Notes: generated from the letters alone by a model not told the origin. A DNA stretch of 64,000 nucleotides from an uncultured Nitrospirales bacterium (GCA_964467615.1 CAYXRK010000003.1:14624-78623), one strand, 5' to 3'; positions 1-64,000 are shown, numbered from the stretch's first letter. A program made the numbers and translations.

Positions 1-488
1 CCGGCCCGGCCGCCGCCCGCGCCAAACGAGACAACCCCTACCAACCCGGCGACATCCTGAAATCCTGGAATGCCTTTCACGCGGCCCGCCGCGGATTCGG
101 ACCCCAAATGTCCGACGAGGAATATGCCAAGTCCATCGCGGAGGCCGACCTTAACGGCGGCCGCGGCCCCGACCAGAAAGAGATCGAGTGCTTCGAAACA
201 ATGCTCGGCTCCGGCCAAGGCGGGCTGCTCGGTGCAATCTTCGAAGCAAACGCCGAGGAAACCCTCGCCTCCAAAGACGTCGGCACTGCGCCCGGCATGC
301 TCAAGGGCGTCGAGAACCTCCTCGCGTTCTACGTCACCCTCGGCGACGAAGGCAGCATGAGTTTCCTCAAACAGTTCCTCACGAACTCCCCCGCCACCCA
401 GCTAATGAAAACCAAATTCGACGGCCACTATCTCACGTTTGGTTCAGCCGCGATCTGCGCCGACCTCGCGAAATGCACCGGCCAATGA
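1..488 (+). CDS. hypothetical protein, 5'-partial (reading frame open to the window edge)
   Basis: Frame 3 is open from nt 3 to the TGA at 486-488; the ORF track gives 108..488, but there is no in-frame stop upstream, so the gene probably begins outside the window. No recognisable motif. Confidence 0.4.
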   Translation, partial: GPAAARAKRDNPYQPGDILKSWNAFHAARRGFGPQMSDEEYAKSIAEADLNGGRGPDQKEIECFETMLGSGQGGLLGAIFEANAEETLASKDVGTAPGMLKGVENLLAFYVTLGDEGSMSFLKQFLTNSPATQLMKTKFDGHYLTFGSAAICADLAKCTGQ

Positions 489-510
489 CCCTGACGTGGA
501 AACTAAACAC

Positions 511-1395
511 ATGACCGCCATCAGCGCCGCCGATCCCTACCCGCGCAAACGCGTCAACGTCCTCGACTCCGAAATCGCCTACGTCGACACCGGTGCGGGC
601 GATCCGGTCGTCTTCCTCCACGGCAACCCTACCTCCTCCTACCTTTGGCGCAACGTCATCCCCCGCGTCGAAGGCGGCTCGGCCCGCTGTCTCGCGCCCG
701 ATCTCATCGGCATGGGCCAGTCCGGCAAATCCGGCGACGGCAGCTACACGTTCGCTGACCATGCCAAGTACCTCGACACTTGGTTTGACGCCCTCGCGCT
801 ACGCAAGAATATCGTCCTCGTCATTCACGATTGGGGCTCGGCCCTAGGCTTCCACTGGGCGCACCGCAACCGTGGCCGTGTCCGAGGCATCGTCTACATG
901 GAAGCCATCGTCATGTCCCTACGCTGGGACGACTGGCCCGAATCCGCCCGCAAAATTTTCCAAGGCATGCGGTCCGACGCAGGCGAGGAAATGGTCCTCA
1001 AGAAAAACGTCTTCGTCGAACGCATCCTCCCGGCGAGCGTGTTGCGCGGCCTCACCGACGCCGAAATGGCCGTTTACCGCAAACCCTACCTCGAGGAAGG
1101 CGAATCCCGCCGGCCCACCCTTACCTGGCCGCGCCAGATTCCCATCGACGGCCAGCCGCCCGATGTCGTAGGCATCGTCGACGCCTACGCGAAATGGCTG
1201 GCAGCGGACGCCTCGCTCCCAAAACTTTTCATCAACGCCGATCCCGGCACCATCCTCACCGGCCGCCAACGCGAATTCTGCCGCGCGTGGCCCAACCAAG
1301 AAGAGATCACCGTCAAAAGCTCGCACTTCATCCAAGAAGATTCGCCCGAGGAAATCGGGGACGCCGTCCGCCACTTCATCCAGCGCATTCCGTAA
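511..1395 (+). CDS. dhaA: haloalkane dehalogenase, DhaA-type (HLD-II alpha/beta hydrolase)
   Basis: Nucleophile motif 'VIHDWGSALGFHWA' with flanking 'RGIVYMEAI', almost identical to the DhaA block. Start placed at ATG 511 (MTAISAADPYP...), giving the ~294 aa typical of HLDs; the ORF track's 439 start would add an atypical 24-aa extension. Confidence 0.8.
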   Translation: MTAISAADPYPRKRVNVLDSEIAYVDTGAGDPVVFLHGNPTSSYLWRNVIPRVEGGSARCLAPDLIGMGQSGKSGDGSYTFADHAKYLDTWFDALALRKNIVLVIHDWGSALGFHWAHRNRGRVRGIVYMEAIVMSLRWDDWPESARKIFQGMRSDAGEEMVLKKNVFVERILPASVLRGLTDAEMAVYRKPYLEEGESRRPTLTWPRQIPIDGQPPDVVGIVDAYAKWLAADASLPKLFINADPGTILTGRQREFCRAWPNQEEITVKSSHFIQEDSPEEIGDAVRHFIQRIP

Positions 1396-1470
1396 CTCGC
1401 TCCAATCGGATGATCAATCCCCACGATTGAGCGTAGCACCAGCATCGGCCCGGTCTCGTAGTTCGCGAAG

Positions 1471-3216
1471 TTACGCGAGGACGGGACGGGGATCAGGTTG
1501 CGCAGGGGGGCGGCGGTGGCTGAAGAAGACGCGGACGGCCTCGATTAGGAGGAGCGCGGCGAGGGCAACGAGGACCAGCGCGGCCCAGGCGACGGGTTCG
1601 TTCGGGAGGCCTTTGTATTCCCATTCGGTGGTGAAGAACCCCTTGCGCACGAATTCCAGCAAGGCCCAGCCGCTCATGCAATACATGAACACGGTCGGGA
1701 CGCCGGCGACGTACCAGACCCAGCGGGCGTGGTAGGTGCGCCAGAGCCACACGGTGACGCCGACGAGAGTGAGCGCGGCGAGCAGTTGGTTGCTCGCGCC
1801 GAAGAGTCCCCAGAACAAACGCCACGCGGGGACGGGGTTGCCCGCGGCGTCGGTGGTGGTTTGGGTGACGAAGATGATCGGGATGCCGGCGGTGAGGACA
1901 GTCGAGAACCAGCGGCCGGCCGCGTGTTCCCAGCCGGTGAGTTCCTGGATGATGTAGCGGCCGAGCCGCGTGCAGACGTCGAGCGTGTCGTAGACGAAGG
2001 TCGTGAACGCAAGCAGGCCGAACGAGATGCCGAAGGAGGCGGGAATACCGATGACGCCGAGGAACGAACCGATGCCCTGGGCGTAGACGAAGTTGGGCTT
2101 GCCTTGGAGCGCCCTGGCGGCCTCGGGAGTGAGGAGCATCACGCAGGAGAGCGAGATGACGGCGACCATGGCCTCGAGCAACATCGAACCGTAGCCGATG
2201 ACTTTGGCGTCGGTTTCCTTGCGGAGCTGTTTCGAGGTCGTGCCCGACGCGATGATGGAATGGAAGCCGGAACACGCGCCGCATGCGATCGTGATGAAGA
2301 GCATCGGCGCGAGGGTATCGCCGTTGGCCGATGTCCAGCCGACGTACGCGGGGTACTGCGCGCCTTGTCCGCCGAGGATGAGGCCGAGCATGCCGCCGCC
2401 GAGCGCGGCATAGAGGAAGTATCCGCCGAGGTGTCCGCGCGGCTGAAGCAGCAGCCAGACCGGCGCGACGCTCGCGGCGAAGCAATACCCGAGCAGGAGG
2501 ACATCCCAAGTTTTGTGGGCGGACGTCTCGGATGTACCCAGCACGGCGGCCAGATCGAACGGGATGTATTCGCCTACCCAAATCGAAACCCCCACGAGCG
2601 GGAGGAAGATGATCGTGGCCCAGAGAAGCGAGAGCCGCGTGTATCGAAGGAGCAGGCCCATCGCGATGGGCAAGGCGAGGTACATGAGCGACGAGGTGGC
2701 CACGCCGCCGCCGGTGACCGTCATTCCGTTTTCGAGTTCCTGCACGCCGACGAAGGTCCCGGCGACGATGTCGGTAAACGCGACGATGATGTAGACGAGG
2801 GCGATCCAAATGAAGATTAGGAAGAGGATGTAAGAGCGCTGGGACATGTGGACGCGGACGACCTCGGCGATCGAGCGGGCCTTGTGGCGGACGGACGCGG
2901 TGAGCGCGGTGATGTCGTGTACGCCGCCGATGAAGATGCTGCCGACGAGAATCCAGATGAGCGCGGGGAGCCATCCGAACATGACGCCGGCGAGGATTGG
3001 CCCAACGATGGGGCCCGCGGCGGCGATGGCGGAGAAGTGTTGGCCCATGAGGAACTTCGGCTCGATGGGCGCGTAGTCGACGTCGTCGCGCATTTCGACG
3101 GCGGGCGTGACGGCGCTGGGGTCGAGGCGGAGCAGCCGCGCGAGAAGGTTGCCGTAGACGCGATACGCGACGATCAGGCAGACGGCGGAAATTAGGATGA
3201 TGGGCAATAGGGACAC
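1471..3216 (-). CDS. cstA: carbon starvation protein A (CstA family peptide/pyruvate transporter)
   Basis: 581-aa polytopic membrane protein with CstA N-terminal and core conservation (MSLLPIILISAVCLIVAYRVYG..., GWLPALIWILVG...). Confidence 0.8.
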   Translation of the reverse strand: MSLLPIILISAVCLIVAYRVYGNLLARLLRLDPSAVTPAVEMRDDVDYAPIEPKFLMGQHFSAIAAAGPIVGPILAGVMFGWLPALIWILVGSIFIGGVHDITALTASVRHKARSIAEVVRVHMSQRSYILFLIFIWIALVYIIVAFTDIVAGTFVGVQELENGMTVTGGGVATSSLMYLALPIAMGLLLRYTRLSLLWATIIFLPLVGVSIWVGEYIPFDLAAVLGTSETSAHKTWDVLLLGYCFAASVAPVWLLLQPRGHLGGYFLYAALGGGMLGLILGGQGAQYPAYVGWTSANGDTLAPMLFITIACGACSGFHSIIASGTTSKQLRKETDAKVIGYGSMLLEAMVAVISLSCVMLLTPEAARALQGKPNFVYAQGIGSFLGVIGIPASFGISFGLLAFTTFVYDTLDVCTRLGRYIIQELTGWEHAAGRWFSTVLTAGIPIIFVTQTTTDAAGNPVPAWRLFWGLFGASNQLLAALTLVGVTVWLWRTYHARWVWYVAGVPTVFMYCMSGWALLEFVRKGFFTTEWEYKGLPNEPVAWAALVLVALAALLLIEAVRVFFSHRRPPAQPDPRPVLA

Positions 3217-3254
3217 AACGCTAGCCTTGATTCCATCTACTCGAAAAATCGGAT

Positions 3255-3632
3255 TTACTTTGCGCGCTCATCTACTTCGAATATTCCAAATGTATTGCTG
3301 TCGGTATCGATAAAATATCCCTGCCAGCATCGTCCAGGGATGGCGAATTTCGGCAAGGCCACGATGCCGCCGCGTTCAAGAATTTTCTTCGCCGTTGCAT
3401 CGAAGTCTTCCACCTCAACCGAGCAGGTAAAGGCGTTGGTGCCAAATTCTTGCGGAGGAGTTTTAGCGGGGCGCTTCAAGAGGCCGCCGTTAATTCCGTT
3501 GGTCTCGATCCGATAGTACTCAATGGGCACGAATTCTTCCTTTATGAAATTCCAGCCGAAGACATTCTCGTAAAAGGCTATCGTCTTTTCCGGATCTGAT
3601 GCCTGTATCTCAAAATATGCGATCGTGTTCAT
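3255..3632 (-). CDS. VOC / glyoxalase-bleomycin resistance family protein
   Basis: 125 aa; 'AYFEIQASDPEKTIAFYENVFGWNF' is the typical VOC beta-alpha-beta-beta-beta N-terminus. Confidence 0.65.
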   Translation of the reverse strand: MNTIAYFEIQASDPEKTIAFYENVFGWNFIKEEFVPIEYYRIETNGINGGLLKRPAKTPPQEFGTNAFTCSVEVEDFDATAKKILERGGIVALPKFAIPGRCWQGYFIDTDSNTFGIFEVDERAK

Positions 3633-3724
3633 GGCTCGATTGCTCTCCTCGGCTGCCGCCTACAATCCCTAAAATCAGTATGGATGAATCTGCGGTTTTC
3701 GTCAACTGACGGTGCTCTAAGCGA

Positions 3725-5050
3725 TCATCCTGATTCTGGGTCTTGCGCCGCGTCCATGTTTCTTTGGGCGGTTTCGGCGGCTAGGTAGACAGAGAGCGCA
3801 GTGATGGTCGACAGGCCGATGATGTAGAGGGCAATGGGCCAGGAGCTTCCGGTGGATCTGAGCAGGCTGGTGGCGATCAGCGGGGATAGGCCGCCGGCGA
3901 TGACGGAGGCGAGTTGATAGCCGAGCGATGCGCCGCTGTAACGCACGCGCGTGTCGAAGAGCTCGGAGAAGAAACTGGCGAGCGGGCCGTACATGGCGGC
4001 GTGCGTCACGGGAAGCGCGACGATGACCGCCACGACCATCAGCGCGGCGTTTGACGTGTCGATCAGCCAGAAAAACGGGAACGCGAAGAGACCGGTGCCT
4101 ATCGCGCCGAAGAGGAAGACGGGCCTGCGGCCACGATAATCGGACAGCCAGCCGTAGAAAGGAATCGTGAGGATTTCCAGAGCAGCAGCGAGAGAGACGG
4201 CGGCAAGGATGGCCGAGCGAGAGAAGCCGATATCGGGCTGCGTTGCGTACGTGAGAATGAACACGGTGTAGAGGTAGAAGGCGCCGTTTTCGGCAAGCCG
4301 CGCGCCCATCGCGAGGAGCAGGTTTTTCGGGTGTTGGCGGATCGCGTCGAGGACGGGCATTCGCGATTCGGTCCGGGCTTTCTTGATGTCGGTGAACGCG
4401 GGCGGATCCTCGATGGCCAAGCGAATGTAGAGACCGACAGCGACCAGGAACGCGCTGAGCAGGAACGCAATGCGCCAGCCCCAGGAGAGCAACGCTTCCT
4501 CGGAGAGTTGCGAGAGCAGGCCGAAGATTCCGGTCGCGAGGAGCAGGCCGACGGGCACGCCGATTTGCGGCCAGCTTCCGTAGAAACCGCGCTTGCCGTG
4601 CGGCGAATGTTCGACGGCCATGAGGACCGCGCCGCCCCATTCGCCGCCGACGCCAAAACCCTGGACGAGGCGCAGCAGGACGAGCAGTATCGGCGCCCAG
4701 ACGCCGATGCTGTCGTACGTCGGAAGCAGGCCGATCAGAAACGTGGCGATACCCATGAGGAGGAGCGTAAACACCAACATCGATTTGCGCCCGATGCGGT
4801 CGCCAAAGTGGCCGCAGACGATTCCGCCGATGGGGCGCGCGACGAACCCCACCGCGTAGGTGCCGTATGCCGCGAGTGTGGCGGTCAGGGGGTCGTACTT
4901 CGGGAAGAAGAGCGGACCGAAGACCAGCGCGCTCGCAGTCCCGTAAAGAAAAAAGTCGTACCATTCGATCGCGCTGCCGACGAAGCTGGCGATGGCGACT
5001 TTGCGAATGGAGTTGCCGGCCGGGGTGGAAGTGTCGCTAGCCATTTTCAC
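3725..5050 (-). CDS. MFS transporter, metabolite:H+ symporter (MHS; ProP/KgtP-like)
   Basis: 441 aa, 12 TM. MFS signature 'GHFGDRIGRKSM' and the MHS N-terminus 'FVGSAIEWYDFFLYGTASALVFGPLFFP'. Confidence 0.8.
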   Translation of the reverse strand: MKMASDTSTPAGNSIRKVAIASFVGSAIEWYDFFLYGTASALVFGPLFFPKYDPLTATLAAYGTYAVGFVARPIGGIVCGHFGDRIGRKSMLVFTLLLMGIATFLIGLLPTYDSIGVWAPILLVLLRLVQGFGVGGEWGGAVLMAVEHSPHGKRGFYGSWPQIGVPVGLLLATGIFGLLSQLSEEALLSWGWRIAFLLSAFLVAVGLYIRLAIEDPPAFTDIKKARTESRMPVLDAIRQHPKNLLLAMGARLAENGAFYLYTVFILTYATQPDIGFSRSAILAAVSLAAALEILTIPFYGWLSDYRGRRPVFLFGAIGTGLFAFPFFWLIDTSNAALMVVAVIVALPVTHAAMYGPLASFFSELFDTRVRYSGASLGYQLASVIAGGLSPLIATSLLRSTGSSWPIALYIIGLSTITALSVYLAAETAQRNMDAAQDPESG

Positions 5051-5063
5051 CCAACCTGGTTGC

Positions 5064-5357
5064 CTAGACTATCCCGCGATCTCGTAAGAAGCGGTCCCGT
5101 TCCCCGAGGTCTACTTGGGTGGCGAGATCAACTTCAATCGCCTCTTCCAAATTGGCGAGTGCTTCATCCACGGTGTCGCCGCAACTCGCAGTGTCGAGTT
5201 CTTCGCATACCGCCGAGTACTGTCCGTCTTCCGCCTTGATGTTGTACGTGAGCGTCATCGACGGTGTCGCATCGCATGCTCGCCTCGTGCGAATCGTTTT
5301 CATCGGGTCAGTGTACAGGACGACCGAAAATGATCGTAGGCCCTTCCGATCCTCCAA
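5064..5357 (-). CDS. HicB-like antitoxin family protein (UPF0150); the real start is probably internal (ATG at 5303 or 5258)
   Basis: 'TLTYNIKAEDGQYSAVCEELDTASCGDTVDEALANLEEAIEVDL' matches the HicB/UPF0150 fold pattern (beta strands followed by the ALxNLxEAIE helix). No HicA partner is in frame nearby. Confidence 0.5.
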   Translation of the reverse strand: MEDRKGLRSFSVVLYTDPMKTIRTRRACDATPSMTLTYNIKAEDGQYSAVCEELDTASCGDTVDEALANLEEAIEVDLATQVDLGERDRFLRDRGIV

Positions 5358-5370
5358 TACCTCGCACTTC

Positions 5371-6840
5371 TCACGTTACGCCAGACGGTGCAACCGCGGG
5401 ACGTCCCTCGAAGCGCGCGACGATGGCCGCGCCGATGCTATCGCCCATAACGTTGACGGTCGTGCGGCACATGTCCAACACGCGGTCCACGCCGAGGATT
5501 AAGCCGAGCGCCTCGAGGGGCAGGCCGACGGCGTCATAGATGAGGCCCATCATCGCGATGCTGCCGCCGGGAATGCCGGCGGTCCCGATGGAAATCACAA
5601 TCGACATGACGAAGATGGTGAGTTGTTGCGTCGTCGTCATGTCGATTCCCAGGACCTCGGCGACGAAGAGCGTGGCGACCGCCGTATAGAGCGCCGTGCC
5701 GTCCATGTTTGCAGTCGCGCCGATGGGTAGAACGAACTGGACGATGCCGCGATCCACGCCGAGGCGTTCGACCGCGCAACGGATGTTGATCGGCAATGCG
5801 GCGTTGCTCGAAGAGGTCGTGAACGCGACTTGCATGGCGGGGGCCATCGCGCGAACGTAACGGGCCGGCGATATTCCGGCGACGAGGCCGACCATGACGA
5901 ATATCAAGAAGCCCGCATGCACGACCAAGCCGAGGACCACCGTGATCACATAGACGGAGAGGCTTTGCAAGTACTCGAAGCCCAAGGTCGCGATGGCGTG
6001 GGCCATCAACGCGAACACGCCAAGCGGCGCAAGATTCATGATCCACATGATGATCGTGATCAACGCACCGTCCGCCGCTTGGAGCGCTTTGATCGCGCTT
6101 TCCGATCGCTCGCCGATCGCCCCGAGCCCCGCGCCGAGCAGCAACGCCAGCGTGATGATCGCAAGAATCGGCGCCTTGTCCGTATCAGTCACCATGATCG
6201 GATTCTGAAAGATTTGCGGGAGTATTTCTTTCTGGATTTTCATCCCCGCGGACAACGCCGGCGCTTCCTTCGCTTCCGGAGCGTCGCCCTCCGCGGCCTT
6301 CTCCGCTAGATATTGGTCGCCGACGGATTGCATGCCCCTGCCAGGGTGAATCACGTTGAAGAACATCATCCCGATGAACACGGCGACACTCGTCGAGGTG
6401 AGAAAGAACGCCGTGACCTTGAGACCTACGGAGCCGAGTTTTCGCACGTCCCCCAGGCCTGCCGCGCCGAGCAGCACTGAGACGAACACCAGCGGCACGA
6501 TCACCATCTTCAGCGGCAACAGGAACAGTTGGCCGAATACGCCGAGGTAGTCGGTCACCACGACAAGCCGGCCCGCTACCGCAAGGCCCCAGCCCGCCGC
6601 GATGCCCAGCACCATCGCGATGAAAATTTGCGCGGGCAGGCCGAATCGGCCAGGTAGAACCAGTCCGAACAGCACCAGCGCCGCGAACACAGCGGCGGAA
6701 TCCGTCACGAGCGGGCCCGCGTCAAGCGATTCGTTATCGACGAATTGACACGCCCCCACGAGTACGAACGCGAAAGCCGCGAACGCTGCGAGGATTCCCG
6801 GGGAGAAATTCATCTTCGGAACGTAGCGGCTAACCGACAA
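5371..6840 (-). CDS. dicarboxylate/amino acid:cation (Na+/H+) symporter, DAACS family (GltP-like)
   Basis: 489-aa polytopic protein with DAACS family conservation throughout (..GAAGLGDVRKLGSVGLK.., ..IGTAGIPGGSIAMMGLIYDAVGLP..). The start may instead be M10 (6813). Confidence 0.75.
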   Translation of the reverse strand: MSVSRYVPKMNFSPGILAAFAAFAFVLVGACQFVDNESLDAGPLVTDSAAVFAALVLFGLVLPGRFGLPAQIFIAMVLGIAAGWGLAVAGRLVVVTDYLGVFGQLFLLPLKMVIVPLVFVSVLLGAAGLGDVRKLGSVGLKVTAFFLTSTSVAVFIGMMFFNVIHPGRGMQSVGDQYLAEKAAEGDAPEAKEAPALSAGMKIQKEILPQIFQNPIMVTDTDKAPILAIITLALLLGAGLGAIGERSESAIKALQAADGALITIIMWIMNLAPLGVFALMAHAIATLGFEYLQSLSVYVITVVLGLVVHAGFLIFVMVGLVAGISPARYVRAMAPAMQVAFTTSSSNAALPINIRCAVERLGVDRGIVQFVLPIGATANMDGTALYTAVATLFVAEVLGIDMTTTQQLTIFVMSIVISIGTAGIPGGSIAMMGLIYDAVGLPLEALGLILGVDRVLDMCRTTVNVMGDSIGAAIVARFEGRPAVAPSGVT

Positions 6841-6934
6841 TCTTGATGACGATGAAGCCGATCACGAACGGCGCGAGGACCGCCAGCCACATTTTGTGTT
6901 CGAGTAGGAACTGGGTGATTCCCTGTATGTCCAT
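6830..6934 (-). CDS. small single-TM protein (34 aa, MDIQGITQFLLEHKMWLAVLAPFVIGFIVIKIVG), possible accessory peptide of the adjacent symporter
   Basis: GAGGA Shine-Dalgarno 9 nt upstream of the ATG at 6934. One hydrophobic helix. The stop overlaps the annotated symporter start by 11 nt (apparent translational coupling). Confidence 0.35.
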   Translation of the reverse strand: MDIQGITQFLLEHKMWLAVLAPFVIGFIVIKIVG

Positions 6935-7064
6935 CGAACGATCCTCGGAATTCGTTCCGAATCTAACATAGGCCAGGGTGCGTTGCAATGAGGGGTGATT
7001 TCGCCTTCGAATTCGTCCGGCCAAAGCATCGCGCGATTTCTCGACGGGGTGAGGTCGTGTTAGA

Positions 7065-8387
7065 TTGGGCGGAATTTGGAGATCCGTTGTGTCAGGCGGT
7101 TTTCACACGCTCGACGAATATTTCCGCGCGCGGCCCGAACGCGATCACGCGATTCGCGAGTGCTACGTGGGCGAGGAGGCCGCCGCGCGGCTTGGCCGTT
7201 TCGCGCGGGACGAGTTGGGACATCAGGCGCTTGTCGTGTGCGATGAAAATACGTTCGCGGCGGGTGGCGAGCAGGTGCTGGCTGCGCTGCGCGACGCCGG
7301 TAAGACGTATGACCTTCGACGATTTGGCGCTGCGCCGATTGACGCGACCGTTGAACTCGGCGACGAAGTCGCAGCGGCGGGCCACCAATCCGATTTCTTC
7401 GCTGCGATTGGTTCGGGATCGATTTGCGATCTCGCGAAACACGCGGGCCACAAACTCGGCAAACCTGTGGTCCTCTACGCGACGGCGGCGTCGATGAACG
7501 GCTACACCTCCGGTATCGTCGCGGTCAAAGTGCGCGGGCTGAAACGCACGATCCCCTGCGCGCCGGCCGTTGGCGTGTTCGCGGACCCTCGCGCCGCCGC
7601 GACCGCGCCGCGACGCATGGTGGCCGCGGGGATCGCGGACTACTTGTCCAAAGCGTCGAGCGCGACGGACTGGCGCGTCGGCCACGCGCTGCGCGGCGGA
7701 TTCTTCTCGGATGAACCGCGCCGCCTATTCGAAGGCACGCAGGAGCGCGTGCTGTGCGCCGCGCAACGGATTGGCCGCGGCGAAATCGAGGCCTACGCCA
7801 CGGTGCTCGACGCGCTGATGCTATCGGGATACTCGATGGTCATCGCGGGGTCGTCCTCGCCCGCGTCCGGCGGCGAGCACCTCATCTCGCACTACGTGGA
7901 CATGAAGTCGGCCCTGTACGGCACGCCGCACGACTTGCACGGGACGCAGGTGGGCGTGGCGACGTTGCACTGTCTTCGGCTTTGGGAGCGCATCCTGGCG
8001 CTCGACGCGGCGGATATTGACGTGGACGCATGTCTCGCCGCGCAACCGTCGGAGGAACAAATCGACCATTGGATTGACGAGGACTGGGGCGGCGAGGTGT
8101 CGCAAGAGGTCCGCGCGCAATGGCGCGAGAAACGGTTAGCGCCCGAGGCGATGCGCGCGGAAATCGAGTTGTTTCGACGGCAACTGTCCGCCAACCGGGA
8201 GGCATGGGGCAAGGACTTGTTGCCGTCGACTGCGGTGGAGAAGGCGATTGCCGGTGCGGGCGGCCCCGTGACCCCCGAGGTGATGCACGCGCCGCTCGAC
8301 GTCTACACCAAGGCCCTCGAGCGCGCCCGCTTCATCCGCAACCGGTTCACGGTGTTGGACCTGGCCGCGGAACTTACCCTGCGATAA
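7065..8387 (+). CDS. iron-containing alcohol dehydrogenase superfamily protein, glycerol-1-phosphate dehydrogenase/AraM-like
   Basis: NAD(P)-binding 'AIGSGSICDLAKHAG' (GGGxxxDxxK-type) and 'YATAASMNGYTSG' resemble the G1PDH/Fe-ADH_2 family. Start is TTG 7065 or GTG 7089. Confidence 0.55.
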   Translation: MGGIWRSVVSGGFHTLDEYFRARPERDHAIRECYVGEEAAARLGRFARDELGHQALVVCDENTFAAGGEQVLAALRDAGKTYDLRRFGAAPIDATVELGDEVAAAGHQSDFFAAIGSGSICDLAKHAGHKLGKPVVLYATAASMNGYTSGIVAVKVRGLKRTIPCAPAVGVFADPRAAATAPRRMVAAGIADYLSKASSATDWRVGHALRGGFFSDEPRRLFEGTQERVLCAAQRIGRGEIEAYATVLDALMLSGYSMVIAGSSSPASGGEHLISHYVDMKSALYGTPHDLHGTQVGVATLHCLRLWERILALDAADIDVDACLAAQPSEEQIDHWIDEDWGGEVSQEVRAQWREKRLAPEAMRAEIELFRRQLSANREAWGKDLLPSTAVEKAIAGAGGPVTPEVMHAPLDVYTKALERARFIRNRFTVLDLAAELTLR

Positions 8388-8479
8388 CGATGGGCGGGTT
8401 GCGCGGTCCTCGATGCGTCGTGTTTAATTCGCATCGTGCGGGATCCATCCGCGCTTGTATCGCGACGACTATACTGCGC

Positions 8480-9268
8480 ATGAAAATCCATCCGACCGCC
8501 ATTGTCCATCCCAACGCCGAATTGGCGGATGACGTCGAAGTGCAGGCGTATTCGATCATAGGGCCGCACGTGAAAATAGGGCCGGGGAGCGTGGTCGGGC
8601 CGCATTGCGTGGTGGATGGGCGGACGGTGCTCGGCGCGCGGAACCTGATTTACAGCGGCGCGCAAATCGGGGTCGTGTCGCAGGACAAAAAGCACCGGGG
8701 GAGCTTCGTCGGACGGACGCACATCGGCGACGAGAACATCTTCCGCGAGCACGTGACGATCAGCGCGAGCACGATTTCATCGGAGGAAGACGACCACCGG
8801 GCGACGACGATCGGCAACGATTGCATGTTCATGGCCAACAGCCACGTCGGGCACGACAGCCACGTCGGCAACAGCGTGATCATGGCGAACAGCGTGGCGC
8901 TGGCGGGCCACGTGGACGTACACGACTTTGCGAACATCGGCGGGCTTTGCGGCGTTCATCAAGAGTGCGTCGTCGGGACGATGGCGTTTGTCGGCGGGCT
9001 GACGCGCGTCTCGAAAGACCCGCCGCCGTATATGATCGTGGAAGGCAACCCGCCCCGTTGCGGCGGGCCGAACCAAATCGGGCTGAAGCGACGCGGTCTC
9101 GATGAGGCCGCGCGCGATCGCGTCAAGACGATGTACAAGCTCATGTGGTGGTCGAAACTGAACACCACGCAGGCGCTTCAGGAGATCGAACGTTCGGTCG
9201 ATCAAAGCATCGAGCGCGAGACATTCGTGAGTTTCGTGCGCGGATCCGTCCGCGGAATCATCAAGTAG
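8480..9268 (+). CDS. lpxA: acyl-ACP--UDP-N-acetylglucosamine O-acyltransferase
   Basis: 'MKIHPTAIVHPNAELADDVEVQAYSIIGPHVKIGPGSVVGPHCVV' shows the LpxA hexapeptide left-handed beta-helix plus the LpxA C-terminal helical domain. The ORF-track extension to 8120 is an Arg-rich upstream read-through, not part of the protein. Confidence 0.9.
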   Translation: MKIHPTAIVHPNAELADDVEVQAYSIIGPHVKIGPGSVVGPHCVVDGRTVLGARNLIYSGAQIGVVSQDKKHRGSFVGRTHIGDENIFREHVTISASTISSEEDDHRATTIGNDCMFMANSHVGHDSHVGNSVIMANSVALAGHVDVHDFANIGGLCGVHQECVVGTMAFVGGLTRVSKDPPPYMIVEGNPPRCGGPNQIGLKRRGLDEAARDRVKTMYKLMWWSKLNTTQALQEIERSVDQSIERETFVSFVRGSVRGIIK

Positions 9269-9301
9269 CGCGATCCGGTTTCCTATCTCCGCGGCTGGAT
9301 T

Positions 9302-10294
9302 GTGAGGTCGCTATGCAGAGTCCAAATTCCAGTGGATGACCATTCGAAAGTCCGTGTTGGTGTCATCGGCGTCGGCCATCTCGGCTCGCACCATGCCCGG
9401 CTGTACGCCGCCGCGGGCAACGTCGACTTAGTCGGGGTTTTCGACACGGATTCCGCGCGCGCCGCAGACGCCGCGGAGCGCTTCAGTACGCGCGCTTTTG
9501 ATTCGCTTGATGCGCTTCTGGCGGAGCGTCCCGATGCCGTTTCCGTAGCGGTCCCAACGCTCGCGCATCACGACGTGACGCTGGCGGCGCTCGAGGCGGG
9601 GGCGGACGTGTTGGTTGAGAAGCCGATAGCGGCGAATGGCGCGGAGGGATCGGCGATGGTCGAGGCGGCGCGGGCGCGCGGCAGGGTGCTGCAAGTCGGG
9701 CACGTCGAGCGGTTCAACGGCGCGGTGATGGCGCTGATGGAATCCATCAGCGGACCACGGTTCATCGAGTGCCATCGCCTCAGCCCCTACCCGAACCGTG
9801 GACACGACGTCAGCGTGGTACATGACCTGATGATTCACGATCTCGATATTGTGCTGGCGTTGGCCGGCCACGAGATCGAGTCGATCGACGCGATCGGCGT
9901 CGCCGTGTTCTCGGAGGCGGAGGACATCGCCAACGCACGGATACGGTTCCGGTCGGGGTGCGTGGCGAACTTGACGGCGAGCCGGGTGTCCGTCGAGCGG
10001 ATGCGGAAAATCCGTATCTTTGAGCCGAACGCCTACGTCTCGACCGACTATTCCGCGCAGGAAGTGCTGGTGTATCGGAAAAAGCCTGGGCCGTTGCCCG
10101 AGGGAGCGTCGCCGATGGAGGCGATTACCATCGAGCCGCTCGAGGTGGTTAGGGAGGAGCCGCTGAAGTTGGAGATCGAGGCGTTCCTCGAATGCGTGCG
10201 GACGCGGAGCACGCCGCGCGTTTCGGGCGAGGACGGCCTGCGCGCGTTGCGGCTCGCGGAAGATTTGATCGCATTCATGCGCGCGCGGACGTGA
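9302..10294 (+). CDS. Gfo/Idh/MocA family NAD-dependent oxidoreductase (GnnA-like candidate)
   Basis: N-terminal Rossmann 'VRVGVIGVGHLGSHHA', 330 aa. Sits between lpxA and lpxB, as does the UDP-GlcNAc 3-dehydrogenase GnnA in organisms that make GlcN3N-lipid A. GTG start at 9302 (alternative 9329). Confidence 0.6.
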   Translation: MRSLCRVQIPVDDHSKVRVGVIGVGHLGSHHARLYAAAGNVDLVGVFDTDSARAADAAERFSTRAFDSLDALLAERPDAVSVAVPTLAHHDVTLAALEAGADVLVEKPIAANGAEGSAMVEAARARGRVLQVGHVERFNGAVMALMESISGPRFIECHRLSPYPNRGHDVSVVHDLMIHDLDIVLALAGHEIESIDAIGVAVFSEAEDIANARIRFRSGCVANLTASRVSVERMRKIRIFEPNAYVSTDYSAQEVLVYRKKPGPLPEGASPMEAITIEPLEVVREEPLKLEIEAFLECVRTRSTPRVSGEDGLRALRLAEDLIAFMRART

Positions 10295-10303
10295 CCCCCT
10301 GTC

Positions 10304-11413
10304 ATGGCCAAGACTGTTTTCCTGGTTGCGGGCGAATCGTCGGGCGACGTGCATGGATCGAATTTGATCCGGGCGCTGCGGGGGTTGGATTCGTCGCTCG
10401 AATTCGAGGGGCTGGGCGGGCAGCGCATGGCAGCGGCGGGGATGCGGCTGCGGCACGATCTCGCCGGGCGCGCGATCATGGGATTCACGGAAGTCGTGCG
10501 CTCGTTTGGATTCATTCGTACCCTGTTCAACGAGACCATTACCCACTTGGAAGCACATCGTCCCGATGTTCTGGTGCTTATCGACTATCCCGGTTTCAAT
10601 ATGCGCCTCGGACGCCGCGCAAAGGCGCTGGGGATTCCGGTCGTCTATTACATCAGCCCGCAGGTCTGGGCTTGGAAAAAAGGCCGCGTGCGCACGTTAG
10701 CGTCCTTCGTCGACAAGATGCTCGTTATCTTGCCCTTCGAGGAAGTCATCTACCGCGAGGCGAATGTGCCCTGCGCGTACGTGGGCCATCCGTTGCTGGA
10801 TCATGTAAGCGATTGGTTTCCGCGAACGAAAATCGAAGGCGATCCCGTGATCGGCCTGTTGCCGGGAAGCCGAGAGCAGGAGATTCGGCGGATACTTCCG
10901 CCGATGATCGAAACGGCGAAGGGAATCCGCGAGAAATATCCCCGCGCTAAATTCGTCACGGCGTGTGTGGACAAGCAACGTGAGGAACAGATTCGGGCAC
11001 TGGCCGGCGATTTTCCCGTCGAGACGCACGTGGGCGGAATGTACGATGTACTCGGCCCGGCACGGTTCTGCATGGTCGCGTCGGGCACGGCGACGGTCGA
11101 GGCCGCGCTATTCGGCGTGCCGTTCGTTATTCTCTATCGGGTGACGCCCGTGACGTATTGGATGGCGCGCATGCTGGTGGATATCGAGCACATCGGCATG
11201 GTAAACATCCTTGCGGGCAAACGGCTCGTTCCGGAGTTTGTCCAGGGGCGGGCGGCCGCGCGCGAAATTCTACCCACCGCGCTTACGTTGATCGACGAAT
11301 CGCCCGAACGCCGCGCGATGATCGGCGGCCTTGCGGCGGTCCGCGAGGTCCTCGGCGGACCGGGCGCATCCGAGCGGGCGGCACGGGAAATTCTCACGGT
11401 GATTAATCGCTGA
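10304..11413 (+). CDS. lpxB: lipid-A-disaccharide synthase
   Basis: 'MAKTVFLVAGESSGDVHGSNLIRAL' is the LpxB N-terminus; GT-B fold, 369 aa. Confidence 0.9.
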   Translation: MAKTVFLVAGESSGDVHGSNLIRALRGLDSSLEFEGLGGQRMAAAGMRLRHDLAGRAIMGFTEVVRSFGFIRTLFNETITHLEAHRPDVLVLIDYPGFNMRLGRRAKALGIPVVYYISPQVWAWKKGRVRTLASFVDKMLVILPFEEVIYREANVPCAYVGHPLLDHVSDWFPRTKIEGDPVIGLLPGSREQEIRRILPPMIETAKGIREKYPRAKFVTACVDKQREEQIRALAGDFPVETHVGGMYDVLGPARFCMVASGTATVEAALFGVPFVILYRVTPVTYWMARMLVDIEHIGMVNILAGKRLVPEFVQGRAAAREILPTALTLIDESPERRAMIGGLAAVREVLGGPGASERAAREILTVINR

Positions 11414-11416
11414 CGC

Positions 11417-14107
11417 ATGGCCGAGAAACTCTACATCGTCGATGGAATGGCCTATGCCTTTCGCTCGTACTTTGCGATCCGCAATCTGCGCGATTCGCAA
11501 GGGCGGCCGACCAACGCCGTGTACGGGTTCGCGCGCGTGGTGTTGAAACTGCTGCGTGAGGAGAAGCCCGCGTATCTGGTCATGGTGTTCGACGCGCCGG
11601 GCAAGACCTTTCGCGACGACATGTATCCCGCGTACAAAGCGACGCGGCAAGAGACGCCCGAAGACCTGATCCACCAATTTGATCGCATCGACGAACTCGT
11701 CCGGGCATTCGACATTCCGCTGTTGCGCATTCCCGGCGTCGAGGCGGACGACGTGATGGGCACGCTCGCGCGGCGTGCCGAGGCCGCGGGGATGGAGGCG
11801 GTCGTGGTGTCGGCGGACAAGGACGTGCTGCAACTGGTCACCGATCACACGCTGGTGTATGACCCGAACCGCGGCGACAAGGGGACCTGGTACGACCGCA
11901 AGGGCGTCGAGGAACGCTTTGGCGTGCCGCCGGGAAACGTGATCGAGGTGCTCGGCCTCATGGGCGATTCGGCGGACAACGTGCCCGGCGTAAAAGGCAT
12001 CGGCGAGAAGACGGCGATCAAGTTGTTGCAACAATACAAGACGATCGCGGGGGTGTACGAACACATCGACGAACTCAAGGGCAAGCAAAAGGAGAGGCTC
12101 GTCGAGGACCGCGACATGGCGCTTCTCAGCCGCGAACTGGTGACGATTAAGACGGACGTTGAACTCGACGCCGATCTCGAATCGTTCCGGACGAGGGAGC
12201 TCGACCGGAAGAAACTTTCCGACATCTTTGTGTCGCTTGAATTTCAATCGCTGCTCGAAGAATTCCTGCCGGACGCGGCAGACACCGAAAAACTCGACTA
12301 CCAATTGGTCTTGACCGAGGCGCAGTTGGAATCGCTGGCCGATCAATTGCGCAAGGTAGGCACGTTCTCTCTCGATACGGAAACCACGTCGACCGATCCG
12401 ATGCAGGCGAAACTGTGCGGAATTTCGCTCAGTTGGCGCGAGGCCACGGGGTACTACATCCCCGTGGGGCACCGGCCGGAGGCGATGACGTTGGACGGGA
12501 AACCCGTAGCCGGGCTGTCCGCCGAGGCGGTTCTGAAGACGCTCGGGCCGATTTTCGCGGACGAATCCGCCGGGAAAATCGGCCACAACATCAAGTATGA
12601 CATGGTCGTCCTCGAACGGGCTGGCGCGCCTGTACGCGGGATAGCGATGGACACGATGGTCGCCAGCTACTTGACAGACCCGTCCAGAGTGAGGCACAAT
12701 CTAAACGAGGTCAGTCTCTACTACCTCAAGCGCAAGTTGATCCCGATATCCGATTTGATAGGATCGGGGTCCAAGGCGACCACCTTCGACCATGTCCCCA
12801 TCGAGCGCGCGTGCGAGTACGCCGCCGAGGACGCGGACATAGCTTGGCGCTTGTCGTCGATATTTCGCGGGACACTCGCGGAGCGTGGACTGGGGCCGCT
12901 TCACGAGGAAATTGAACTCCCTCTGATTTACGTTCTTGCCCGCATGGAAATGGCGGGCGTAGCGATAGATCGGGGTGTTTTCGCCGGCCTCCAGCGCGAA
13001 ATGGAGGTCCGCCTCAAGGAATTAGAGGCGGAAATACACGGACTGGCGGGTGACCGGTTCAACATCAATTCACCCAAGCAACTCCAGAAGATCCTTTTCG
13101 AGGACCTGGGATTAACGCCGCTACGCAAGACGAAGACCGGGTACTCGACGGACGTCGACGTGCTCGAAGACCTTGCGCGGCAGCATCCTCTTCCCGAAAA
13201 GATTCTGGAATATCGGACCCTGGAGAAACTTCGCGGGACCTACGTCGAAGCCCTTCCGAAAATGGTGGACCCGGAAACCGGGCGCATCCACACCTCGTTC
13301 AATCAAGCGGTGGCGGCGACCGGCCGGCTCTCCAGCAGCGACCCCAACTTGCAGAACATTCCAGTTCGCAACGAGATGGGCAAGCGAATTCGGCAGGGGT
13401 TCGTGGCGGCAGGCCCCACGTATCGACTCATCTCGGCCGATTACTCGCAAATTGAATTACGGATTTTGGCCCACCTCTCCGGCGACAGGGCCCTGCAAGA
13501 AGCCTTTCGCCACGAGATGGACATTCATACCGACACCGCGTCGCGCGTGTTCGACGTGATGCCCGCGATGGTCACGCCCGATATGCGGCGTCAAGCCAAG
13601 GCGGTGAACTTCGGCGTGGTCTACGGGATCAGCGCATTTGGTCTTGCTCGGAACATTGGCGTGTCGAATTCGGACGCGCAGAAGTTCATCGACAATTACT
13701 TCGCGCAATACCCCGGCGTCCACGCGTGGATTCAGGCGACCATCCAAGAAGCGCGGAAGAACGGGTTCGTGCGCACGCTGATGAACCGGCGGCGCTACGT
13801 GCCGGAGATCTCGAGCAGCAACACGGCCACGCGCCGCGGCGCTGAGCGAATCGCGATCAACACGCCGGTGCAAGGCACGGCGGCGGACGTGATTAAGATC
13901 GCGATGATTCGGCTCGACCGCGCGCTCGAGGGGCTCGATGCGCGACTCATTCTGCAAGTCCACGACGAACTCGTCGTCGAGGCGCATGAGGACGTCGCGG
14001 AACGCGCGGCGCAGTTGACGCGCGAGACGATGGAGAACGCGATCTCGCTTGATGTGCCGCTGAAGGTTGACGCGGGCATCGGGCGGAACTGGGCCGAAAT
14101 CCACTAA
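11417..14107 (+). CDS. polA: DNA polymerase I
   Basis: 896 aa. 5'-3' exonuclease N-terminus (MAEKLYIVDGMAYAFRSYFA), 3'-5' exonuclease domain and polymerase motifs (RRQAKAVNFGVVYGIS; LQVHDELVVE). Confidence 0.95.
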   Translation: MAEKLYIVDGMAYAFRSYFAIRNLRDSQGRPTNAVYGFARVVLKLLREEKPAYLVMVFDAPGKTFRDDMYPAYKATRQETPEDLIHQFDRIDELVRAFDIPLLRIPGVEADDVMGTLARRAEAAGMEAVVVSADKDVLQLVTDHTLVYDPNRGDKGTWYDRKGVEERFGVPPGNVIEVLGLMGDSADNVPGVKGIGEKTAIKLLQQYKTIAGVYEHIDELKGKQKERLVEDRDMALLSRELVTIKTDVELDADLESFRTRELDRKKLSDIFVSLEFQSLLEEFLPDAADTEKLDYQLVLTEAQLESLADQLRKVGTFSLDTETTSTDPMQAKLCGISLSWREATGYYIPVGHRPEAMTLDGKPVAGLSAEAVLKTLGPIFADESAGKIGHNIKYDMVVLERAGAPVRGIAMDTMVASYLTDPSRVRHNLNEVSLYYLKRKLIPISDLIGSGSKATTFDHVPIERACEYAAEDADIAWRLSSIFRGTLAERGLGPLHEEIELPLIYVLARMEMAGVAIDRGVFAGLQREMEVRLKELEAEIHGLAGDRFNINSPKQLQKILFEDLGLTPLRKTKTGYSTDVDVLEDLARQHPLPEKILEYRTLEKLRGTYVEALPKMVDPETGRIHTSFNQAVAATGRLSSSDPNLQNIPVRNEMGKRIRQGFVAAGPTYRLISADYSQIELRILAHLSGDRALQEAFRHEMDIHTDTASRVFDVMPAMVTPDMRRQAKAVNFGVVYGISAFGLARNIGVSNSDAQKFIDNYFAQYPGVHAWIQATIQEARKNGFVRTLMNRRRYVPEISSSNTATRRGAERIAINTPVQGTAADVIKIAMIRLDRALEGLDARLILQVHDELVVEAHEDVAERAAQLTRETMENAISLDVPLKVDAGIGRNWAEIH

Positions 14108-14226
14108 AGGCAGTACAACGAACGGTGTGCCCGATCGGGACACGCTGAAAACTCCTGGACGCCGCGCTTAGACGGCGTACGCCCAGCTGCGTATACACGA
14201 ACCTAATAACAATCAGTAATCGAGGT

Positions 14227-15732
14227 ATGACCATGAACGATCGTCCAATGGACAAAGGCCCCCGGCAAAAGAACCGTCAGATGAAGCGCCACAGCGGTGG
14301 TGGCGGTGGTGGCGGCAATCCGAACATGAACAATCCGAACCAGCAGCGGAACATGAACCGCAACAGTAACAGCAACAACAATCGGAACCGCCGGCCAGGC
14401 GGCCCGCCGGGCAAATTCTTTCGGCGCAGGCCGGACATCCTCGACGTTGAGGACGAGGATTTTGAAATCAAAGACGGCCCAGTCGTCTCGATTACCAAAA
14501 TGCACCGCATGAACGTGCAAGAGCTCCAGGCCAAGGCCGAAGAACTCGGCAACGAGGAACACGGGTTAAAGAAGCAAGACCTGATTTTCTGGATTCTCCA
14601 GCACAGCCTCGACAACGCGGGATCGGTCGTCGGCGAGGGGACACTCGAAATCCTTCCGGACGGTTTCGGCTTTCTGCGATCAAACGACTACTCCTACCAA
14701 TCCGGCCCGGACGACGTCTACGTGTCGCCGTCGCAGATTCGTAAGTTCGGTCTTCGCACGGGCGACACGATTCTAGGCCACGTCCGGCCGCCCAAAGAGG
14801 GCGAGCGGTATTTCGCGCTGCTGAAAGTCAGCACGGTCAACGACACCGATCCGGCCGTCGCGCGCGAGCGCGTCCTATTCGACAATTTGACGCCGCTCCA
14901 CCCAGACGAACGCATTCGCCTGGAGACGACGCAAAAGGAAGTGGCGATGCGCGTGATGGACCTCGTCTCGCCCATCGGCAAGGGCCAGCGCGGACTTATC
15001 GTCGCGGCCCCGTTCACGGGGAAAACGGTGCTCATGCAGAAGATCGCAAACAGCGTTTCGGTGAACCATCCGGAAATTGCCGTGATCGTGCTGTTGATTG
15101 ACGAGCGACCGGAAGAAGTGACGGACATGAGGCGCTCGGTCAAGGGCGAGGTCATCGCGTCCACGTTCGACGAGCCGGCGGACCGGCACGTCCAAGTCGC
15201 GGAAATGGTGCTCGAAAAGGCCAAGCGACTGGTCGAACACGGCCGGGACGTGGTCATCCTGCTCGATTCCATCACCCGACTTGCGCGCGCCTATAACCAG
15301 ATCGTCCCCTCGACCGGCAAAGTGCTTTCCGGGGGCGTTGAGGCCAGCGCGCTACAGCGCCCGAAACGGTTTTTCGGAGCGGCGAGAAACATCGAGGAAG
15401 GCGGCAGCCTTACGATCATCGCGACCGCGCTCGTCGATACCGGCAGCCGCATGGACGAAGTTATCTTTGAAGAGTTCAAGGGCACGGGGAACATGGAGGT
15501 CCACCTGGACCGCCGGTTGATGGAGAAGCGCATCTTCCCGGCGATCGATATTCATCGGTCGCGCACGCGCAAGGAAGAACTGCTCATCGAGAGCGATGAA
15601 CTGCAGCGGATTTGGCTGCTGATCAAAGTGCTTAGCCCGCTCGAAACGGCCGAAGCCACGGAGATGCTCATCGAGAAACTGAAGAAGACGGATAGCAACA
15701 AGGACTTCCTCGCGATGATGCAGAAGATGTAG
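14227..15732 (+). CDS. rho: transcription termination factor Rho with an N/Q/G-rich low-complexity N-terminal extension
   Basis: Rho N-terminal domain ([21 protein letters not shown]), CSD-like RNA-binding domain and RecA-like core with Walker A '[14 protein letters not shown]'. Residues ~20-60 are G/N/Q-rich ([33 protein letters not shown]). The start may be the second ATG at 14233, which has better SD spacing. Confidence 0.9.
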
Positions 15733-15797
15733 TGAAAGCGGTAGAACGAGTGCTTCGGTGACCGATTGCTCGCTCAGGAATGAGACTTCGCCTCAGA

Positions 15798-15884
15798 CCC
15801 GTCATTCCCGCGAAAGCGGAAGTCCAGCGGTATGCCGGGCAGATCGGTCACGTGTCTGGATTCCCGCTTTCGCGGGAATGACGG
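15798..15884. repeat. nested palindromic element: 22-bp perfect inverted repeat (cccgtcattcccgcgaaagcgg) separated by 38 bp, with each arm itself a small hairpin (attcccgc-N4-gcgggaat)
   Basis: Read directly: 15798-15819 is the reverse complement of 15863-15884. A 'cgggaatgacg' motif recurs in tandem at 15874-15902. Lies between rho and trpS. Confidence 0.6.
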
Positions 15885-15990
15885 GCGCGGCGGGAATGAC
15901 GAGCGCGGATGGGGCGACGATGCGAGCGTAAGTATTCCCCAAGATACATCGTACAATCGGGACTCGATGCGAGAACAAGGCTGCGCACCA

Positions 15991-17055
15991 ATGGCGGACA
16001 CGAGGGAAATTATTCTGTCGGGCATCCGGCCAACGGGCCGCTTGCATTACGGGAACTACTTCGGCGCGATCAAGAACTTTCTCCGGCTTCAGGAGGAAGG
16101 GCATGAATGCTTTTATTTCATCGCCGATTACCACGCGCTGACGACGGTATCCGAGCGCACGGATTTTTTTCAGCAAACGATCGACATGCTGCGAACCTAC
16201 GTCGCGTGCGGTCTGGATCCGAAGCGAGCGGTCATTTATCGGCAGAGCGATTTGCCGAGCACGGCGGAACTTGCCTTGCTGCTTGGCATGATCACAAACA
16301 TCGGGTATCTGGAGCGCGGCACGACGTACAAGGACTCCGTCGCCAAGCTCGCTGGCGGCACTGAAGGCCCCGAGGGCAATCCCATTTCGTACGGCTTGCT
16401 CGGCTATCCGGTGCTCATGGCGGCGGACATCTTGATCGTGCGCGCGGACAAAGTGCCCGTCGGGGACGACCAGCGCCAGCACGTCGAAATGGCGATCAAT
16501 CTCGCGCGGCGATTCAATTCGCGCTTCGGCCGCGAGGTCCTCAAGCTGCCGCACCCCGTCGCGCGCGATGCGGTCCGGCTGCCGGGGCTCGACGGCGGCG
16601 TGAAGATGGGGAAGTCCGAGAACAACGACCTTGGGCTTCTCGACGATCCGAAAACGGTGCTCGATAAGATCAAAGGCGTGCAGACGACGACGGACCCGCT
16701 TCCGCTGAAGAGCGAATCGGATGACCCGGACCTCGTCATACCGGAACTGCCGCCGGGCCTCGGCGCGCTGTACCGGATTTTGAATCTCGTTGCGCCAGAG
16801 GAGGTCTATCTCGACTTTGTCGGCAAATACCGGCGCGGCGAAAAGTTTTACGGCAAACTCAAGACAACGCTCGCGGAATACGTCAATGGTTTCAATCGAC
16901 CGCTCATCGATCGGTTCAACGCGCCGGACAATACCCCCGGCACTGTTAAGGATTTCCTGCGCGCCAACGCCGAGCGCGTGACTCCCATTGCCCTCGAAAC
17001 CGTCGAAGCCTGCCGCGAGGCCATCGGTATCGGTCACAGCTTGTATCGTGGCTAA
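15991..17055 (+). CDS. trpS: tryptophan--tRNA ligase
   Basis: Class I HIGH region 'SGIRPTGRLHYGNYFGAI' and 'KMGKS' (KMSKS). Start chosen at ATG 15991 (MADTREII); the ORF-track 15832 start would read through the palindromic element. Confidence 0.9.
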   Translation: MADTREIILSGIRPTGRLHYGNYFGAIKNFLRLQEEGHECFYFIADYHALTTVSERTDFFQQTIDMLRTYVACGLDPKRAVIYRQSDLPSTAELALLLGMITNIGYLERGTTYKDSVAKLAGGTEGPEGNPISYGLLGYPVLMAADILIVRADKVPVGDDQRQHVEMAINLARRFNSRFGREVLKLPHPVARDAVRLPGLDGGVKMGKSENNDLGLLDDPKTVLDKIKGVQTTTDPLPLKSESDDPDLVIPELPPGLGALYRILNLVAPEEVYLDFVGKYRRGEKFYGKLKTTLAEYVNGFNRPLIDRFNAPDNTPGTVKDFLRANAERVTPIALETVEACREAIGIGHSLYRG

Positions 17056-17186
17056 GGTCTGACTCTTGTCAACTGTTTTCTTGTCCGCTTTCACGCCCTG
17101 TGTTAGACTTTTGACGAGCGGATTCGCCCTGGAGGACCGGTAAGGGGTAGGGCCGCCGCACAGGGAAGTAATCGAGGGAGGATCTC

Positions 17187-18584
17187 ATGGCCCCTGCGAA
17201 GAACGACCAGCGTCAGGATCGGCGCGTCGCCGCGGAAATGCCTGTTCGGTATCGCGTGCTAGGCGGGACCGGGGAGCTCGCGGCGGAACAACGCACGAAG
17301 ACCACCAATATTTCCATGAGCGGCGTGGCGTTCGTGTCTCCGCTAAATATAGCGATCGACACGCGCGTCACCGTCGCCGTGAATATGCCCGACAAGCGCG
17401 GCGAACTCGAGTGCGAAGCCATCGTTATGCGCATCGTCCGCGAGTTGCCCGGCGAGCAGGGCGTCGAGTATGGCATCCAGTTCGACATGGACACCGTGCG
17501 CGATCAGGAACGGCTTCAACTGTTCGTCCGGTCGATCGACATCGTACCGCTTCTCGAATACATGATGAAGAACAACGCCACGGACCTCCACCTTACGGCC
17601 GATTCCGCCCCCATTTTCCGCGTGAACCGCCAACTGCTCAAGACCGACGGGCGGGCGCTTTCCCGCGACGCCGTGAAAGCACTCGTTCTGGGGACCCTCA
17701 CCCCGGATCGCCGCGAGGCGTTTGTGCGCTCGAGGGAAATCTACTATCCGTTCTTTATCCCCGGGCTTGGACGTTGGCGGGTGAGCGCGTTCCAACAGCG
17801 GGGCAATATCGAGGCCGTGTTTCACAATGTGGATACGTACGTTCCGACAATCGAGGACCTCGATCTGCCGGAGATATTGCATAACATCGCAGTGACCCAA
17901 GGCGGGTTGGTCTGCGTGACGGGCGGCGCGGGCACGGGAAAATCCACGACTATCGCGGCAATGATTCGCACGATCAACCGCGAGCAGCAGCGCGTCATCG
18001 TCACCATCGAGGATCCGATCCAATACATTCATGAAAACGAACGGTCCGTCATCAAGCAACGTGAAGTCGGTTTCGATACCAGCTCCGTTGCCGAGGGGCT
18101 TTCACACGTTTTGCGCCAGGATCCGGACGTCATCGTCATCGACGACGTACCGGACGCGGAAGTGATGGACATGGCGATGCGCGCGGCGGAGTCTGGCCGC
18201 TTGGTGATCGTCACGATGCACACGACCGACGCGATCACGACGGTGCGGCGGATTATCGGCATGTATCCGGAACATCGCCGGCTGAGCGTACTGCAATCGG
18301 TCGCGGCGGCCCTTCGCGCGGTGATTTCGCAACGCATCGCGCCGACGATAGACGGCCGCGGCGCGATGATGGTTCCCGAAATCCTAACGATGACTGAACC
18401 GATGCGCCAGGCGATTCGCACCAACAAAATCGAACAGCTTTACAACCTCATGGCCGGCGCTCCCGGATGCATCACGCTGGACGCGGGCTTGCGCAGCGCG
18501 TTGTTACGCGGCCGAATCGACTTCGATACCGCCTCCCAATTCGCGCGGGACCCCGAAGGCCTCCGCCGCGCAGTCGCCGTCTAG
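17187..18584 (+). CDS. PilZ-domain / PilT-like (T4P-T2SS secretion ATPase family) fusion protein
   Basis: N-terminus carries both c-di-GMP-binding PilZ motifs: 'RQDRR' (RxxxR) and 'NISMSG' (D/NxSxxG). The C-terminus is PilT/PilU-like: 'LEYMMKNNATDLHLT', Walker A 'GGAGTGKSTT', 'LRQDPDVIVIDDVPD' (Asp where the PilT Walker-B Glu sits), and His-box-like 'IVTMHTTDA'. Confidence 0.7.
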   Translation: MAPAKNDQRQDRRVAAEMPVRYRVLGGTGELAAEQRTKTTNISMSGVAFVSPLNIAIDTRVTVAVNMPDKRGELECEAIVMRIVRELPGEQGVEYGIQFDMDTVRDQERLQLFVRSIDIVPLLEYMMKNNATDLHLTADSAPIFRVNRQLLKTDGRALSRDAVKALVLGTLTPDRREAFVRSREIYYPFFIPGLGRWRVSAFQQRGNIEAVFHNVDTYVPTIEDLDLPEILHNIAVTQGGLVCVTGGAGTGKSTTIAAMIRTINREQQRVIVTIEDPIQYIHENERSVIKQREVGFDTSSVAEGLSHVLRQDPDVIVIDDVPDAEVMDMAMRAAESGRLVIVTMHTTDAITTVRRIIGMYPEHRRLSVLQSVAAALRAVISQRIAPTIDGRGAMMVPEILTMTEPMRQAIRTNKIEQLYNLMAGAPGCITLDAGLRSALLRGRIDFDTASQFARDPEGLRRAVAV

Positions 18585-18594
18585 ATAGTACGGC

Positions 18595-19824
18595 TCAGAA
18601 CCGATCCAGCGGCCACACGTACGGGTCGCGTTTGGGAAAGAGCGTCGCGAGCAGATGCCGCGCCGCCGCCGTGATGTTGCGCCGCTCCTGGGCGAGCAAA
18701 TCTTCTGTGCGTATGTACCCGGTGAACACGCGCATCAGGTCGCGGCCGCTAAACCCGACTTTGTTTGTTCCCGCAATCGGCGAAACATCGATCGCGCCGC
18801 GCGTGGCCCTTACGCGATACGGAATCTTGTCCACCTGCAACGTGACCTCCGCGCGTTCCGAGCCTAACGCGCTTCGGCGCAGCCGCTCTTCCCACTCCGG
18901 AATCGCCGTCTCCAACGTCTCCCCAACGTCGACGAAGGCCATCATTCCGCCTTGGCCTTCCGCGCGCCGCGTTTCATGCCGTGACGCGAACGATTCGAGG
19001 TAGTGCGAGAAGGGATGGCCCGGTGGCGTCAGAAACCGCAGTGTTCCCCGGCACATTTCGTGGGCCCACGCCGAGCACATCGAGAGCAGTTCCGGCTGGT
19101 CCTCGCCGAGAAGTGCGCCAAGCTCGCTGATCTCCATTCCCGTTTCGCGCGGCCTCCCCAGCGCGTATCCCAAGACTTTGCCACTCGCGTCGGTCAAGAC
19201 CCGGCCCACTTTCAGCAAGTCCCATTTGTTCGAGAACGTGCCCGACGAGCGCAGCAACGAACACGGCACGTCCGCGTCGTTCGCCTCGTGAACGCGCCGC
19301 AACGCGCCAATGTCCCCCGGCTTCACGTCTCGCACCCTCCGGGTGGCGGAAATCTCGGGCCTATCCGGAGACACGTCGATTTCGATGGCATAGTCCGGCA
19401 GAACGGTCGCGTAGCCGAAGCGATGATAGAAATTCGGGATGCCGAACAACATCGACACATGATAGCGATGCGCGCGCATGTAGGCGAATGCGTCGCGGAT
19501 GAGCGCGGTGCCTACGCCCTTGTGCCGGTGCCGCGGGGCGGTAGTCACCCAGCCCAGTCCGCCCATCTTCAGGCGCGCTTCGCCGAGGCGAATCGTTTCC
19601 GTCGTCAGACGCAACGCCCCCGCAAGTTCGCCGTCGCAAAGCGCAATGCGGGTGTGCTCAGGCCGATACCCTGGATACGCCGCGCCCGCGCCCTCAAACC
19701 ACTCCGACGCGGAAAAGTAATTGACCTGATGGCCCTTCGCCATCAGATCGTTCGCCAGCTTTAGCTCGTCGTCCGATTGGACGCCGCGAATACTTATCTG
19801 TTGTTTACGTTCCGCGTTTACCAT
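18595..19824 (-). CDS. GNAT family N-acetyltransferase, Eis-like three-domain architecture
   Basis: 409 aa; acetyl-CoA binding 'HRHKGVGTALIRDAFAYMRA'. The length and C-terminal region fit the Eis-like GNAT-GNAT-SCP2 layout. Confidence 0.55.
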   Translation of the reverse strand: MVNAERKQQISIRGVQSDDELKLANDLMAKGHQVNYFSASEWFEGAGAAYPGYRPEHTRIALCDGELAGALRLTTETIRLGEARLKMGGLGWVTTAPRHRHKGVGTALIRDAFAYMRAHRYHVSMLFGIPNFYHRFGYATVLPDYAIEIDVSPDRPEISATRRVRDVKPGDIGALRRVHEANDADVPCSLLRSSGTFSNKWDLLKVGRVLTDASGKVLGYALGRPRETGMEISELGALLGEDQPELLSMCSAWAHEMCRGTLRFLTPPGHPFSHYLESFASRHETRRAEGQGGMMAFVDVGETLETAIPEWEERLRRSALGSERAEVTLQVDKIPYRVRATRGAIDVSPIAGTNKVGFSGRDLMRVFTGYIRTEDLLAQERRNITAAARHLLATLFPKRDPYVWPLDRF

Positions 19825-19884
19825 TGGCCCTGCCCGCTCCTGGCGGCGAGTGTAATGAATCGGAAACAGCGGGAGCGAACGGCC

Positions 19885-20787
19885 TCACCGCGCGCTTCGT
19901 TTCGCCCCCGTCGACGCGGGCTTCGAGAGTCGGTCCTCGCAATTGGCCCGGTCCTCCGAAACGCGCCGAACCAAGCGGGCCACGTCTGACCCGCCTTCCG
20001 CCGGTAACGCGCAGTAGGCCAAGAACGCTTGCAACTGAAGGTCGGCGCGAATACCGAGACGCGTCAGAACGAAATCGTAACGCAATGGATCCTCGGGGCA
20101 GATCCGGCGGAACGCTTCCGTCACTTCCAATGCGGTCGCGGCGTCAGTGCCCTTGCGTGAGGTGAAGGCAAGGCCGCGCGCGATTCGCTGCATGTGGGTA
20201 TCGAGCGGAATGATCAGTCGCGACGCCGATATGCCCGGCCAACAGCCGGGATCGATCGCGTCGTTCCGGACCATCCAACGCAAATAGAGGTGAAGGCGTT
20301 TCGACGCGCTGTTTTTCGCCGGATCCGACAAGAGGCTGCTGGGGCCACCGAGATTGCTCACAAGCGAGGAAAGCCCTCGGATCGTGTTCTCGGCGCCCGA
20401 AGGGTCATTCTCGGCGAAACAGTTCCGCAACGAACCGTAACGTCCAATGGTCCGCCGAATTCCCGCAAGGAGCGCCGCAAGTTCCTCGCCGGTGCTCCAT
20501 CGATGTCGAAACCCCGAGTAGAAGCGCCGAAGATCGCGGGTCGAGGCCGACATCACGAAGTCTCGCGGGGCGTTTTCCATGGGCGCGAGCGCCGCGTCAA
20601 TGCTTTGTTCGATTTGCGCGGCGCGGCCATAGGCCAAGCTCGCGGCGACGATCCCGACGATTTCGCGCTCTTCGGGCGACCCGAACCGCAACACGGCCGA
20701 GAGAGGATCGGGTGTGATATACGCCGGTTGATTGTAGGTCCGGTAGAGACTTTCCAACGCCTCGCGCAACCGGGAGAGGGAAATCAT
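19885..20787 (-). CDS. conserved hypothetical protein, TIGR02757/DUF2400-like
   Basis: 300 aa. The conserved block 'DPGCWPGISASRLIIPLDTHMQRIARGL' resembles the DUF2400 family signature. Assignment is from memory of the family, not a search. Confidence 0.4.
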   Translation of the reverse strand: MISLSRLREALESLYRTYNQPAYITPDPLSAVLRFGSPEEREIVGIVAASLAYGRAAQIEQSIDAALAPMENAPRDFVMSASTRDLRRFYSGFRHRWSTGEELAALLAGIRRTIGRYGSLRNCFAENDPSGAENTIRGLSSLVSNLGGPSSLLSDPAKNSASKRLHLYLRWMVRNDAIDPGCWPGISASRLIIPLDTHMQRIARGLAFTSRKGTDAATALEVTEAFRRICPEDPLRYDFVLTRLGIRADLQLQAFLAYCALPAEGGSDVARLVRRVSEDRANCEDRLSKPASTGAKRSAR

Positions 20788-20881
20788 CGAAAACCGTCCG
20801 GCGAATTGCGTAGACTATCATAGGTTTCGCTGCCGGATTCCGGGGGGCTGGGGCGGCCAATGGAAAAACCTCTCCAACCCC

Positions 20882-22537
20882 GTGCTAGAATCTCGTACTA
20901 TGATCCTTTCATCGCCCAAATCCGTTGCGTTGGTGACCGTTTGTCTGTTGGTCACTGCCCAGGAGACCCTCGCCTGGGGCCCACGCGCGCAGAAGGCGAT
21001 CACCGCCGCGTCGATCCAATTGATTCGACGAGAGTTCAGCGACGCCTTCCGGGCCGGCTCGTCCAACTACGAAGCCGATGTGTTCCGCGGCGCAGAGGAC
21101 GGCTACAAATTCATCGCTTCGGAGGTCCCGCTCAACAGCGATGCCCAGTCCCTCGAAGCGGTGTTTCAACAGATCCAGTTATTGCGCGAGGTACGCAAAG
21201 AGGGATTAGGAGGCTACTTTGCCTACCGCGTGGGCGTCCTCTCGTCCCTTGCTTCGGAGGTAGTCCTTCCCTTTGGTGTCGTGTACACAAAGGAACGGGA
21301 ACCGCTCAAACAGAAAGTCGACGCCGACTTGGACGCGCATGTCGGCCAACTCACTCTCAACGTAAATCAAGATAAATACGTCTACATTCGCCAGCCGCAG
21401 GAGTATTTCAAGTCCAAACGGATTTTCTATCCCGCGGACCAGTCCATGATTGAGGACGACTACAAACGCGGCAGAGGTTTCAGTGGGTTCCTCGATCAAG
21501 CGGCCCAAGCCTATTTCGATCGCAGTGTCGAGGCCGTGGTCGATTCGTGGTTCTCGGTGTTTCGGGCGCAAGACGGCGATACGGATGTAAAACCGTCGCC
21601 CCAGATCGTCAAGGACTATTTCGTAAACGAGATCGCGTACTCCCTCGAAGTGCGAAAGAACTATCTCCAAGCCAATCGCGCTTACCGGATTTTCGAAGAA
21701 GTCAACCCAGGGGACGTCGCCGCCTACGACCGCATAGGCGATATGTACTACGCCTTTGGGACCCAGGACGCGAAGGATCGGGGCGTTAAAGAATGGAAAA
21801 TCGCCCAACAAAAACCGGGGCCCCAGCGAAACCGGGCCTCATGGAAAATTTCCAAACACTATATGGAGACGGGAGATACGTACGCTCGCCGCGCCAAGGG
21901 TCCGGACGCGACCGACACGGACCTTGAGGAAGCCTTGCGGGCCTTTCAACAAGCGCTCGAGTACAACCAGTCGGATCAGACGGCGGCGGACCGCATCAAC
22001 GAGACGACCAAAGAGATCGCGTTGCGGCGCGAGCGCCGGGAGACGCAACAAAAGATCGTGGACGGAGTGTTGAAGGTAATCCAGGAAGCCGAAAGCCTAA
22101 AGGTGAAGGAAGAATACGAGGTAGCACTGACAAACTACAACAAGGCGTCCGGGTTGTTGGAGGCCGTGAGCGACGAATTCAGAGACCTCAAAGCTACCGC
22201 CGAGAAAACCGACTCGGACATCAAAAAAGCCGTGCGAGATATTACGGAGACCATCATGAACAACGCCCAAGCTGCAATCGATCGAGGCGTGGACCTGGTA
22301 GCGCAAGTCGATTTTGATAACGCCATTTCCGAATTTGAAAGCGTGCCGGGGTTCCTCGACGCCCTGCCTGCGGGAGACGGCGCGACACTGCTCCAGCGTA
22401 GCGACGAATTGCGTGCCCAGGCAGAGGCCCACATTGTGGAAACCAAACAGACGCAACAACGGTACGTGGACGACCAAGCGGCCAAACAAGGAGGCCTGCC
22501 CAAGCCGGCAGCGCCTCCTCCCGGCGCGAAACCGTAA
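20882..22537 (+). CDS. hypothetical secreted protein with a C-terminal coiled-coil/Pro-rich tail
   Basis: N-terminal signal peptide (MILSSPKSVALVTVCLLVTAQETLA). No catalytic motif. Long helical C-terminus ending in PKPAAPPPGAKP. Confidence 0.5.
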   Translation: MLESRTMILSSPKSVALVTVCLLVTAQETLAWGPRAQKAITAASIQLIRREFSDAFRAGSSNYEADVFRGAEDGYKFIASEVPLNSDAQSLEAVFQQIQLLREVRKEGLGGYFAYRVGVLSSLASEVVLPFGVVYTKEREPLKQKVDADLDAHVGQLTLNVNQDKYVYIRQPQEYFKSKRIFYPADQSMIEDDYKRGRGFSGFLDQAAQAYFDRSVEAVVDSWFSVFRAQDGDTDVKPSPQIVKDYFVNEIAYSLEVRKNYLQANRAYRIFEEVNPGDVAAYDRIGDMYYAFGTQDAKDRGVKEWKIAQQKPGPQRNRASWKISKHYMETGDTYARRAKGPDATDTDLEEALRAFQQALEYNQSDQTAADRINETTKEIALRRERRETQQKIVDGVLKVIQEAESLKVKEEYEVALTNYNKASGLLEAVSDEFRDLKATAEKTDSDIKKAVRDITETIMNNAQAAIDRGVDLVAQVDFDNAISEFESVPGFLDALPAGDGATLLQRSDELRAQAEAHIVETKQTQQRYVDDQAAKQGGLPKPAAPPPGAKP

Positions 22538-22539
22538 CG

Positions 22540-23217
22540 GTGGCCACGCCGCGCTCGTTGCGGCATATCCTCGGGCGCTACTACGGGCTGCTGGCAAATC
22601 GCTTCGGCCGTACCGGCTGGTGGCCGGCGGATACGCCGTTCGAAATTGTCGTCGGTGCAATCCTGACGCAAAATACCGCTTGGGAAAACGTCGGGAAGGC
22701 GATCGCCAATCTCAAGAGCGCCCACTTGCTGTCCCCTCGCGCGATACTCGCAGCGGATACCGCGGCCCTCCACGAGGCGTTACGCCCCTCAGGCTATTTC
22801 CGCGTCAAGACAAAACGACTCCGTAGCTTTTGCGAGTATCTCGTCGCTCGACACGGCGGAAGCATGAAGCGTATGGCGCGCGTCCCCCTCGAAACGCTGC
22901 GCACGCAACTCCTTTCCGTGCATGGAATCGGGCACGAAACGGCCGACGATATTCTGCTCTACGTCTGTGGAAAGCCCGTATTCGTCGTAGACGCCTACAC
23001 GCGCCGCATCTTCAGCCGGCACGGGCTCGTCCCCAAAAACTCAGCGTATACACCGTTGCGCGAGTTTTTCGAAAATGCCCTGGTGCCGGACGTGGATGCC
23101 TTTAAGGAGTATCACGCGCTTATCGTCTACACTGGTAAGGAATATTGCAGGACAAAACCGCGCTGCGATCAATGTCCGCTAAGGGCCACCCTCAAGCCCG
23201 GCCAACCTCTCCTTTAA
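22540..23217 (+). CDS. endonuclease III-like HhH-GPD base-excision DNA glycosylase family protein
   Basis: 'VVGAILTQNTAWENVGKAI' (HhH-GPD N-terminus), 'VHGIGHETADDILLY' (HhH + GPD Asp) and a C-terminal Cys cluster 'CRTKPRCDQCPL'. Confidence 0.7.
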   Translation: MATPRSLRHILGRYYGLLANRFGRTGWWPADTPFEIVVGAILTQNTAWENVGKAIANLKSAHLLSPRAILAADTAALHEALRPSGYFRVKTKRLRSFCEYLVARHGGSMKRMARVPLETLRTQLLSVHGIGHETADDILLYVCGKPVFVVDAYTRRIFSRHGLVPKNSAYTPLREFFENALVPDVDAFKEYHALIVYTGKEYCRTKPRCDQCPLRATLKPGQPLL

Positions 23218-23241
23218 CGGAGGCCGCTAATCCCGTAGACT

Positions 23242-24465
23242 ATGCAAGGCTGGCGGCGATCCGGGCGCCTGCGCTTCGGAGTAGACATGGAATACGAAGG
23301 AACAACTGCACAAGGCGCGATTACGCAGTTGTATCAGTTCGTTACGCGCTTGCACAGCGGCATCCCGTACCATGTATCGAAATCGGGCCGTGCCTTTCCT
23401 CCGTGGCACTATTTCTTCGAAGTCACCCGGCGCTGCAATTTGCGCTGCAAAATGTGTCAATACATCGAGTGGCTCGAAAACGTCCCCGTCCGTGAACAAC
23501 GGGACGGCGAACTCTCAACAGAAGAGTGGCTAAATGTCGTCGATCAGACCGGGCCCCTGAGCTTGGTCACGTTCACTGGCGGCGAAGTCTGGGTGCGCAA
23601 GGACTTCGGGACTATTCTCGAACGCGCTTGCTCAAAGTCGCGTGTCCATTTTATCTCCAACGCCGTAATGCTCGACGACGAGAAGGCCGAATTCTGCGTC
23701 AACCTCGCGCCCAAACGCTTCGGCTTCAGCGGCCTTAACTTCATCGGCGTGTCCATCGACGGCACCGAAGAGACCCACGATGTGGTCCGCGCGCAAAAAG
23801 GCGCGTACGCCCGCAGCATCGAGGGCATTCGCAACATCGCCAAGTTCCGCGAGAAGCAGGCCAAACAATGCCCGCTCATCCACATGAACACGGTCATCCT
23901 GGACGAAAACCTCGATGTGCTGCCCGAAATGCCTGGGCTCGCCGCCGAGGCAGGCGTCCATGTTCTCAACCTTCTGACCGAAATGCGCAGCATGGACAAC
24001 CAAGACCTCGGCTTCGTGGATCCCGCAGTGTATGGGCCGGACAAAATTCGGATCCGCACAGTAGATCGCGAACAACTCGACGGCGCGCTGCGCAAGACCC
24101 TCGAGAACGCGAAGAAGGTCGGCGTCGAAGTCCGGATGCCGCGCATACCGTACGAGAACATCCTCGACCACTACGACGGCGGCTATGATCTAGATCACAT
24201 GGCATGCCGCTCGATTTGGACCAACGTGTACGTCGGCTCCAAAGGCGGCGTATATCCCTGCTGGCTGCAAAACATGGGCAACGTCCGCGAGAACACACTC
24301 ACGGAAATTTGGAACAGCCCCAAGTTCCAAGAATTCCGCCGCCGTCGCCGCCTCGGCGCATTCGAAGCCTGCCGAGGCTGCTGTGAAATCGAATACACAA
24401 AGAAAAAACTGCCCGGCCGCGGCGAGACCTACCCCACTCCCGCCATCGCCGGAACGACCGCTTAA
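23242..24465 (+). CDS. radical SAM / SPASM-domain protein (anSME-like maturase family); substrate unknown
   Basis: CxxxCxxC 'CNLRCKMCQY'. C-terminal auxiliary-cluster cysteines 'CRSIWTNVYVGSKGGVYPC ... EACRGCCEIEY' are SPASM/twitch-like. The real start may be ATG 23287. Confidence 0.75.
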   Translation: MQGWRRSGRLRFGVDMEYEGTTAQGAITQLYQFVTRLHSGIPYHVSKSGRAFPPWHYFFEVTRRCNLRCKMCQYIEWLENVPVREQRDGELSTEEWLNVVDQTGPLSLVTFTGGEVWVRKDFGTILERACSKSRVHFISNAVMLDDEKAEFCVNLAPKRFGFSGLNFIGVSIDGTEETHDVVRAQKGAYARSIEGIRNIAKFREKQAKQCPLIHMNTVILDENLDVLPEMPGLAAEAGVHVLNLLTEMRSMDNQDLGFVDPAVYGPDKIRIRTVDREQLDGALRKTLENAKKVGVEVRMPRIPYENILDHYDGGYDLDHMACRSIWTNVYVGSKGGVYPCWLQNMGNVRENTLTEIWNSPKFQEFRRRRRLGAFEACRGCCEIEYTKKKLPGRGETYPTPAIAGTTA

Positions 24466-24626
24466 CAGCCCGTGGCAAAAGTCGTCTGCCGACACGATTG
24501 GCGTCCGTCGCCTACGTTAACTGGCATCAAGACCTCGAATTGTGACTCAATTCGTCATTGCGAAGGAGCGCGCCTTTCTGCATGGCGCGCGTATGCGGCA
24601 ATCTCGACTTTTGCCACGGGCTGTTA
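24463..24626. repeat. 22-bp perfect long-range inverted repeat (ttaacagcccgtggcaaaagtcg / cgacttttgccacgggctgttaa) enclosing a 120-nt segment with two further internal hairpins
   Basis: 24463-24484 is the reverse complement of 24605-24626. Inner hairpins are gaattg-tgact-caattc and gcgcgcc-N9-ggcgcgc. The left arm overlaps the rSAM stop codon; the right arm lies just upstream of the MBL hydrolase start. Confidence 0.7.
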
Positions 24627-24671
24627 GACTTGGAGTGGGATGCAGCCGGACTCTTGGGGGACCATCGGCCG

Positions 24672-25481
24672 ATGCGGTTTACGCTGTTGGGGAGCGGAAG
24701 TTCGGGGAACGCGGCGCTGTTTGTTTCTCGAGACGCGAAGATACTCGTCGACGCGGGGCTCAGTTTTCGTCAGTTGATGTTGCGCGCTGAAGCGGCGGGT
24801 GAGTCACTGGACGGACTCGACGCGGTGTTCGTCACGCACGAACACGGGGACCATGTGAATGGGGTCGGTGTGTTAGCCCGGCGAATGAACGTCCCCGTTC
24901 ACATGACTGCGCGCACCCGCGACGCACTGCCCGACGCCGTGGGCAAAGTCCCCAATCTGCGAGTGTTTGAGGCCGGCGAGAATATCCAAGTGCGGGACAT
25001 CGCAGTGACCACCTTCAGCGTTGAGCATGACGCGGCGGATCCGGTCAGTTTCGTACTCGACGATGGTCACGGACGAGTCGGGATGGCGGCCGATTTGGGG
25101 CGGGCGTCAAATCCAGTACGCCATTGTCTCGCGGGCAGCCAGGCATTGGTGCTTGAATCGAACCACTGCCCGAAGCTGTTGGGCAAGAGCAGCTATCCGG
25201 CCTCGGTGCGTCAACGAATAAACGGGGAAAAGGGGCATTTGTCGAACCACAAAATGGCGTCGCTATTGCACGAACTCCTACACGACGGTCTGGAATTGGT
25301 CGTGTTGGTCCACATCAGCCAGGAGAACAACACCGAGGAGCTAGCGCGGCAGGCGGCCCAGAGCGTACTGCGCGATCACAGCGCGCGGTTGGTCGTCGCA
25401 ACGCAAGACGTGCCGACGCCGGTGTTCACGCTGGGCGCTCGCGTGCCGGTTCGGGCTGTGGCGGCGACCGTACGCCCCTGA
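24672..25481 (+). CDS. MBL-fold metallo-hydrolase
   Basis: 'MRFTLLGSGSSGNAALF...VFVTHEHGDHVNG' (HxHxDH) and a C-terminal His ligand (VLVHISQEN). Start moved to ATG 24672, because the ORF-track 24558 start would read through the inverted repeat. Confidence 0.75.
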   Translation: MRFTLLGSGSSGNAALFVSRDAKILVDAGLSFRQLMLRAEAAGESLDGLDAVFVTHEHGDHVNGVGVLARRMNVPVHMTARTRDALPDAVGKVPNLRVFEAGENIQVRDIAVTTFSVEHDAADPVSFVLDDGHGRVGMAADLGRASNPVRHCLAGSQALVLESNHCPKLLGKSSYPASVRQRINGEKGHLSNHKMASLLHELLHDGLELVVLVHISQENNTEELARQAAQSVLRDHSARLVVATQDVPTPVFTLGARVPVRAVAATVRP

Positions 25482-25598
25482 CGCAGCGACCGCGGGCGAG
25501 GGGAGGCTGCACAATGGGGTAGCTTCATATAGTAGAATTTGCACATGGTCGCGCTGGGATACGCGGCCACTGGGGGAATCAGTATCAGGGAGGCATGA

Positions 25599-28500
25599 AT
25601 GCCCGCATGGGGTAGAGCGAGACGGGCGGGGATGCGTCTGGCCGGGATAGTGGCAGCGTGTGCCGCCTTTTGCGTGGCCGCGTCGGCCCAGTTTGTCTAT
25701 GTGAAGAGCGACGCCACGGGTCTGGGTGACGGCTCGGATTGGCCGAACGCGTTTACGTCTATCCAGACGGGTATCGTGTCGGCCTTGCCGGGTCAATCGG
25801 TGCTGGTGGCCGCAGGGACGTATTCGGAAGGCATCGCCCTCCCTAGCGATTCGAACGTGCTCGGCGGGTTCACCGGCGTTTCCGGGACCGAAGGGGACTT
25901 GGGCGCGCGCGATCCGTGGACCAATATCTCGACGATCGATGGGAGCACCGCGAACGACGGGGCGCCGGTACTTCACGTCGTCATCATTTCGGACGTGGGC
26001 GGCGTCACGCTTGACGGCTTTCGGATCACCGGAGGACTCGCTGACCTCACTGGATTCGACGCGAACGGCGGAGGCGTCGTGGTCGATAGCTTGGTGTCTG
26101 CATGCACGATCCGTAATTGCGTGATTTTTGGCAACAGCGCGATCGCCGATGGCGGCGGCATGGTCATCACCGGCGGCGCGCCGCTTAGTGTTGAGAACAG
26201 CGTTTTCCACAACAACAGTGCCGTCAAAGGCGGCGGCGTTGCGTGGGTCGCGGGACCGGATTCGTCGACGTTTGTCAACGTCGTTATCGCGTCGAACAGC
26301 GCAACGAGCTGCGGCGGAGGGGTGTACGGGTCGTCCGTTTCGGTCGCGCTCACGCCAACGTTTCGGAACTGCACGATAGCGGACAACTTCACGACGGGGC
26401 CGGTGTTTACGGGCGGCGGAATCTATCTGCACGACAACTTCGCGCCGGTCATTTACAACACAATCTTTAGTGGTAATTCGCCGGAGGGCATCACGGTCCA
26501 CGATTCAACGCCGACGGCCAATACGCCGACGGTGTGGAATTGTCTGTTCAACGGGAACGGTTCGAGCGACTTCGATTTCGACTCGGGCACCCTGGCGGTG
26601 ACCGGCGCGATCAATCTCAACTTTCTGCCGAGTGTCGTGAACGCGATTCAGGGCGATCCGCTTTATGTGAATTCCGCGAACCAGGACTACCATTTGCTGG
26701 ATGGATCGGCGGCGATCGATCGCGGCGAGCCAACGCTGGCGAGCGCGGAGGACCTGGACGGCGAATTTCGTCCAGCGGGAGGCGGGCCGGACATCGGCGC
26801 GGACGAAATCGCCGCGGGATCACCTCCGCAAGACTTCACCGCGCCGACGTCGTTCGTACACGGCGTTATTTCGGCGACTGTTCAAGTGGCCGCGTCGATT
26901 TTCCCTGGAATCGACATTCCGATTTATGGAGTCGATCCGGAATCAGGAATTGCCGGCGTGGAACTTTGGTATCGAAAGCGAATCGACGGCACCGAAGCGT
27001 TCACGCAATTCGGCACGTTCGCGCTCTTCGATGCGCCGTTGTCATTCTCTCTGCCGGACGCGCTGCCTGGCGCAGACGGGGCCTATGAGTTTTACTCCGT
27101 CGCCGTGAACCGCGCTGGTCTCGCCGAATCCGCGCCCGCCAATCCAGATGACCAAACGATTCTATTGACCGACTCCGCGTACAACCCGGCCACGATTTTT
27201 GTCGACGCTACGGCGACGGGATCCCAGTCCGGCGTGGATTGGCCCAACGCGTTGCGCGAGATCGACGCGGCGGCGCGAATCGCGGACGGCTACGGAATTC
27301 TCGACGTGGACGTCGCGGAAGGGACATACAAGGAAAGCGTCAACATCCTGGCCTCGACCGGAAACACGATTGATTTTCAGGGCGGCTATCACGTCCCCGA
27401 TGGCGGGCCCATCGTGCTGGATCCCTTCCTATACCCGTCCGTTATCGACGCGAACCAAGTGAAGTTTCACAAGTTTGCCGCGCGCCACGCCGTGATATTG
27501 GATTCACAGCCGGAAGGCGTGCGCTTCGCTGGTTTTCGCATCACGGGTGGCGCAGCGCAAGGGACCGGCCTCAATGCAAACGGCGGCGGCCTATTCATTA
27601 ACGATTCGTTTGGCGGGTCCGTGACGCCGACGCGCATCGAAGACTGCGCGATTTACGGAAACACCGCGACCGGAGACGGCGGCGGCGTGTACATCGTTGA
27701 ATCCGCGGCGATTACGGCTGGGCTCGAGCTTACCAACGTACACGTGCTGGGGAACACGAGCGGAGTAGACGGCGGCGGACTCTATCTGGATAGCCAATCA
27801 TCCTCGCTCACGTTAGAGAAATGCCGGATCAGCGCGAACGTCGCTGGGTCAAACGGGGGCGGCGTGTACGTCACCGACATCCCGTTGATTCAGAACACGC
27901 TGATCAGCGGGAATTCGGCCGGCCAAGGCGGCGGCGTTTATCTTGCTCCGGCGGCGGGCGGAGGTTTGTCGTACTGCACGATTTCCTCGAACGAAGCCGC
28001 GACCGCGGGCGGCGGGGTCCTCGCGGGCGGATCGAACTCGACCGTCATAGACGGCTGTATCATCTCGGCCAACAAACCTTTCGGCGTAGAAGAAGCGGCC
28101 GCCACTTCACCGTCGCTTACGAGTACCCTTTTCTCGGGTAATCTCGATCTGGTCGATACCGCCGGGGATTACTTGGACTCGCTTTTGGGCAGCCTTCTGG
28201 GCGCTGTGCTCAACACGATCCTTCCCGGCAGCATTGGCAACGGCAGCGGCACTACCGCTTTCCTCGACGGCAACAGCAACACGTGGGACAGCGTGACGTA
28301 CGACCCGTTCTTGGACACGACCACGCTCGAGAGTACCCGATTCGGATACACGTTCGAGTCCGAAGTCATTCCCTTCGTCACGATTCAGCCGAACACGGCC
28401 CGGCCGCGCGAGTTCCTGGTGCTGAGCAAGACCGCAAACCAACTCGTCGTGCGGGGCGACGCGGCGGCTGTCGCGGGCCCGGGCGATCCCTACCGCGTTC

Positions 28501-31500
28501 CGGACTACCACCTCACGTTCGCATCGAGCGCCGTGAATTTCCTGCCGGTCAAAGGGACTGTAGTCGTCGACGATTTCGACGTTGAGGCGCGGCCCTCCGG
28601 CGCCACGACCGACGCGGGGTTTGACGAGTTCGTCGATTCGAATTTTGACACCATTTCCGATTACGAACAATCACTGCTTTCCGACGCGCCATTGCCGGCG
28701 GACAACGACGGCGACGGCCTCATCGACACCGCCGAAGGCCTGGGCGACGTGGACCTCGACACGGTTCCGAACTACCTCGATCTCGACAGCGACGGCGACG
28801 GTATTCCCGACGGCACGGAAACGGCCTTGGGAACAGACCCCTACGACGCGTTGGACTTCGTGAGCGACGTTTACGTCGACAAGTTCGCGGGCCTCGACCT
28901 CGTCGGAAAGGGCGGCACGCTGGCCCAGCCTTGGGCGACCATCCAACACGCGATTGATGGCGTCGGCGGAATTCCCGGCAACGTGATCACGATCAATGTC
29001 GCCACTGGAGTGTACTTTGAGTACGTCTCGCTCGACTCGTATGAAACAGTTCGTGGCGGCTTCAATGCGGCATTCGCCGAACGCGACCTGGTGGCGTTTC
29101 CCAGCGTCATCAATGCGCAAAACGTCTCGGGCGGATTTCCGGGATTGCACGCCGTGCTCATCGATTCCACGGACGCTGCGACCCTCGACGGATTCATAAT
29201 CACGGGCGGCGAGGCGTTTGGCGATGGCGCGCCTTTCGAGTACGGCGGCGGCATATTGGTGCTCGGCGCGTCGAGCGACACGCTCGTTACCAATTGCACT
29301 GTGACCGGCAATAGCGCGGTCCAAGGCGGCGGAATCGCGGTCGTCGATTCGTCGCTACTCATCATGAACACGGCCATCTTTGCAAACGAAGCCACCGACA
29401 CCGGCGGCGGCGTGGCGCTGATTTCCGGCGCGTCGCTGACGAACCCGACGTTCGACCATGTATCGATTCACGACAACAGCGCCGTCTCGGGCGGCGGGCT
29501 ACGCGCAGGGCCGCTCGGCGGGGCGACGTTCGCGCAGTTCACCTCGAGCGTGATTTCGGGGAACACGGCGACGACGTCCGTGAGCGCGATCGCGATTCAG
29601 GACGACGGCAACGGCAGCGGCATCCACCTCGAGAACTGCATCGTGAGCGGAAATTTCGATCCGGGCCCGTCCACGATCGAGGTGGACGGCGCGCAATCCG
29701 CGTTACGGCTCGTGAATTGCGTGTTTGCGGGCAACACGGGCGGCGTATCCAGCAACGCCACCCTACAGTGCATCGCCATGAATACGATATTCACGGGCAA
29801 TGGCGGCGTTGCGTTGGCGCAGTTGTCGCCGAGCGGTATCCGACCCGCCAACAATTTGTTCGTAGACAACGCGGTGGGCGATTTTTACGACTCGGGCGCC
29901 CCGGCATACATCGGCGGCGACGCGATCAACACCAACGTCGCGGGCGCGACTGGAAATCTTACGGGCAATCCGGCCTTCGCGGGAGGGCCGTCAGGAATCT
30001 GGAGCGGCGTGCTCTACAATCCCTCGACGAACACGACGCGCCTGTCCGTCGCCTCAGCCTCGTTCGGGGTGGGCGCGCTCGAAGACCAACTGCTTCGGGT
30101 GGACGACACGGGCCTCAAGCAAACGGTCGTCCTCAAGAATACGGCCACGGACGTCTTCGTCCCAGGCGATCTCTCCTCGCAGATAGTGCCGGGTGTCACC
30201 GGGTTTCAGTTCGTCAATTACCACCTGACCAATGGATCCGTCGCGCTCGATGGCGGCGTTGGTTCCTTCCTCGCGGTTCTTGCGCCAGCGGTAGATATCG
30301 AAGGCAATGCGCGGCCGGCTGGGGTTGGCGATATCATCGATATCGGCGCGTTCGAGGCGGACGCGGCATTTGTACCGGACCTGGATTCTCCGTTCATCAA
30401 CTCGATTGCACGGACCGGACTTCCCTCGACTAACGGGCCGACCGCGGTGTTCACGATCATCTTCAATGAAGACGTCACCGGTCTCGATATCTCCGATTTT
30501 GTTGTGACAGTCGTCTCCGGCGCCGCCACCGGCGCGGCGGTGCAGACGATAGCGGCCATCTCCGGCCTCGAGTATGACGTTACAATCGGCACGGGGACGG
30601 GTGACGGAGTCTTGCGGCTCGACTTCGTGGACGACGCTTCAGTGCTCGATCTGCTCGGTAACGGCGTGGGCGGAACTGGCCCGGGCAACGGCGACTTCCT
30701 GACCGGCGAACTCCTGACCATCGACAAGACCGTGCCGCAGGTACAGTCCATCACGCTAATTAGCCCCAACCCCACGAACGCAAGCCAAGTCTCGTTTGAA
30801 GTAACGATTGATGAGCCGGTGATCGGTGTAGACGTCGATGCGACCGGCGGGTTTGTGGATTTCGCCCTAGTCACGTCGGGCCTGACGGGTCCGGGCATCG
30901 CCGCCGTCACGCAAACCGCAACATCCACATGGACGGTGGTTGCGAATAGCGGATCTGGCGACGGCACGCTCGCCCTGCAGACCACTGGACTGGGATCGAT
31001 TGTGGACCAGGCGACGAACGCCCTGACACAAGTGCTTCAGAGCGCCTCGTACGCGATAGACAACACGGTTTCGGGCTTGCAGCTCAGCGCGCCATCGTCC
31101 CCGCTCACGAACATCGGGCCAGTAGACTATCTCGTGAATTACATTGGCGCGGCGTCCATCAACCTGACTGCAACCGACGTCACCCTCGACCGTACCGGCA
31201 CTGCCAACGGCGTCGTCTCCATTATCGACGCCGGGGCCCTATCGCGCATCGTTCGCGTCGATTCCATTACGGGTGACGGCACAATCGGAATTACGATACT
31301 CCCCGGCACGTCGATGGACGGCGCCGGAAACGGCGATAGCGGCGCCGGCCCAAGCACGACATTCAACGTCGATAATTCGCTGCCCGCGATCGCGATTGGG
31401 ACGCCCACGAGGACGGTCACCGAAACCCAGGAGGTCGTCTTCCCGATTACGTATACCGGGGCAAACTCGATCAGTCTGGACGCGAGCGACGTGACGCTCA

Positions 31501-34500
31501 GCACGACCGGCGACGTGACCGCGACAATTACGATACTTGACGGAACGACGCCGATGCCGCAGGTGATTGTCGATCAATTCGGCGGCGAAGGTATGTTCAC
31601 GATCTCGATTGTGAGCGGGACCGCTTCGGACCTTGCAGGGAACACAGCGCCCGCGGCAGGCCCAAGCGCGTCCGTCTCCGTCGTGCGGCAGCCTGCTGTT
31701 GCGGTGATTGGAGCGGCGTCTACATCGGTCACCAATGCCGGTCCGGTGACGTACACTGTGTCGTACACGAACGCCGCGAGTATTACGTTGTCCGACACCG
31801 ATGTTTCGCTGGTCCGCACCGGCACGGCGGACGGTGTCGCATCGGTTTCCGGCGCGGGGACCGCGTCCCGCGTTGTCACCTTGTCGGACCTCACGGGCGA
31901 CGGCACGCTCGGATTCACCATCGCGGAAGGGACTGCCACAAACGGAGCAGGCACCCCGGCGCTCGCACCGGCGCCGAGCAATCTGATTTCCGTGGACAAT
32001 ACGCCTCCATCAATCGAAATAAGCCCGCCCTCAGTCCCCTTCACCACTATTGGCCCCGTGTCGTTCACGTTGACCTATCAAGATCCTGCGAGCGTCGACC
32101 TTACGCTCGACGCTATTACGCTCCACACCACCGGTGACGCAAACGGGACCGTGGACGTTTCGTTTGGAGCGTCGCCAAGCCCGTTGGTGACGATCTCGAA
32201 CATAACCGGCGCCGGATCGATGTCGATTTCCGTGGCCGCCAACACCGCCGTCGACATCGCGGGGAACCAATCTCCCGCGGCCGGCCCGAGCGACACCGCC
32301 GGTGTTGGCAACGGTGTCTTCGTATCCGTCGGCGCGCCGTCGCGGGCCCACGCCTCGACGCAGGACGTAGAGTTTACGGTCTCCTATACGAACGCCGATG
32401 CGATTACGCTCTCGCCGGCGGACGTGGTCCTTACGAACACCGGTACCGCCGCGGCGAACATTGCGGTCGGGCCCTCGTCATCCGATCCGGCGAACGGGCG
32501 CGTCGTCACGCTCTCCAATCTCGTCGGAAACGGGACCCTGAACATCTCCTTGCTCGCTGGCACTGCATCGAGCACCGAGGGCGCTATCGCTCCAGAAGCC
32601 GGGCCCGGCGCGGCCGTTACGGTGGACAACGTCGCTCCCGTGTTGACCGTTCTGGGTGACAACCCGGCGTCCGTCGTTCAGAACACTTCGTATACTGATG
32701 CGGGCGCGACGGCGAGCGATGACACAGACGGGAACATCACGTCCTTGATCGAGGTGGACAATCCGGTCGATATTCTGACCGCCGGAAACTACATCGTTAC
32801 CTACACCGTCCTTGATTCCGCCGCCAACAGCGCCACGGCCACGCGCGATGTGGCGGTCGCCTTGGGCGAAAGACAGACGCTGTATGTGGATGCCGCCGCC
32901 ACGGTTTCCGGCGACGGATCGAGCGCGCTTCCGTTCCGCATGATCGTGGAGGCGATTTCCGTCGTCGCGCCCGGCCGGGGCGATCGCATTCTTGTACGGC
33001 GCGGCGAGTATTCGGAGGCAATAGCGGTCCCATGGGCAACCGTGCTTCAAAGCGAGGAAGGCGCGTTCTACACGTTCATCGGAGGCGCGGACGCACCGAA
33101 CGACATGATCACGCTCGCCGACGGCGCCGCGATTATCGGCTTTGGCATCGGCGCAACGGCGTCGGGGCCGGCGGTGCGCGCCCTGGACGGCGGCGAATCC
33201 ACCGTCTCGAACAACGTTTTCTACAAGAACCAAACTGGGATCCACGTTGAGAAGGGCGCGCTGGTACATCTGGTCAACAATACGTTCTTCGACAATACAC
33301 AGTACGCGGTTTTTGCCGAGCCGAAGGGTTTGTTTGCCGGACTTCGGAATTCGATTTTCTCCGAGAATGGCATCGCGATCGGCGCGGACCCTGGCGCTGT
33401 TCCGGGCGGTTCCTACAATTTGTTCAGGAACAACGCATTCGATTTTCAGGGGCCTGGATTCGACGCCACGGATATCGTCGCTGACCCGTTGTTCCTCGAC
33501 GCCGAGGACCGAAACTTCCACCTCGATGAAGGCTCTCCGGCGCGTGACGCGGGCGCGCCCGGCGTGGCGTACCAGGACATCGACGGCACTCGCAACGACA
33601 TCGGCGCGGACGGCGGACCGTTTGGCGTCCGCGACTTCGAGGTCCCCCTGGTGCAAATTGTCCCCGACGTGACCGCGGGGGAGGCGCCGCTCACGGTCCA
33701 GTTCATGGCGCTTGGTTCGTTCGACGAGTTCGGCATTCAGGACATCGAATGGGATTTCGATTCGCTCGACGGATTTGGTCCCGACGCCGAGGGCGAAACT
33801 GTTGTATACACCTTCGATACGGCGGGACGCTACACGGTCACCCTGCGCATGAGCGACACGTCCGGGCTCTCGGGGGCCGCGACCACTGCCATCGTGGTAT
33901 CGCAGGACGGCGATATTCCGCCGACAGCGGCGGCCACGGCCAGTCCCAATTCAACGACGGTCCCGGGCCTCATTCAATTCTCGGGCGAGGGAGTTGATCC
34001 CGACGGCGGCGCGGTGGAATTCCTGTGGGACTTCGCCGATCTTGGGCAAAGCACGGAGCAGGATCCTGCGTTCGAGTTTCCCGCGGGCACGCCGCCGGGG
34101 AGTTACCGCATCGCGCTCACCGTGACCGACGACGAAGGCTCGCGCACGGAAGCGGCAGTCTTCTTGACGATTACCGAGGAACAGGACGAAGCCTCCGGAA
34201 TCGTTGACCCGCTGAACGAGACGGTCCTGGAAGTCACCAATGCGGAGAGCCCCCTTTTCGGCACAAAGATCGTGTTGCCGGTAGGTTCGACCGACGACCC
34301 GATCGTACTTACGATCGCGGAACTGAGTGCACCGGTCCTTCCCTTCGCGCAGGACTTTGGATTGCCTCTCCAATTCGGCCCGAGCGGAATCGTCTTTACA
34401 AAGCCGATCACGGTGTCCGTGCCGCATCCTCCCGACACGCCCCACGGTGAAGTCATCGAGGTCTTCTGGTACGACGTGACCGCGGACACTTGGCGCAACG

Positions 34501-34982
34501 ATGGAATTATCAACGTGACGCACATCGACGAAGTGGCCAGACACTTCGTCCGCTTCCAAACGACGCACTTCACCATTTTCAGCACGAAGTCGCTGGTGCC
34601 GCGGACGATTTTTGGCGCGGTAACGTCTGCCGACACAAGCGGGCCCGTCGACGGCGCGACCGTTGCGTTGGCGGATCAATCGCTGACGGTGGAGACGGAC
34701 GTTTCCGGGCAATACAGCTTTGGCGCATCATTGCCGCAAGGCGAATACGAAGTCGTTGCCGTGGCGGCCGGGTACGAAGCGCAAACGCGGGTCTTCAATC
34801 TAACGGAGTCCGCGCTGGGCACCGTCAACTTCGAACTCGCTGCCGAAGGTGAAGGCGAGGGAGAAGGACCCGGCTGCGCGGCCACGCCCACGGACGACCG
34901 CGGTCCCTACGAATTGGGAGTCCTGCTGGCCCTGCTCGCCGCGGTACTCGTCGCTCGGCGTTCCTCGTCCAAGTCGCGATGA
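25599..34982 (+). CDS. giant secreted multi-domain surface protein (~3,127 aa): signal peptide, several parallel beta-helix (PbH1) blocks, thrombospondin-type-3-like Ca-binding repeats, ~7 tandem Ig-like repeats, a DUF5011/HYR-like Ig domain, two PKD domains, a CarboxypepD_reg-like domain, and a C-terminal sorting signal/TM anchor
   Basis: SD 'gggagg' 5 nt upstream. Signal peptide '[19 protein letters not shown]|QF'. Recurrent 'NSA..GGG(V/I)' beta-helix rungs. '[40 protein letters not shown]'. ~95-aa repeats '..VxYTxAxIxLxxxDVxLxxTGTAxG..'. PKD-like '[22 protein letters not shown]'. Terminal '[45 protein letters not shown]'. Confidence 0.85.
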
Positions 34983-35028
34983 ACCGGCACGCGAGGCCTG
35001 TAGTTCTCTAGCCACTAACAACTAGCCA

Positions 35029-35247
35029 CTACTTGTGCCGATACGTAATCCGCCCCTTCGTCAAATCGTAGGGCGACATCTCGAGTTTGACGCGGTCCCC
35101 CTTCAAGATGCGGATGTAGAACTTTCTCATTTTGCCCGACACGTGCGCGAGCACGACGTGCCCGTTGTCCAACTTCACGCGAAACATTGCGTTCGGCAAA
35201 GGTTCAAGGACCTCGCCTTCGACTTCCAACGTGCCTTCTTTTTCCAT
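35029..35247 (-). CDS. infA: translation initiation factor IF-1
   Basis: 72 aa; '[49 protein letters not shown]' is nearly invariant IF-1 sequence. Confidence 0.95.
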
Positions 35248-35323
35248 ACGGACCCAGTGTTTTCTCTACCCAAATGGCGCGCGAGAATATCAGAAGACAG
35301 CGATAATCACAACGTTCGCCGGG

Positions 35324-36115
35324 TCAGGGAATTCCATAGGCCCGGCGGATCGATGCTCGCGCCAACACCCAGGCCGGATCAACTAGTGGCGCCCCCGCCA
35401 CGGTTTCTCCCGTGAACGCGAGAGGAATTTCGGTACACCCCGCGATGATGACCGTGGCGCCAAGCAGTTTCACGAGTAGGCCGGCGGCCTCATCGAGGAG
35501 CCTCGCGGTCCCGGGAGTTCCGCCGCGCGACTTTATTCCTCCTCCCTTATGCGCCCCAGCTTCCCACGGGCCGTATATCGCGCCCATCACGCAGTCGCGT
35601 TGCACGAGTTCGCCATCCGGCAACTGCAACGGCGTCACCACTTCGATTCCATGCACGCTTAGCGCCCGTTCGTAGAGACCTGATCGCACGGTTCCGGTCG
35701 TCGCCAATAACCCGGTCCGCGCGGCCGGCCATTCTTCGGCGATCGCCCGCGCTGTTTCCTCGAGCATGTCGATGATCGGAATCGACACGCGTCCGCGCAA
35801 TTGCGGCAGGAACTGGTGTGCCGTGTTGCAGGGTATTACCGCGAATCCCGCGCCCGGCGATTCGCCATCGCCGCGCTCGAGCCGGTGGAGGCTGCGCACG
35901 AGATAGGGCAACGGGTCATCCGCGCCGCCCGCGATTGCCTGTGTGCGATCCGGCGTTTGGGGAACGCTGCTAAGAATCCATTCGGGGAAATCCTGGTCAT
36001 CTCGCGCGCCGAGAATCTCGCGCGCGGCGGCGAGGAGCTTTCGCTCGAAGTCGATGTGCGCGAAGGGGCCGAGACCTCCGGCGATGCCGATGATATGGCG
36101 TTGTTGGTGCGACAT
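35324..36115 (-). CDS. Asp/Glu/hydantoin racemase family protein (aspartate racemase-like)
   Basis: 'IIGIAGGLGPFA' N-terminal motif and second catalytic Cys region 'IIAGCTEIPLAF'. Confidence 0.65.
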   Translation of the reverse strand: MSHQQRHIIGIAGGLGPFAHIDFERKLLAAAREILGARDDQDFPEWILSSVPQTPDRTQAIAGGADDPLPYLVRSLHRLERGDGESPGAGFAVIPCNTAHQFLPQLRGRVSIPIIDMLEETARAIAEEWPAARTGLLATTGTVRSGLYERALSVHGIEVVTPLQLPDGELVQRDCVMGAIYGPWEAGAHKGGGIKSRGGTPGTARLLDEAAGLLVKLLGATVIIAGCTEIPLAFTGETVAGAPLVDPAWVLARASIRRAYGIP

Positions 36116-36209
36116 TTATTCATAGTAGCGAACGGCGAGAGTGGTTCAAAGTTCAAGGTTCAAAGTGCTGCTGGGTACCGGATTTGCAGCGGAGTAAATG
36201 ACGAGGGGA

Positions 36210-37814
36210 TCATCGGGTCAAGCGCAGGAAGACGCGAAGGAATGGCAAGGCAAAAAGGGCGCAGACGCAGGCGACGATTAGGGAAAGTCCGGCGACCGTG
36301 GCGCTGGGGCCGTAGTGCATAAGGCCGTAAATTCGGGAGGGAAGCGGCGTTATGCCGGGTGGCGCGAGGAGCACGACGGCGTCGGCGTCGCCGAACGTAA
36401 GCACAAAGGCGACGAGCCATCCCGCGGCGAGCCACGGGGCGCATTGCGGGAGCACGACGCGCGTAAGACGGCGGACCCAATTCGCTCCAGCGGCGCGTGC
36501 GGCGTCCTCGAGTTCGGGACTGGCGGATCGCAGGGCCGCGAGGGAAACGAAGTATCCCACGAAAAGGTAGCGCGCGGTTTCGGCGAGGACGAGGATACCG
36601 GGGCCGTCGTAGATCGCGGCGCGCGCATCGGCGTGGTTCCACATGGCGATGAGGCAGATCGCGAACGCGGGCCCGGAAACGAGGAACGGCAAGGTGACGG
36701 CCAGCGCTATCGGCGCGCGGGAGCGAAAGGCAAACGCGAGGCCGAATCCGAGAATGAGGATGAGCGTCGCCGACGCGCCCGCGAGGAACAGGCTGGCGGC
36801 GAGTTCGGCGCGAGCGGTAGACCATGCTTCGGCCACGGCGGCGGGCCCGCGTGCGCCGCGGACCAGCGTGAGAATCGGGAGAAGCGTCGAAACTCCGGTA
36901 ATTGCGAAGAGCGCAACGCTCGATAGGAGAAGATGCAACCGACGGGGAGACGCGTCGCGTACGCGGCCTCTCGTCCCGGCCAATGCAAAGGAGTTGCCCC
37001 GCGCGACGAATAGCATCAGCGCGACAAGTACCGTTCCGACCAGCACCAGGACGGAAGCGTGCGCGTAGGCGGCGCGGGAGTCCCGAAACGCGGAGAAATC
37101 CGTATGTATCTCGGCGGAGAACACGGGAACTTGATACAAGGAAGGCACGGCGAATCCAAGCCATGCGATGAGCGCGGCGACGAGCGCGGCGACGGCCGCC
37201 GCGGGCGCAAGTAGGCGTAGCGTTACGCGCGTGAGGCGGGACCATTTCCCCGCGAACACTCGCGCTGAATCGAAGATGCGCGGGTCAATCGTCCTCGCGA
37301 AGGCGTCGATGATGAGGGCGGCGAGCGGGAAACACCACAAGCCGTAGACCCAGATCACGCCCGCATTCGAGTTCAATGCCCCCGCCGATCCGCCCCACCC
37401 TCGTAACGGTCCAGCCGGCCCGGCGAATTCGAGCCATGCGGTGGCGTACACGTAGGGCGGGATGAAAAACCCGAGTAGTGCGAGGGACCACGCGGCGGCG
37501 CGGACTGAACGCGGCGCGAAGGAGATCGCGGCGACGAAGCAACTTGCCGCCGCCACCGCAACGGCCCCTGTACCCAAAGAAATCACGAGGCCGTTCGCCA
37601 AGGGACGGGACCATCGCAGCGGTGGTGATTCCGGCGCGGCAGGGTCTTGGATCAGAACGCCCGCCACGCCGTAAAGAATCGGGGCGACCGAGAGCAAGAG
37701 CAGCGCAACAACGAGAAGTACCGCCAAGAATATTCGCACGGCGTGCGCAGCTCCGCTACGGTTGGAAGTTAGACCGAATGAAGGACGCGCTCGACTCCAT
37801 CGCGACGGCGGCAA
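36210..37814 (-). CDS. ABC transporter permease with two fused permease domains, FbpB/ThiP (iron(III)/thiamine) type
   Basis: 534 aa, ~12 TM, internally duplicated permease fold. Overlaps the upstream SBP gene by 59 nt, so the true start may be internal. Confidence 0.7.
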   Translation of the reverse strand: MPPSRWSRARPSFGLTSNRSGAAHAVRIFLAVLLVVALLLLSVAPILYGVAGVLIQDPAAPESPPLRWSRPLANGLVISLGTGAVAVAAASCFVAAISFAPRSVRAAAWSLALLGFFIPPYVYATAWLEFAGPAGPLRGWGGSAGALNSNAGVIWVYGLWCFPLAALIIDAFARTIDPRIFDSARVFAGKWSRLTRVTLRLLAPAAAVAALVAALIAWLGFAVPSLYQVPVFSAEIHTDFSAFRDSRAAYAHASVLVLVGTVLVALMLFVARGNSFALAGTRGRVRDASPRRLHLLLSSVALFAITGVSTLLPILTLVRGARGPAAVAEAWSTARAELAASLFLAGASATLILILGFGLAFAFRSRAPIALAVTLPFLVSGPAFAICLIAMWNHADARAAIYDGPGILVLAETARYLFVGYFVSLAALRSASPELEDAARAAGANWVRRLTRVVLPQCAPWLAAGWLVAFVLTFGDADAVVLLAPPGITPLPSRIYGLMHYGPSATVAGLSLIVACVCALFALPFLRVFLRLTR

Positions 37815-38769
37815 CGTCGAAGTCGATGGGCGTGAGCGTCAAGTCGGCGAGGTTCGGAACGACGTCAGGCAGGCCCGCGATCGGGCGAACCGGAATCTGA
37901 ATCGAGCGCGACCGCGCGAGCGATTCTTCGACATGAGGCGAGAGAAGAAAGTCGACGAACCGCTTCGCTTCCTCGGGGTGTGGCCCGCCCTTGACGACGG
38001 CGACGGAATTCGGGATCACGAGCGCGCCGGAGTCTGCGCCCGCGATAAGCCAGCGCACGGGGAGCCCGTCCTCGACACCGCCGTTGGCGTCATCGGTGTC
38101 AGTCAGCCCGACCGCGTATTCGCCGCGCCCAACGGCGTCTCGGACGGCCGCGTTTCCCGCAAGGATCGCCACGTTGTTCGCCTTGAGATCGGCAAAGAAT
38201 TTCCGCGCCTTGTCATCTCCCCAGAGCGCGAAGAGCGCTGCGGCATGTGTCGCCATGGTCCCGAACAAAGGATTTGCGATCGCTACGTTTCCTTTCCATT
38301 TGGGATCGAGCAAGCCGGGCAGGTCGCGCGGAGGTTCAGTCACCATGTCCGTGTTGTAGATGATGACCCTTGCGCGCGCGGCGAATCCCGTCCAGAAATG
38401 TTCAGCGTCCTTAAACCGATCCGGAATTTCCGTTGCGGACGACGAAGCGTAGGGCTCGAGCACGCCGGCGTTCTTGAGCACGATGGTCTGCACGACCTCG
38501 TTGTTCCAAAACACGTCCGCCCTGGGGCGGCCGCGTTCAGCGAGGATGCGCTGGACCAGGCCGGTGGTCTTCGACGCTTCGGTGTCGTAGACGGCCAGAA
38601 CGCGGATACCGGTCTGATGTTCGAAGTCATCGAGGATGGGCCGGGCGTACATTTCATCGAGCGCGATGTACGCGACGACTTTTGGGGTTTGCGTGCGCGC
38701 GCAGCCGATGAGCAGGAGCATCGCGCACGCCAAAGAAATTTTCCACACGCGGCCACGCGGAATTGTCAT
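37756..38769 (-). CDS. ABC transporter periplasmic substrate-binding protein, Fe3+/thiamine (FbpA/AfuA/ThiB) family
   Basis: Lipoprotein-type signal (LACAMLLLIGCARTQ). Family conservation 'IALDEMYARPILDDFEHQTGIRV...DVFWNNEV'. Confidence 0.7.
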   Translation of the reverse strand: MTIPRGRVWKISLACAMLLLIGCARTQTPKVVAYIALDEMYARPILDDFEHQTGIRVLAVYDTEASKTTGLVQRILAERGRPRADVFWNNEVVQTIVLKNAGVLEPYASSSATEIPDRFKDAEHFWTGFAARARVIIYNTDMVTEPPRDLPGLLDPKWKGNVAIANPLFGTMATHAAALFALWGDDKARKFFADLKANNVAILAGNAAVRDAVGRGEYAVGLTDTDDANGGVEDGLPVRWLIAGADSGALVIPNSVAVVKGGPHPEEAKRFVDFLLSPHVEESLARSRSIQIPVRPIAGLPDVVPNLADLTLTPIDFDVAAVAMESSASFIRSNFQP

Positions 38770-38837
38770 CGTATACGCGCGCTCCGTGATTCCATTCGCC
38801 GGGCCTATGCTACCATTGATGTTCTGCTTCGTAAACG

Positions 38838-39468
38838 CATGGAAGGGGCGCGCGTGGAGATACTCACGTTTGTTTTGACGCCGTTTGCCGAGAACACGTA
38901 CCTATTGGTCGAAGACGGCGAAGCGTTGTTGATCGATCCCGGCGAGCCCGCGCCCGAGTTACTCGATGCGCTCAAACAGTATCGCGTGCCCACGATTTGC
39001 CTGACGCACGCGCACATCGATCACATCGGCGGAGTGGCGGAGTGCAAGCGGGCGACCGGCGCGGAATTGATCTGTCACAAGGACGCCGCGCCGATGCTGC
39101 TTACGGCGGCCCAACAGGGGATGATGTTCGGCATGCGGGTTGAGGCCGCGCCGCCGCCCGACCGGCTCATAAACGAAGGCGATACGGTCAAGGTCGGAGA
39201 GGTCGCGCTCAAGGTTGTAAACGTGCCGGGGCACGCGCCGGGACACATCGCGTTGATTGGCGACGGCTTCGTTATCGGGGGGGACGTGTTGTTTCAAGGG
39301 TCCATTGGCCGGACCGACCTGCCCGGCGGAAGCTACGAGACGCTGATCAATTCGATCAAGACGAGGCTCCTCACGCTTGACGACGGGACCGTCGTGTATT
39401 CGGGCCACGGCCCGCCGACAACGATCGGCATGGAGCGCCGGATCAACCCGTTCCTCGTTGACGCATAG
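38838..39468 (+). CDS. MBL-fold metallo-hydrolase, hydroxyacylglutathione hydrolase (glyoxalase II)-like
   Basis: 'CLTHAHIDHIGG' (HxHxDH), 'NVPGHAPGHIALI', 'VYSGHGPPTTIGMER'. Only the last ~210 codons of the 568-aa track ORF 37762..39468 are plausible; the upstream part is antisense to the SBP gene. Confidence 0.75.
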
Positions 39469-39477
39469 GCCCGATCG

Positions 39478-41139
39478 ATGATCGCCGCGGCGGCGCTGAT
39501 GCTGTGTGCATTGACCGCGTTCGAGGCGCGGCTCGCGCCCTTGTATCCGTTACCATTGGTGTACGACGACGAGCCTCTCGCGCTGGAGATCACGGCGAGC
39601 GAATCGATCGCGGCGGCGTTGCGTGTCGTCGTGACGGACCCTGCGGGATCCAAGCAGGTATTCGACCGGAACGATCTCCTATTGCAAGCGGGTGCGCCGC
39701 AATGGCTAAGTATCCACATTGCGGGCGACACAATCGGTCCGTTCAAAGTCCAGGTTATTGCCGGCGAAACTCCCCTAGGCGGCCCGATCGAGTTCGCGCG
39801 GATCCCGCGTGATGCACCGCCGCCGAACAACTTGGCCTTCGCCTGCGCGGCATCGGTCGATGAGCGTCTGGCGCAGGCCCTGTACTACATGGGGATTCGC
39901 CGCGTATTGGTGAACACGACGGAGGCCGGGGAGTCCGAAGGGCAGTTCAACGCCGAGCGGGAATGTCTTGATATTCGGGTTGAGAGGGGAGGGGCGTTAC
40001 GCGCCGAGTCTGGTCGCGATAGCAATCTGGGGGCGCCCGCCAAGGCAAAAGTTGAGTTTCTTTCACCGGAGCACGATCTAGCAACGGCAGCGCTGGAATC
40101 CGACACGTTGTTCATCGTGTCCGCTGGGGACCTCGCGCCGTATCGCGCGAAACTCGAGGCGGCGGGCATCGAACGCCCCAACCTGGCGCGCCTCCTCGCC
40201 GATAGCGACCAGACGGATTCGTCAATCGTTTCCGACCTGCTCCGAAGCGCGCCGGGACGCGAGGCGCAGGACGGGGTGGTCCTCGACCAGCTGATGGATC
40301 GCCCCGGCTTCGCCTCCGTGTTGTCGGCATTTCGCGCGGCGAGCGTCAGGCTTCGCAACGCGCGGTGCGTTGGCGAGACGACCGTCAGCAAGGAGCTTGT
40401 CGCGCCGCTGTTCTGCGAAGGGCCGGACCATTGGCTACTCGTTCTCGCCGGGACCGGATCGGTCCCGCTTGGAACCGGCGAAGCGCAACTCGACGGCGCG
40501 TGGGACGCATGGAACAATCCGATTGATCTCGCCGACGGTGATGAAGGACAGGTCACGGTACCGTTGAGCGGGGGCCTGGCGTATGTGAGAGGCGCCGGTG
40601 GCGGACGTCTTCGCGAGGCGTCCCAGGCGGCGTTGCGAGAAGATATCCGGGGTCTTCTCGCGCTGCCCGAGACGAAAGAAATACTCACGATCGACTTCGC
40701 CACTGCGATCGGTCGGATGCCGGACGAGGTGGACACCGAGGCGAGGCGCTTCACGTTTTTCGCCGCGTTGCAGCGCTTTCCGGACATCGAAGCGCGCGTG
40801 TATTCGGGCCAACTTGCCCCGGCGAAGGCGATACCTTTTCTTGCCGCGTTGGCGCGGATCGTCCGCTCCGCATGCGCGCTCGAGCAACACACTGGCACGC
40901 CGTTTCTCGAACCGGCCGCTGAAACGTTGGCGCGATGCAAGGACTATCAAACCGCGTACTTGGGAAGCGCGACGACCGGGGACTGGCCCCGCGGCGATTG
41001 GATTCACGCCGAGGCCGACCGTCTGATGGCGGAAGCCCGCGCGTTGGCGGACGACGGTTTCGAAATCGAGGCGGCGGGCGTTGCCGCTATCGCCGAATGG
41101 CGTGCGCGCGCCCTTCAACTGGCGGGGCACACGCCGTAG
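39478..41139 (+). CDS. hypothetical protein (553 aa) with an N-terminal signal/anchor
   Basis: Good coding periodicity and length, but no recognisable motifs. Followed by a GC-rich hairpin (gtccgcgcgagttcgcggggcggac) at 41148-41172. Confidence 0.5.
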   Translation: MIAAAALMLCALTAFEARLAPLYPLPLVYDDEPLALEITASESIAAALRVVVTDPAGSKQVFDRNDLLLQAGAPQWLSIHIAGDTIGPFKVQVIAGETPLGGPIEFARIPRDAPPPNNLAFACAASVDERLAQALYYMGIRRVLVNTTEAGESEGQFNAERECLDIRVERGGALRAESGRDSNLGAPAKAKVEFLSPEHDLATAALESDTLFIVSAGDLAPYRAKLEAAGIERPNLARLLADSDQTDSSIVSDLLRSAPGREAQDGVVLDQLMDRPGFASVLSAFRAASVRLRNARCVGETTVSKELVAPLFCEGPDHWLLVLAGTGSVPLGTGEAQLDGAWDAWNNPIDLADGDEGQVTVPLSGGLAYVRGAGGGRLREASQAALREDIRGLLALPETKEILTIDFATAIGRMPDEVDTEARRFTFFAALQRFPDIEARVYSGQLAPAKAIPFLAALARIVRSACALEQHTGTPFLEPAAETLARCKDYQTAYLGSATTGDWPRGDWIHAEADRLMAEARALADDGFEIEAAGVAAIAEWRARALQLAGHTP

Positions 41140-41289
41140 TAACGCGGTCCGCGCGAGTTCGCGGGGCGGACGATACGATCGGATTCACCGCTGACGCCTT
41201 TTTGACGGCGGCTCGGATCGCCTTCATCCGTGTGGTACGATCGGTTCTGCTGTTCGTCGCACATCTACGAAACCATAGGCTGAAGACGC

Positions 41290-42129
41290 ATGAAATTTTT
41301 CTTCGTTCGCATGCTCGTGTTGTTGATTGTTGCGTCATTCGCGGGCGCGGCCCAGGAGTTTCCCGCGACGTACGAGGAGTTGGTGGGGGAGATTGCCGAG
41401 GAGGCCGTGAAGCCGCACGGCTGGTCCGCGAAATTCGACATGTCCGCGTCGTTGGGCCCAACGCCGATGAACGCCAGAGGGGTGATGGCGGGGCGCGGGA
41501 AAATGTTGGTGACGAAGATGGACATGAAGGTGGGGCCCCAGCAGGTCAGAAGGGTAATGGTGGTGGATGAAGATGGAGTCAGTTGGATGGAGGCCGGCGT
41601 GCTGGGGCAAGTGCAGGTGCGCAAGATGGACTTGCGCTCGCTTGGCGCGAAGTCGGAGGACGCGGCGTATGCGGCGATGCTGTTCGAGCAGGCCTCGGGC
41701 GCGCCGCTGGGACTGGGCCAGCCGCCGCTCGATATGTTGGAGGGGTTCGAGCGGAACTACACGTTGACCGTTACGGGCGCGGAGACGATGGACGACGCGA
41801 AAGTGTACGTGTTGGAAGGACGGGTAAAGGAAGGGTCGTTGTCCACCCCGGAGTCGCCGGCGGACGTAAGCACGACGCCCTTCGCGGCGGTCAGACTTTG
41901 GGTGGACGCCAAGACCGGGTTCGGACGGCGGGTGGCGGCGGCGGACACCACGGGGAAGGCGGTGCTCTCGTTCACGTTTAGCGACGTCGATATGAATGCA
42001 TCGCTCGGGCCGGACACATTTGACTATACGCCGCCGCAAGGCGCGGTGGTGCAAGATGTGACCGAGAGCGTCCGCAAGGAAATGGAACGGCGCCAGCCTC
42101 AGCAACCCGCGAAGGCGCAGCAGCAGTAG
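41290..42129 (+). CDS. hypothetical secreted protein, LolA-like / outer-membrane lipoprotein carrier fold candidate
   Basis: Signal peptide (MKFFFVRMLVLLIVASFAGAA). ~260-aa beta-rich sequence with a 'TGKAVLSFTFSDVDMNASLGPDTFDYTPPQGA' C-terminus resembling LolA-like/DUF4292 proteins. Confidence 0.4.
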   Translation: MKFFFVRMLVLLIVASFAGAAQEFPATYEELVGEIAEEAVKPHGWSAKFDMSASLGPTPMNARGVMAGRGKMLVTKMDMKVGPQQVRRVMVVDEDGVSWMEAGVLGQVQVRKMDLRSLGAKSEDAAYAAMLFEQASGAPLGLGQPPLDMLEGFERNYTLTVTGAETMDDAKVYVLEGRVKEGSLSTPESPADVSTTPFAAVRLWVDAKTGFGRRVAAADTTGKAVLSFTFSDVDMNASLGPDTFDYTPPQGAVVQDVTESVRKEMERRQPQQPAKAQQQ

Positions 42130-42135
42130 ACAGCG

Positions 42136-42477
42136 ATGCTTTTTCGGGACGACGACCAACTGCTCGCGCAGTGTGAGGTACAGACGTACCGATCCAGCGG
42201 GCCGGGCGGTCAGAACGTCAATCGGCGCGAGACCGCGGTGCGGCTGACACATGTGCCTTCCGGGATCGTCGTGACCTGCCAGGAAGAGCGCTCGCAATAC
42301 ATGAACAAGCGGCGCGCGCTCGAGCGGCTGCGCCGGAGGCTGGCCGACCAAGCGCGGCGCGCGAAGCCTCGGATAGCGTCGGGCGTGCCGAAGGCGGTGA
42401 AGCGGCGCGTGGTCGACGAGAAGCGCCGGCTATCGGTGAAGAAACGGCTGAGACGGGGGCCGGTTGGGGAGGAGTAA
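42136..42477 (+). CDS. arfB: ribosome-associated peptidyl-tRNA hydrolase ArfB (YaeJ) family, GGQ release-factor-like protein
   Basis: '[29 protein letters not shown]' contains the GGQ motif, followed by a basic C-terminal tail ([19 protein letters not shown]). 113 aa. Confidence 0.8.
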
Positions 42478-42484
42478 TGCCTCG

Positions 42485-43093
42485 CTAATGTACGACGATT
42501 CGTTGCTCGATGATCTCGCCATCGCCGAGGTCCAAAGGGACCGTCTCAGCGGGAACGGCGTCATCGCCCCCGACGAACACGAGCAGATACACCGGCCCGG
42601 CTGGGAGATACCGAATCGTAAATCGCCCGTCGACCAGTGTCGGCACCTGGTTGAACTCCTGTCCGCCGTCCGCGCCTGAATACGTGGCACTCGCGCGGCC
42701 CGACACGGGTCCGCCCGATTCGTCCACCACGATACCGTTGATCTGACTCGCGCCGCTCGCAAACATGATGTCCAGTTGCGCCGGTGTACCCTCGTGGACC
42801 TCCACGCGATCCTTGCGATCTTTCCAAAGATGGCCCCAATCGGCGAGCAGATTTGCGCCGATGTAGCGCTCTCCCGGATTCACGTTGTCGACTGTATACA
42901 CGCCGTCCTCGGCATCGACCGCGTTGCGCAGGATGCGGTTGCACGTCGAATACACGAGCGATGCATGCCGGTCCACGATCTCCTTGAACGCACGCGCGTC
43001 GCGGTGCGCGTTCCACCGCTCAAACAATTCGATGCTGGATTCCGATCCGACCACGTTGTCCGCTCCACGACGGTCGTGTATTGCGTTCTGCAC
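42485..43093 (-). pseudogene. chimeric ORF: ~60-aa ECF sigma-70 region-2 N-terminal fragment joined to an unrelated beta-sandwich (CarboxypepD_reg-like) C-terminus
   Basis: 'SSIELFERWNAHRDARAFKEIVDRHASLVYSTCNRILRNAVDAED' matches the start of ECF sigma region 2, but homology stops right after 'AED'. The rest (..INGIVVDESGGPVSGRAS..RFTIRYLPAGPVYLLV) looks like a regulatory beta-sandwich domain. Confidence 0.4.
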
Positions 43094-43223
43094 GTATGTC
43101 GTCGCCGCTCGGTCGGATTATGCGCGCCGTGAGTGAACGGGGGAAGGGATCCGGGTTCGAAAGATCCTCAGCCTTCAGATCACACCATGCCGACCACGAC
43201 TGCGCCGGGCCTCGCCCTGACGG

Positions 43224-44120
43224 TCATTTGCCGCTTACGTCCGAGACCTTCCGGCCCAGCCGCTCGATAGCCTTGTCGATGTCGGTTTCCGCAAACGCGA
43301 GATAGAGGACTTCCGATTTAATTTTCGCTCCCGGCTCGACGGTAACGGGCGGATCGAAAATCGTCGCCGCGCGAAATACGTGCATCGCACCCGAAGCGTC
43401 TCGATCCGATGCATCGATTTGGCCCAGACCTTGGCCCGCGGTGATGAAGGCGGCAACGAACACGCGGCCCGATTGACCGCGCGCGAATATCAGCGGCCGA
43501 TTGGCGAGCGAAATGTCGTGCAGCGGTTCACCCTCCGGCGTTATTAAGTCGCCCGGGCCTAGATGCAGCGCGCCTTTCGTTTCGGGTCCCACGCACCAGG
43601 GCAGCAACGCGCGCACGCGGACCGCCTTCTTCGTCGTGTTCGTGTACGCGACTTGCACGGCGAAGAACGGCTGCGACGGATACACGCGCAAGGCCCACTC
43701 GGTGCTCTTATGCGCGATAACTACGCCGTTGCCGCGGCCGAGTTTGTCGTCCACGGCGAAACGGCCGCCCCAGCGGCCGTCGACCTGGAGCTTCTCCGCC
43801 GCGTCCTCGCCCTCGAACCAGACCATGGGGAAGACGTTTTCGAAAATGAGTTCGCCATTGGCCAAGGCGACGTCAACGCGGCCGTTCTTTTGAATCGCAA
43901 TTTCGTAGAGTTCGGTGTTAAGCGAGCGAAACTCCCGACCGGGGCGATATGTGGGGAACTGCGCGGAAGCGCGCCCGGCGAACAGTGTTGCCAGTAGAAT
44001 CCCGATGATTGATTGCTTGATCGTAGAGGCCCGAAGTAACACGTCGATCCAATAGTCGATATCGAGCGACCAGCCGCCGGTGGCGAGCGCGCGGTACGTC
44101 TTTTCCGTTGACAGGTTCAT
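43224..44120 (-). CDS. hypothetical secreted protein
   Basis: Start set at ATG 44120 (MNLSTEK...), which yields a signal peptide (IIGILLATLFAGRASA|QF). No known motifs. Confidence 0.5.
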   Translation of the reverse strand: MNLSTEKTYRALATGGWSLDIDYWIDVLLRASTIKQSIIGILLATLFAGRASAQFPTYRPGREFRSLNTELYEIAIQKNGRVDVALANGELIFENVFPMVWFEGEDAAEKLQVDGRWGGRFAVDDKLGRGNGVVIAHKSTEWALRVYPSQPFFAVQVAYTNTTKKAVRVRALLPWCVGPETKGALHLGPGDLITPEGEPLHDISLANRPLIFARGQSGRVFVAAFITAGQGLGQIDASDRDASGAMHVFRAATIFDPPVTVEPGAKIKSEVLYLAFAETDIDKAIERLGRKVSDVSGK

Positions 44121-44250
44121 GCTCCGGAAGGTGAATATCGGAGTGTACCCGCGGGTCCCACGCCATACAACACACTGGAAACCCTGGCGGCAATCCGATA
44201 GTCTGACCCGTTGCTGGGGCGATTTCCGCCCTTCACGCGGGGTGTTACCT

Positions 44251-45216
44251 ATGAAACGCGGCTGTCTGATTGGGTGCCTGATCGTCTTCGGGCTGTTCGC
44301 CCTCATGATTGTCGTCGTCGGTTTCGTTGCGGACTCGATGTTCAATTTGTTCCAGCCGCTGCCTCCGGTGGACCTGGCCGCCGCCTACGGAACCGAGCAC
44401 GCGATCGTTTTTCGGATGGACATGAACAACGAGCAACTGCGCGAGATGGCGGGGAAAGCGCTTGATCAAGGGCCCGGAATGCTCGAATTTTTCTGGCCGC
44501 ATCAGTTGTACTTCTTCATGGACGCGAACGCCGAGGCGAAAACGCGATCACTCGGGTTCGCCTTGAGCACTCGGCGCATGGCGAAGCTGTGGGGTTGGAT
44601 ATTGCCAATACCGGACGAGAAGGACGTAGGCAGCGGTCTCGTAATCCAAGAAATCAGCGTCGACGACAACGGTGTGATCCAGGCGAGCGCGGACGGACCC
44701 ACGCGCGAGGAAGACCTCGCGACGCTCGCGTCCACGTGGGCCGCACCATTCGACGTCGAACCGCTCGCGCTCGAGGGCGGGCACTTCATGGAATTGGTCA
44801 TCAACAATCGGAACGGCGAGGCGTTTCTCGCCGTAGCGCCTTGGGCCGAAGACATCGATTGGGACGAGGCCGCAAAATCCTCGTTCACCAAGGAGCATCT
44901 CGACGCGCTTCATACCGGTATCGCGACGGCGCGGGTCACGGGCGACATGGCGGGTAAAGAGACGTTGCAGTTCGAGGTGCTTGCCATCGCGCCGGACGAC
45001 GAACGCGCCGCGAAAGTAGCGGAGGCGTTGAGCGCACTGACGGCGTTGATGGCCGAAGACCTTAAGGAGCACGACTCGAAGGTCACGTTCGAGGCGCTGG
45101 TAGAGCAGCAGGGCAGCGAAGTGCACGCGACCATCACGATGGGCGAATACGGCGACGTGCTCGTCGATCGATCGAAGGAACGGATCGACGAAATCGAAGT
45201 GCAGATCGGACCGTGA
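44251..45216 (+). CDS. hypothetical membrane-anchored protein
   Basis: Start at ATG 44251 (MKRGCLIGCLIVFGLFALMIVVVGFV is a TM anchor). Diverges from the preceding gene across a 130-bp intergenic region. Confidence 0.5.
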   Translation: MKRGCLIGCLIVFGLFALMIVVVGFVADSMFNLFQPLPPVDLAAAYGTEHAIVFRMDMNNEQLREMAGKALDQGPGMLEFFWPHQLYFFMDANAEAKTRSLGFALSTRRMAKLWGWILPIPDEKDVGSGLVIQEISVDDNGVIQASADGPTREEDLATLASTWAAPFDVEPLALEGGHFMELVINNRNGEAFLAVAPWAEDIDWDEAAKSSFTKEHLDALHTGIATARVTGDMAGKETLQFEVLAIAPDDERAAKVAEALSALTALMAEDLKEHDSKVTFEALVEQQGSEVHATITMGEYGDVLVDRSKERIDEIEVQIGP

Positions 45217-45229
45217 TCGTTGCGGCCCG

Positions 45230-46075
45230 TTAAACGACGAACCGCCAAACATCGCCGTCGGGAACAATCTTGCCCGCGGTCGGCGCGTAGAAATGAGTGC
45301 CGATGACAAGCGTCGGCGAATTCGCGTAACGGCGCATGAAGTCCTTGCGGGTCGTTCTCGCCAGGGCGGTGTCACAATCCGGAAGGCTCACCCAGTCCGG
45401 CTTCGCCATCTGCACGGGATGGTGCATGAGATCGCCGGTGATGACGGCCTCGACCCCCTGGCTGGAAATGTGCACCGACGCATGCCCTGGCGTGTGGCCT
45501 GGTGTCGGTTCGAGCCAGACTTCGTCGGTGATGCGATGATTGGTCTCGACCAGCGTGTGAAGGCCCGCGTCGACGACGGGCCGCACCGATTGCTCCATGA
45601 GAATCGCCGCGAACTTGTCCTGCGTGGCGTTCCAATGCGTCCACTCGATGCGCCCGAACAGATAGCTCGCCTTGGGAAACGTCGGTGTCCACTTGCCGTC
45701 AATGAGCATCGTGTTCCAGCCCACGTGGTCCATGTGCAAATGAGTACACAGCACCGTGTCGATGCTCTCGCGCGCGTAACCCGCCGCCTCGAACTCGCGC
45801 AGAAACGGCCCGCGCCGGTTCGCCCAGAACTTGACGGGCAGCGTCTTATCGTTACCGATGCACGTGTCCACCATGATGCGGCGGCCCTGCGACTCGACGA
45901 CAAACGTCGCCACGCTCGCCATCGCCTCGAATTCCCCGTTCACGAAATGCGGCCGCAGCCAGGGAATCTGCCGCAGGTTGTCCGGTATCGCATCGGGCAA
46001 CACGAACCGAAGGCCCGGCCCCTCGAGCTCGACCACCCGCGTGATCGTGACGTCACCAATCTTCCAACGGAGCAT
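45230..46075 (-). CDS. MBL-fold metallo-hydrolase, N-acyl-homoserine-lactonase (AiiB/AttM)-like
   Basis: 'VLCTHLHMDHVGWN' (HxHxDH), 'PTPGHTPGHASVHI', 'ITGDLMHHP'. Start at ATG 46075, which has a GGGAGA SD 8 nt upstream. Confidence 0.7.
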   Translation of the reverse strand: MLRWKIGDVTITRVVELEGPGLRFVLPDAIPDNLRQIPWLRPHFVNGEFEAMASVATFVVESQGRRIMVDTCIGNDKTLPVKFWANRRGPFLREFEAAGYARESIDTVLCTHLHMDHVGWNTMLIDGKWTPTFPKASYLFGRIEWTHWNATQDKFAAILMEQSVRPVVDAGLHTLVETNHRITDEVWLEPTPGHTPGHASVHISSQGVEAVITGDLMHHPVQMAKPDWVSLPDCDTALARTTRKDFMRRYANSPTLVIGTHFYAPTAGKIVPDGDVWRFVV

Positions 46076-46167
46076 GGATGCGTTCTCCCGATTCGAAAAC
46101 TCGAACAAACTTCCTATGAAGCGCATGTGGGGCAGCCGCCCTCGGCTGCCCACCCTGGCATCTCCAG

Positions 46168-46533
46168 TCAATCGGGATAGCCGAACCACAATAACCCAAA
46201 GATAACGGCGGCGATCACAACGTTCGTGATCGTGTGCTTCGGGCGTAGGTCGCCAAAAATCGCGTAGTTGCCCCAAAAGCCCCCGCCCACGAATGCGGCC
46301 AACGCGACACCGCCCGCGCGCACCGCCCAAAGTTGGCCCAATGCGGAGCCGATGCCAGTGACCAGGAGCGCCACGCTAACGACAAGCAGACCCAACGCCG
46401 TCCGCCGCGCTACGGCATCGCTCGCGATCACATCCGGCCAATTCTTCGGCGCGCCTCGCCAAAGAGCCTTGGCCCCAAACCCGCAGCCCAACCCCACGAG
46501 AACCATCAAGATTCCAGCAAGTATCAGATACAT
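46168..46533 (-). CDS. hypothetical membrane protein (4 TM)
   Basis: 121 aa; hydrophobic helices throughout (MYLILAGILMVLVGLGCGF...). Confidence 0.45.
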   Translation of the reverse strand: MYLILAGILMVLVGLGCGFGAKALWRGAPKNWPDVIASDAVARRTALGLLVVSVALLVTGIGSALGQLWAVRAGGVALAAFVGGGFWGNYAIFGDLRPKHTITNVVIAAVIFGLLWFGYPD

Positions 46534-46581
46534 TGCCTCTCCCCTTCGCGAAAGGAAACTACCACGGCGAGTGAAGGCCGA

Positions 46582-46797
46582 TCACGCGAAAATAATAATC
46601 ACTGCGAGCGCAGCGACGCTCAGCACGATGAGGAGGATGTTAATCGCGAGCAACACACGCGGAGACTTACCTGCCGCCCGTTCCTCGATGCGGAGGTGGT
46701 CGTCGTCTCCCCATAACAACTTGGCCCCGCCGAACAAGGCTAGCAACCACTCCAGACCGGGCCAATAAAATCCGAGCCAACGAAATGAGCGTCTCAT
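46582..46797 (-). CDS. small hypothetical membrane protein (71 aa)
   Basis: ATG at 46797 gives 'MRRSFRWLGFYWPGLEWLLALFGG...LLAINILLIVLSVAALAVIIIFA', with two TM helices. Confidence 0.35.
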   Translation of the reverse strand: MRRSFRWLGFYWPGLEWLLALFGGAKLLWGDDDHLRIEERAAGKSPRVLLAINILLIVLSVAALAVIIIFA

Positions 46798-46880
46798 ATG
46801 GTCGTTTCCATGTGTCGCGCGAAGTATTATGAACGCCTTAACTGTTGAAACGAAGTCGTGATGGATGAATACGCCAAACG

Positions 46881-47840
46881 ATGTCGATAGAGGTTGACAC
46901 CCCGCCAAGTCTCGCCGACATCCGCGCCGCAGCGGCGCGCATCGCGCCATACGCCCACCGGACACCCGTGCTGACCTGCGCCTCGCTCGATGCGATAACC
47001 GGCGCGAACCTGTTCTTCAAATGCGAGAACTTCCAAAAGGCCGGCGCGTTCAAATTCCGCGGCGCGTGCAACGCGGTGTTCTCATTGCCAGACGACGCGG
47101 CGGCGCGGGGTGTCGTGACGCACTCTTCCGGCAATCACGCTGCGGCGCTCGCGCTGGCGGCGAGGCTCCGCGGAACGACGGCCCGCATCGTGATGCCCAA
47201 CAACGCACCCGAGGTGAAGAAGGCCGCCGTCGCGGGCTACGGCGGCACGATTACGTTCTGCGAGCCGACCCTCGCCGCGCGCGAGAGCACTACGGCGCGC
47301 ATCATCGACGAAACGGGCGCGGAGCTTGTGCATCCGTACAACGACTATCGCGTAATCGCCGGCCAAGCGACCGCCGCGCTTGAACTAATCGAAGACGGGC
47401 CGGACTTGGACGTGATCATGGCGCCGGTCGGGGGCGGCGGACTGCTCGCCGGCACGGCGCTGAGCGCTAACTATCTATCGTCCAAGACGCGCGTGATCGC
47501 GGCAGAACCATCCGGCGCGGACGATGCACGGCGCTCGCTCGAAGCGGGCCGCATCATTCCCTCCGAAGCGCCGAAAACAATCGCGGACGGATTATTGACC
47601 TCTCTGGGCGACAAGACGTTTCCGATCATTCAGAAATACGTTAGCGCAATCCATACGGTATCGGACGGCGAGATTTCGGCAGCGATGCGGCTGGTGTGGG
47701 AACGAATGAAAATCGTGATCGAGCCCTCCGCCGCGGTGCCGTTGGCGTCCGTGCTCGAGCGGAAATTCGACCCAAGCGGACTCCGCATCGGAATCATCCT
47801 TTCAGGCGGCAACGTCGACCTTGGACGGCTGCCGTTCTGA
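46881..47840 (+). CDS. PLP-dependent threonine/serine dehydratase family enzyme (serine racemase / threo-3-hydroxyaspartate dehydratase-like)
   Basis: PLP-lysine motif 'FFKCENFQKAGAFKFRGA', 'SSGNHAAALA', glycine-rich 'MAPVGGGGLLAG'. 319 aa. Confidence 0.75.
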   Translation: MSIEVDTPPSLADIRAAAARIAPYAHRTPVLTCASLDAITGANLFFKCENFQKAGAFKFRGACNAVFSLPDDAAARGVVTHSSGNHAAALALAARLRGTTARIVMPNNAPEVKKAAVAGYGGTITFCEPTLAARESTTARIIDETGAELVHPYNDYRVIAGQATAALELIEDGPDLDVIMAPVGGGGLLAGTALSANYLSSKTRVIAAEPSGADDARRSLEAGRIIPSEAPKTIADGLLTSLGDKTFPIIQKYVSAIHTVSDGEISAAMRLVWERMKIVIEPSAAVPLASVLERKFDPSGLRIGIILSGGNVDLGRLPF

Positions 47841-47876
47841 CCGAGACAGATGGCTACCAGCTCCGCTAACCCGCTG

Positions 47877-47905
47877 TTGATCACGGTTTCAACGCACCCT
47901 ATAAT
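47877..47905 (+). promoter_or_regulatory. sigma70-type promoter of tRNA-Ala: -35 TTGATC, 17-nt spacer, -10 TATAAT
   Basis: Read directly: ttgatc (47877-82), 17 nt, tataat (47900-05). The tRNA 5' end is 13 nt downstream of the -10. Confidence 0.6.
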
Positions 47906-47918
47906 CCTTCGCTCGTGT

Positions 47919-47995
47919 GGGGCCGTAGCTCAGTTTGGGAGAGCGCATGACTGGCAGTCATGAGGTCGAGGGTTCGATCCCCTTCGGCTCCACCA
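47919..47995 (+). tRNA. tRNA-Ala (anticodon GGC)
   Basis: Cloverleaf readable by eye. Acceptor stem ggggccg/cggctcc with the G3:U70 Ala identity pair, D-arm gctc-agtttggga-gagc, anticodon stem catga/tcatg with loop ctGGCag, T-arm gaggg-ttcgatc-ccctt, discriminator A, encoded CCA. Confidence 0.9.
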
Positions 47996-48194
47996 TTTAT
48001 AAGTACCGCTGAAACGCGAACTTTGCGTTACCCGTCAACCTGACGGTGCGGCCATACCCCTTAGGCTCATTCGGACAAGGTGTCCGAACAAGACCTTGGA
48101 GGCCGTACCAATGACCGCGTTTCGCACCCCACGCACCCCAAAACTCCGCCGCCATTCTTCCGGCTCGGCATTCGTCGAAATCGCCCGTCGAAAA

Positions 48195-48224
48195 TTGACC
48201 CTTCCCGGTGTAATTTCATATACT
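48195..48224 (+). promoter_or_regulatory. candidate sigma70-type promoter in the rpsD leader: -35 TTGACC, 18-nt spacer, -10 TATACT
   Basis: ttgacc 48195-48200 and tatact 48219-48224, ~120 nt upstream of the rpsD ATG. The long leader is consistent with S4 autoregulatory leaders. Confidence 0.4.
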
Positions 48225-48343
48225 GTTTCGCTTTGGCCCCGGCGAATTGCTTTCAGGGTATCTCTCCGCCAGGGCTTCTACTTGGTCGTAACTGGACGGA
48301 TACCCGCGCAAAAGCGTCCACCAACAGAAGGGACAGCCATCAC

Positions 48344-48952
48344 ATGGCACGAAAGATCGGACCCAAGCACCGCCTTTGCCGGCGGCTGGGCAAATGCATC
48401 TGGGACAGCCCGCGTTGCCCCAGCGTCAAGCGGGGTTTCGCCCCCGGTCAACACGGCGACAACCAGCGAAAAAAGCTGTCGGTGTATGGCCGCCAACTCC
48501 AAGAGAAACAAAAAATCCGCACGCACTACGGCCTGCTCGAACGGCAAATGCGTAAGACGTTCAAGGAAGCGCAGCGCATGGGCGGCGTTACCGGCTCGAA
48601 CCTGCTCATGCTGCTCGAGTCCCGGCTCGACTGCGTGATCTACCGCATGGGCTGGGCCAACAGCATCGCCGGCGCGCGCCAACTCGTCAACCACGGCCAC
48701 GTGCTCGTCAACGGTAAGAAGGTGACCATCCCGTCGTGTCGCGTGATGCCGCAGGCGGCCGTCGCCATCGCGGAGAAGGGCCGCAAGATTCCGATGATTG
48801 CGAACGGCGCGCAAGCGTCACACCACCCGATCCCGGAATTCCTGGATCGTGCGCCAGACTCCTTCGAGGGCCGCATGTCCGCAACGCCGAATCCCGAAAC
48901 GATTCCGTTCCGCGCCGACATGCTCGCCGTCATCGGGTTCTACTCGCGCTAA
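48344..48952 (+). CDS. rpsD: 30S ribosomal protein S4
   Basis: 'MARKIGPKHRLCRRLG...RQLQEKQKIRTHYGLLERQMRKTF...RLDCVIYRMGWANSIAGARQLVNHGHVLVNGKKV' is the S4 N-terminal domain plus the S4 RNA-binding domain. Start at ATG 48344; the track ORF 48080 extends through the leader. Confidence 0.95.
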   Translation: MARKIGPKHRLCRRLGKCIWDSPRCPSVKRGFAPGQHGDNQRKKLSVYGRQLQEKQKIRTHYGLLERQMRKTFKEAQRMGGVTGSNLLMLLESRLDCVIYRMGWANSIAGARQLVNHGHVLVNGKKVTIPSCRVMPQAAVAIAEKGRKIPMIANGAQASHHPIPEFLDRAPDSFEGRMSATPNPETIPFRADMLAVIGFYSR

Positions 48953-49028
48953 CACTATCAGTTCCAGTTTAGGCGGGCCGGGCGCGTCCCGGTCCGCCTT
49001 TTTTGTGTCTGGCATAGGCGTTTTCGTC

Positions 49029-49667
49029 ATGGCTTTCACGGTTGAACAGTTCATCAAGACTCGTCCGTACCTTTATCATGTGAGTGTGAAGGTGAACCTA
49101 ACTCTCATTCGCGAGCACAAATTCTTGTGGTGTGCCGAGGAACTCACTCGACGTGGAAATCGGCCCAGCCTTTCCAGCGCCAAGCGGCCCGATGATGTGT
49201 ATGTCGATGTTGATGGAACGAAAGTTTGTATACGTGATCAGGCCCCGCTGCACCAGGGCAACATAGAATTTGAAAGTGGCTGGACTTTCGGCAATGTGTT
49301 GCAGGACTTGAATTCGCGTGTGTACTTTTGGTCGGGCACAACTAAAGGTCCAACCGAATACGGTCGGCGATACCTCGCACGCTATCGATTGAAGCAACCC
49401 GTCATCCTGCGAATCCGTACCTCGGACGCGTTCGCTGTTAATTCGCCACCCGAGTTTTGCAAGTACAACTCCGGATCGCCGCGGTGCAGTGGTGGACGGA
49501 AGGGCCCACGGGGGCCAAACACTTTCTTGCGGCGCGAAGCGTGTCCATTCACCAGCGGTAAAGTGGTCGAAGTGACGTTTCGGGCTCAGATGAAGCTACC
49601 GAACGCCGTCGAGATCGCGGAGAGTTACGCGGGGCCTTGGGCCGACATCGACGAACTCCGGAGTTGA
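49029..49667 (+). CDS. hypothetical protein on a low-GC island; weak ADP-ribosyltransferase-fold (DarT/DUF4433-like) resemblance
   Basis: 212 aa with markedly lower GC (~50%) than the flanks. 'LYHVSVKVNLTLIREHKFLW' resembles the YHxT..NLxSIL N-terminus of DUF4433, and 'GNIEFESGW' could be an ExE motif. Speculative; no macrodomain partner is present. Confidence 0.3.
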   Translation: MAFTVEQFIKTRPYLYHVSVKVNLTLIREHKFLWCAEELTRRGNRPSLSSAKRPDDVYVDVDGTKVCIRDQAPLHQGNIEFESGWTFGNVLQDLNSRVYFWSGTTKGPTEYGRRYLARYRLKQPVILRIRTSDAFAVNSPPEFCKYNSGSPRCSGGRKGPRGPNTFLRREACPFTSGKVVEVTFRAQMKLPNAVEIAESYAGPWADIDELRS

Positions 49668-49908
49668 TGTCCCTTTCTGCCCGCAACAGCCCCTGGCAAA
49701 AGTCGCCCCACGACACTACGACGCCGCGCCCCGCCACATCCGCCCTGAGCCTGTCGAAGCGCGCCGCTCCGTTCGCCCTGAGCTTGTCGAAGGGTGCTAT
49801 CGAAGGGCCACCTATTTTCGTGCTTCGAGCATCGATTGAAACCATACGCGCGTTATGTGAAAATATATACAGTATATCGGGTTTTGAAACGATGGAGGGC
49901 ACGTCGCG

Positions 49909-50780
49909 TGAAGCGTGAACTCATATCCAAGCTGCACGGCGATTTCGAGCAACTGGTTCAGCGCGAGCAGGAGTCGGGAGTCGAGTTTTGGCTCGCACGC
50001 GACCTGCAACACCTCCTTGAATACGCTCGATGGGAGAATTTTTCTAAAGTCATCGAGAAGGCCAGAAGTGCTTGCGAGAATGCAGGTTACAGCACCGCCG
50101 ACCATTTTCTTGATGTCACGAAAATGGTCGATATCGGTTCCGGTGCCCAGCGTCCTATCGAGGACATCGCGCTCACCCGGTACGCGTGCTACCTCATCGC
50201 CCAGAACGGCGATCCCGCCAAGCCCGTCATCGCCTTTGCCCAGACCTACTTCGCGGTCCAGACCCGCAAGCAGGAAATCATCGAAAAGCGTCTCGCCGAG
50301 GTCGAGCGCCTGTCCGCGCGCAAAAAACTCACTGCGTCTGAGATAGAACTTTCAGGCATCATCTATGAACGCGTCGGCGACGAGCGGGCCTTCGGCCGCA
50401 TTCGAAGCAAGGGCGATATGGCGCTGTTTGGCGGACTGACAACGCAAGACATGAAGGACCGCCTCAGCGTTCCGAAGGGCCGCCCGCTCGCGGATTTCCT
50501 GCCCACCATCACCATCAAGGCCAAAGACTTCGCGAACGAGATCACCAACTTCAACATCAAGCGCGACGACTTGCGGACCGATCCCACCATCTCCGCCGAG
50601 CACGTGCGCAACAACACCGATGTTCGCAACTTGCTACACAAGCGAAGCATTGTCCCGGAAGAACTCCCCGCAGCGGAAGACACTCGGAAAATCGAACGCA
50701 GGCTCGCTTCGGAGGACAAGAAACTGCCCCAAGAAGCGAAAAAGCTTGAATGGCATGACAACGAAGTAGATGACGACTGA
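49909..50780 (+). CDS. dinD: DNA-damage-inducible protein D / RhuM-family protein
   Basis: '[33 protein letters not shown]' is nearly identical to the E. coli DinD block '[33 protein letters not shown]'. GTG start at 49909 with GGAGGG 9 nt upstream. Confidence 0.8.
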
Positions 50781-50855
50781 TCGGTGATAGGCCTCGAATG
50801 ACGTCGAAGCGCGGAAGCTGGAACCTCCCGCTGCTTTTGCAGGGTTGTGTCCTGT

Positions 50856-51860
50856 CTAAAGCAACTCCGCGATTTGGACGGCGTTGTAGGCCGCGCCTTT
50901 GAGAAGGTTATCAGAGACGATCCACATTTCGAGCGCGCTCGGGTGCGATAGGTCTTCGCGGATGCGGCCGACGAATGTCAGGCCGCTGCCGACGGCGTCG
51001 ATCGCCAGCGGATAAATCTGCTTTGCGGGATCGTCGCGCACTTCGACGCCCGGCGCTTTACGGAGCAGTTCGCGCGCTTGATCCGCGGTGAGCTTGCGTT
51101 CGGTCTCGACGTTGACGGACTCGCTGTGGCCAGTGTGGACCGGTACGCGCACGGTCGTCGCGGTCACGCGGATGGACTGGTCGCCAAGGATTTTCTTGGT
51201 CTCGTTGACCATCTTCATTTCTTCGGTGCTGTAGCCGTTGTCGTCGAAAGCGTCGCTCTGCGGGATTTGGGGGATACAGTTGAACGCGATCTGATACGGG
51301 AACACGTTCGGGGCGGCGGGCTTGCCATCGAGCACGGCGCGGGTCTGGCGCTCGAGTTCATCGAGCGCGGCCTTGCCCGCGCCCGAGACGGCCTGGTACG
51401 TCGACACGACCACGCGCATGATCTTGGCCGCGTCGTGCAGCGGTTTGAGGACAACCACCATCTGGATGGTCGAGCAGTTCGGATTTGCGATGATGCCCTC
51501 GTGCCATTTGATGTCGGCCGCGTTCACCTCCGGCACCACGAGCGGCACCTTCGGATCCATGCGCCAGGCGCTCGAATTGTCGATGACGACGCAGCCGTCC
51601 TTTGCCGCGAAGGGGGCGAACTTTTTGCTTGTCGATCCGCCCGCGCTGAACAGGGCAACTTCGACGCCCTTGAACGAATCCTCGCGCAGGACCTCGACGG
51701 GAATTTCTTCGCCGCGAAACGTCATCCGTCTGCCCTTCGAGCGTTCCGAAGCCAGGAGCCTGAGCTCCTTGACGTCGTAGTTGCGCGCTTCGAGCGTTCG
51801 CAGCATGCATTGGCCGACGACGCCGGTCGCCCCGGCTACGGCCACAACCTTACCCGACAT
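50856..51860 (-). CDS. asd: aspartate-semialdehyde dehydrogenase
   Basis: 'MSGKVVAVAGATGVVGQCMLRTL' NAD(P)-binding N-terminus, catalytic Cys region 'IIANPNCSTIQMVV', 334 aa. Confidence 0.9.
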   Translation of the reverse strand: MSGKVVAVAGATGVVGQCMLRTLEARNYDVKELRLLASERSKGRRMTFRGEEIPVEVLREDSFKGVEVALFSAGGSTSKKFAPFAAKDGCVVIDNSSAWRMDPKVPLVVPEVNAADIKWHEGIIANPNCSTIQMVVVLKPLHDAAKIMRVVVSTYQAVSGAGKAALDELERQTRAVLDGKPAAPNVFPYQIAFNCIPQIPQSDAFDDNGYSTEEMKMVNETKKILGDQSIRVTATTVRVPVHTGHSESVNVETERKLTADQARELLRKAPGVEVRDDPAKQIYPLAIDAVGSGLTFVGRIREDLSHPSALEMWIVSDNLLKGAAYNAVQIAELL

Positions 51861-51905
51861 TGCTGAGAGTCCTCCCTCGAATCAATGCGCTATGCGCATC
51901 AGCCG

Positions 51906-51938
51906 AACATAAAAGAAGGGCCGGCGCGAAACCGGCCC
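51906..51938 (-). terminator. intrinsic terminator downstream of trxA (minus strand): gggccgg-tttcgcg-ccggccc followed by TTCTTTTAT
   Basis: Perfect 7-bp GC stem with 7-nt loop at 51918-51938 (plus coordinates). The T-tract on the minus strand corresponds to 51908-51917. Confidence 0.65.
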
Positions 51939-51966
51939 AGCGGTAAACCAAAAAATCTGATCGGTG

Positions 51967-52287
51967 CTACTTCGAAGCGGCGTCGATGGCCGCAGCCAAG
52001 TCGGCCTTGCGGGTCACGCCTATGAACTGCTTGGCGACCTGTCCGTCTTTCATGACCAACAAGGTGGGAATGCTGCCCACGTTGTAGCGGACCGCCAAGT
52101 CGCTTTCGTCGTCTACGTTGATTTTGCCGACCTTCGCCTTGCCCGCGTATTCGCCCGCGAGCTCATCGACGAGCGGAGCAATCATTTTGCATGGGCCGCA
52201 CCATTCCGCCCAGAAATCCACGAGCGTGACGCCCTCGTTCACCGTAGCGTCGAAATTGGCCGTCGTTAGCTGCAATGCCTTACCCAT
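51967..52287 (-). CDS. trxA: thioredoxin
   Basis: 'LVDFWAEWCGPCKMIAPLVDEL' contains the WCGPC active site. 106 aa from ATG 52287. Confidence 0.95.
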   Translation of the reverse strand: MGKALQLTTANFDATVNEGVTLVDFWAEWCGPCKMIAPLVDELAGEYAGKAKVGKINVDDESDLAVRYNVGSIPTLLVMKDGQVAKQFIGVTRKADLAAAIDAASK

Positions 52288-52493
52288 GATTCTCGCTCCT
52301 TTAGTCCAAGCGCCCTTGGCGAACTGCAACCAGCCCCAGGGCGTATCCAACGTAAACCGACTAAGTATAACGAATATTCCGGGGGTGGGGAAACTTGGCG
52401 TCGATACGGTGGAGGTCTCGTAGCGCTAAAAGCTAGACTTCGCGTGTCCAATGCGTTTCTACATGTGACTTGGCTCTGATTACGGACGTACCT

Positions 52494-53435
52494 ATGAAGC
52501 CCGAAGAAGCGGTAGAGGAAGTCCCGTTTGACTCCGCGATTGATTTGGTCAACTACCTGCGTCCGAGCAATCCGGTTTGGGGAGCAGACCGCGATAATCC
52601 GTGGGTATTCCGCGGCCACAGGGATGCGGAATGGGAACTCAAACCTTGCGCATGGCGCAAGGACGGCGAGTACCGGTTAAAACCTGTCTCGGATTTTTTT
52701 GATAGTCTGGCAAGAGAAAAGGTCAAGAGACGCCAAGCAACTGGAATAAGCACTTGCGATTCCGAAGTCGAAGTGATTAAGTCGATCGCCGCGCAATTGC
52801 ACGTGTTGGAGGATTTCGTCTCGCTGGCAAACGAGATAGGAATCGGAGAAGGCCTAAACCCATTTTGTCCAACCGCCCGAGGTTTTCTTGGCCACACTAA
52901 CCTTCGCTATGACTTCCAGAGGAAAGAGGAAACCGCGTTCGCCCAACACCACGGCATTCCGACATTTCTGCTTGACTGGACCCACGATCCATTTACTGCG
53001 ACGTTTTTTGCCGCAGCGGGGGATCAAACCACGGACCAAACCACGGCGCAAAGCATCGCGATTTGGGCATACGATACTCGAGTCGATATGGGCCACATCG
53101 GGATTAGTCGATACGAGCCGTCCGGTGCGTTGACTCGATATGCGCACGCTCAACGCAGTGTGTTTCTATACCATGAAAAAGGTGTGGATTGGAGAATGTC
53201 CAAAGGATGCTGGCCCTCGATCTTGAACGCACTACAGGAAGAGGGGGTATCGCGGTTCGAAAGGCAGCCGTTTAGAAAGGTTACGCTACCACGCGATCAG
53301 TGCAACGCTCTTCTCAGAATTCTATGGCGCGAACGGAAGACGCTTGCCCACTTGATGCCGTCGCCGGACAACGTGGCTAAGACCGTTATGAAATCTGGCG
53401 CGGCACTGTTATCGAACCAGGACAGTGATCCTTGA
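52494..53435 (+). CDS. FRG-domain protein (low-GC island)
   Basis: 'NPWVFRGHRDAEWELKP' is the eponymous F-R-G motif in its usual context. ~313 aa, gene GC ~52% against ~66% background. Start is ATG 52494 or TTG 52470. Confidence 0.65.
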   Translation: MKPEEAVEEVPFDSAIDLVNYLRPSNPVWGADRDNPWVFRGHRDAEWELKPCAWRKDGEYRLKPVSDFFDSLAREKVKRRQATGISTCDSEVEVIKSIAAQLHVLEDFVSLANEIGIGEGLNPFCPTARGFLGHTNLRYDFQRKEETAFAQHHGIPTFLLDWTHDPFTATFFAAAGDQTTDQTTAQSIAIWAYDTRVDMGHIGISRYEPSGALTRYAHAQRSVFLYHEKGVDWRMSKGCWPSILNALQEEGVSRFERQPFRKVTLPRDQCNALLRILWRERKTLAHLMPSPDNVAKTVMKSGAALLSNQDSDP

Positions 53436-53496
53436 ACATGCCTTCGCAGGAATGACAGAGGTAGCGCAAACTAATTTGCGATCGTGATGAGCTACG

Positions 53497-53772
53497 GTGG
53501 AAGATGAACGCATGACGATTACGAAACAGATTGTTGCCGAGCGGCTTGCGGCATACATTCACCACGAGTTGTCTATCGGCGAACTGGTGGATTGGGCGGA
53601 ACGGGCGATGATGGACGGTGAATTCGAGACGAATGACGTGGCCGAGTTGGCGGCGGTCGTCGCCCGGCTGGGCGTCGCGGACGCGCGCGCATTCGGGCTG
53701 ACCTGGGAAGATTGCGAAGACCTGCTCCGCCGCGTGGGATACCAGGCCCGAGTAGAAATAGTTTCCGCATAA
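53497..53772 (+). CDS. small acidic hypothetical protein (86-91 aa) immediately downstream of the FRG gene
   Basis: ORF with good codon periodicity, no known motif (..ELSIGELVDWAERAMMDGEFETNDVAELAAVVARLG..). Alternative start 53512. Confidence 0.4.
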   Translation: MEDERMTITKQIVAERLAAYIHHELSIGELVDWAERAMMDGEFETNDVAELAAVVARLGVADARAFGLTWEDCEDLLRRVGYQARVEIVSA

Positions 53773-53902
53773 CGCCGCATTCGCGCGACGTCAATTGGCG
53801 GTCGCCTCGACAACGCCTAACATCTGTCGCGTACACTACTCAGCGAGCGGCCTGCGGCATGTCGCTAGGCACGCTTCCTTCAACCTCCACGAAGTGAATC
53901 TG

Positions 53903-54874
53903 ATGAAACGAATTGGTGTATTGACCAGCGGCGGCGATTCGCCCGGCATGAATGCGGCGATCCGCGCCGTGACGCGGGCCGCCATTTACCACGGCCTCGA
54001 AGTCGTCGGTATTGAGCGTGGGTACCAGGGTCTCGTCGACTCGATGTTGCGGCCGCTGTACCTGCGGTCGGTCTCGGGGATTATCAATCGCGGCGGCACG
54101 ATACTTCGGACCGCGCGCTGCCAAGAGTTCTACGAAATCGACGGGCGCGAAGCCGCCGCGAAAACCTTGGACGAAGAGCGCATCGATGGCCTCGTGGTTA
54201 TCGGCGGCGACGGGTCCTATCGCGGCGCGGAGGCGCTCGAGCAGGAACACGGCTCGCGCTGTATCGGGCTGCCGGGCACTATCGACAATGACATCGGCGG
54301 CACCGACTACACCATCGGTTTTGACACGGCGCTGAACACGGCCATCGAGGCCATCGACCGCATCCGCGATACGGCGGGTTCGCACGAGCGCGTGTTTTTC
54401 GTCGAGGTGATGGGGCGCGGCAGCGGCTACATCGCAATCATGAGCGCGATTGCGGGCGGCGCGGAACACGTCCTGGTGCCGGAAACGCCCACGAGCATCG
54501 AGACCCTAATTGCACGCATCAAACAAGGACAAGAAACGGGCAAGACGTCGCACATCATCGTCGTCGCCGAGGGAGACGAAGCCGGCGGGGCGATGGAGAT
54601 CGCGCGCAAAGTCGAGGCCGGATCGGACATTCGAGGCACGCGCGTCACCGTGATCGGCCACTTGCAGCGCGGCGGCGGCCCGACGGCATTCGACCGCATC
54701 CTCGCTAGCCGAATGGGCGTGTTCGCGGTCGAGACACTCCTCGCCGGCGAAGCGGGCAAAATGGTGGGCATTCGCGGCGGGCAGCTCGTCCTCAAACCCT
54801 TCTCTGCGGCACATGAAGAATCAGCGCGTTTCGACCCAGGCTTGAGCAAGATTGCCGAGATCCTGTCGATTTGA
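53903..54874 (+). CDS. pfkA: ATP-dependent 6-phosphofructokinase
   Basis: 'MKRIGVLTSGGDSPGMNAAIRAV', 'GGDGSYRGA', 'GLPGTIDNDI', 'MGRGSGYIA' are the canonical PFK-A motifs. Confidence 0.9.
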   Translation: MKRIGVLTSGGDSPGMNAAIRAVTRAAIYHGLEVVGIERGYQGLVDSMLRPLYLRSVSGIINRGGTILRTARCQEFYEIDGREAAAKTLDEERIDGLVVIGGDGSYRGAEALEQEHGSRCIGLPGTIDNDIGGTDYTIGFDTALNTAIEAIDRIRDTAGSHERVFFVEVMGRGSGYIAIMSAIAGGAEHVLVPETPTSIETLIARIKQGQETGKTSHIIVVAEGDEAGGAMEIARKVEAGSDIRGTRVTVIGHLQRGGGPTAFDRILASRMGVFAVETLLAGEAGKMVGIRGGQLVLKPFSAAHEESARFDPGLSKIAEILSI

Positions 54875-55048
54875 ACTGCAGACCGGAAATACGCCAAGCA
54901 TTGTCTAGGCCTCGTCCTGCACGCGGCAGCGTGGACTGCGGTAGTTCTGCTAAGGTCTCGATAGAAGCTCGCTTTGTTGAAAGTCATTGTTCCTCGGCAT
55001 CGGCGGGGCTGCGGTAATAGAATTGACTGCGGCGATTAGCTCGCTCTG

Positions 55049-58000
55049 TTGCTCCTTTTGCCACTCGTGATCAAAGACACACTTCCTCAACTCGACGTTG
55101 TTTCGAGGATTGCCGCCCTTACGCCCGCCAAGCGCCGCGGGGGCGTCGAGGTTGTCGGGCCGTGGGGATCGGGCAAGGCGCTCGTCGCCGTTCAAACGGC
55201 CCAGGCCCTGGGCGCGTCGCTGTTGTACATCACGCACGGGCGCATCGACGCCGAATCCGCCTTCGAAGACCTGTGCTCCTTCACCGATCCGGAGCAATGC
55301 ACGCTGCTGCCCGCGTGGGAAGTGCTCCCGACGGACGCGATGAAGCCCGCGGACGACGTCGTCGCCGAACGAATGAACGCACTCGAACGCATCGGCCTTG
55401 CGCGCGAGCGCGGTGGACCCGTCTTCGCGTCGCTGTCCGTGCGCGCGCTGTTGCAACGCGTGCTGGATCGCAAGGAACTGCTGCGCGACACGCTTACGCT
55501 CCGCGCGGGCGAGGAGTACGACCTCGAGGACATCGTCGCCCGGCTCGTCAAACTCGGCTACGAGCGCGAACTGATGGTCGAGCAGCGCGGCCAACTTTCC
55601 GTGCGCGGCGGCATCTTCGACGTGTTCCCGATATCGAGCGAGTTGCCGTATCGCATCGAGTTTTTTGGCGACGAGATTGAATCGATTCGCCGGTTTGAAC
55701 CGGAAACGCAACGCAGCGTCGATACGCGCGCGGAAATCCAAATTCTCCCACGCTCAGAGAAGCGCCTGCTCGAGGCGCAGGGCCATGACCCGCGCGCGCT
55801 GTCGTCCATCATTGATTACTTCCCCGAAAACACGATCTTCGCAGTTGACGAACCGCTCGCCATTATGGAAGAGGCCGAACGACTCGAAGCGCAATTCGCG
55901 AGCACGTCGTTCATGATGACCTGGGACGAAGCGACTAGCCACGCGCGTGGCCTTTTCCACCTCTCGCTCGCCCAAATCGCGCACGACCCGCGCGAGGGCG
56001 CGCTCCGCATGACCGCGCCGATGCTCTCGATGTCGAGTTGGCGCGACCGGCAGGACGGCTTCTGGGACCAACTCACGGAATGGGACCAGGCTGGCTACGC
56101 CGTCCAACTCTATTGCAACAACCCCGGCGAACGGCGACGACTGCTCGAGATTCTCGAAGAGCGCGGCTACCGCCCCGGCAAGGACGCCTTCGACCTTCGC
56201 ATCGGCATCGGCCAGTTGCGCGCCGGGTTCGCCTCGCCGAAGGACAAGTTCGCCGTGCTGAGCGAGCGCGAAATTTTCGGACGAAAATACGTCCGCCGCA
56301 AACGCCGCCGCTTTTCCGCGGGCGCCGCCATCACGGCCTTCAGCGACCTCAAGGCCGGCGACTACATCGTCCACATGGACCACGGCGTTGGGCGCTATCT
56401 CGGCCTCAGACGTTTCCAGGATCGCGCGGGCGATTTCCTCGGCGTCCAATACGCGGGCGGCGACATCATGTACCTGCCCGTCACGCACGTGGACCTCGTG
56501 CAGAAATACGTGGGCGGCGACGGCGTCGTACCGAAGATCGACCGGCTCGGCGGCGCGTCCTGGGCCAAGACCAAGGGCCGCGTCAAGAAGGCCGTCAAGG
56601 AAATGACGGAGGAGCTGCTGCGACTATACGCCGCACGCGAAACACAGGAGGGCCAAGCCTTCAGCCCCGATACGCATTGGCAACGCGAATTCGAGGACGC
56701 CTTCGAGTACGACGAGACGCCCGACCAGATCCGAGCCATCCTGGACGTGAAGGCCGACATGCAATCGCCCAAACCGATGGAACGCCTCATCTGCGGCGAC
56801 GTCGGCTACGGCAAAACCGAAGTCGCCATGCGCGCGGCGTTCAAGGCGGTGATGGACGGGTTCCAAGTCGCAGTGCTTGTGCCCACCACGATCCTCGCCG
56901 AGCAGCACTACAACACGTTTCGCGAGCGCCTCGCCGATTTCCCGGTCAAGGTTGAGATGCTCAGCCGCTTCCGCTCGCCAAAGCAGCAAGGCGAGATCGT
57001 CCGCAAGTTGCGCGACGGCGAACTCGATATCGTCATCGGCACGCACCGCCTCACGTCCGGCGACGTCAAATTCCACAACCTCGGCCTCATCGTTCTCGAC
57101 GAGGAACAACGGTTCGGCGTCAAACACAAGGAACGGCTCAAGCATCTCAAGACCAACGTGGACGTGCTCTCGCTTTCCGCGACGCCCATCCCGCGCACGA
57201 TGCACATGGCGCTCATGGGCGTGCGCGACATGAGCGTCATCAACACCGCGCCGAACGACCGCCTGCCGATTCACACGTGCATCGAAGTGTTTGACGAACA
57301 ACTCATCGCCGAAGCGATCGCGCGCGAACTTGCCCGCGAAGGCCAGGTCTTCTACCTGCACAACCGCGTGCAGACCATTGCGAGCGTGGCCACCGTGGTC
57401 AAGAAGCTCGTGCCACGGGCCCGCGTCGGCATCGGCCACGGCCAGATGCACGAAGACGAACTCGAGGAGGTCATGGCGCGATTCATCCGCGGCGAACTCG
57501 ATGTGCTCGTCTGCACGACGATCATCGGCTCGGGCCTCGACATTCCCAACGCGAACACGATCATCGTCGATCGCGCGGACACGTTTGGCCTCTCCGAACT
57601 CTACCAACTGCGCGGGCGCGTCGGCCGCTACAAACATCGCGCCTTCGCCTATCTGCTCGTGCCCGGCGATCGCGCGCTCACCGAAGACGCGCAAAAAAGG
57701 CTCAAGGCCCTCGAGGAATTCAGCACGCTCGGCGCGGGGTTCCGCATCGCCATGCGCGACCTCGAAATCCGCGGCGCGGGAAACATGCTCGGCCATCAAC
57801 AGAGCGGCCACATCGCCGCCGTCGGCTACGACACCTACAGCCAGCTCATCGAGGAGGCCGTCGCCGAACTCAAGGGCGCGCCCGTCCGTACGCTAAATCT
57901 TCCGCTGTTCGACGGTACGGTGGACGGCTTCATCCCCGACGCCTACATCGAGTCCGAGCCGCAGAAAATCACCGTCTACAAACGCATCGCCAATCTAAAA

Positions 58001-58336
58001 TCCATCGAGGAAATCGACGAAATGGCCGGCGAACTCAAAGACCGCTTCGGCCCGCCGCCCGGTCCCGTCAAACGCCTGCTCGACGTCATGCGCGTGCGTG
58101 CGTTGGCCGCGGAGATTGGCGCGAAACGCGTCCGCGCCGGAAAAGACGCCATCGTAATCGAACTCAGCGACTCGACCCTCATCCGCCGCGAAAACCAACC
58201 CAAACTTCGCCAACAACTCGGCCCCCGCGCCGATTTCGCATGGGGCGCCGCGCCGGCAATTACTTACGGATCGAACGGCACGGACGACGTGCTGGGCGTG
58301 TCGCTGTCTGTATTGACGCGACTGCTCGAACCGTAA
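55049..58336 (+). CDS. mfd: transcription-repair coupling factor
   Basis: 1,095 aa. UvrB-homology N-terminus, RNAP-interacting 'DHGVGRYLGL', SF2 translocase motifs 'GDVGYGKTEVAMRAAF', 'LIVLDEEQRFG', 'LSATPIPRT', and the TRCF C-terminal domain. Confidence 0.95.
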   Translation: MLLLPLVIKDTLPQLDVVSRIAALTPAKRRGGVEVVGPWGSGKALVAVQTAQALGASLLYITHGRIDAESAFEDLCSFTDPEQCTLLPAWEVLPTDAMKPADDVVAERMNALERIGLARERGGPVFASLSVRALLQRVLDRKELLRDTLTLRAGEEYDLEDIVARLVKLGYERELMVEQRGQLSVRGGIFDVFPISSELPYRIEFFGDEIESIRRFEPETQRSVDTRAEIQILPRSEKRLLEAQGHDPRALSSIIDYFPENTIFAVDEPLAIMEEAERLEAQFASTSFMMTWDEATSHARGLFHLSLAQIAHDPREGALRMTAPMLSMSSWRDRQDGFWDQLTEWDQAGYAVQLYCNNPGERRRLLEILEERGYRPGKDAFDLRIGIGQLRAGFASPKDKFAVLSEREIFGRKYVRRKRRRFSAGAAITAFSDLKAGDYIVHMDHGVGRYLGLRRFQDRAGDFLGVQYAGGDIMYLPVTHVDLVQKYVGGDGVVPKIDRLGGASWAKTKGRVKKAVKEMTEELLRLYAARETQEGQAFSPDTHWQREFEDAFEYDETPDQIRAILDVKADMQSPKPMERLICGDVGYGKTEVAMRAAFKAVMDGFQVAVLVPTTILAEQHYNTFRERLADFPVKVEMLSRFRSPKQQGEIVRKLRDGELDIVIGTHRLTSGDVKFHNLGLIVLDEEQRFGVKHKERLKHLKTNVDVLSLSATPIPRTMHMALMGVRDMSVINTAPNDRLPIHTCIEVFDEQLIAEAIARELAREGQVFYLHNRVQTIASVATVVKKLVPRARVGIGHGQMHEDELEEVMARFIRGELDVLVCTTIIGSGLDIPNANTIIVDRADTFGLSELYQLRGRVGRYKHRAFAYLLVPGDRALTEDAQKRLKALEEFSTLGAGFRIAMRDLEIRGAGNMLGHQQSGHIAAVGYDTYSQLIEEAVAELKGAPVRTLNLPLFDGTVDGFIPDAYIESEPQKITVYKRIANLKSIEEIDEMAGELKDRFGPPPGPVKRLLDVMRVRALAAEIGAKRVRAGKDAIVIELSDSTLIRRENQPKLRQQLGPRADFAWGAAPAITYGSNGTDDVLGVSLSVLTRLLEP

Positions 58337-58431
58337 GTTGGCTCCAATTTCACCGATAGGATCGCGTCTTCAGAATGCCGGATGCGGTATAGTATGACAA
58401 TCCAAAATCTATGTGCCTCGGAAACACCGCT

Positions 58432-59484
58432 ATGTACCAATCGCTGAGCATTAATCACCTGCGAGGAATTCGCGAGCTTACTCTTAAACCATTGCAGCGG
58501 ATTTCACTGATTACCGGGCGCAATGGCTGTGGAAAAACCACTATTCTAGAAGCGATGTTTTTGATTGTGGGTCACCACAATCCTCAGATTCCGTTCAGCG
58601 TCGGTGGCTGGCGTGGAATGTTAGAAGAATCCGCAGAGGAGACCGTTTCCTGGTTGTTCGGGTCAAAAGAAACTGCGGCCCCAATTGAGATTAGCGTTGA
58701 ACGGGAGGGTATCTCCTTCGCGTTGTCCGTAACGTTTCTATCGCCGGAACAAATGAAAGACGAAAAAATCTATCTTGTAGACCCTGTTTCCGGCGAACAG
58801 AGTACAACTGAAATTGGTCAAGTGCCCGGAATCAAAATGATCCTAAAGAAAGGCGATGTGGCCCTCTCAGAGTCGGGATTGATACTACTTCGAGACGGCC
58901 CAGCCATTGGCGCATCCGCTCCCCAGCTTGGGTATGCCTCATTCATCAACGCGTTCACCACAACGACGAAGGACAATCCCAAGCGATTCAGTCGTTGCCG
59001 TGAACGTGGCCAAGTCGAGAAAATAATAGAATCTTTGCAGATAATTGAAAAGCGGCTTACCAACCTGGTGATCCACGTCTCGACGAGCGGGAAAACAGGC
59101 ATTTATGCCGATGTGCAGGGTTCTCTGATTCCGATGCCCCTTCTCGGGCAAGGCGCAAGCCGCCTACTTTCCATTGTATTGGCCATTTTCGATGCGGAGA
59201 ATGGTGTCGTATTAGTCGATGAGATTGAAAACGGGTTTCATCACTCGGCGATCGAGAAGATTTGGGAAGCGATTGATGCCGCATCGAAAGGCGCGAACGT
59301 ACAGGTCATGGCGACCACTCACAGTCTAGAATGTATCGACGCTGCGCATCGCCACTTCGAGAAATCGGGAAACTACGATTTCGGATTGCATCGCCTCGAT
59401 GCCTCCAACGGGCTGATCAAAGACGTTGTATACCGGGAAGAAATCCTTGAGGCTGCTATTTCCGGCGGAATCGAGGTTCGTTAG
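58432..59484 (+). CDS. ABC-type/AAA_21-like ATPase of the OLD/PARIS (AriA-like) class
   Basis: 'MYQSLSINHLRGIRELTL' (N-terminal MxxLxIxNFR-type strand), Walker A 'GRNGCGKTT', Q-loop, signature-like 'LGQGASRLLSIVLAI', Walker B 'VVLVDEIENGFH', H-loop 'MATTHS'. GC ~50%. Alternative ATG at 58411. Confidence 0.75.
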   Translation: MYQSLSINHLRGIRELTLKPLQRISLITGRNGCGKTTILEAMFLIVGHHNPQIPFSVGGWRGMLEESAEETVSWLFGSKETAAPIEISVEREGISFALSVTFLSPEQMKDEKIYLVDPVSGEQSTTEIGQVPGIKMILKKGDVALSESGLILLRDGPAIGASAPQLGYASFINAFTTTTKDNPKRFSRCRERGQVEKIIESLQIIEKRLTNLVIHVSTSGKTGIYADVQGSLIPMPLLGQGASRLLSIVLAIFDAENGVVLVDEIENGFHHSAIEKIWEAIDAASKGANVQVMATTHSLECIDAAHRHFEKSGNYDFGLHRLDASNGLIKDVVYREEILEAAISGGIEVR

Positions 59485-60116
59485 TGGCCAGTTCCACCAC
59501 GAAGATTGAAATCAAGTCGCCATGTCTCATTTTGGTCGAAGGACAAGATGATAAGCGCTTCATTTCACAGAACCTTAGGTTTGTTAATATTGATGAGGGC
59601 AGGTGCCAAGTAGAACCCATTGGAGGCAAAGACAGTTTGCGAAATAGGCTTGAAGCCTTGGTGATCTCGCCCGAGTTCGTTACTGTTGAACGCCTGGCAC
59701 TACTGCGCGATGCCGATACGAATGCAGAGTCAGCATTTCAAAGTTGTGCTGGTGCGATTCGAGCCGCGCAACTAGATCCTCCGAACTCCATTGGCGCATT
59801 CTCCGAGGGCACTCCCCGCGTCGGTGTCTTCATACTTCCCGGTTATTCGAGAAGCGGAGAGTTAGAGGATCTGTTGCTTGACTCGATCGAGGGCTGCAAG
59901 AGGACCGGCCTTGCGCAGGAGTATTTGTCACGCGTGAAGAGCGCGGGCCTCCCAACTGACAAAGACTCGAAAGCGGTGGTGTACTCATACTTGGCGTGCC
60001 AGGAACGATCAGGACTCCGGATCGGCGAGGCGACCGAGAAGGGGTATTTCCCACTCAATTCGCCAGCTTTTCGGCCGTTGCAAGACTTCTTGAAAGAGTT
60101 CGCTTCCGGTACGTAA
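59484..60116 (+). CDS. Toprim-like small protein (DUF4276/DUF4435-like, OLD-family nuclease domain encoded separately)
   Basis: GTG start overlaps the ATPase stop by 1 nt (taGtg). 'PCLILVEGQDDKRF' is a Toprim motif-1 glutamate in a beta-strand context. 'ALLRDADTNAE' is a DxD metal-binding motif. 210 aa, low GC. Confidence 0.6.
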   Translation: MASSTTKIEIKSPCLILVEGQDDKRFISQNLRFVNIDEGRCQVEPIGGKDSLRNRLEALVISPEFVTVERLALLRDADTNAESAFQSCAGAIRAAQLDPPNSIGAFSEGTPRVGVFILPGYSRSGELEDLLLDSIEGCKRTGLAQEYLSRVKSAGLPTDKDSKAVVYSYLACQERSGLRIGEATEKGYFPLNSPAFRPLQDFLKEFASGT

Positions 60117-60154
60117 TGCGAACGAGCGTGCTTCGTCAACTTATCTGCCGTGAG

Positions 60155-61246
60155 TTACCGCCGCGTCAGCTTCCGCACGACGTTGTTCTGGTGATCGGCG
60201 AAGTACACGTTTCCCTCCGCGTCGACGTCGAGGATGTCGGGGATGAATATTTTTGCTTCCTCGGCGGGGCCGCCGTCGCCCGTCCAGCCGATTTTCCCAA
60301 CGCCCGCCACGGTGTGCAGCAGACCGTCAGCCGTGACAACGCGCACGCGGTTGTTGACCTGATCGGAAATGAAGACATTGCCGTCGCGGTCCACATCGAC
60401 CCCCGTCGGCTCGCCGAGGTTGGCCGTAGTCGCGGGCAGGCCGTCGCCGTTGAAACGCTTTTCGCCGGTGCCGGCGATGGTCGTAACGATTCCGTCCGTC
60501 GAAATTTTGCGAATGCGGTGGTTGTTGAAGTCGGCAACGAAAAGATTGCCTGATGCGTCGCGCGCGATCGCCGATCCGCCGGTCATCGTGGCCTGTGTTG
60601 CGGGTCCGCCGTCGCCGCTAAATCCCTCTTCACCCGTGAAGTCAATCGTAGTGACGATGCCCTTCGCGTCAATCTTGCGGACGCGTCGGTTTCCCGAATC
60701 GGCGATGTACAGGTTTCCAGCGTCGTCCGCGACCATATGATTTGCCGAATTGAAATGCGCCGCGCTCGCCGGCCCGCCGTCACCGTCGAACGCGCGCCTC
60801 CCGTCGCCGGAAAGCAGCCGCCCAGTTCCGTCCGCACCGACTTTGAACAGTTTATTGTGCCCGCGGCTGAACACGTACAGGTTGTCGCTGGGATCCACCG
60901 CGATCCCGTACGCGCTGACGATATTCGTCTCGAGTGCGGGCAATTCCTCGTGCTGCATCCCCGTTTCGCCGGTGCCCATGACCGTGCGAATCACACCGTC
61001 GCGCCCCACGACCCGAACGCGTGAGTTGTTGTTGTCGGCGATGTAGACCTCGCCCTTGCTGCTCACCGCCACCGCGGTGGGGTGATCGAGTTGCGCCGCG
61101 GTCGCGGGGCCGCCGTCGCCGCTGAATCCAGGCGTGTGGTTTCCGGCAATGGTGTTGATGATGAACCGCGGCGGTTCGGCGTGAATTGTGGCAGCACAGA
61201 CAATCAGTGCCGTTGCGGCCAGTTTGGATGCGAAATTACGGAACAT
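60155..61246 (-). CDS. NHL-repeat six-bladed beta-propeller protein, secreted
   Basis: Signal peptide (MFRNFASKLAATALIVCAATIHA). Six repeats of '..G.AG.FSGDGGPAT.A.L..P.GVAVD..GN.YIAD..N.R.R...'. Confidence 0.8.
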   Translation of the reverse strand: MFRNFASKLAATALIVCAATIHAEPPRFIINTIAGNHTPGFSGDGGPATAAQLDHPTAVAVSSKGEVYIADNNNSRVRVVGRDGVIRTVMGTGETGMQHEELPALETNIVSAYGIAVDPSDNLYVFSRGHNKLFKVGADGTGRLLSGDGRRAFDGDGGPASAAHFNSANHMVADDAGNLYIADSGNRRVRKIDAKGIVTTIDFTGEEGFSGDGGPATQATMTGGSAIARDASGNLFVADFNNHRIRKISTDGIVTTIAGTGEKRFNGDGLPATTANLGEPTGVDVDRDGNVFISDQVNNRVRVVTADGLLHTVAGVGKIGWTGDGGPAEEAKIFIPDILDVDAEGNVYFADHQNNVVRKLTRR

Positions 61247-61295
61247 GAAGTCCCTCCGTTCAATCTAATCGTTGATTTCCCGGAGGATTAGACGA

Positions 61296-61470
61296 CGGCA
61301 ACTGTGCCGCGGTTTGACCTGTACCGCAGAAAATCGACTGATAATATTCAGACGAGCGGTAACGTGTTCGCCTAATTCATACCGACGACAAAGCTCACCG
61401 TCGTCGTTCCGCTGCAACATTCGCACGCCGCGCCCACCGGATATCCCACACCCATAAGCCCGCGCCTTCG
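61296..61470. repeat. degenerate ~170-bp duplicate of the thiolase 3' end plus its downstream hairpin region (other copy at 62995-63260)
   Basis: The two segments align with ~80% identity plus a ~75-nt internal deletion in the upstream copy. This copy retains an in-frame relic '...GTTTVSFVVGMN*' on the minus strand, identical to the thiolase C-terminus. Confidence 0.65.
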
Positions 61471-61590
61471 CAACCTTTCTTCCTCCTCGAACGTCTTTAT
61501 CAACAATTGGGTTAAATTCCCAAGTGCAACACCTGCAAGTCGGAGGGGTAGTCCCTGGCACGCGCATCTAGTCTGACATCGATTCGTAGC

Positions 61591-62934
61591 GTGGCGATCA
61601 GCGCCGCGTTCTTTCTCGTGATGAATTCCGTCGCGAATTCCGAACTTCTTGTCTTTCGTAAAGTCACCGTATTGCCCATGACGGGCAAAGGCCCGCTCGA
61701 ACGACAGACCGTCGTTGTAGACGCGGACCGAATCGTCGCGATTGGGCCCAGCAACGACGTTGTCGTACCGGACAACGCGCGGATCGTTGAGGCCGCCGGG
61801 AAATTCCTTATCCCAGGTCTCTTTGACATGCACGTCCATCTCTCGAAGATTGGCGAAACGGCGTTGCCGCTTTTCACAGCCAATGGCGTCAGCAGCGTCC
61901 GAGACATGGGAAGCGATTTTGACGAAGTTTCAATGTGGCGCGGGGAGATTGAAGCGGGTGCGCGGGTCGGTCCGCGCATAAAGACACCCGGCCCCATTTT
62001 CGAAAGCGCGACGAGCGTCCAGCGCATGAAGAACGAACGCGTCGTCGAGCCCGTGGAACGCACCCGCGTGCCCGTCCCCGACGCGGAATCGGCGCCGCGA
62101 ATCGTCGAGGCGCTGGCGGCCCGCCGTGTGGACTTTATAAAAATCCGGACCTTTGCCTCGAAGGACGTGTATTTTGCCGTCGCTGAGACGGCGAAGCGCC
62201 TCGGCCTGCCGCTGGTGGGCCACGCCGACCATCTGACTTCGGACGACCTTTTCCGCGCGGGCCACCTGAGCGTCGAGCATGCGCCCCTGCCCCGGTTTGT
62301 CGCGACGACGGACGAAGAACGTAAAGCGCTTTTTGAACGGTTCAAAAGCAGAGGAATCGTGTTCGTCCCCACGCTCGTCAACGCGACGGAGTCATTCCTG
62401 GTGCCGGCGGACCGGGCAGAGGCCATCGTGAACGACCCCGAGGGCCGCATCGACTTCCGGCGGAAGTACGTCTCCGAGCACTTGTTGGCGGACTGGCGCG
62501 AGCAGGTCGGGGAACGGCGAGGCCCGATTCCGGACGCGCTCCGCAGGCTGTTCGAGGACGCTCAACGCAAACTCCGTGAATTGCACGAAGCGGGCGTGCG
62601 CATCCTGCCGGGAACGGACGCGGCCGTCCTCCTCAATTATCCGGGTTTCATGCTGCACATCGAACTCCAGCGTTTCGTCGAACTGCTGGGAATGACGCCG
62701 GAAGAGGCGCTTCTCAGCGCGACCCGATATTCGGCCGAATTTCTCGGCGTCGACGATGAAGTGGGCACGATCGAGGTCGGAAAGCGGGCCGATTTGGTCC
62801 TTCTCGACGCGAATCCCCTCGAAGAAATCTCCCGTACGAACCATATTAACGCCGTCGTGTCTCGGGGCCGGTTCTATGACAAGCAGGGAATCGAAGAACT
62901 CTTGAAGGGCGTCGAGGAAGCCGTTAAGCAATAG
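61591..62934 (+). CDS. amidohydrolase-family metal-dependent hydrolase
   Basis: 'IPGLFDMHVHL' (HxH metal ligands), 'DFIKI' (K), 'LVGHADH', C-terminal 'GKRADLVLLDANPL' and 'PGTD' are the amidohydrolase_1 hallmarks. GTG start 61591, with a stop codon immediately upstream in frame. Confidence 0.75.
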   Translation: MAISAAFFLVMNSVANSELLVFRKVTVLPMTGKGPLERQTVVVDADRIVAIGPSNDVVVPDNARIVEAAGKFLIPGLFDMHVHLSKIGETALPLFTANGVSSVRDMGSDFDEVSMWRGEIEAGARVGPRIKTPGPIFESATSVQRMKNERVVEPVERTRVPVPDAESAPRIVEALAARRVDFIKIRTFASKDVYFAVAETAKRLGLPLVGHADHLTSDDLFRAGHLSVEHAPLPRFVATTDEERKALFERFKSRGIVFVPTLVNATESFLVPADRAEAIVNDPEGRIDFRRKYVSEHLLADWREQVGERRGPIPDALRRLFEDAQRKLRELHEAGVRILPGTDAAVLLNYPGFMLHIELQRFVELLGMTPEEALLSATRYSAEFLGVDDEVGTIEVGKRADLVLLDANPLEEISRTNHINAVVSRGRFYDKQGIEELLKGVEEAVKQ

Positions 62935-63074
62935 GCCGTTGATTCGATTCTCTGCGTGGGCCTCCGATGGGTCATCCTCATTCTCGTCCTGTTGTACGAC
63001 GGCAACAGGGCTGCGGTTTGACCTGCACCGCAGGAACTTGAGCGAAATGTTTGGACGAACGGAAACGTTTCGGC

Positions 63075-64000
63075 CTAATTCATGCCGACGACAAAGCTCA
63101 CCGTGGTCGTGCCGCTGCCGCCGATGTTGAGCGTCGATACGTTCTTCGCACCCTCGACTTGATAGCCGTCAGCCGCGCCGGTCACCTGCTTCGTCGCGTC
63201 GAGCAGCATGCGCACGCCGCTCGCGCCCACGGGATGCCCCACACCCATGAGTCCGCCGCTCGGGTTGATTGGCGTTTCGCCGCCGAGGTCGATCACGCCG
63301 TCCTCGATGGCCTTCCAACTCTCGCCTGGCGCGGTCAAGCCGAAATGATCGATGGCCATATATTCCGTCGGCGTAAAGCAATCGTGCGTTTCGATCGCAT
63401 TGACCGCCTCCACACCGGGCATGCCCGCGCGCGCAAACGCCGCCAGGATCGCCTCGCGCACGTGCGGCAGGATGTACGGATTGTCCTTGCTCTCTTGCAT
63501 CTTGTCGCCGAAAAGGATCGGCGCGGTCGTGTGGCCCCAGCCCTTGATGCGCGGCAGGCCGCCGAGCGATTTCCCGTTGCGCTCGGCCCAATGTTGCGCG
63601 AATTCCTCGGAAGCGAGAAACACGCACGCGCCGCCGTCAGTGACTTGGCTGCAATCCTGGCGGCGGATGCACCCCGCGATGACGGGATTATGCTCGTCGT
63701 TCTCGGTGAAGCTCTCGTCGGTCAACGTCCACGTGCGCGTTTGCGCGTTCGGATTGCGACGCGCGTTATCGAAATTCACCTTCGCGATGTGCGCCAGATG
63801 CTCCCGCTTGAGCCCGTAACGTTTCTCGTATTCATCGCCCAATTTGCCGAACAGATCCGGGAACGGGAACTCGACGCCCTGGCATTCGCGGTCGAACCAC
63901 GCGGCTACGCCGAGGTGTTGCGCCGTTTCCTTACCGGAACGGTTCCGCTGCATTTCAACGCCGAGCACGCACGCAACGTCGTAACGGCCGGCTTCGATTT
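63075..64000 (-). CDS. thiolase-family acetyl-CoA C-acyltransferase (SCP-x-like), 5' end beyond the window
   Basis: C-terminal thiolase domain with catalytic His/Cys region 'ETHDCFTPTEYMAIDHFGL' and 'GVGHPVGASGVRMLL', ending '...GSGTTTVSFVVGMN'. The reading frame continues past nt 63968 to the window edge. Confidence 0.75.
   Translation of the reverse strand, partial: IEAGRYDVACVLGVEMQRNRSGKETAQHLGVAAWFDRECQGVEFPFPDLFGKLGDEYEKRYGLKREHLAHIAKVNFDNARRNPNAQTRTWTLTDESFTENDEHNPVIAGCIRRQDCSQVTDGGACVFLASEEFAQHWAERNGKSLGGLPRIKGWGHTTAPILFGDKMQESKDNPYILPHVREAILAAFARAGMPGVEAVNAIETHDCFTPTEYMAIDHFGLTAPGESWKAIEDGVIDLGGETPINPSGGLMGVGHPVGASGVRMLLDATKQVTGAADGYQVEGAKNVSTLNIGGSGTTTVSFVVGMN

Follow-up and report, generated by a model that had tools for sequence, protein, structure and literature searches.

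An FRG-domain gene and a small acidic orphan gene between trxA and pfkA are probably two unrelated mobile genes

The FRG-domain gene and the small acidic ORF (ORF B) that share the interval from trxA to pfkA in the DNA analysed here (one stretch of 64,000 nucleotides, hereafter the window) are best read as two unrelated mobile genes, a lone and predicted NAD-using FRG enzyme and an orphan, putatively antitoxin-like gene, rather than as a co-evolved pair, and we put the probability of this reading at roughly 70%. The preliminary description of the locus had taken ORF B for a dedicated small downstream partner of the FRG protein, in a toxin/effector–immunity or sensor–effector pair; when we surveyed both families, ORF B was found at none of 80 FRG loci and FRG at none of 81 ORF B loci. 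Because of this reciprocal non-co-occurrence, and because the two genes differ in their usual partners, in their distributions (viruses for FRG, chromosomes only for ORF B) and in their patterns of divergence, we regard them as independent. Relatives of the FRG protein reach no higher than 35% identity, compared to 60–72% across ~1,600 ORF B proteins, which argues for unrelated histories. The FRG–ORF B pair itself was found only in contigs of this organism.

Pfam searches confirmed that the FRG gene and the small ORF stand between trxA and pfkA, as originally described (Table 1). Beyond trxA lies asd, mfd follows pfkA, and a terminator scan placed a terminator-like hairpin of trxA at 51938–51918. 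The arrangement is not an assembly chimera or artefact, as window positions 52175–54324 recur at 99.95–100% in two independent assemblies in ENA, both from samples of Hainich groundwater. The nearest named relatives of PfkA belong to Candidatus Hydrogenedentota, and on this basis we read the source as a Candidatus Hydrogenedentota MAG. In the nearest available relatives (PfkA 67–70% identical), pfkA has different neighbours, and this difference in gene order leaves no empty site for comparison with the trxA–pfkA insertion.

Table 1. Positions of the FRG gene, ORF B and their flanks, counted from the first letter of the window.
Feature	Positions	Strand	Assignment or basis
trxA, left housekeeping flank	51967..52350	-	Pfam Thioredoxin, E 1.4e-30
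FRG-domain gene, 313 aa	52494..53435	+	Pfam FRG, PADLOC PDC-S15; candidate single-gene defence effector
Intergenic spacer, 76 nt, FRG stop to ORF B	53436..53511	+	contains 6-bp hairpin
Start of cassette DNA homology	53498..53511	+	nhmmer profile from 47 cassette loci
ORF B, acidic, 86 aa, orphan second cassette gene	53512..53772	+	homologue comparison
pfkA, right housekeeping flank	53900..54874	+	Pfam PFK, E 3.3e-111

The FRG gene is compositionally foreign and was acquired horizontally: its GC content is 0.533 and its GC3 0.573, with GC3 values of 0.78–0.82 for trxA, asd, pfkA and mfd. The locus had been called a low-GC island on a background of ~66% GC. The background is in fact about 0.61 (window mean 0.611), and the description fits the FRG gene but not ORF B (GC 0.602, GC3 0.70), which does not share the low-GC signal. 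Members of the ORF B family have a GC content of 0.60 ± 0.03 that hardly tracks the host, and ORF B is less GC-poor than the FRG gene because the window copy sits on this family mean.

No integrase, tRNA or meaningful flanking repeat was found as an island boundary around the FRG/ORF B insertion. The sole tRNA in the 46–62 kb interval, a tRNA-Ala (GGC) at 47919–47995 upstream of rpsD, adjoins none of the three low-GC patches of the region. A 17-nt direct repeat (94%) consists of CGAGCGGCTTGCGGCAT at 53538–53554, within the 5′ part of ORF B, and CGAGCGGCCTGCGGCAT at 53844–53860, in the spacer before pfkA. A profile search detected no second ORF B copy at the repeat site, and the repeat may be a chance match or a recombination scar.

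The FRG assignment held in HMM searches. The protein, which contains PWVFRGHRDAEWELKP, matched Pfam FRG (PF08867) in two stretches (E 2.9e-16; 60.6 bits, gathering score 25), 14 PADLOC PDC-S15 models (best E 2.1e-21) and phrog_4962 (E 1.5e-22). An identical 313-aa protein in the database confirms the ATG start. In sequence space, however, the protein is an outlier, with 55 relatives among 5.8 billion clustered proteins and best identities of 34–35%. In an alignment of 36 sequences that includes the window protein, and whose members all match PF08867, the invariant positions are W37, R40 and G41 (the FRG motif), A150-Q-H-H-G-I155, T157, L160, D161, Q220, P289 and D292, and the window protein has every one of them. 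An AlphaFold2 model built from the 36-relative alignment consists of one compact domain (pLDDT 89.3, pTM 0.88). The retention of all family-invariant residues, together with the confidence of the model, suggests that the FRG protein is probably active.

The FRG family has been placed in the ADP-ribosyltransferase (ART) superfamily, with a predicted role as an NAD+-consuming anti-viral effector, and it is listed as an ART-like family (PMC12522546). The window protein may resemble ART NADase effectors (RES-domain toxins, TreTu, pertussis-like PltA): the top PDB matches of its model in Foldseek were the ART toxins TreTu, TreX, PltA, PltC and Tpt1, at weak E-values of 0.3–7.5. Foldseek, PDB-profile and Pfam searches gave no significant sequence or fold match to the ART superfamily; PDB sequence-profile searches returned nothing for either the FRG or the ORF B family, and a Pfam scan of the 36 FRG relatives at E ≤ 10 gave no recurrent weak match to ART-clan families. 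In the predicted model, the first core strand ends with the conserved Arg (R40) and a later strand starts with the conserved Gln (Q220), which may correspond to the positions of Arg and Glu/Gln in R-S-E ARTs. Taken together, the literature prediction and the weak fold ranking are consistent with an ART-fold enzyme that would consume NAD+ or transfer ADP-ribose in an abortive-infection response. In the mechanism that we consider most likely, the horizontally acquired gene would operate as a single-gene module: upon phage infection, the enzyme would hydrolyse NAD+ or transfer ADP-ribose and thereby stop the infected cell. Its putative NAD+ pocket would be formed by R40 of the FRG motif, the AQHHGIPTxLLDW segment and Q220, and control of its activity would be built into the single polypeptide, making a separate immunity protein unnecessary. 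Unlike FRG, which lacks a conserved partner, RES toxins are paired with an Xre antitoxin of their own.

The FRG family behaves as a lone, horizontally moving gene, in line with its single-gene label in PADLOC, because ORF B is absent from its loci, its neighbours are heterogeneous, it occurs as a lone insert in a phage and its GC content falls below that of its flanks. Our survey, which retrieved only loci with the AQHHGIPT motif and used one genome per species, yielded 197 confirmed relatives, and the best 80 of these 197 loci were analysed with 4-kb flanks. A search of these 80 loci with the ORF B profile in any frame found no member of that family within 4 kb of FRG. Downstream of the FRG stop codon, the size, spacing and strand of the next gene were all heterogeneous, and clustering of neighbouring ORFs across 79–80 loci gave no conserved upstream or downstream family beyond local synteny, exemplified by an M20 peptidase in four Chloroflexota MAGs. 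The preliminary description had itself named the lack of a conserved partner among homologues as one half of what would speak against its proposal, and for that half this lack is what the co-occurrence analysis revealed. In a bulk Pfam scan, the proteins immediately flanking FRG (n = 149) fell into 109 families, including many housekeeping enzymes, the commonest being phage integrase (4), M20 peptidase (4) and PIN_3 (3). FRG genes were on average 7 GC points lower than their flanks, and lower by about 3 points or more in 80% of the loci.

The earlier statement that FRG proteins recur in phages is also supported, by phrog_4962, by 8 IMG/VR contigs with FRG relatives and by the P2-like Salmonella phage SEN8, in which one inserted gene on the opposite strand, flanked by gpS and gpV and lacking a small neighbour, encodes FRG. 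Thus, neither the 79–80 loci nor SEN8 revealed an obligatory conserved partner, as expected from the single-gene definition of PDC-S15. The SEN8 homologue, alone and on the opposite strand in the gpS–gpV slot, links the family to the defence morons of P2-like prophages; unlike these, the window FRG gene is chromosomal, has housekeeping genes on both sides and is not near any phage genes.

Among the Hydrogenedentota, the Candidatus Hydrogenedentes MAG MFD05684.bin.2.193 has two FRG paralogues (loci L007 and L010). Because the paralogues from this phylum (L007, L010 and L039) are only ~29–31% identical to the window protein, the family appears either to have entered Hydrogenedentota repeatedly or to diverge fast. 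In four surveyed loci, apparent frameshifts or stops split the FRG homologue into two adjacent ORFs (L077, 4788–4952; L057, 1580–1867; L062, 3992–4867; L039, 3938–4123), and these cases suggest that pseudogenisation is frequent, in keeping with an accessory gene that is costly to maintain.

Two further low-GC patches with candidate defence genes occur in the region. One, at 49020–50780 between rpsD and asd, encodes a 215-aa DUF7002 protein and, after it, a DinD/Bro-N protein that matches NCBIfam DNA damage-inducible protein D at 1e-105 and PADLOC PDC-S13 at 7.8e-113. The other, at 58411–60116 directly after mfd, contains an AbiLi-like AAA_15/AAA_21 ATPase of 357 aa (PADLOC AbiLi, 8.1e-50; PDC-M38A) and then a DUF3226 protein of 210 aa (PDC-M38B, 4e-13) whose start abuts the ATPase stop; by these matches and this layout, the two genes are a two-gene candidate defence system. 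Counting the FRG gene, a stretch of 12 kb holds three separate low-GC insertions with candidate defence genes, set among housekeeping genes. Because the two other insertions are so close, the FRG locus lies in a region that is enriched in defence candidates and interspersed with housekeeping genes. The defence or mobile context ascribed to FRG in the preliminary description is thus borne out by its status as a PDC-S15 candidate, by its GC content below that of its flanks and by these two neighbouring insertions.

A different reading of the FRG gene is that it is not an immune effector here but a phage-derived or mobile passenger with some other role, such as modifying a host or phage target to the advantage of a mobile element, or else an inert recent arrival. 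FRG genes do occur inside phage genomes, where such genes can serve the phage; a consensus scan recognised no promoter for the window gene, no integrase, tRNA or flanking repeat delimits its island, and the literature searched contained no experimental validation of PDC-S15 or FRG, and no proof of defence or NADase activity for any of these proteins. We nonetheless regard this reading as unlikely. The window protein keeps all family-invariant residues in a confident model, and the locus lies near the PDC-S13 and PDC-M38/AbiLi-like candidates. PADLOC reportedly derived PDC-S15 from genes enriched in defence neighbourhoods, which also counts against a passenger role.

ORF B belongs to a family of a different kind. 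Its real start is the ATG at 53512, because nearly all of its ~1,600 homologues share a length of 86 aa and the N-terminus MTITKQ; the longest reading, from a GTG at 53497, is 91 aa. The initial characterisation of ORF B as an acidic ORF with no known motif was correct in substance, as its pI is 4.5 and it had no significant match in Pfam, NCBIfam, PADLOC or PHROG (best E 0.043), but the length of 90 aa, counted from that GTG, has to be revised to 86 aa. We found 1581 homologues at E ≤ 1e-3 (60–72% identity, almost all 86 aa), which form 656 clusters at 50% identity, all of them small stand-alone proteins, and the family is present in >555 metagenome loci. An exhaustive profile search for ORF B fusions likewise returned only small stand-alone proteins; where a match was longer, it either was a read-through fusion to the usual partner or had a mis-called start. 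The window copy keeps 22 of the 22 invariant columns of a 30-sequence alignment, with the signature H18, W28 and GVADxRxFGLxWxDC. Structure prediction, suggested earlier for both proteins, was confident for FRG but poor for ORF B: its weak model has five helices (pLDDT 64), found no fold match and showed no recognisable DNA-binding or toxin fold. The family was absent from the plasmid and IMG/VR viral collections searched, and its cassette loci (L003, L004 and L085–L164) are chromosomal only.

ORF B has a usual partner, and it is not FRG. Among the 70 ORF B loci that had enough upstream sequence, 47 are preceded by a small ORF that is conserved, reads up to 78 aa, ends 9 nt before the ORF B ATG and has the C-terminus ...RFWQEIYDDxGxLVExHEK[YF]PVDKGHQKV; this partner matched no family in Pfam, NCBIfam or PADLOC. 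It is truncated to a 3′ stub in 15 of the 70 loci and leaves nothing in 8, as in the window; these 23 loci (33%) are without an intact partner, and their breaks concentrate in the short interval before ORF B (profile positions 211–258). The nhmmer profile of the cassette, built from the 47 loci, aligned to the window only at 53498–53771 (profile positions 247–520 of 521; 206 bits). The first 14 nt of this alignment, before the ATG, correspond to the partner stop codon and ribosome-binding region of intact cassettes, and the homology ends exactly at the ORF B stop codon. Neither the upstream partner nor a second ORF B copy was found elsewhere in the 64-kb window, and the partner is missing beside ORF B as well. 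Because cassette homology starts only at 53498 and the window holds no partner, ORF B is, by this comparison, the orphaned second member of a two-gene cassette that has no annotation.

The layout of this cassette, the size and charge of its second product, its neighbourhood and the frequent 5′ truncation of its upstream gene suggest a toxin–antitoxin-like unit, in which the 86-aa protein would be the antitoxin-like half that survives loss of the partner. An intact copy starts with a small gene (up to 78 aa) whose product ends ...HEK[YF]PVDKGHQKV and continues, after a 9-nt gap, with the 86-aa gene, an order that resembles toxin-first systems; in the window, the upstream gene is missing, and ORF B probably survives as a harmless antitoxin-like remnant. 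Toxin-first type II toxin–antitoxin systems (higBA, hicAB, brnTA) offer the closest parallel in that the cassette is a tight two-gene unit with an acidic second ORF, lies in neighbourhoods rich in toxin–antitoxin genes and is frequently orphaned or truncated; in contrast to these systems, neither cassette protein matches a Pfam, NCBIfam or PADLOC family. The small toxin–antitoxin-type genes around ORF B loci include DUF2283, ParE, a gene whose weak similarity to the PBECR2 nuclease stays under the Pfam cut-off, and one with a PIN-like C-terminus judged by eye. An integron-cassette origin was considered for ORF B and rejected, as attC-like core pairs (RYYYAAC ... GTTRRRY) occurred in 0 of 74 loci and were also missing from the window.

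Whether the B-only unit (ORF B with some 15–50 nt of upstream sequence) is a decayed remnant, or instead a functional, independently mobile module, for example an anti-addiction antitoxin against incoming full cassettes, is a question that leaves the best explanation for FRG untouched, as the module reading is compatible with it. The 23 of 70 loci without an intact partner, with their clustered break points, would fit such a module, as would an intact ORF B that keeps all invariant residues and in which homology stops exactly at the stop codon. The clustering could also reflect selection against the upstream gene that keeps the ORF B ribosome-binding site, and no mobility signature was seen: attC-like sites were absent from the 74 loci, and the window has no repeats around ORF B except the one 17-nt match. 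We therefore hold the module reading to be possible but doubtful.

The hairpin reported in the spacer between the two genes (cgcaaa-ctaa-tttgcg, 6-bp stem) exists, but it lies at 53465–53480 rather than at 53456–53471, a difference of 9 nt, and is no better than chance: folding of the spacer compared to shuffled sequences gave z = 0.06, no T-tract follows the hairpin, and the minimum-free-energy structure does not contain it. A regulatory or terminator role for it was therefore rejected. A terminator scan found no terminator-like site on the + strand between FRG and ORF B, and because no terminator separates the genes, they may share a transcript. The gap between them is 76 nt, compared to 9 nt between ORF B and its usual partner.

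This organisation is part of the case for a dedicated pair, in which the small acidic protein would neutralise or regulate FRG: the genes are on the same strand and 76 nt apart, with their adjacency intact and unterminated, ORF B has the small size and acidity of many antitoxins or immunity proteins, and the FRG protein is a predicted, potentially toxic NAD+-consuming enzyme. The varied small toxin-type genes found beside ORF B elsewhere would, in addition, allow it a mix-and-match partner role. Several results make such a pair very unlikely. Reciprocal co-occurrence was 0/80 and 0/81; ORF B is 60–72% identical to its homologues whatever lies upstream, which would be unexpected of a protein adapted to a new target of 313 aa; and FRG is a PADLOC single-gene candidate that forms a lone insert in SEN8. 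The compositions of the genes also differ (GC3 0.57 for FRG versus 0.70 for ORF B), and ORF B has its own conserved partner, missing here. For a functional link between FRG and ORF B that evolved locally, we see a very small chance, and for the specific case in which the orphan 86-aa protein was captured as an immunity or regulatory subunit of the FRG enzyme, only a slender one. If that capture had occurred, this would be the first two-component FRG system, and ORF B would represent a promiscuous antitoxin module that can be reused against unrelated toxins (its usual partner, other toxin-type genes and an ART-like NADase).

Two unrelated mobile genes side by side thus remain our preferred reading of the locus, and for the FRG family the result is a modest one. 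The window protein shares with FRG/PDC-S15 proteins the FRG and AQHHGIPTxLLDW motifs, a single-gene organisation, variable neighbours and foreign composition; it differs in being a very divergent member, with its nearest relative at 34–35% identity, from a poorly studied phylum, Candidatus Hydrogenedentota. As this subfamily is stand-alone across 80 loci, a single gene is enough for expression tests. The region is also an example of how candidate defence genes can be scattered singly among housekeeping genes rather than gathered in one contiguous island. The ORF B cassette is a by-product of the analysis and a side lead, but possibly a more useful one than the FRG result: it is abundant, absent from Pfam, NCBIfam and PADLOC, and a candidate for a new toxin–antitoxin-like family that would be directly testable through the one-third of sampled copies of the 86-aa gene that are orphaned.
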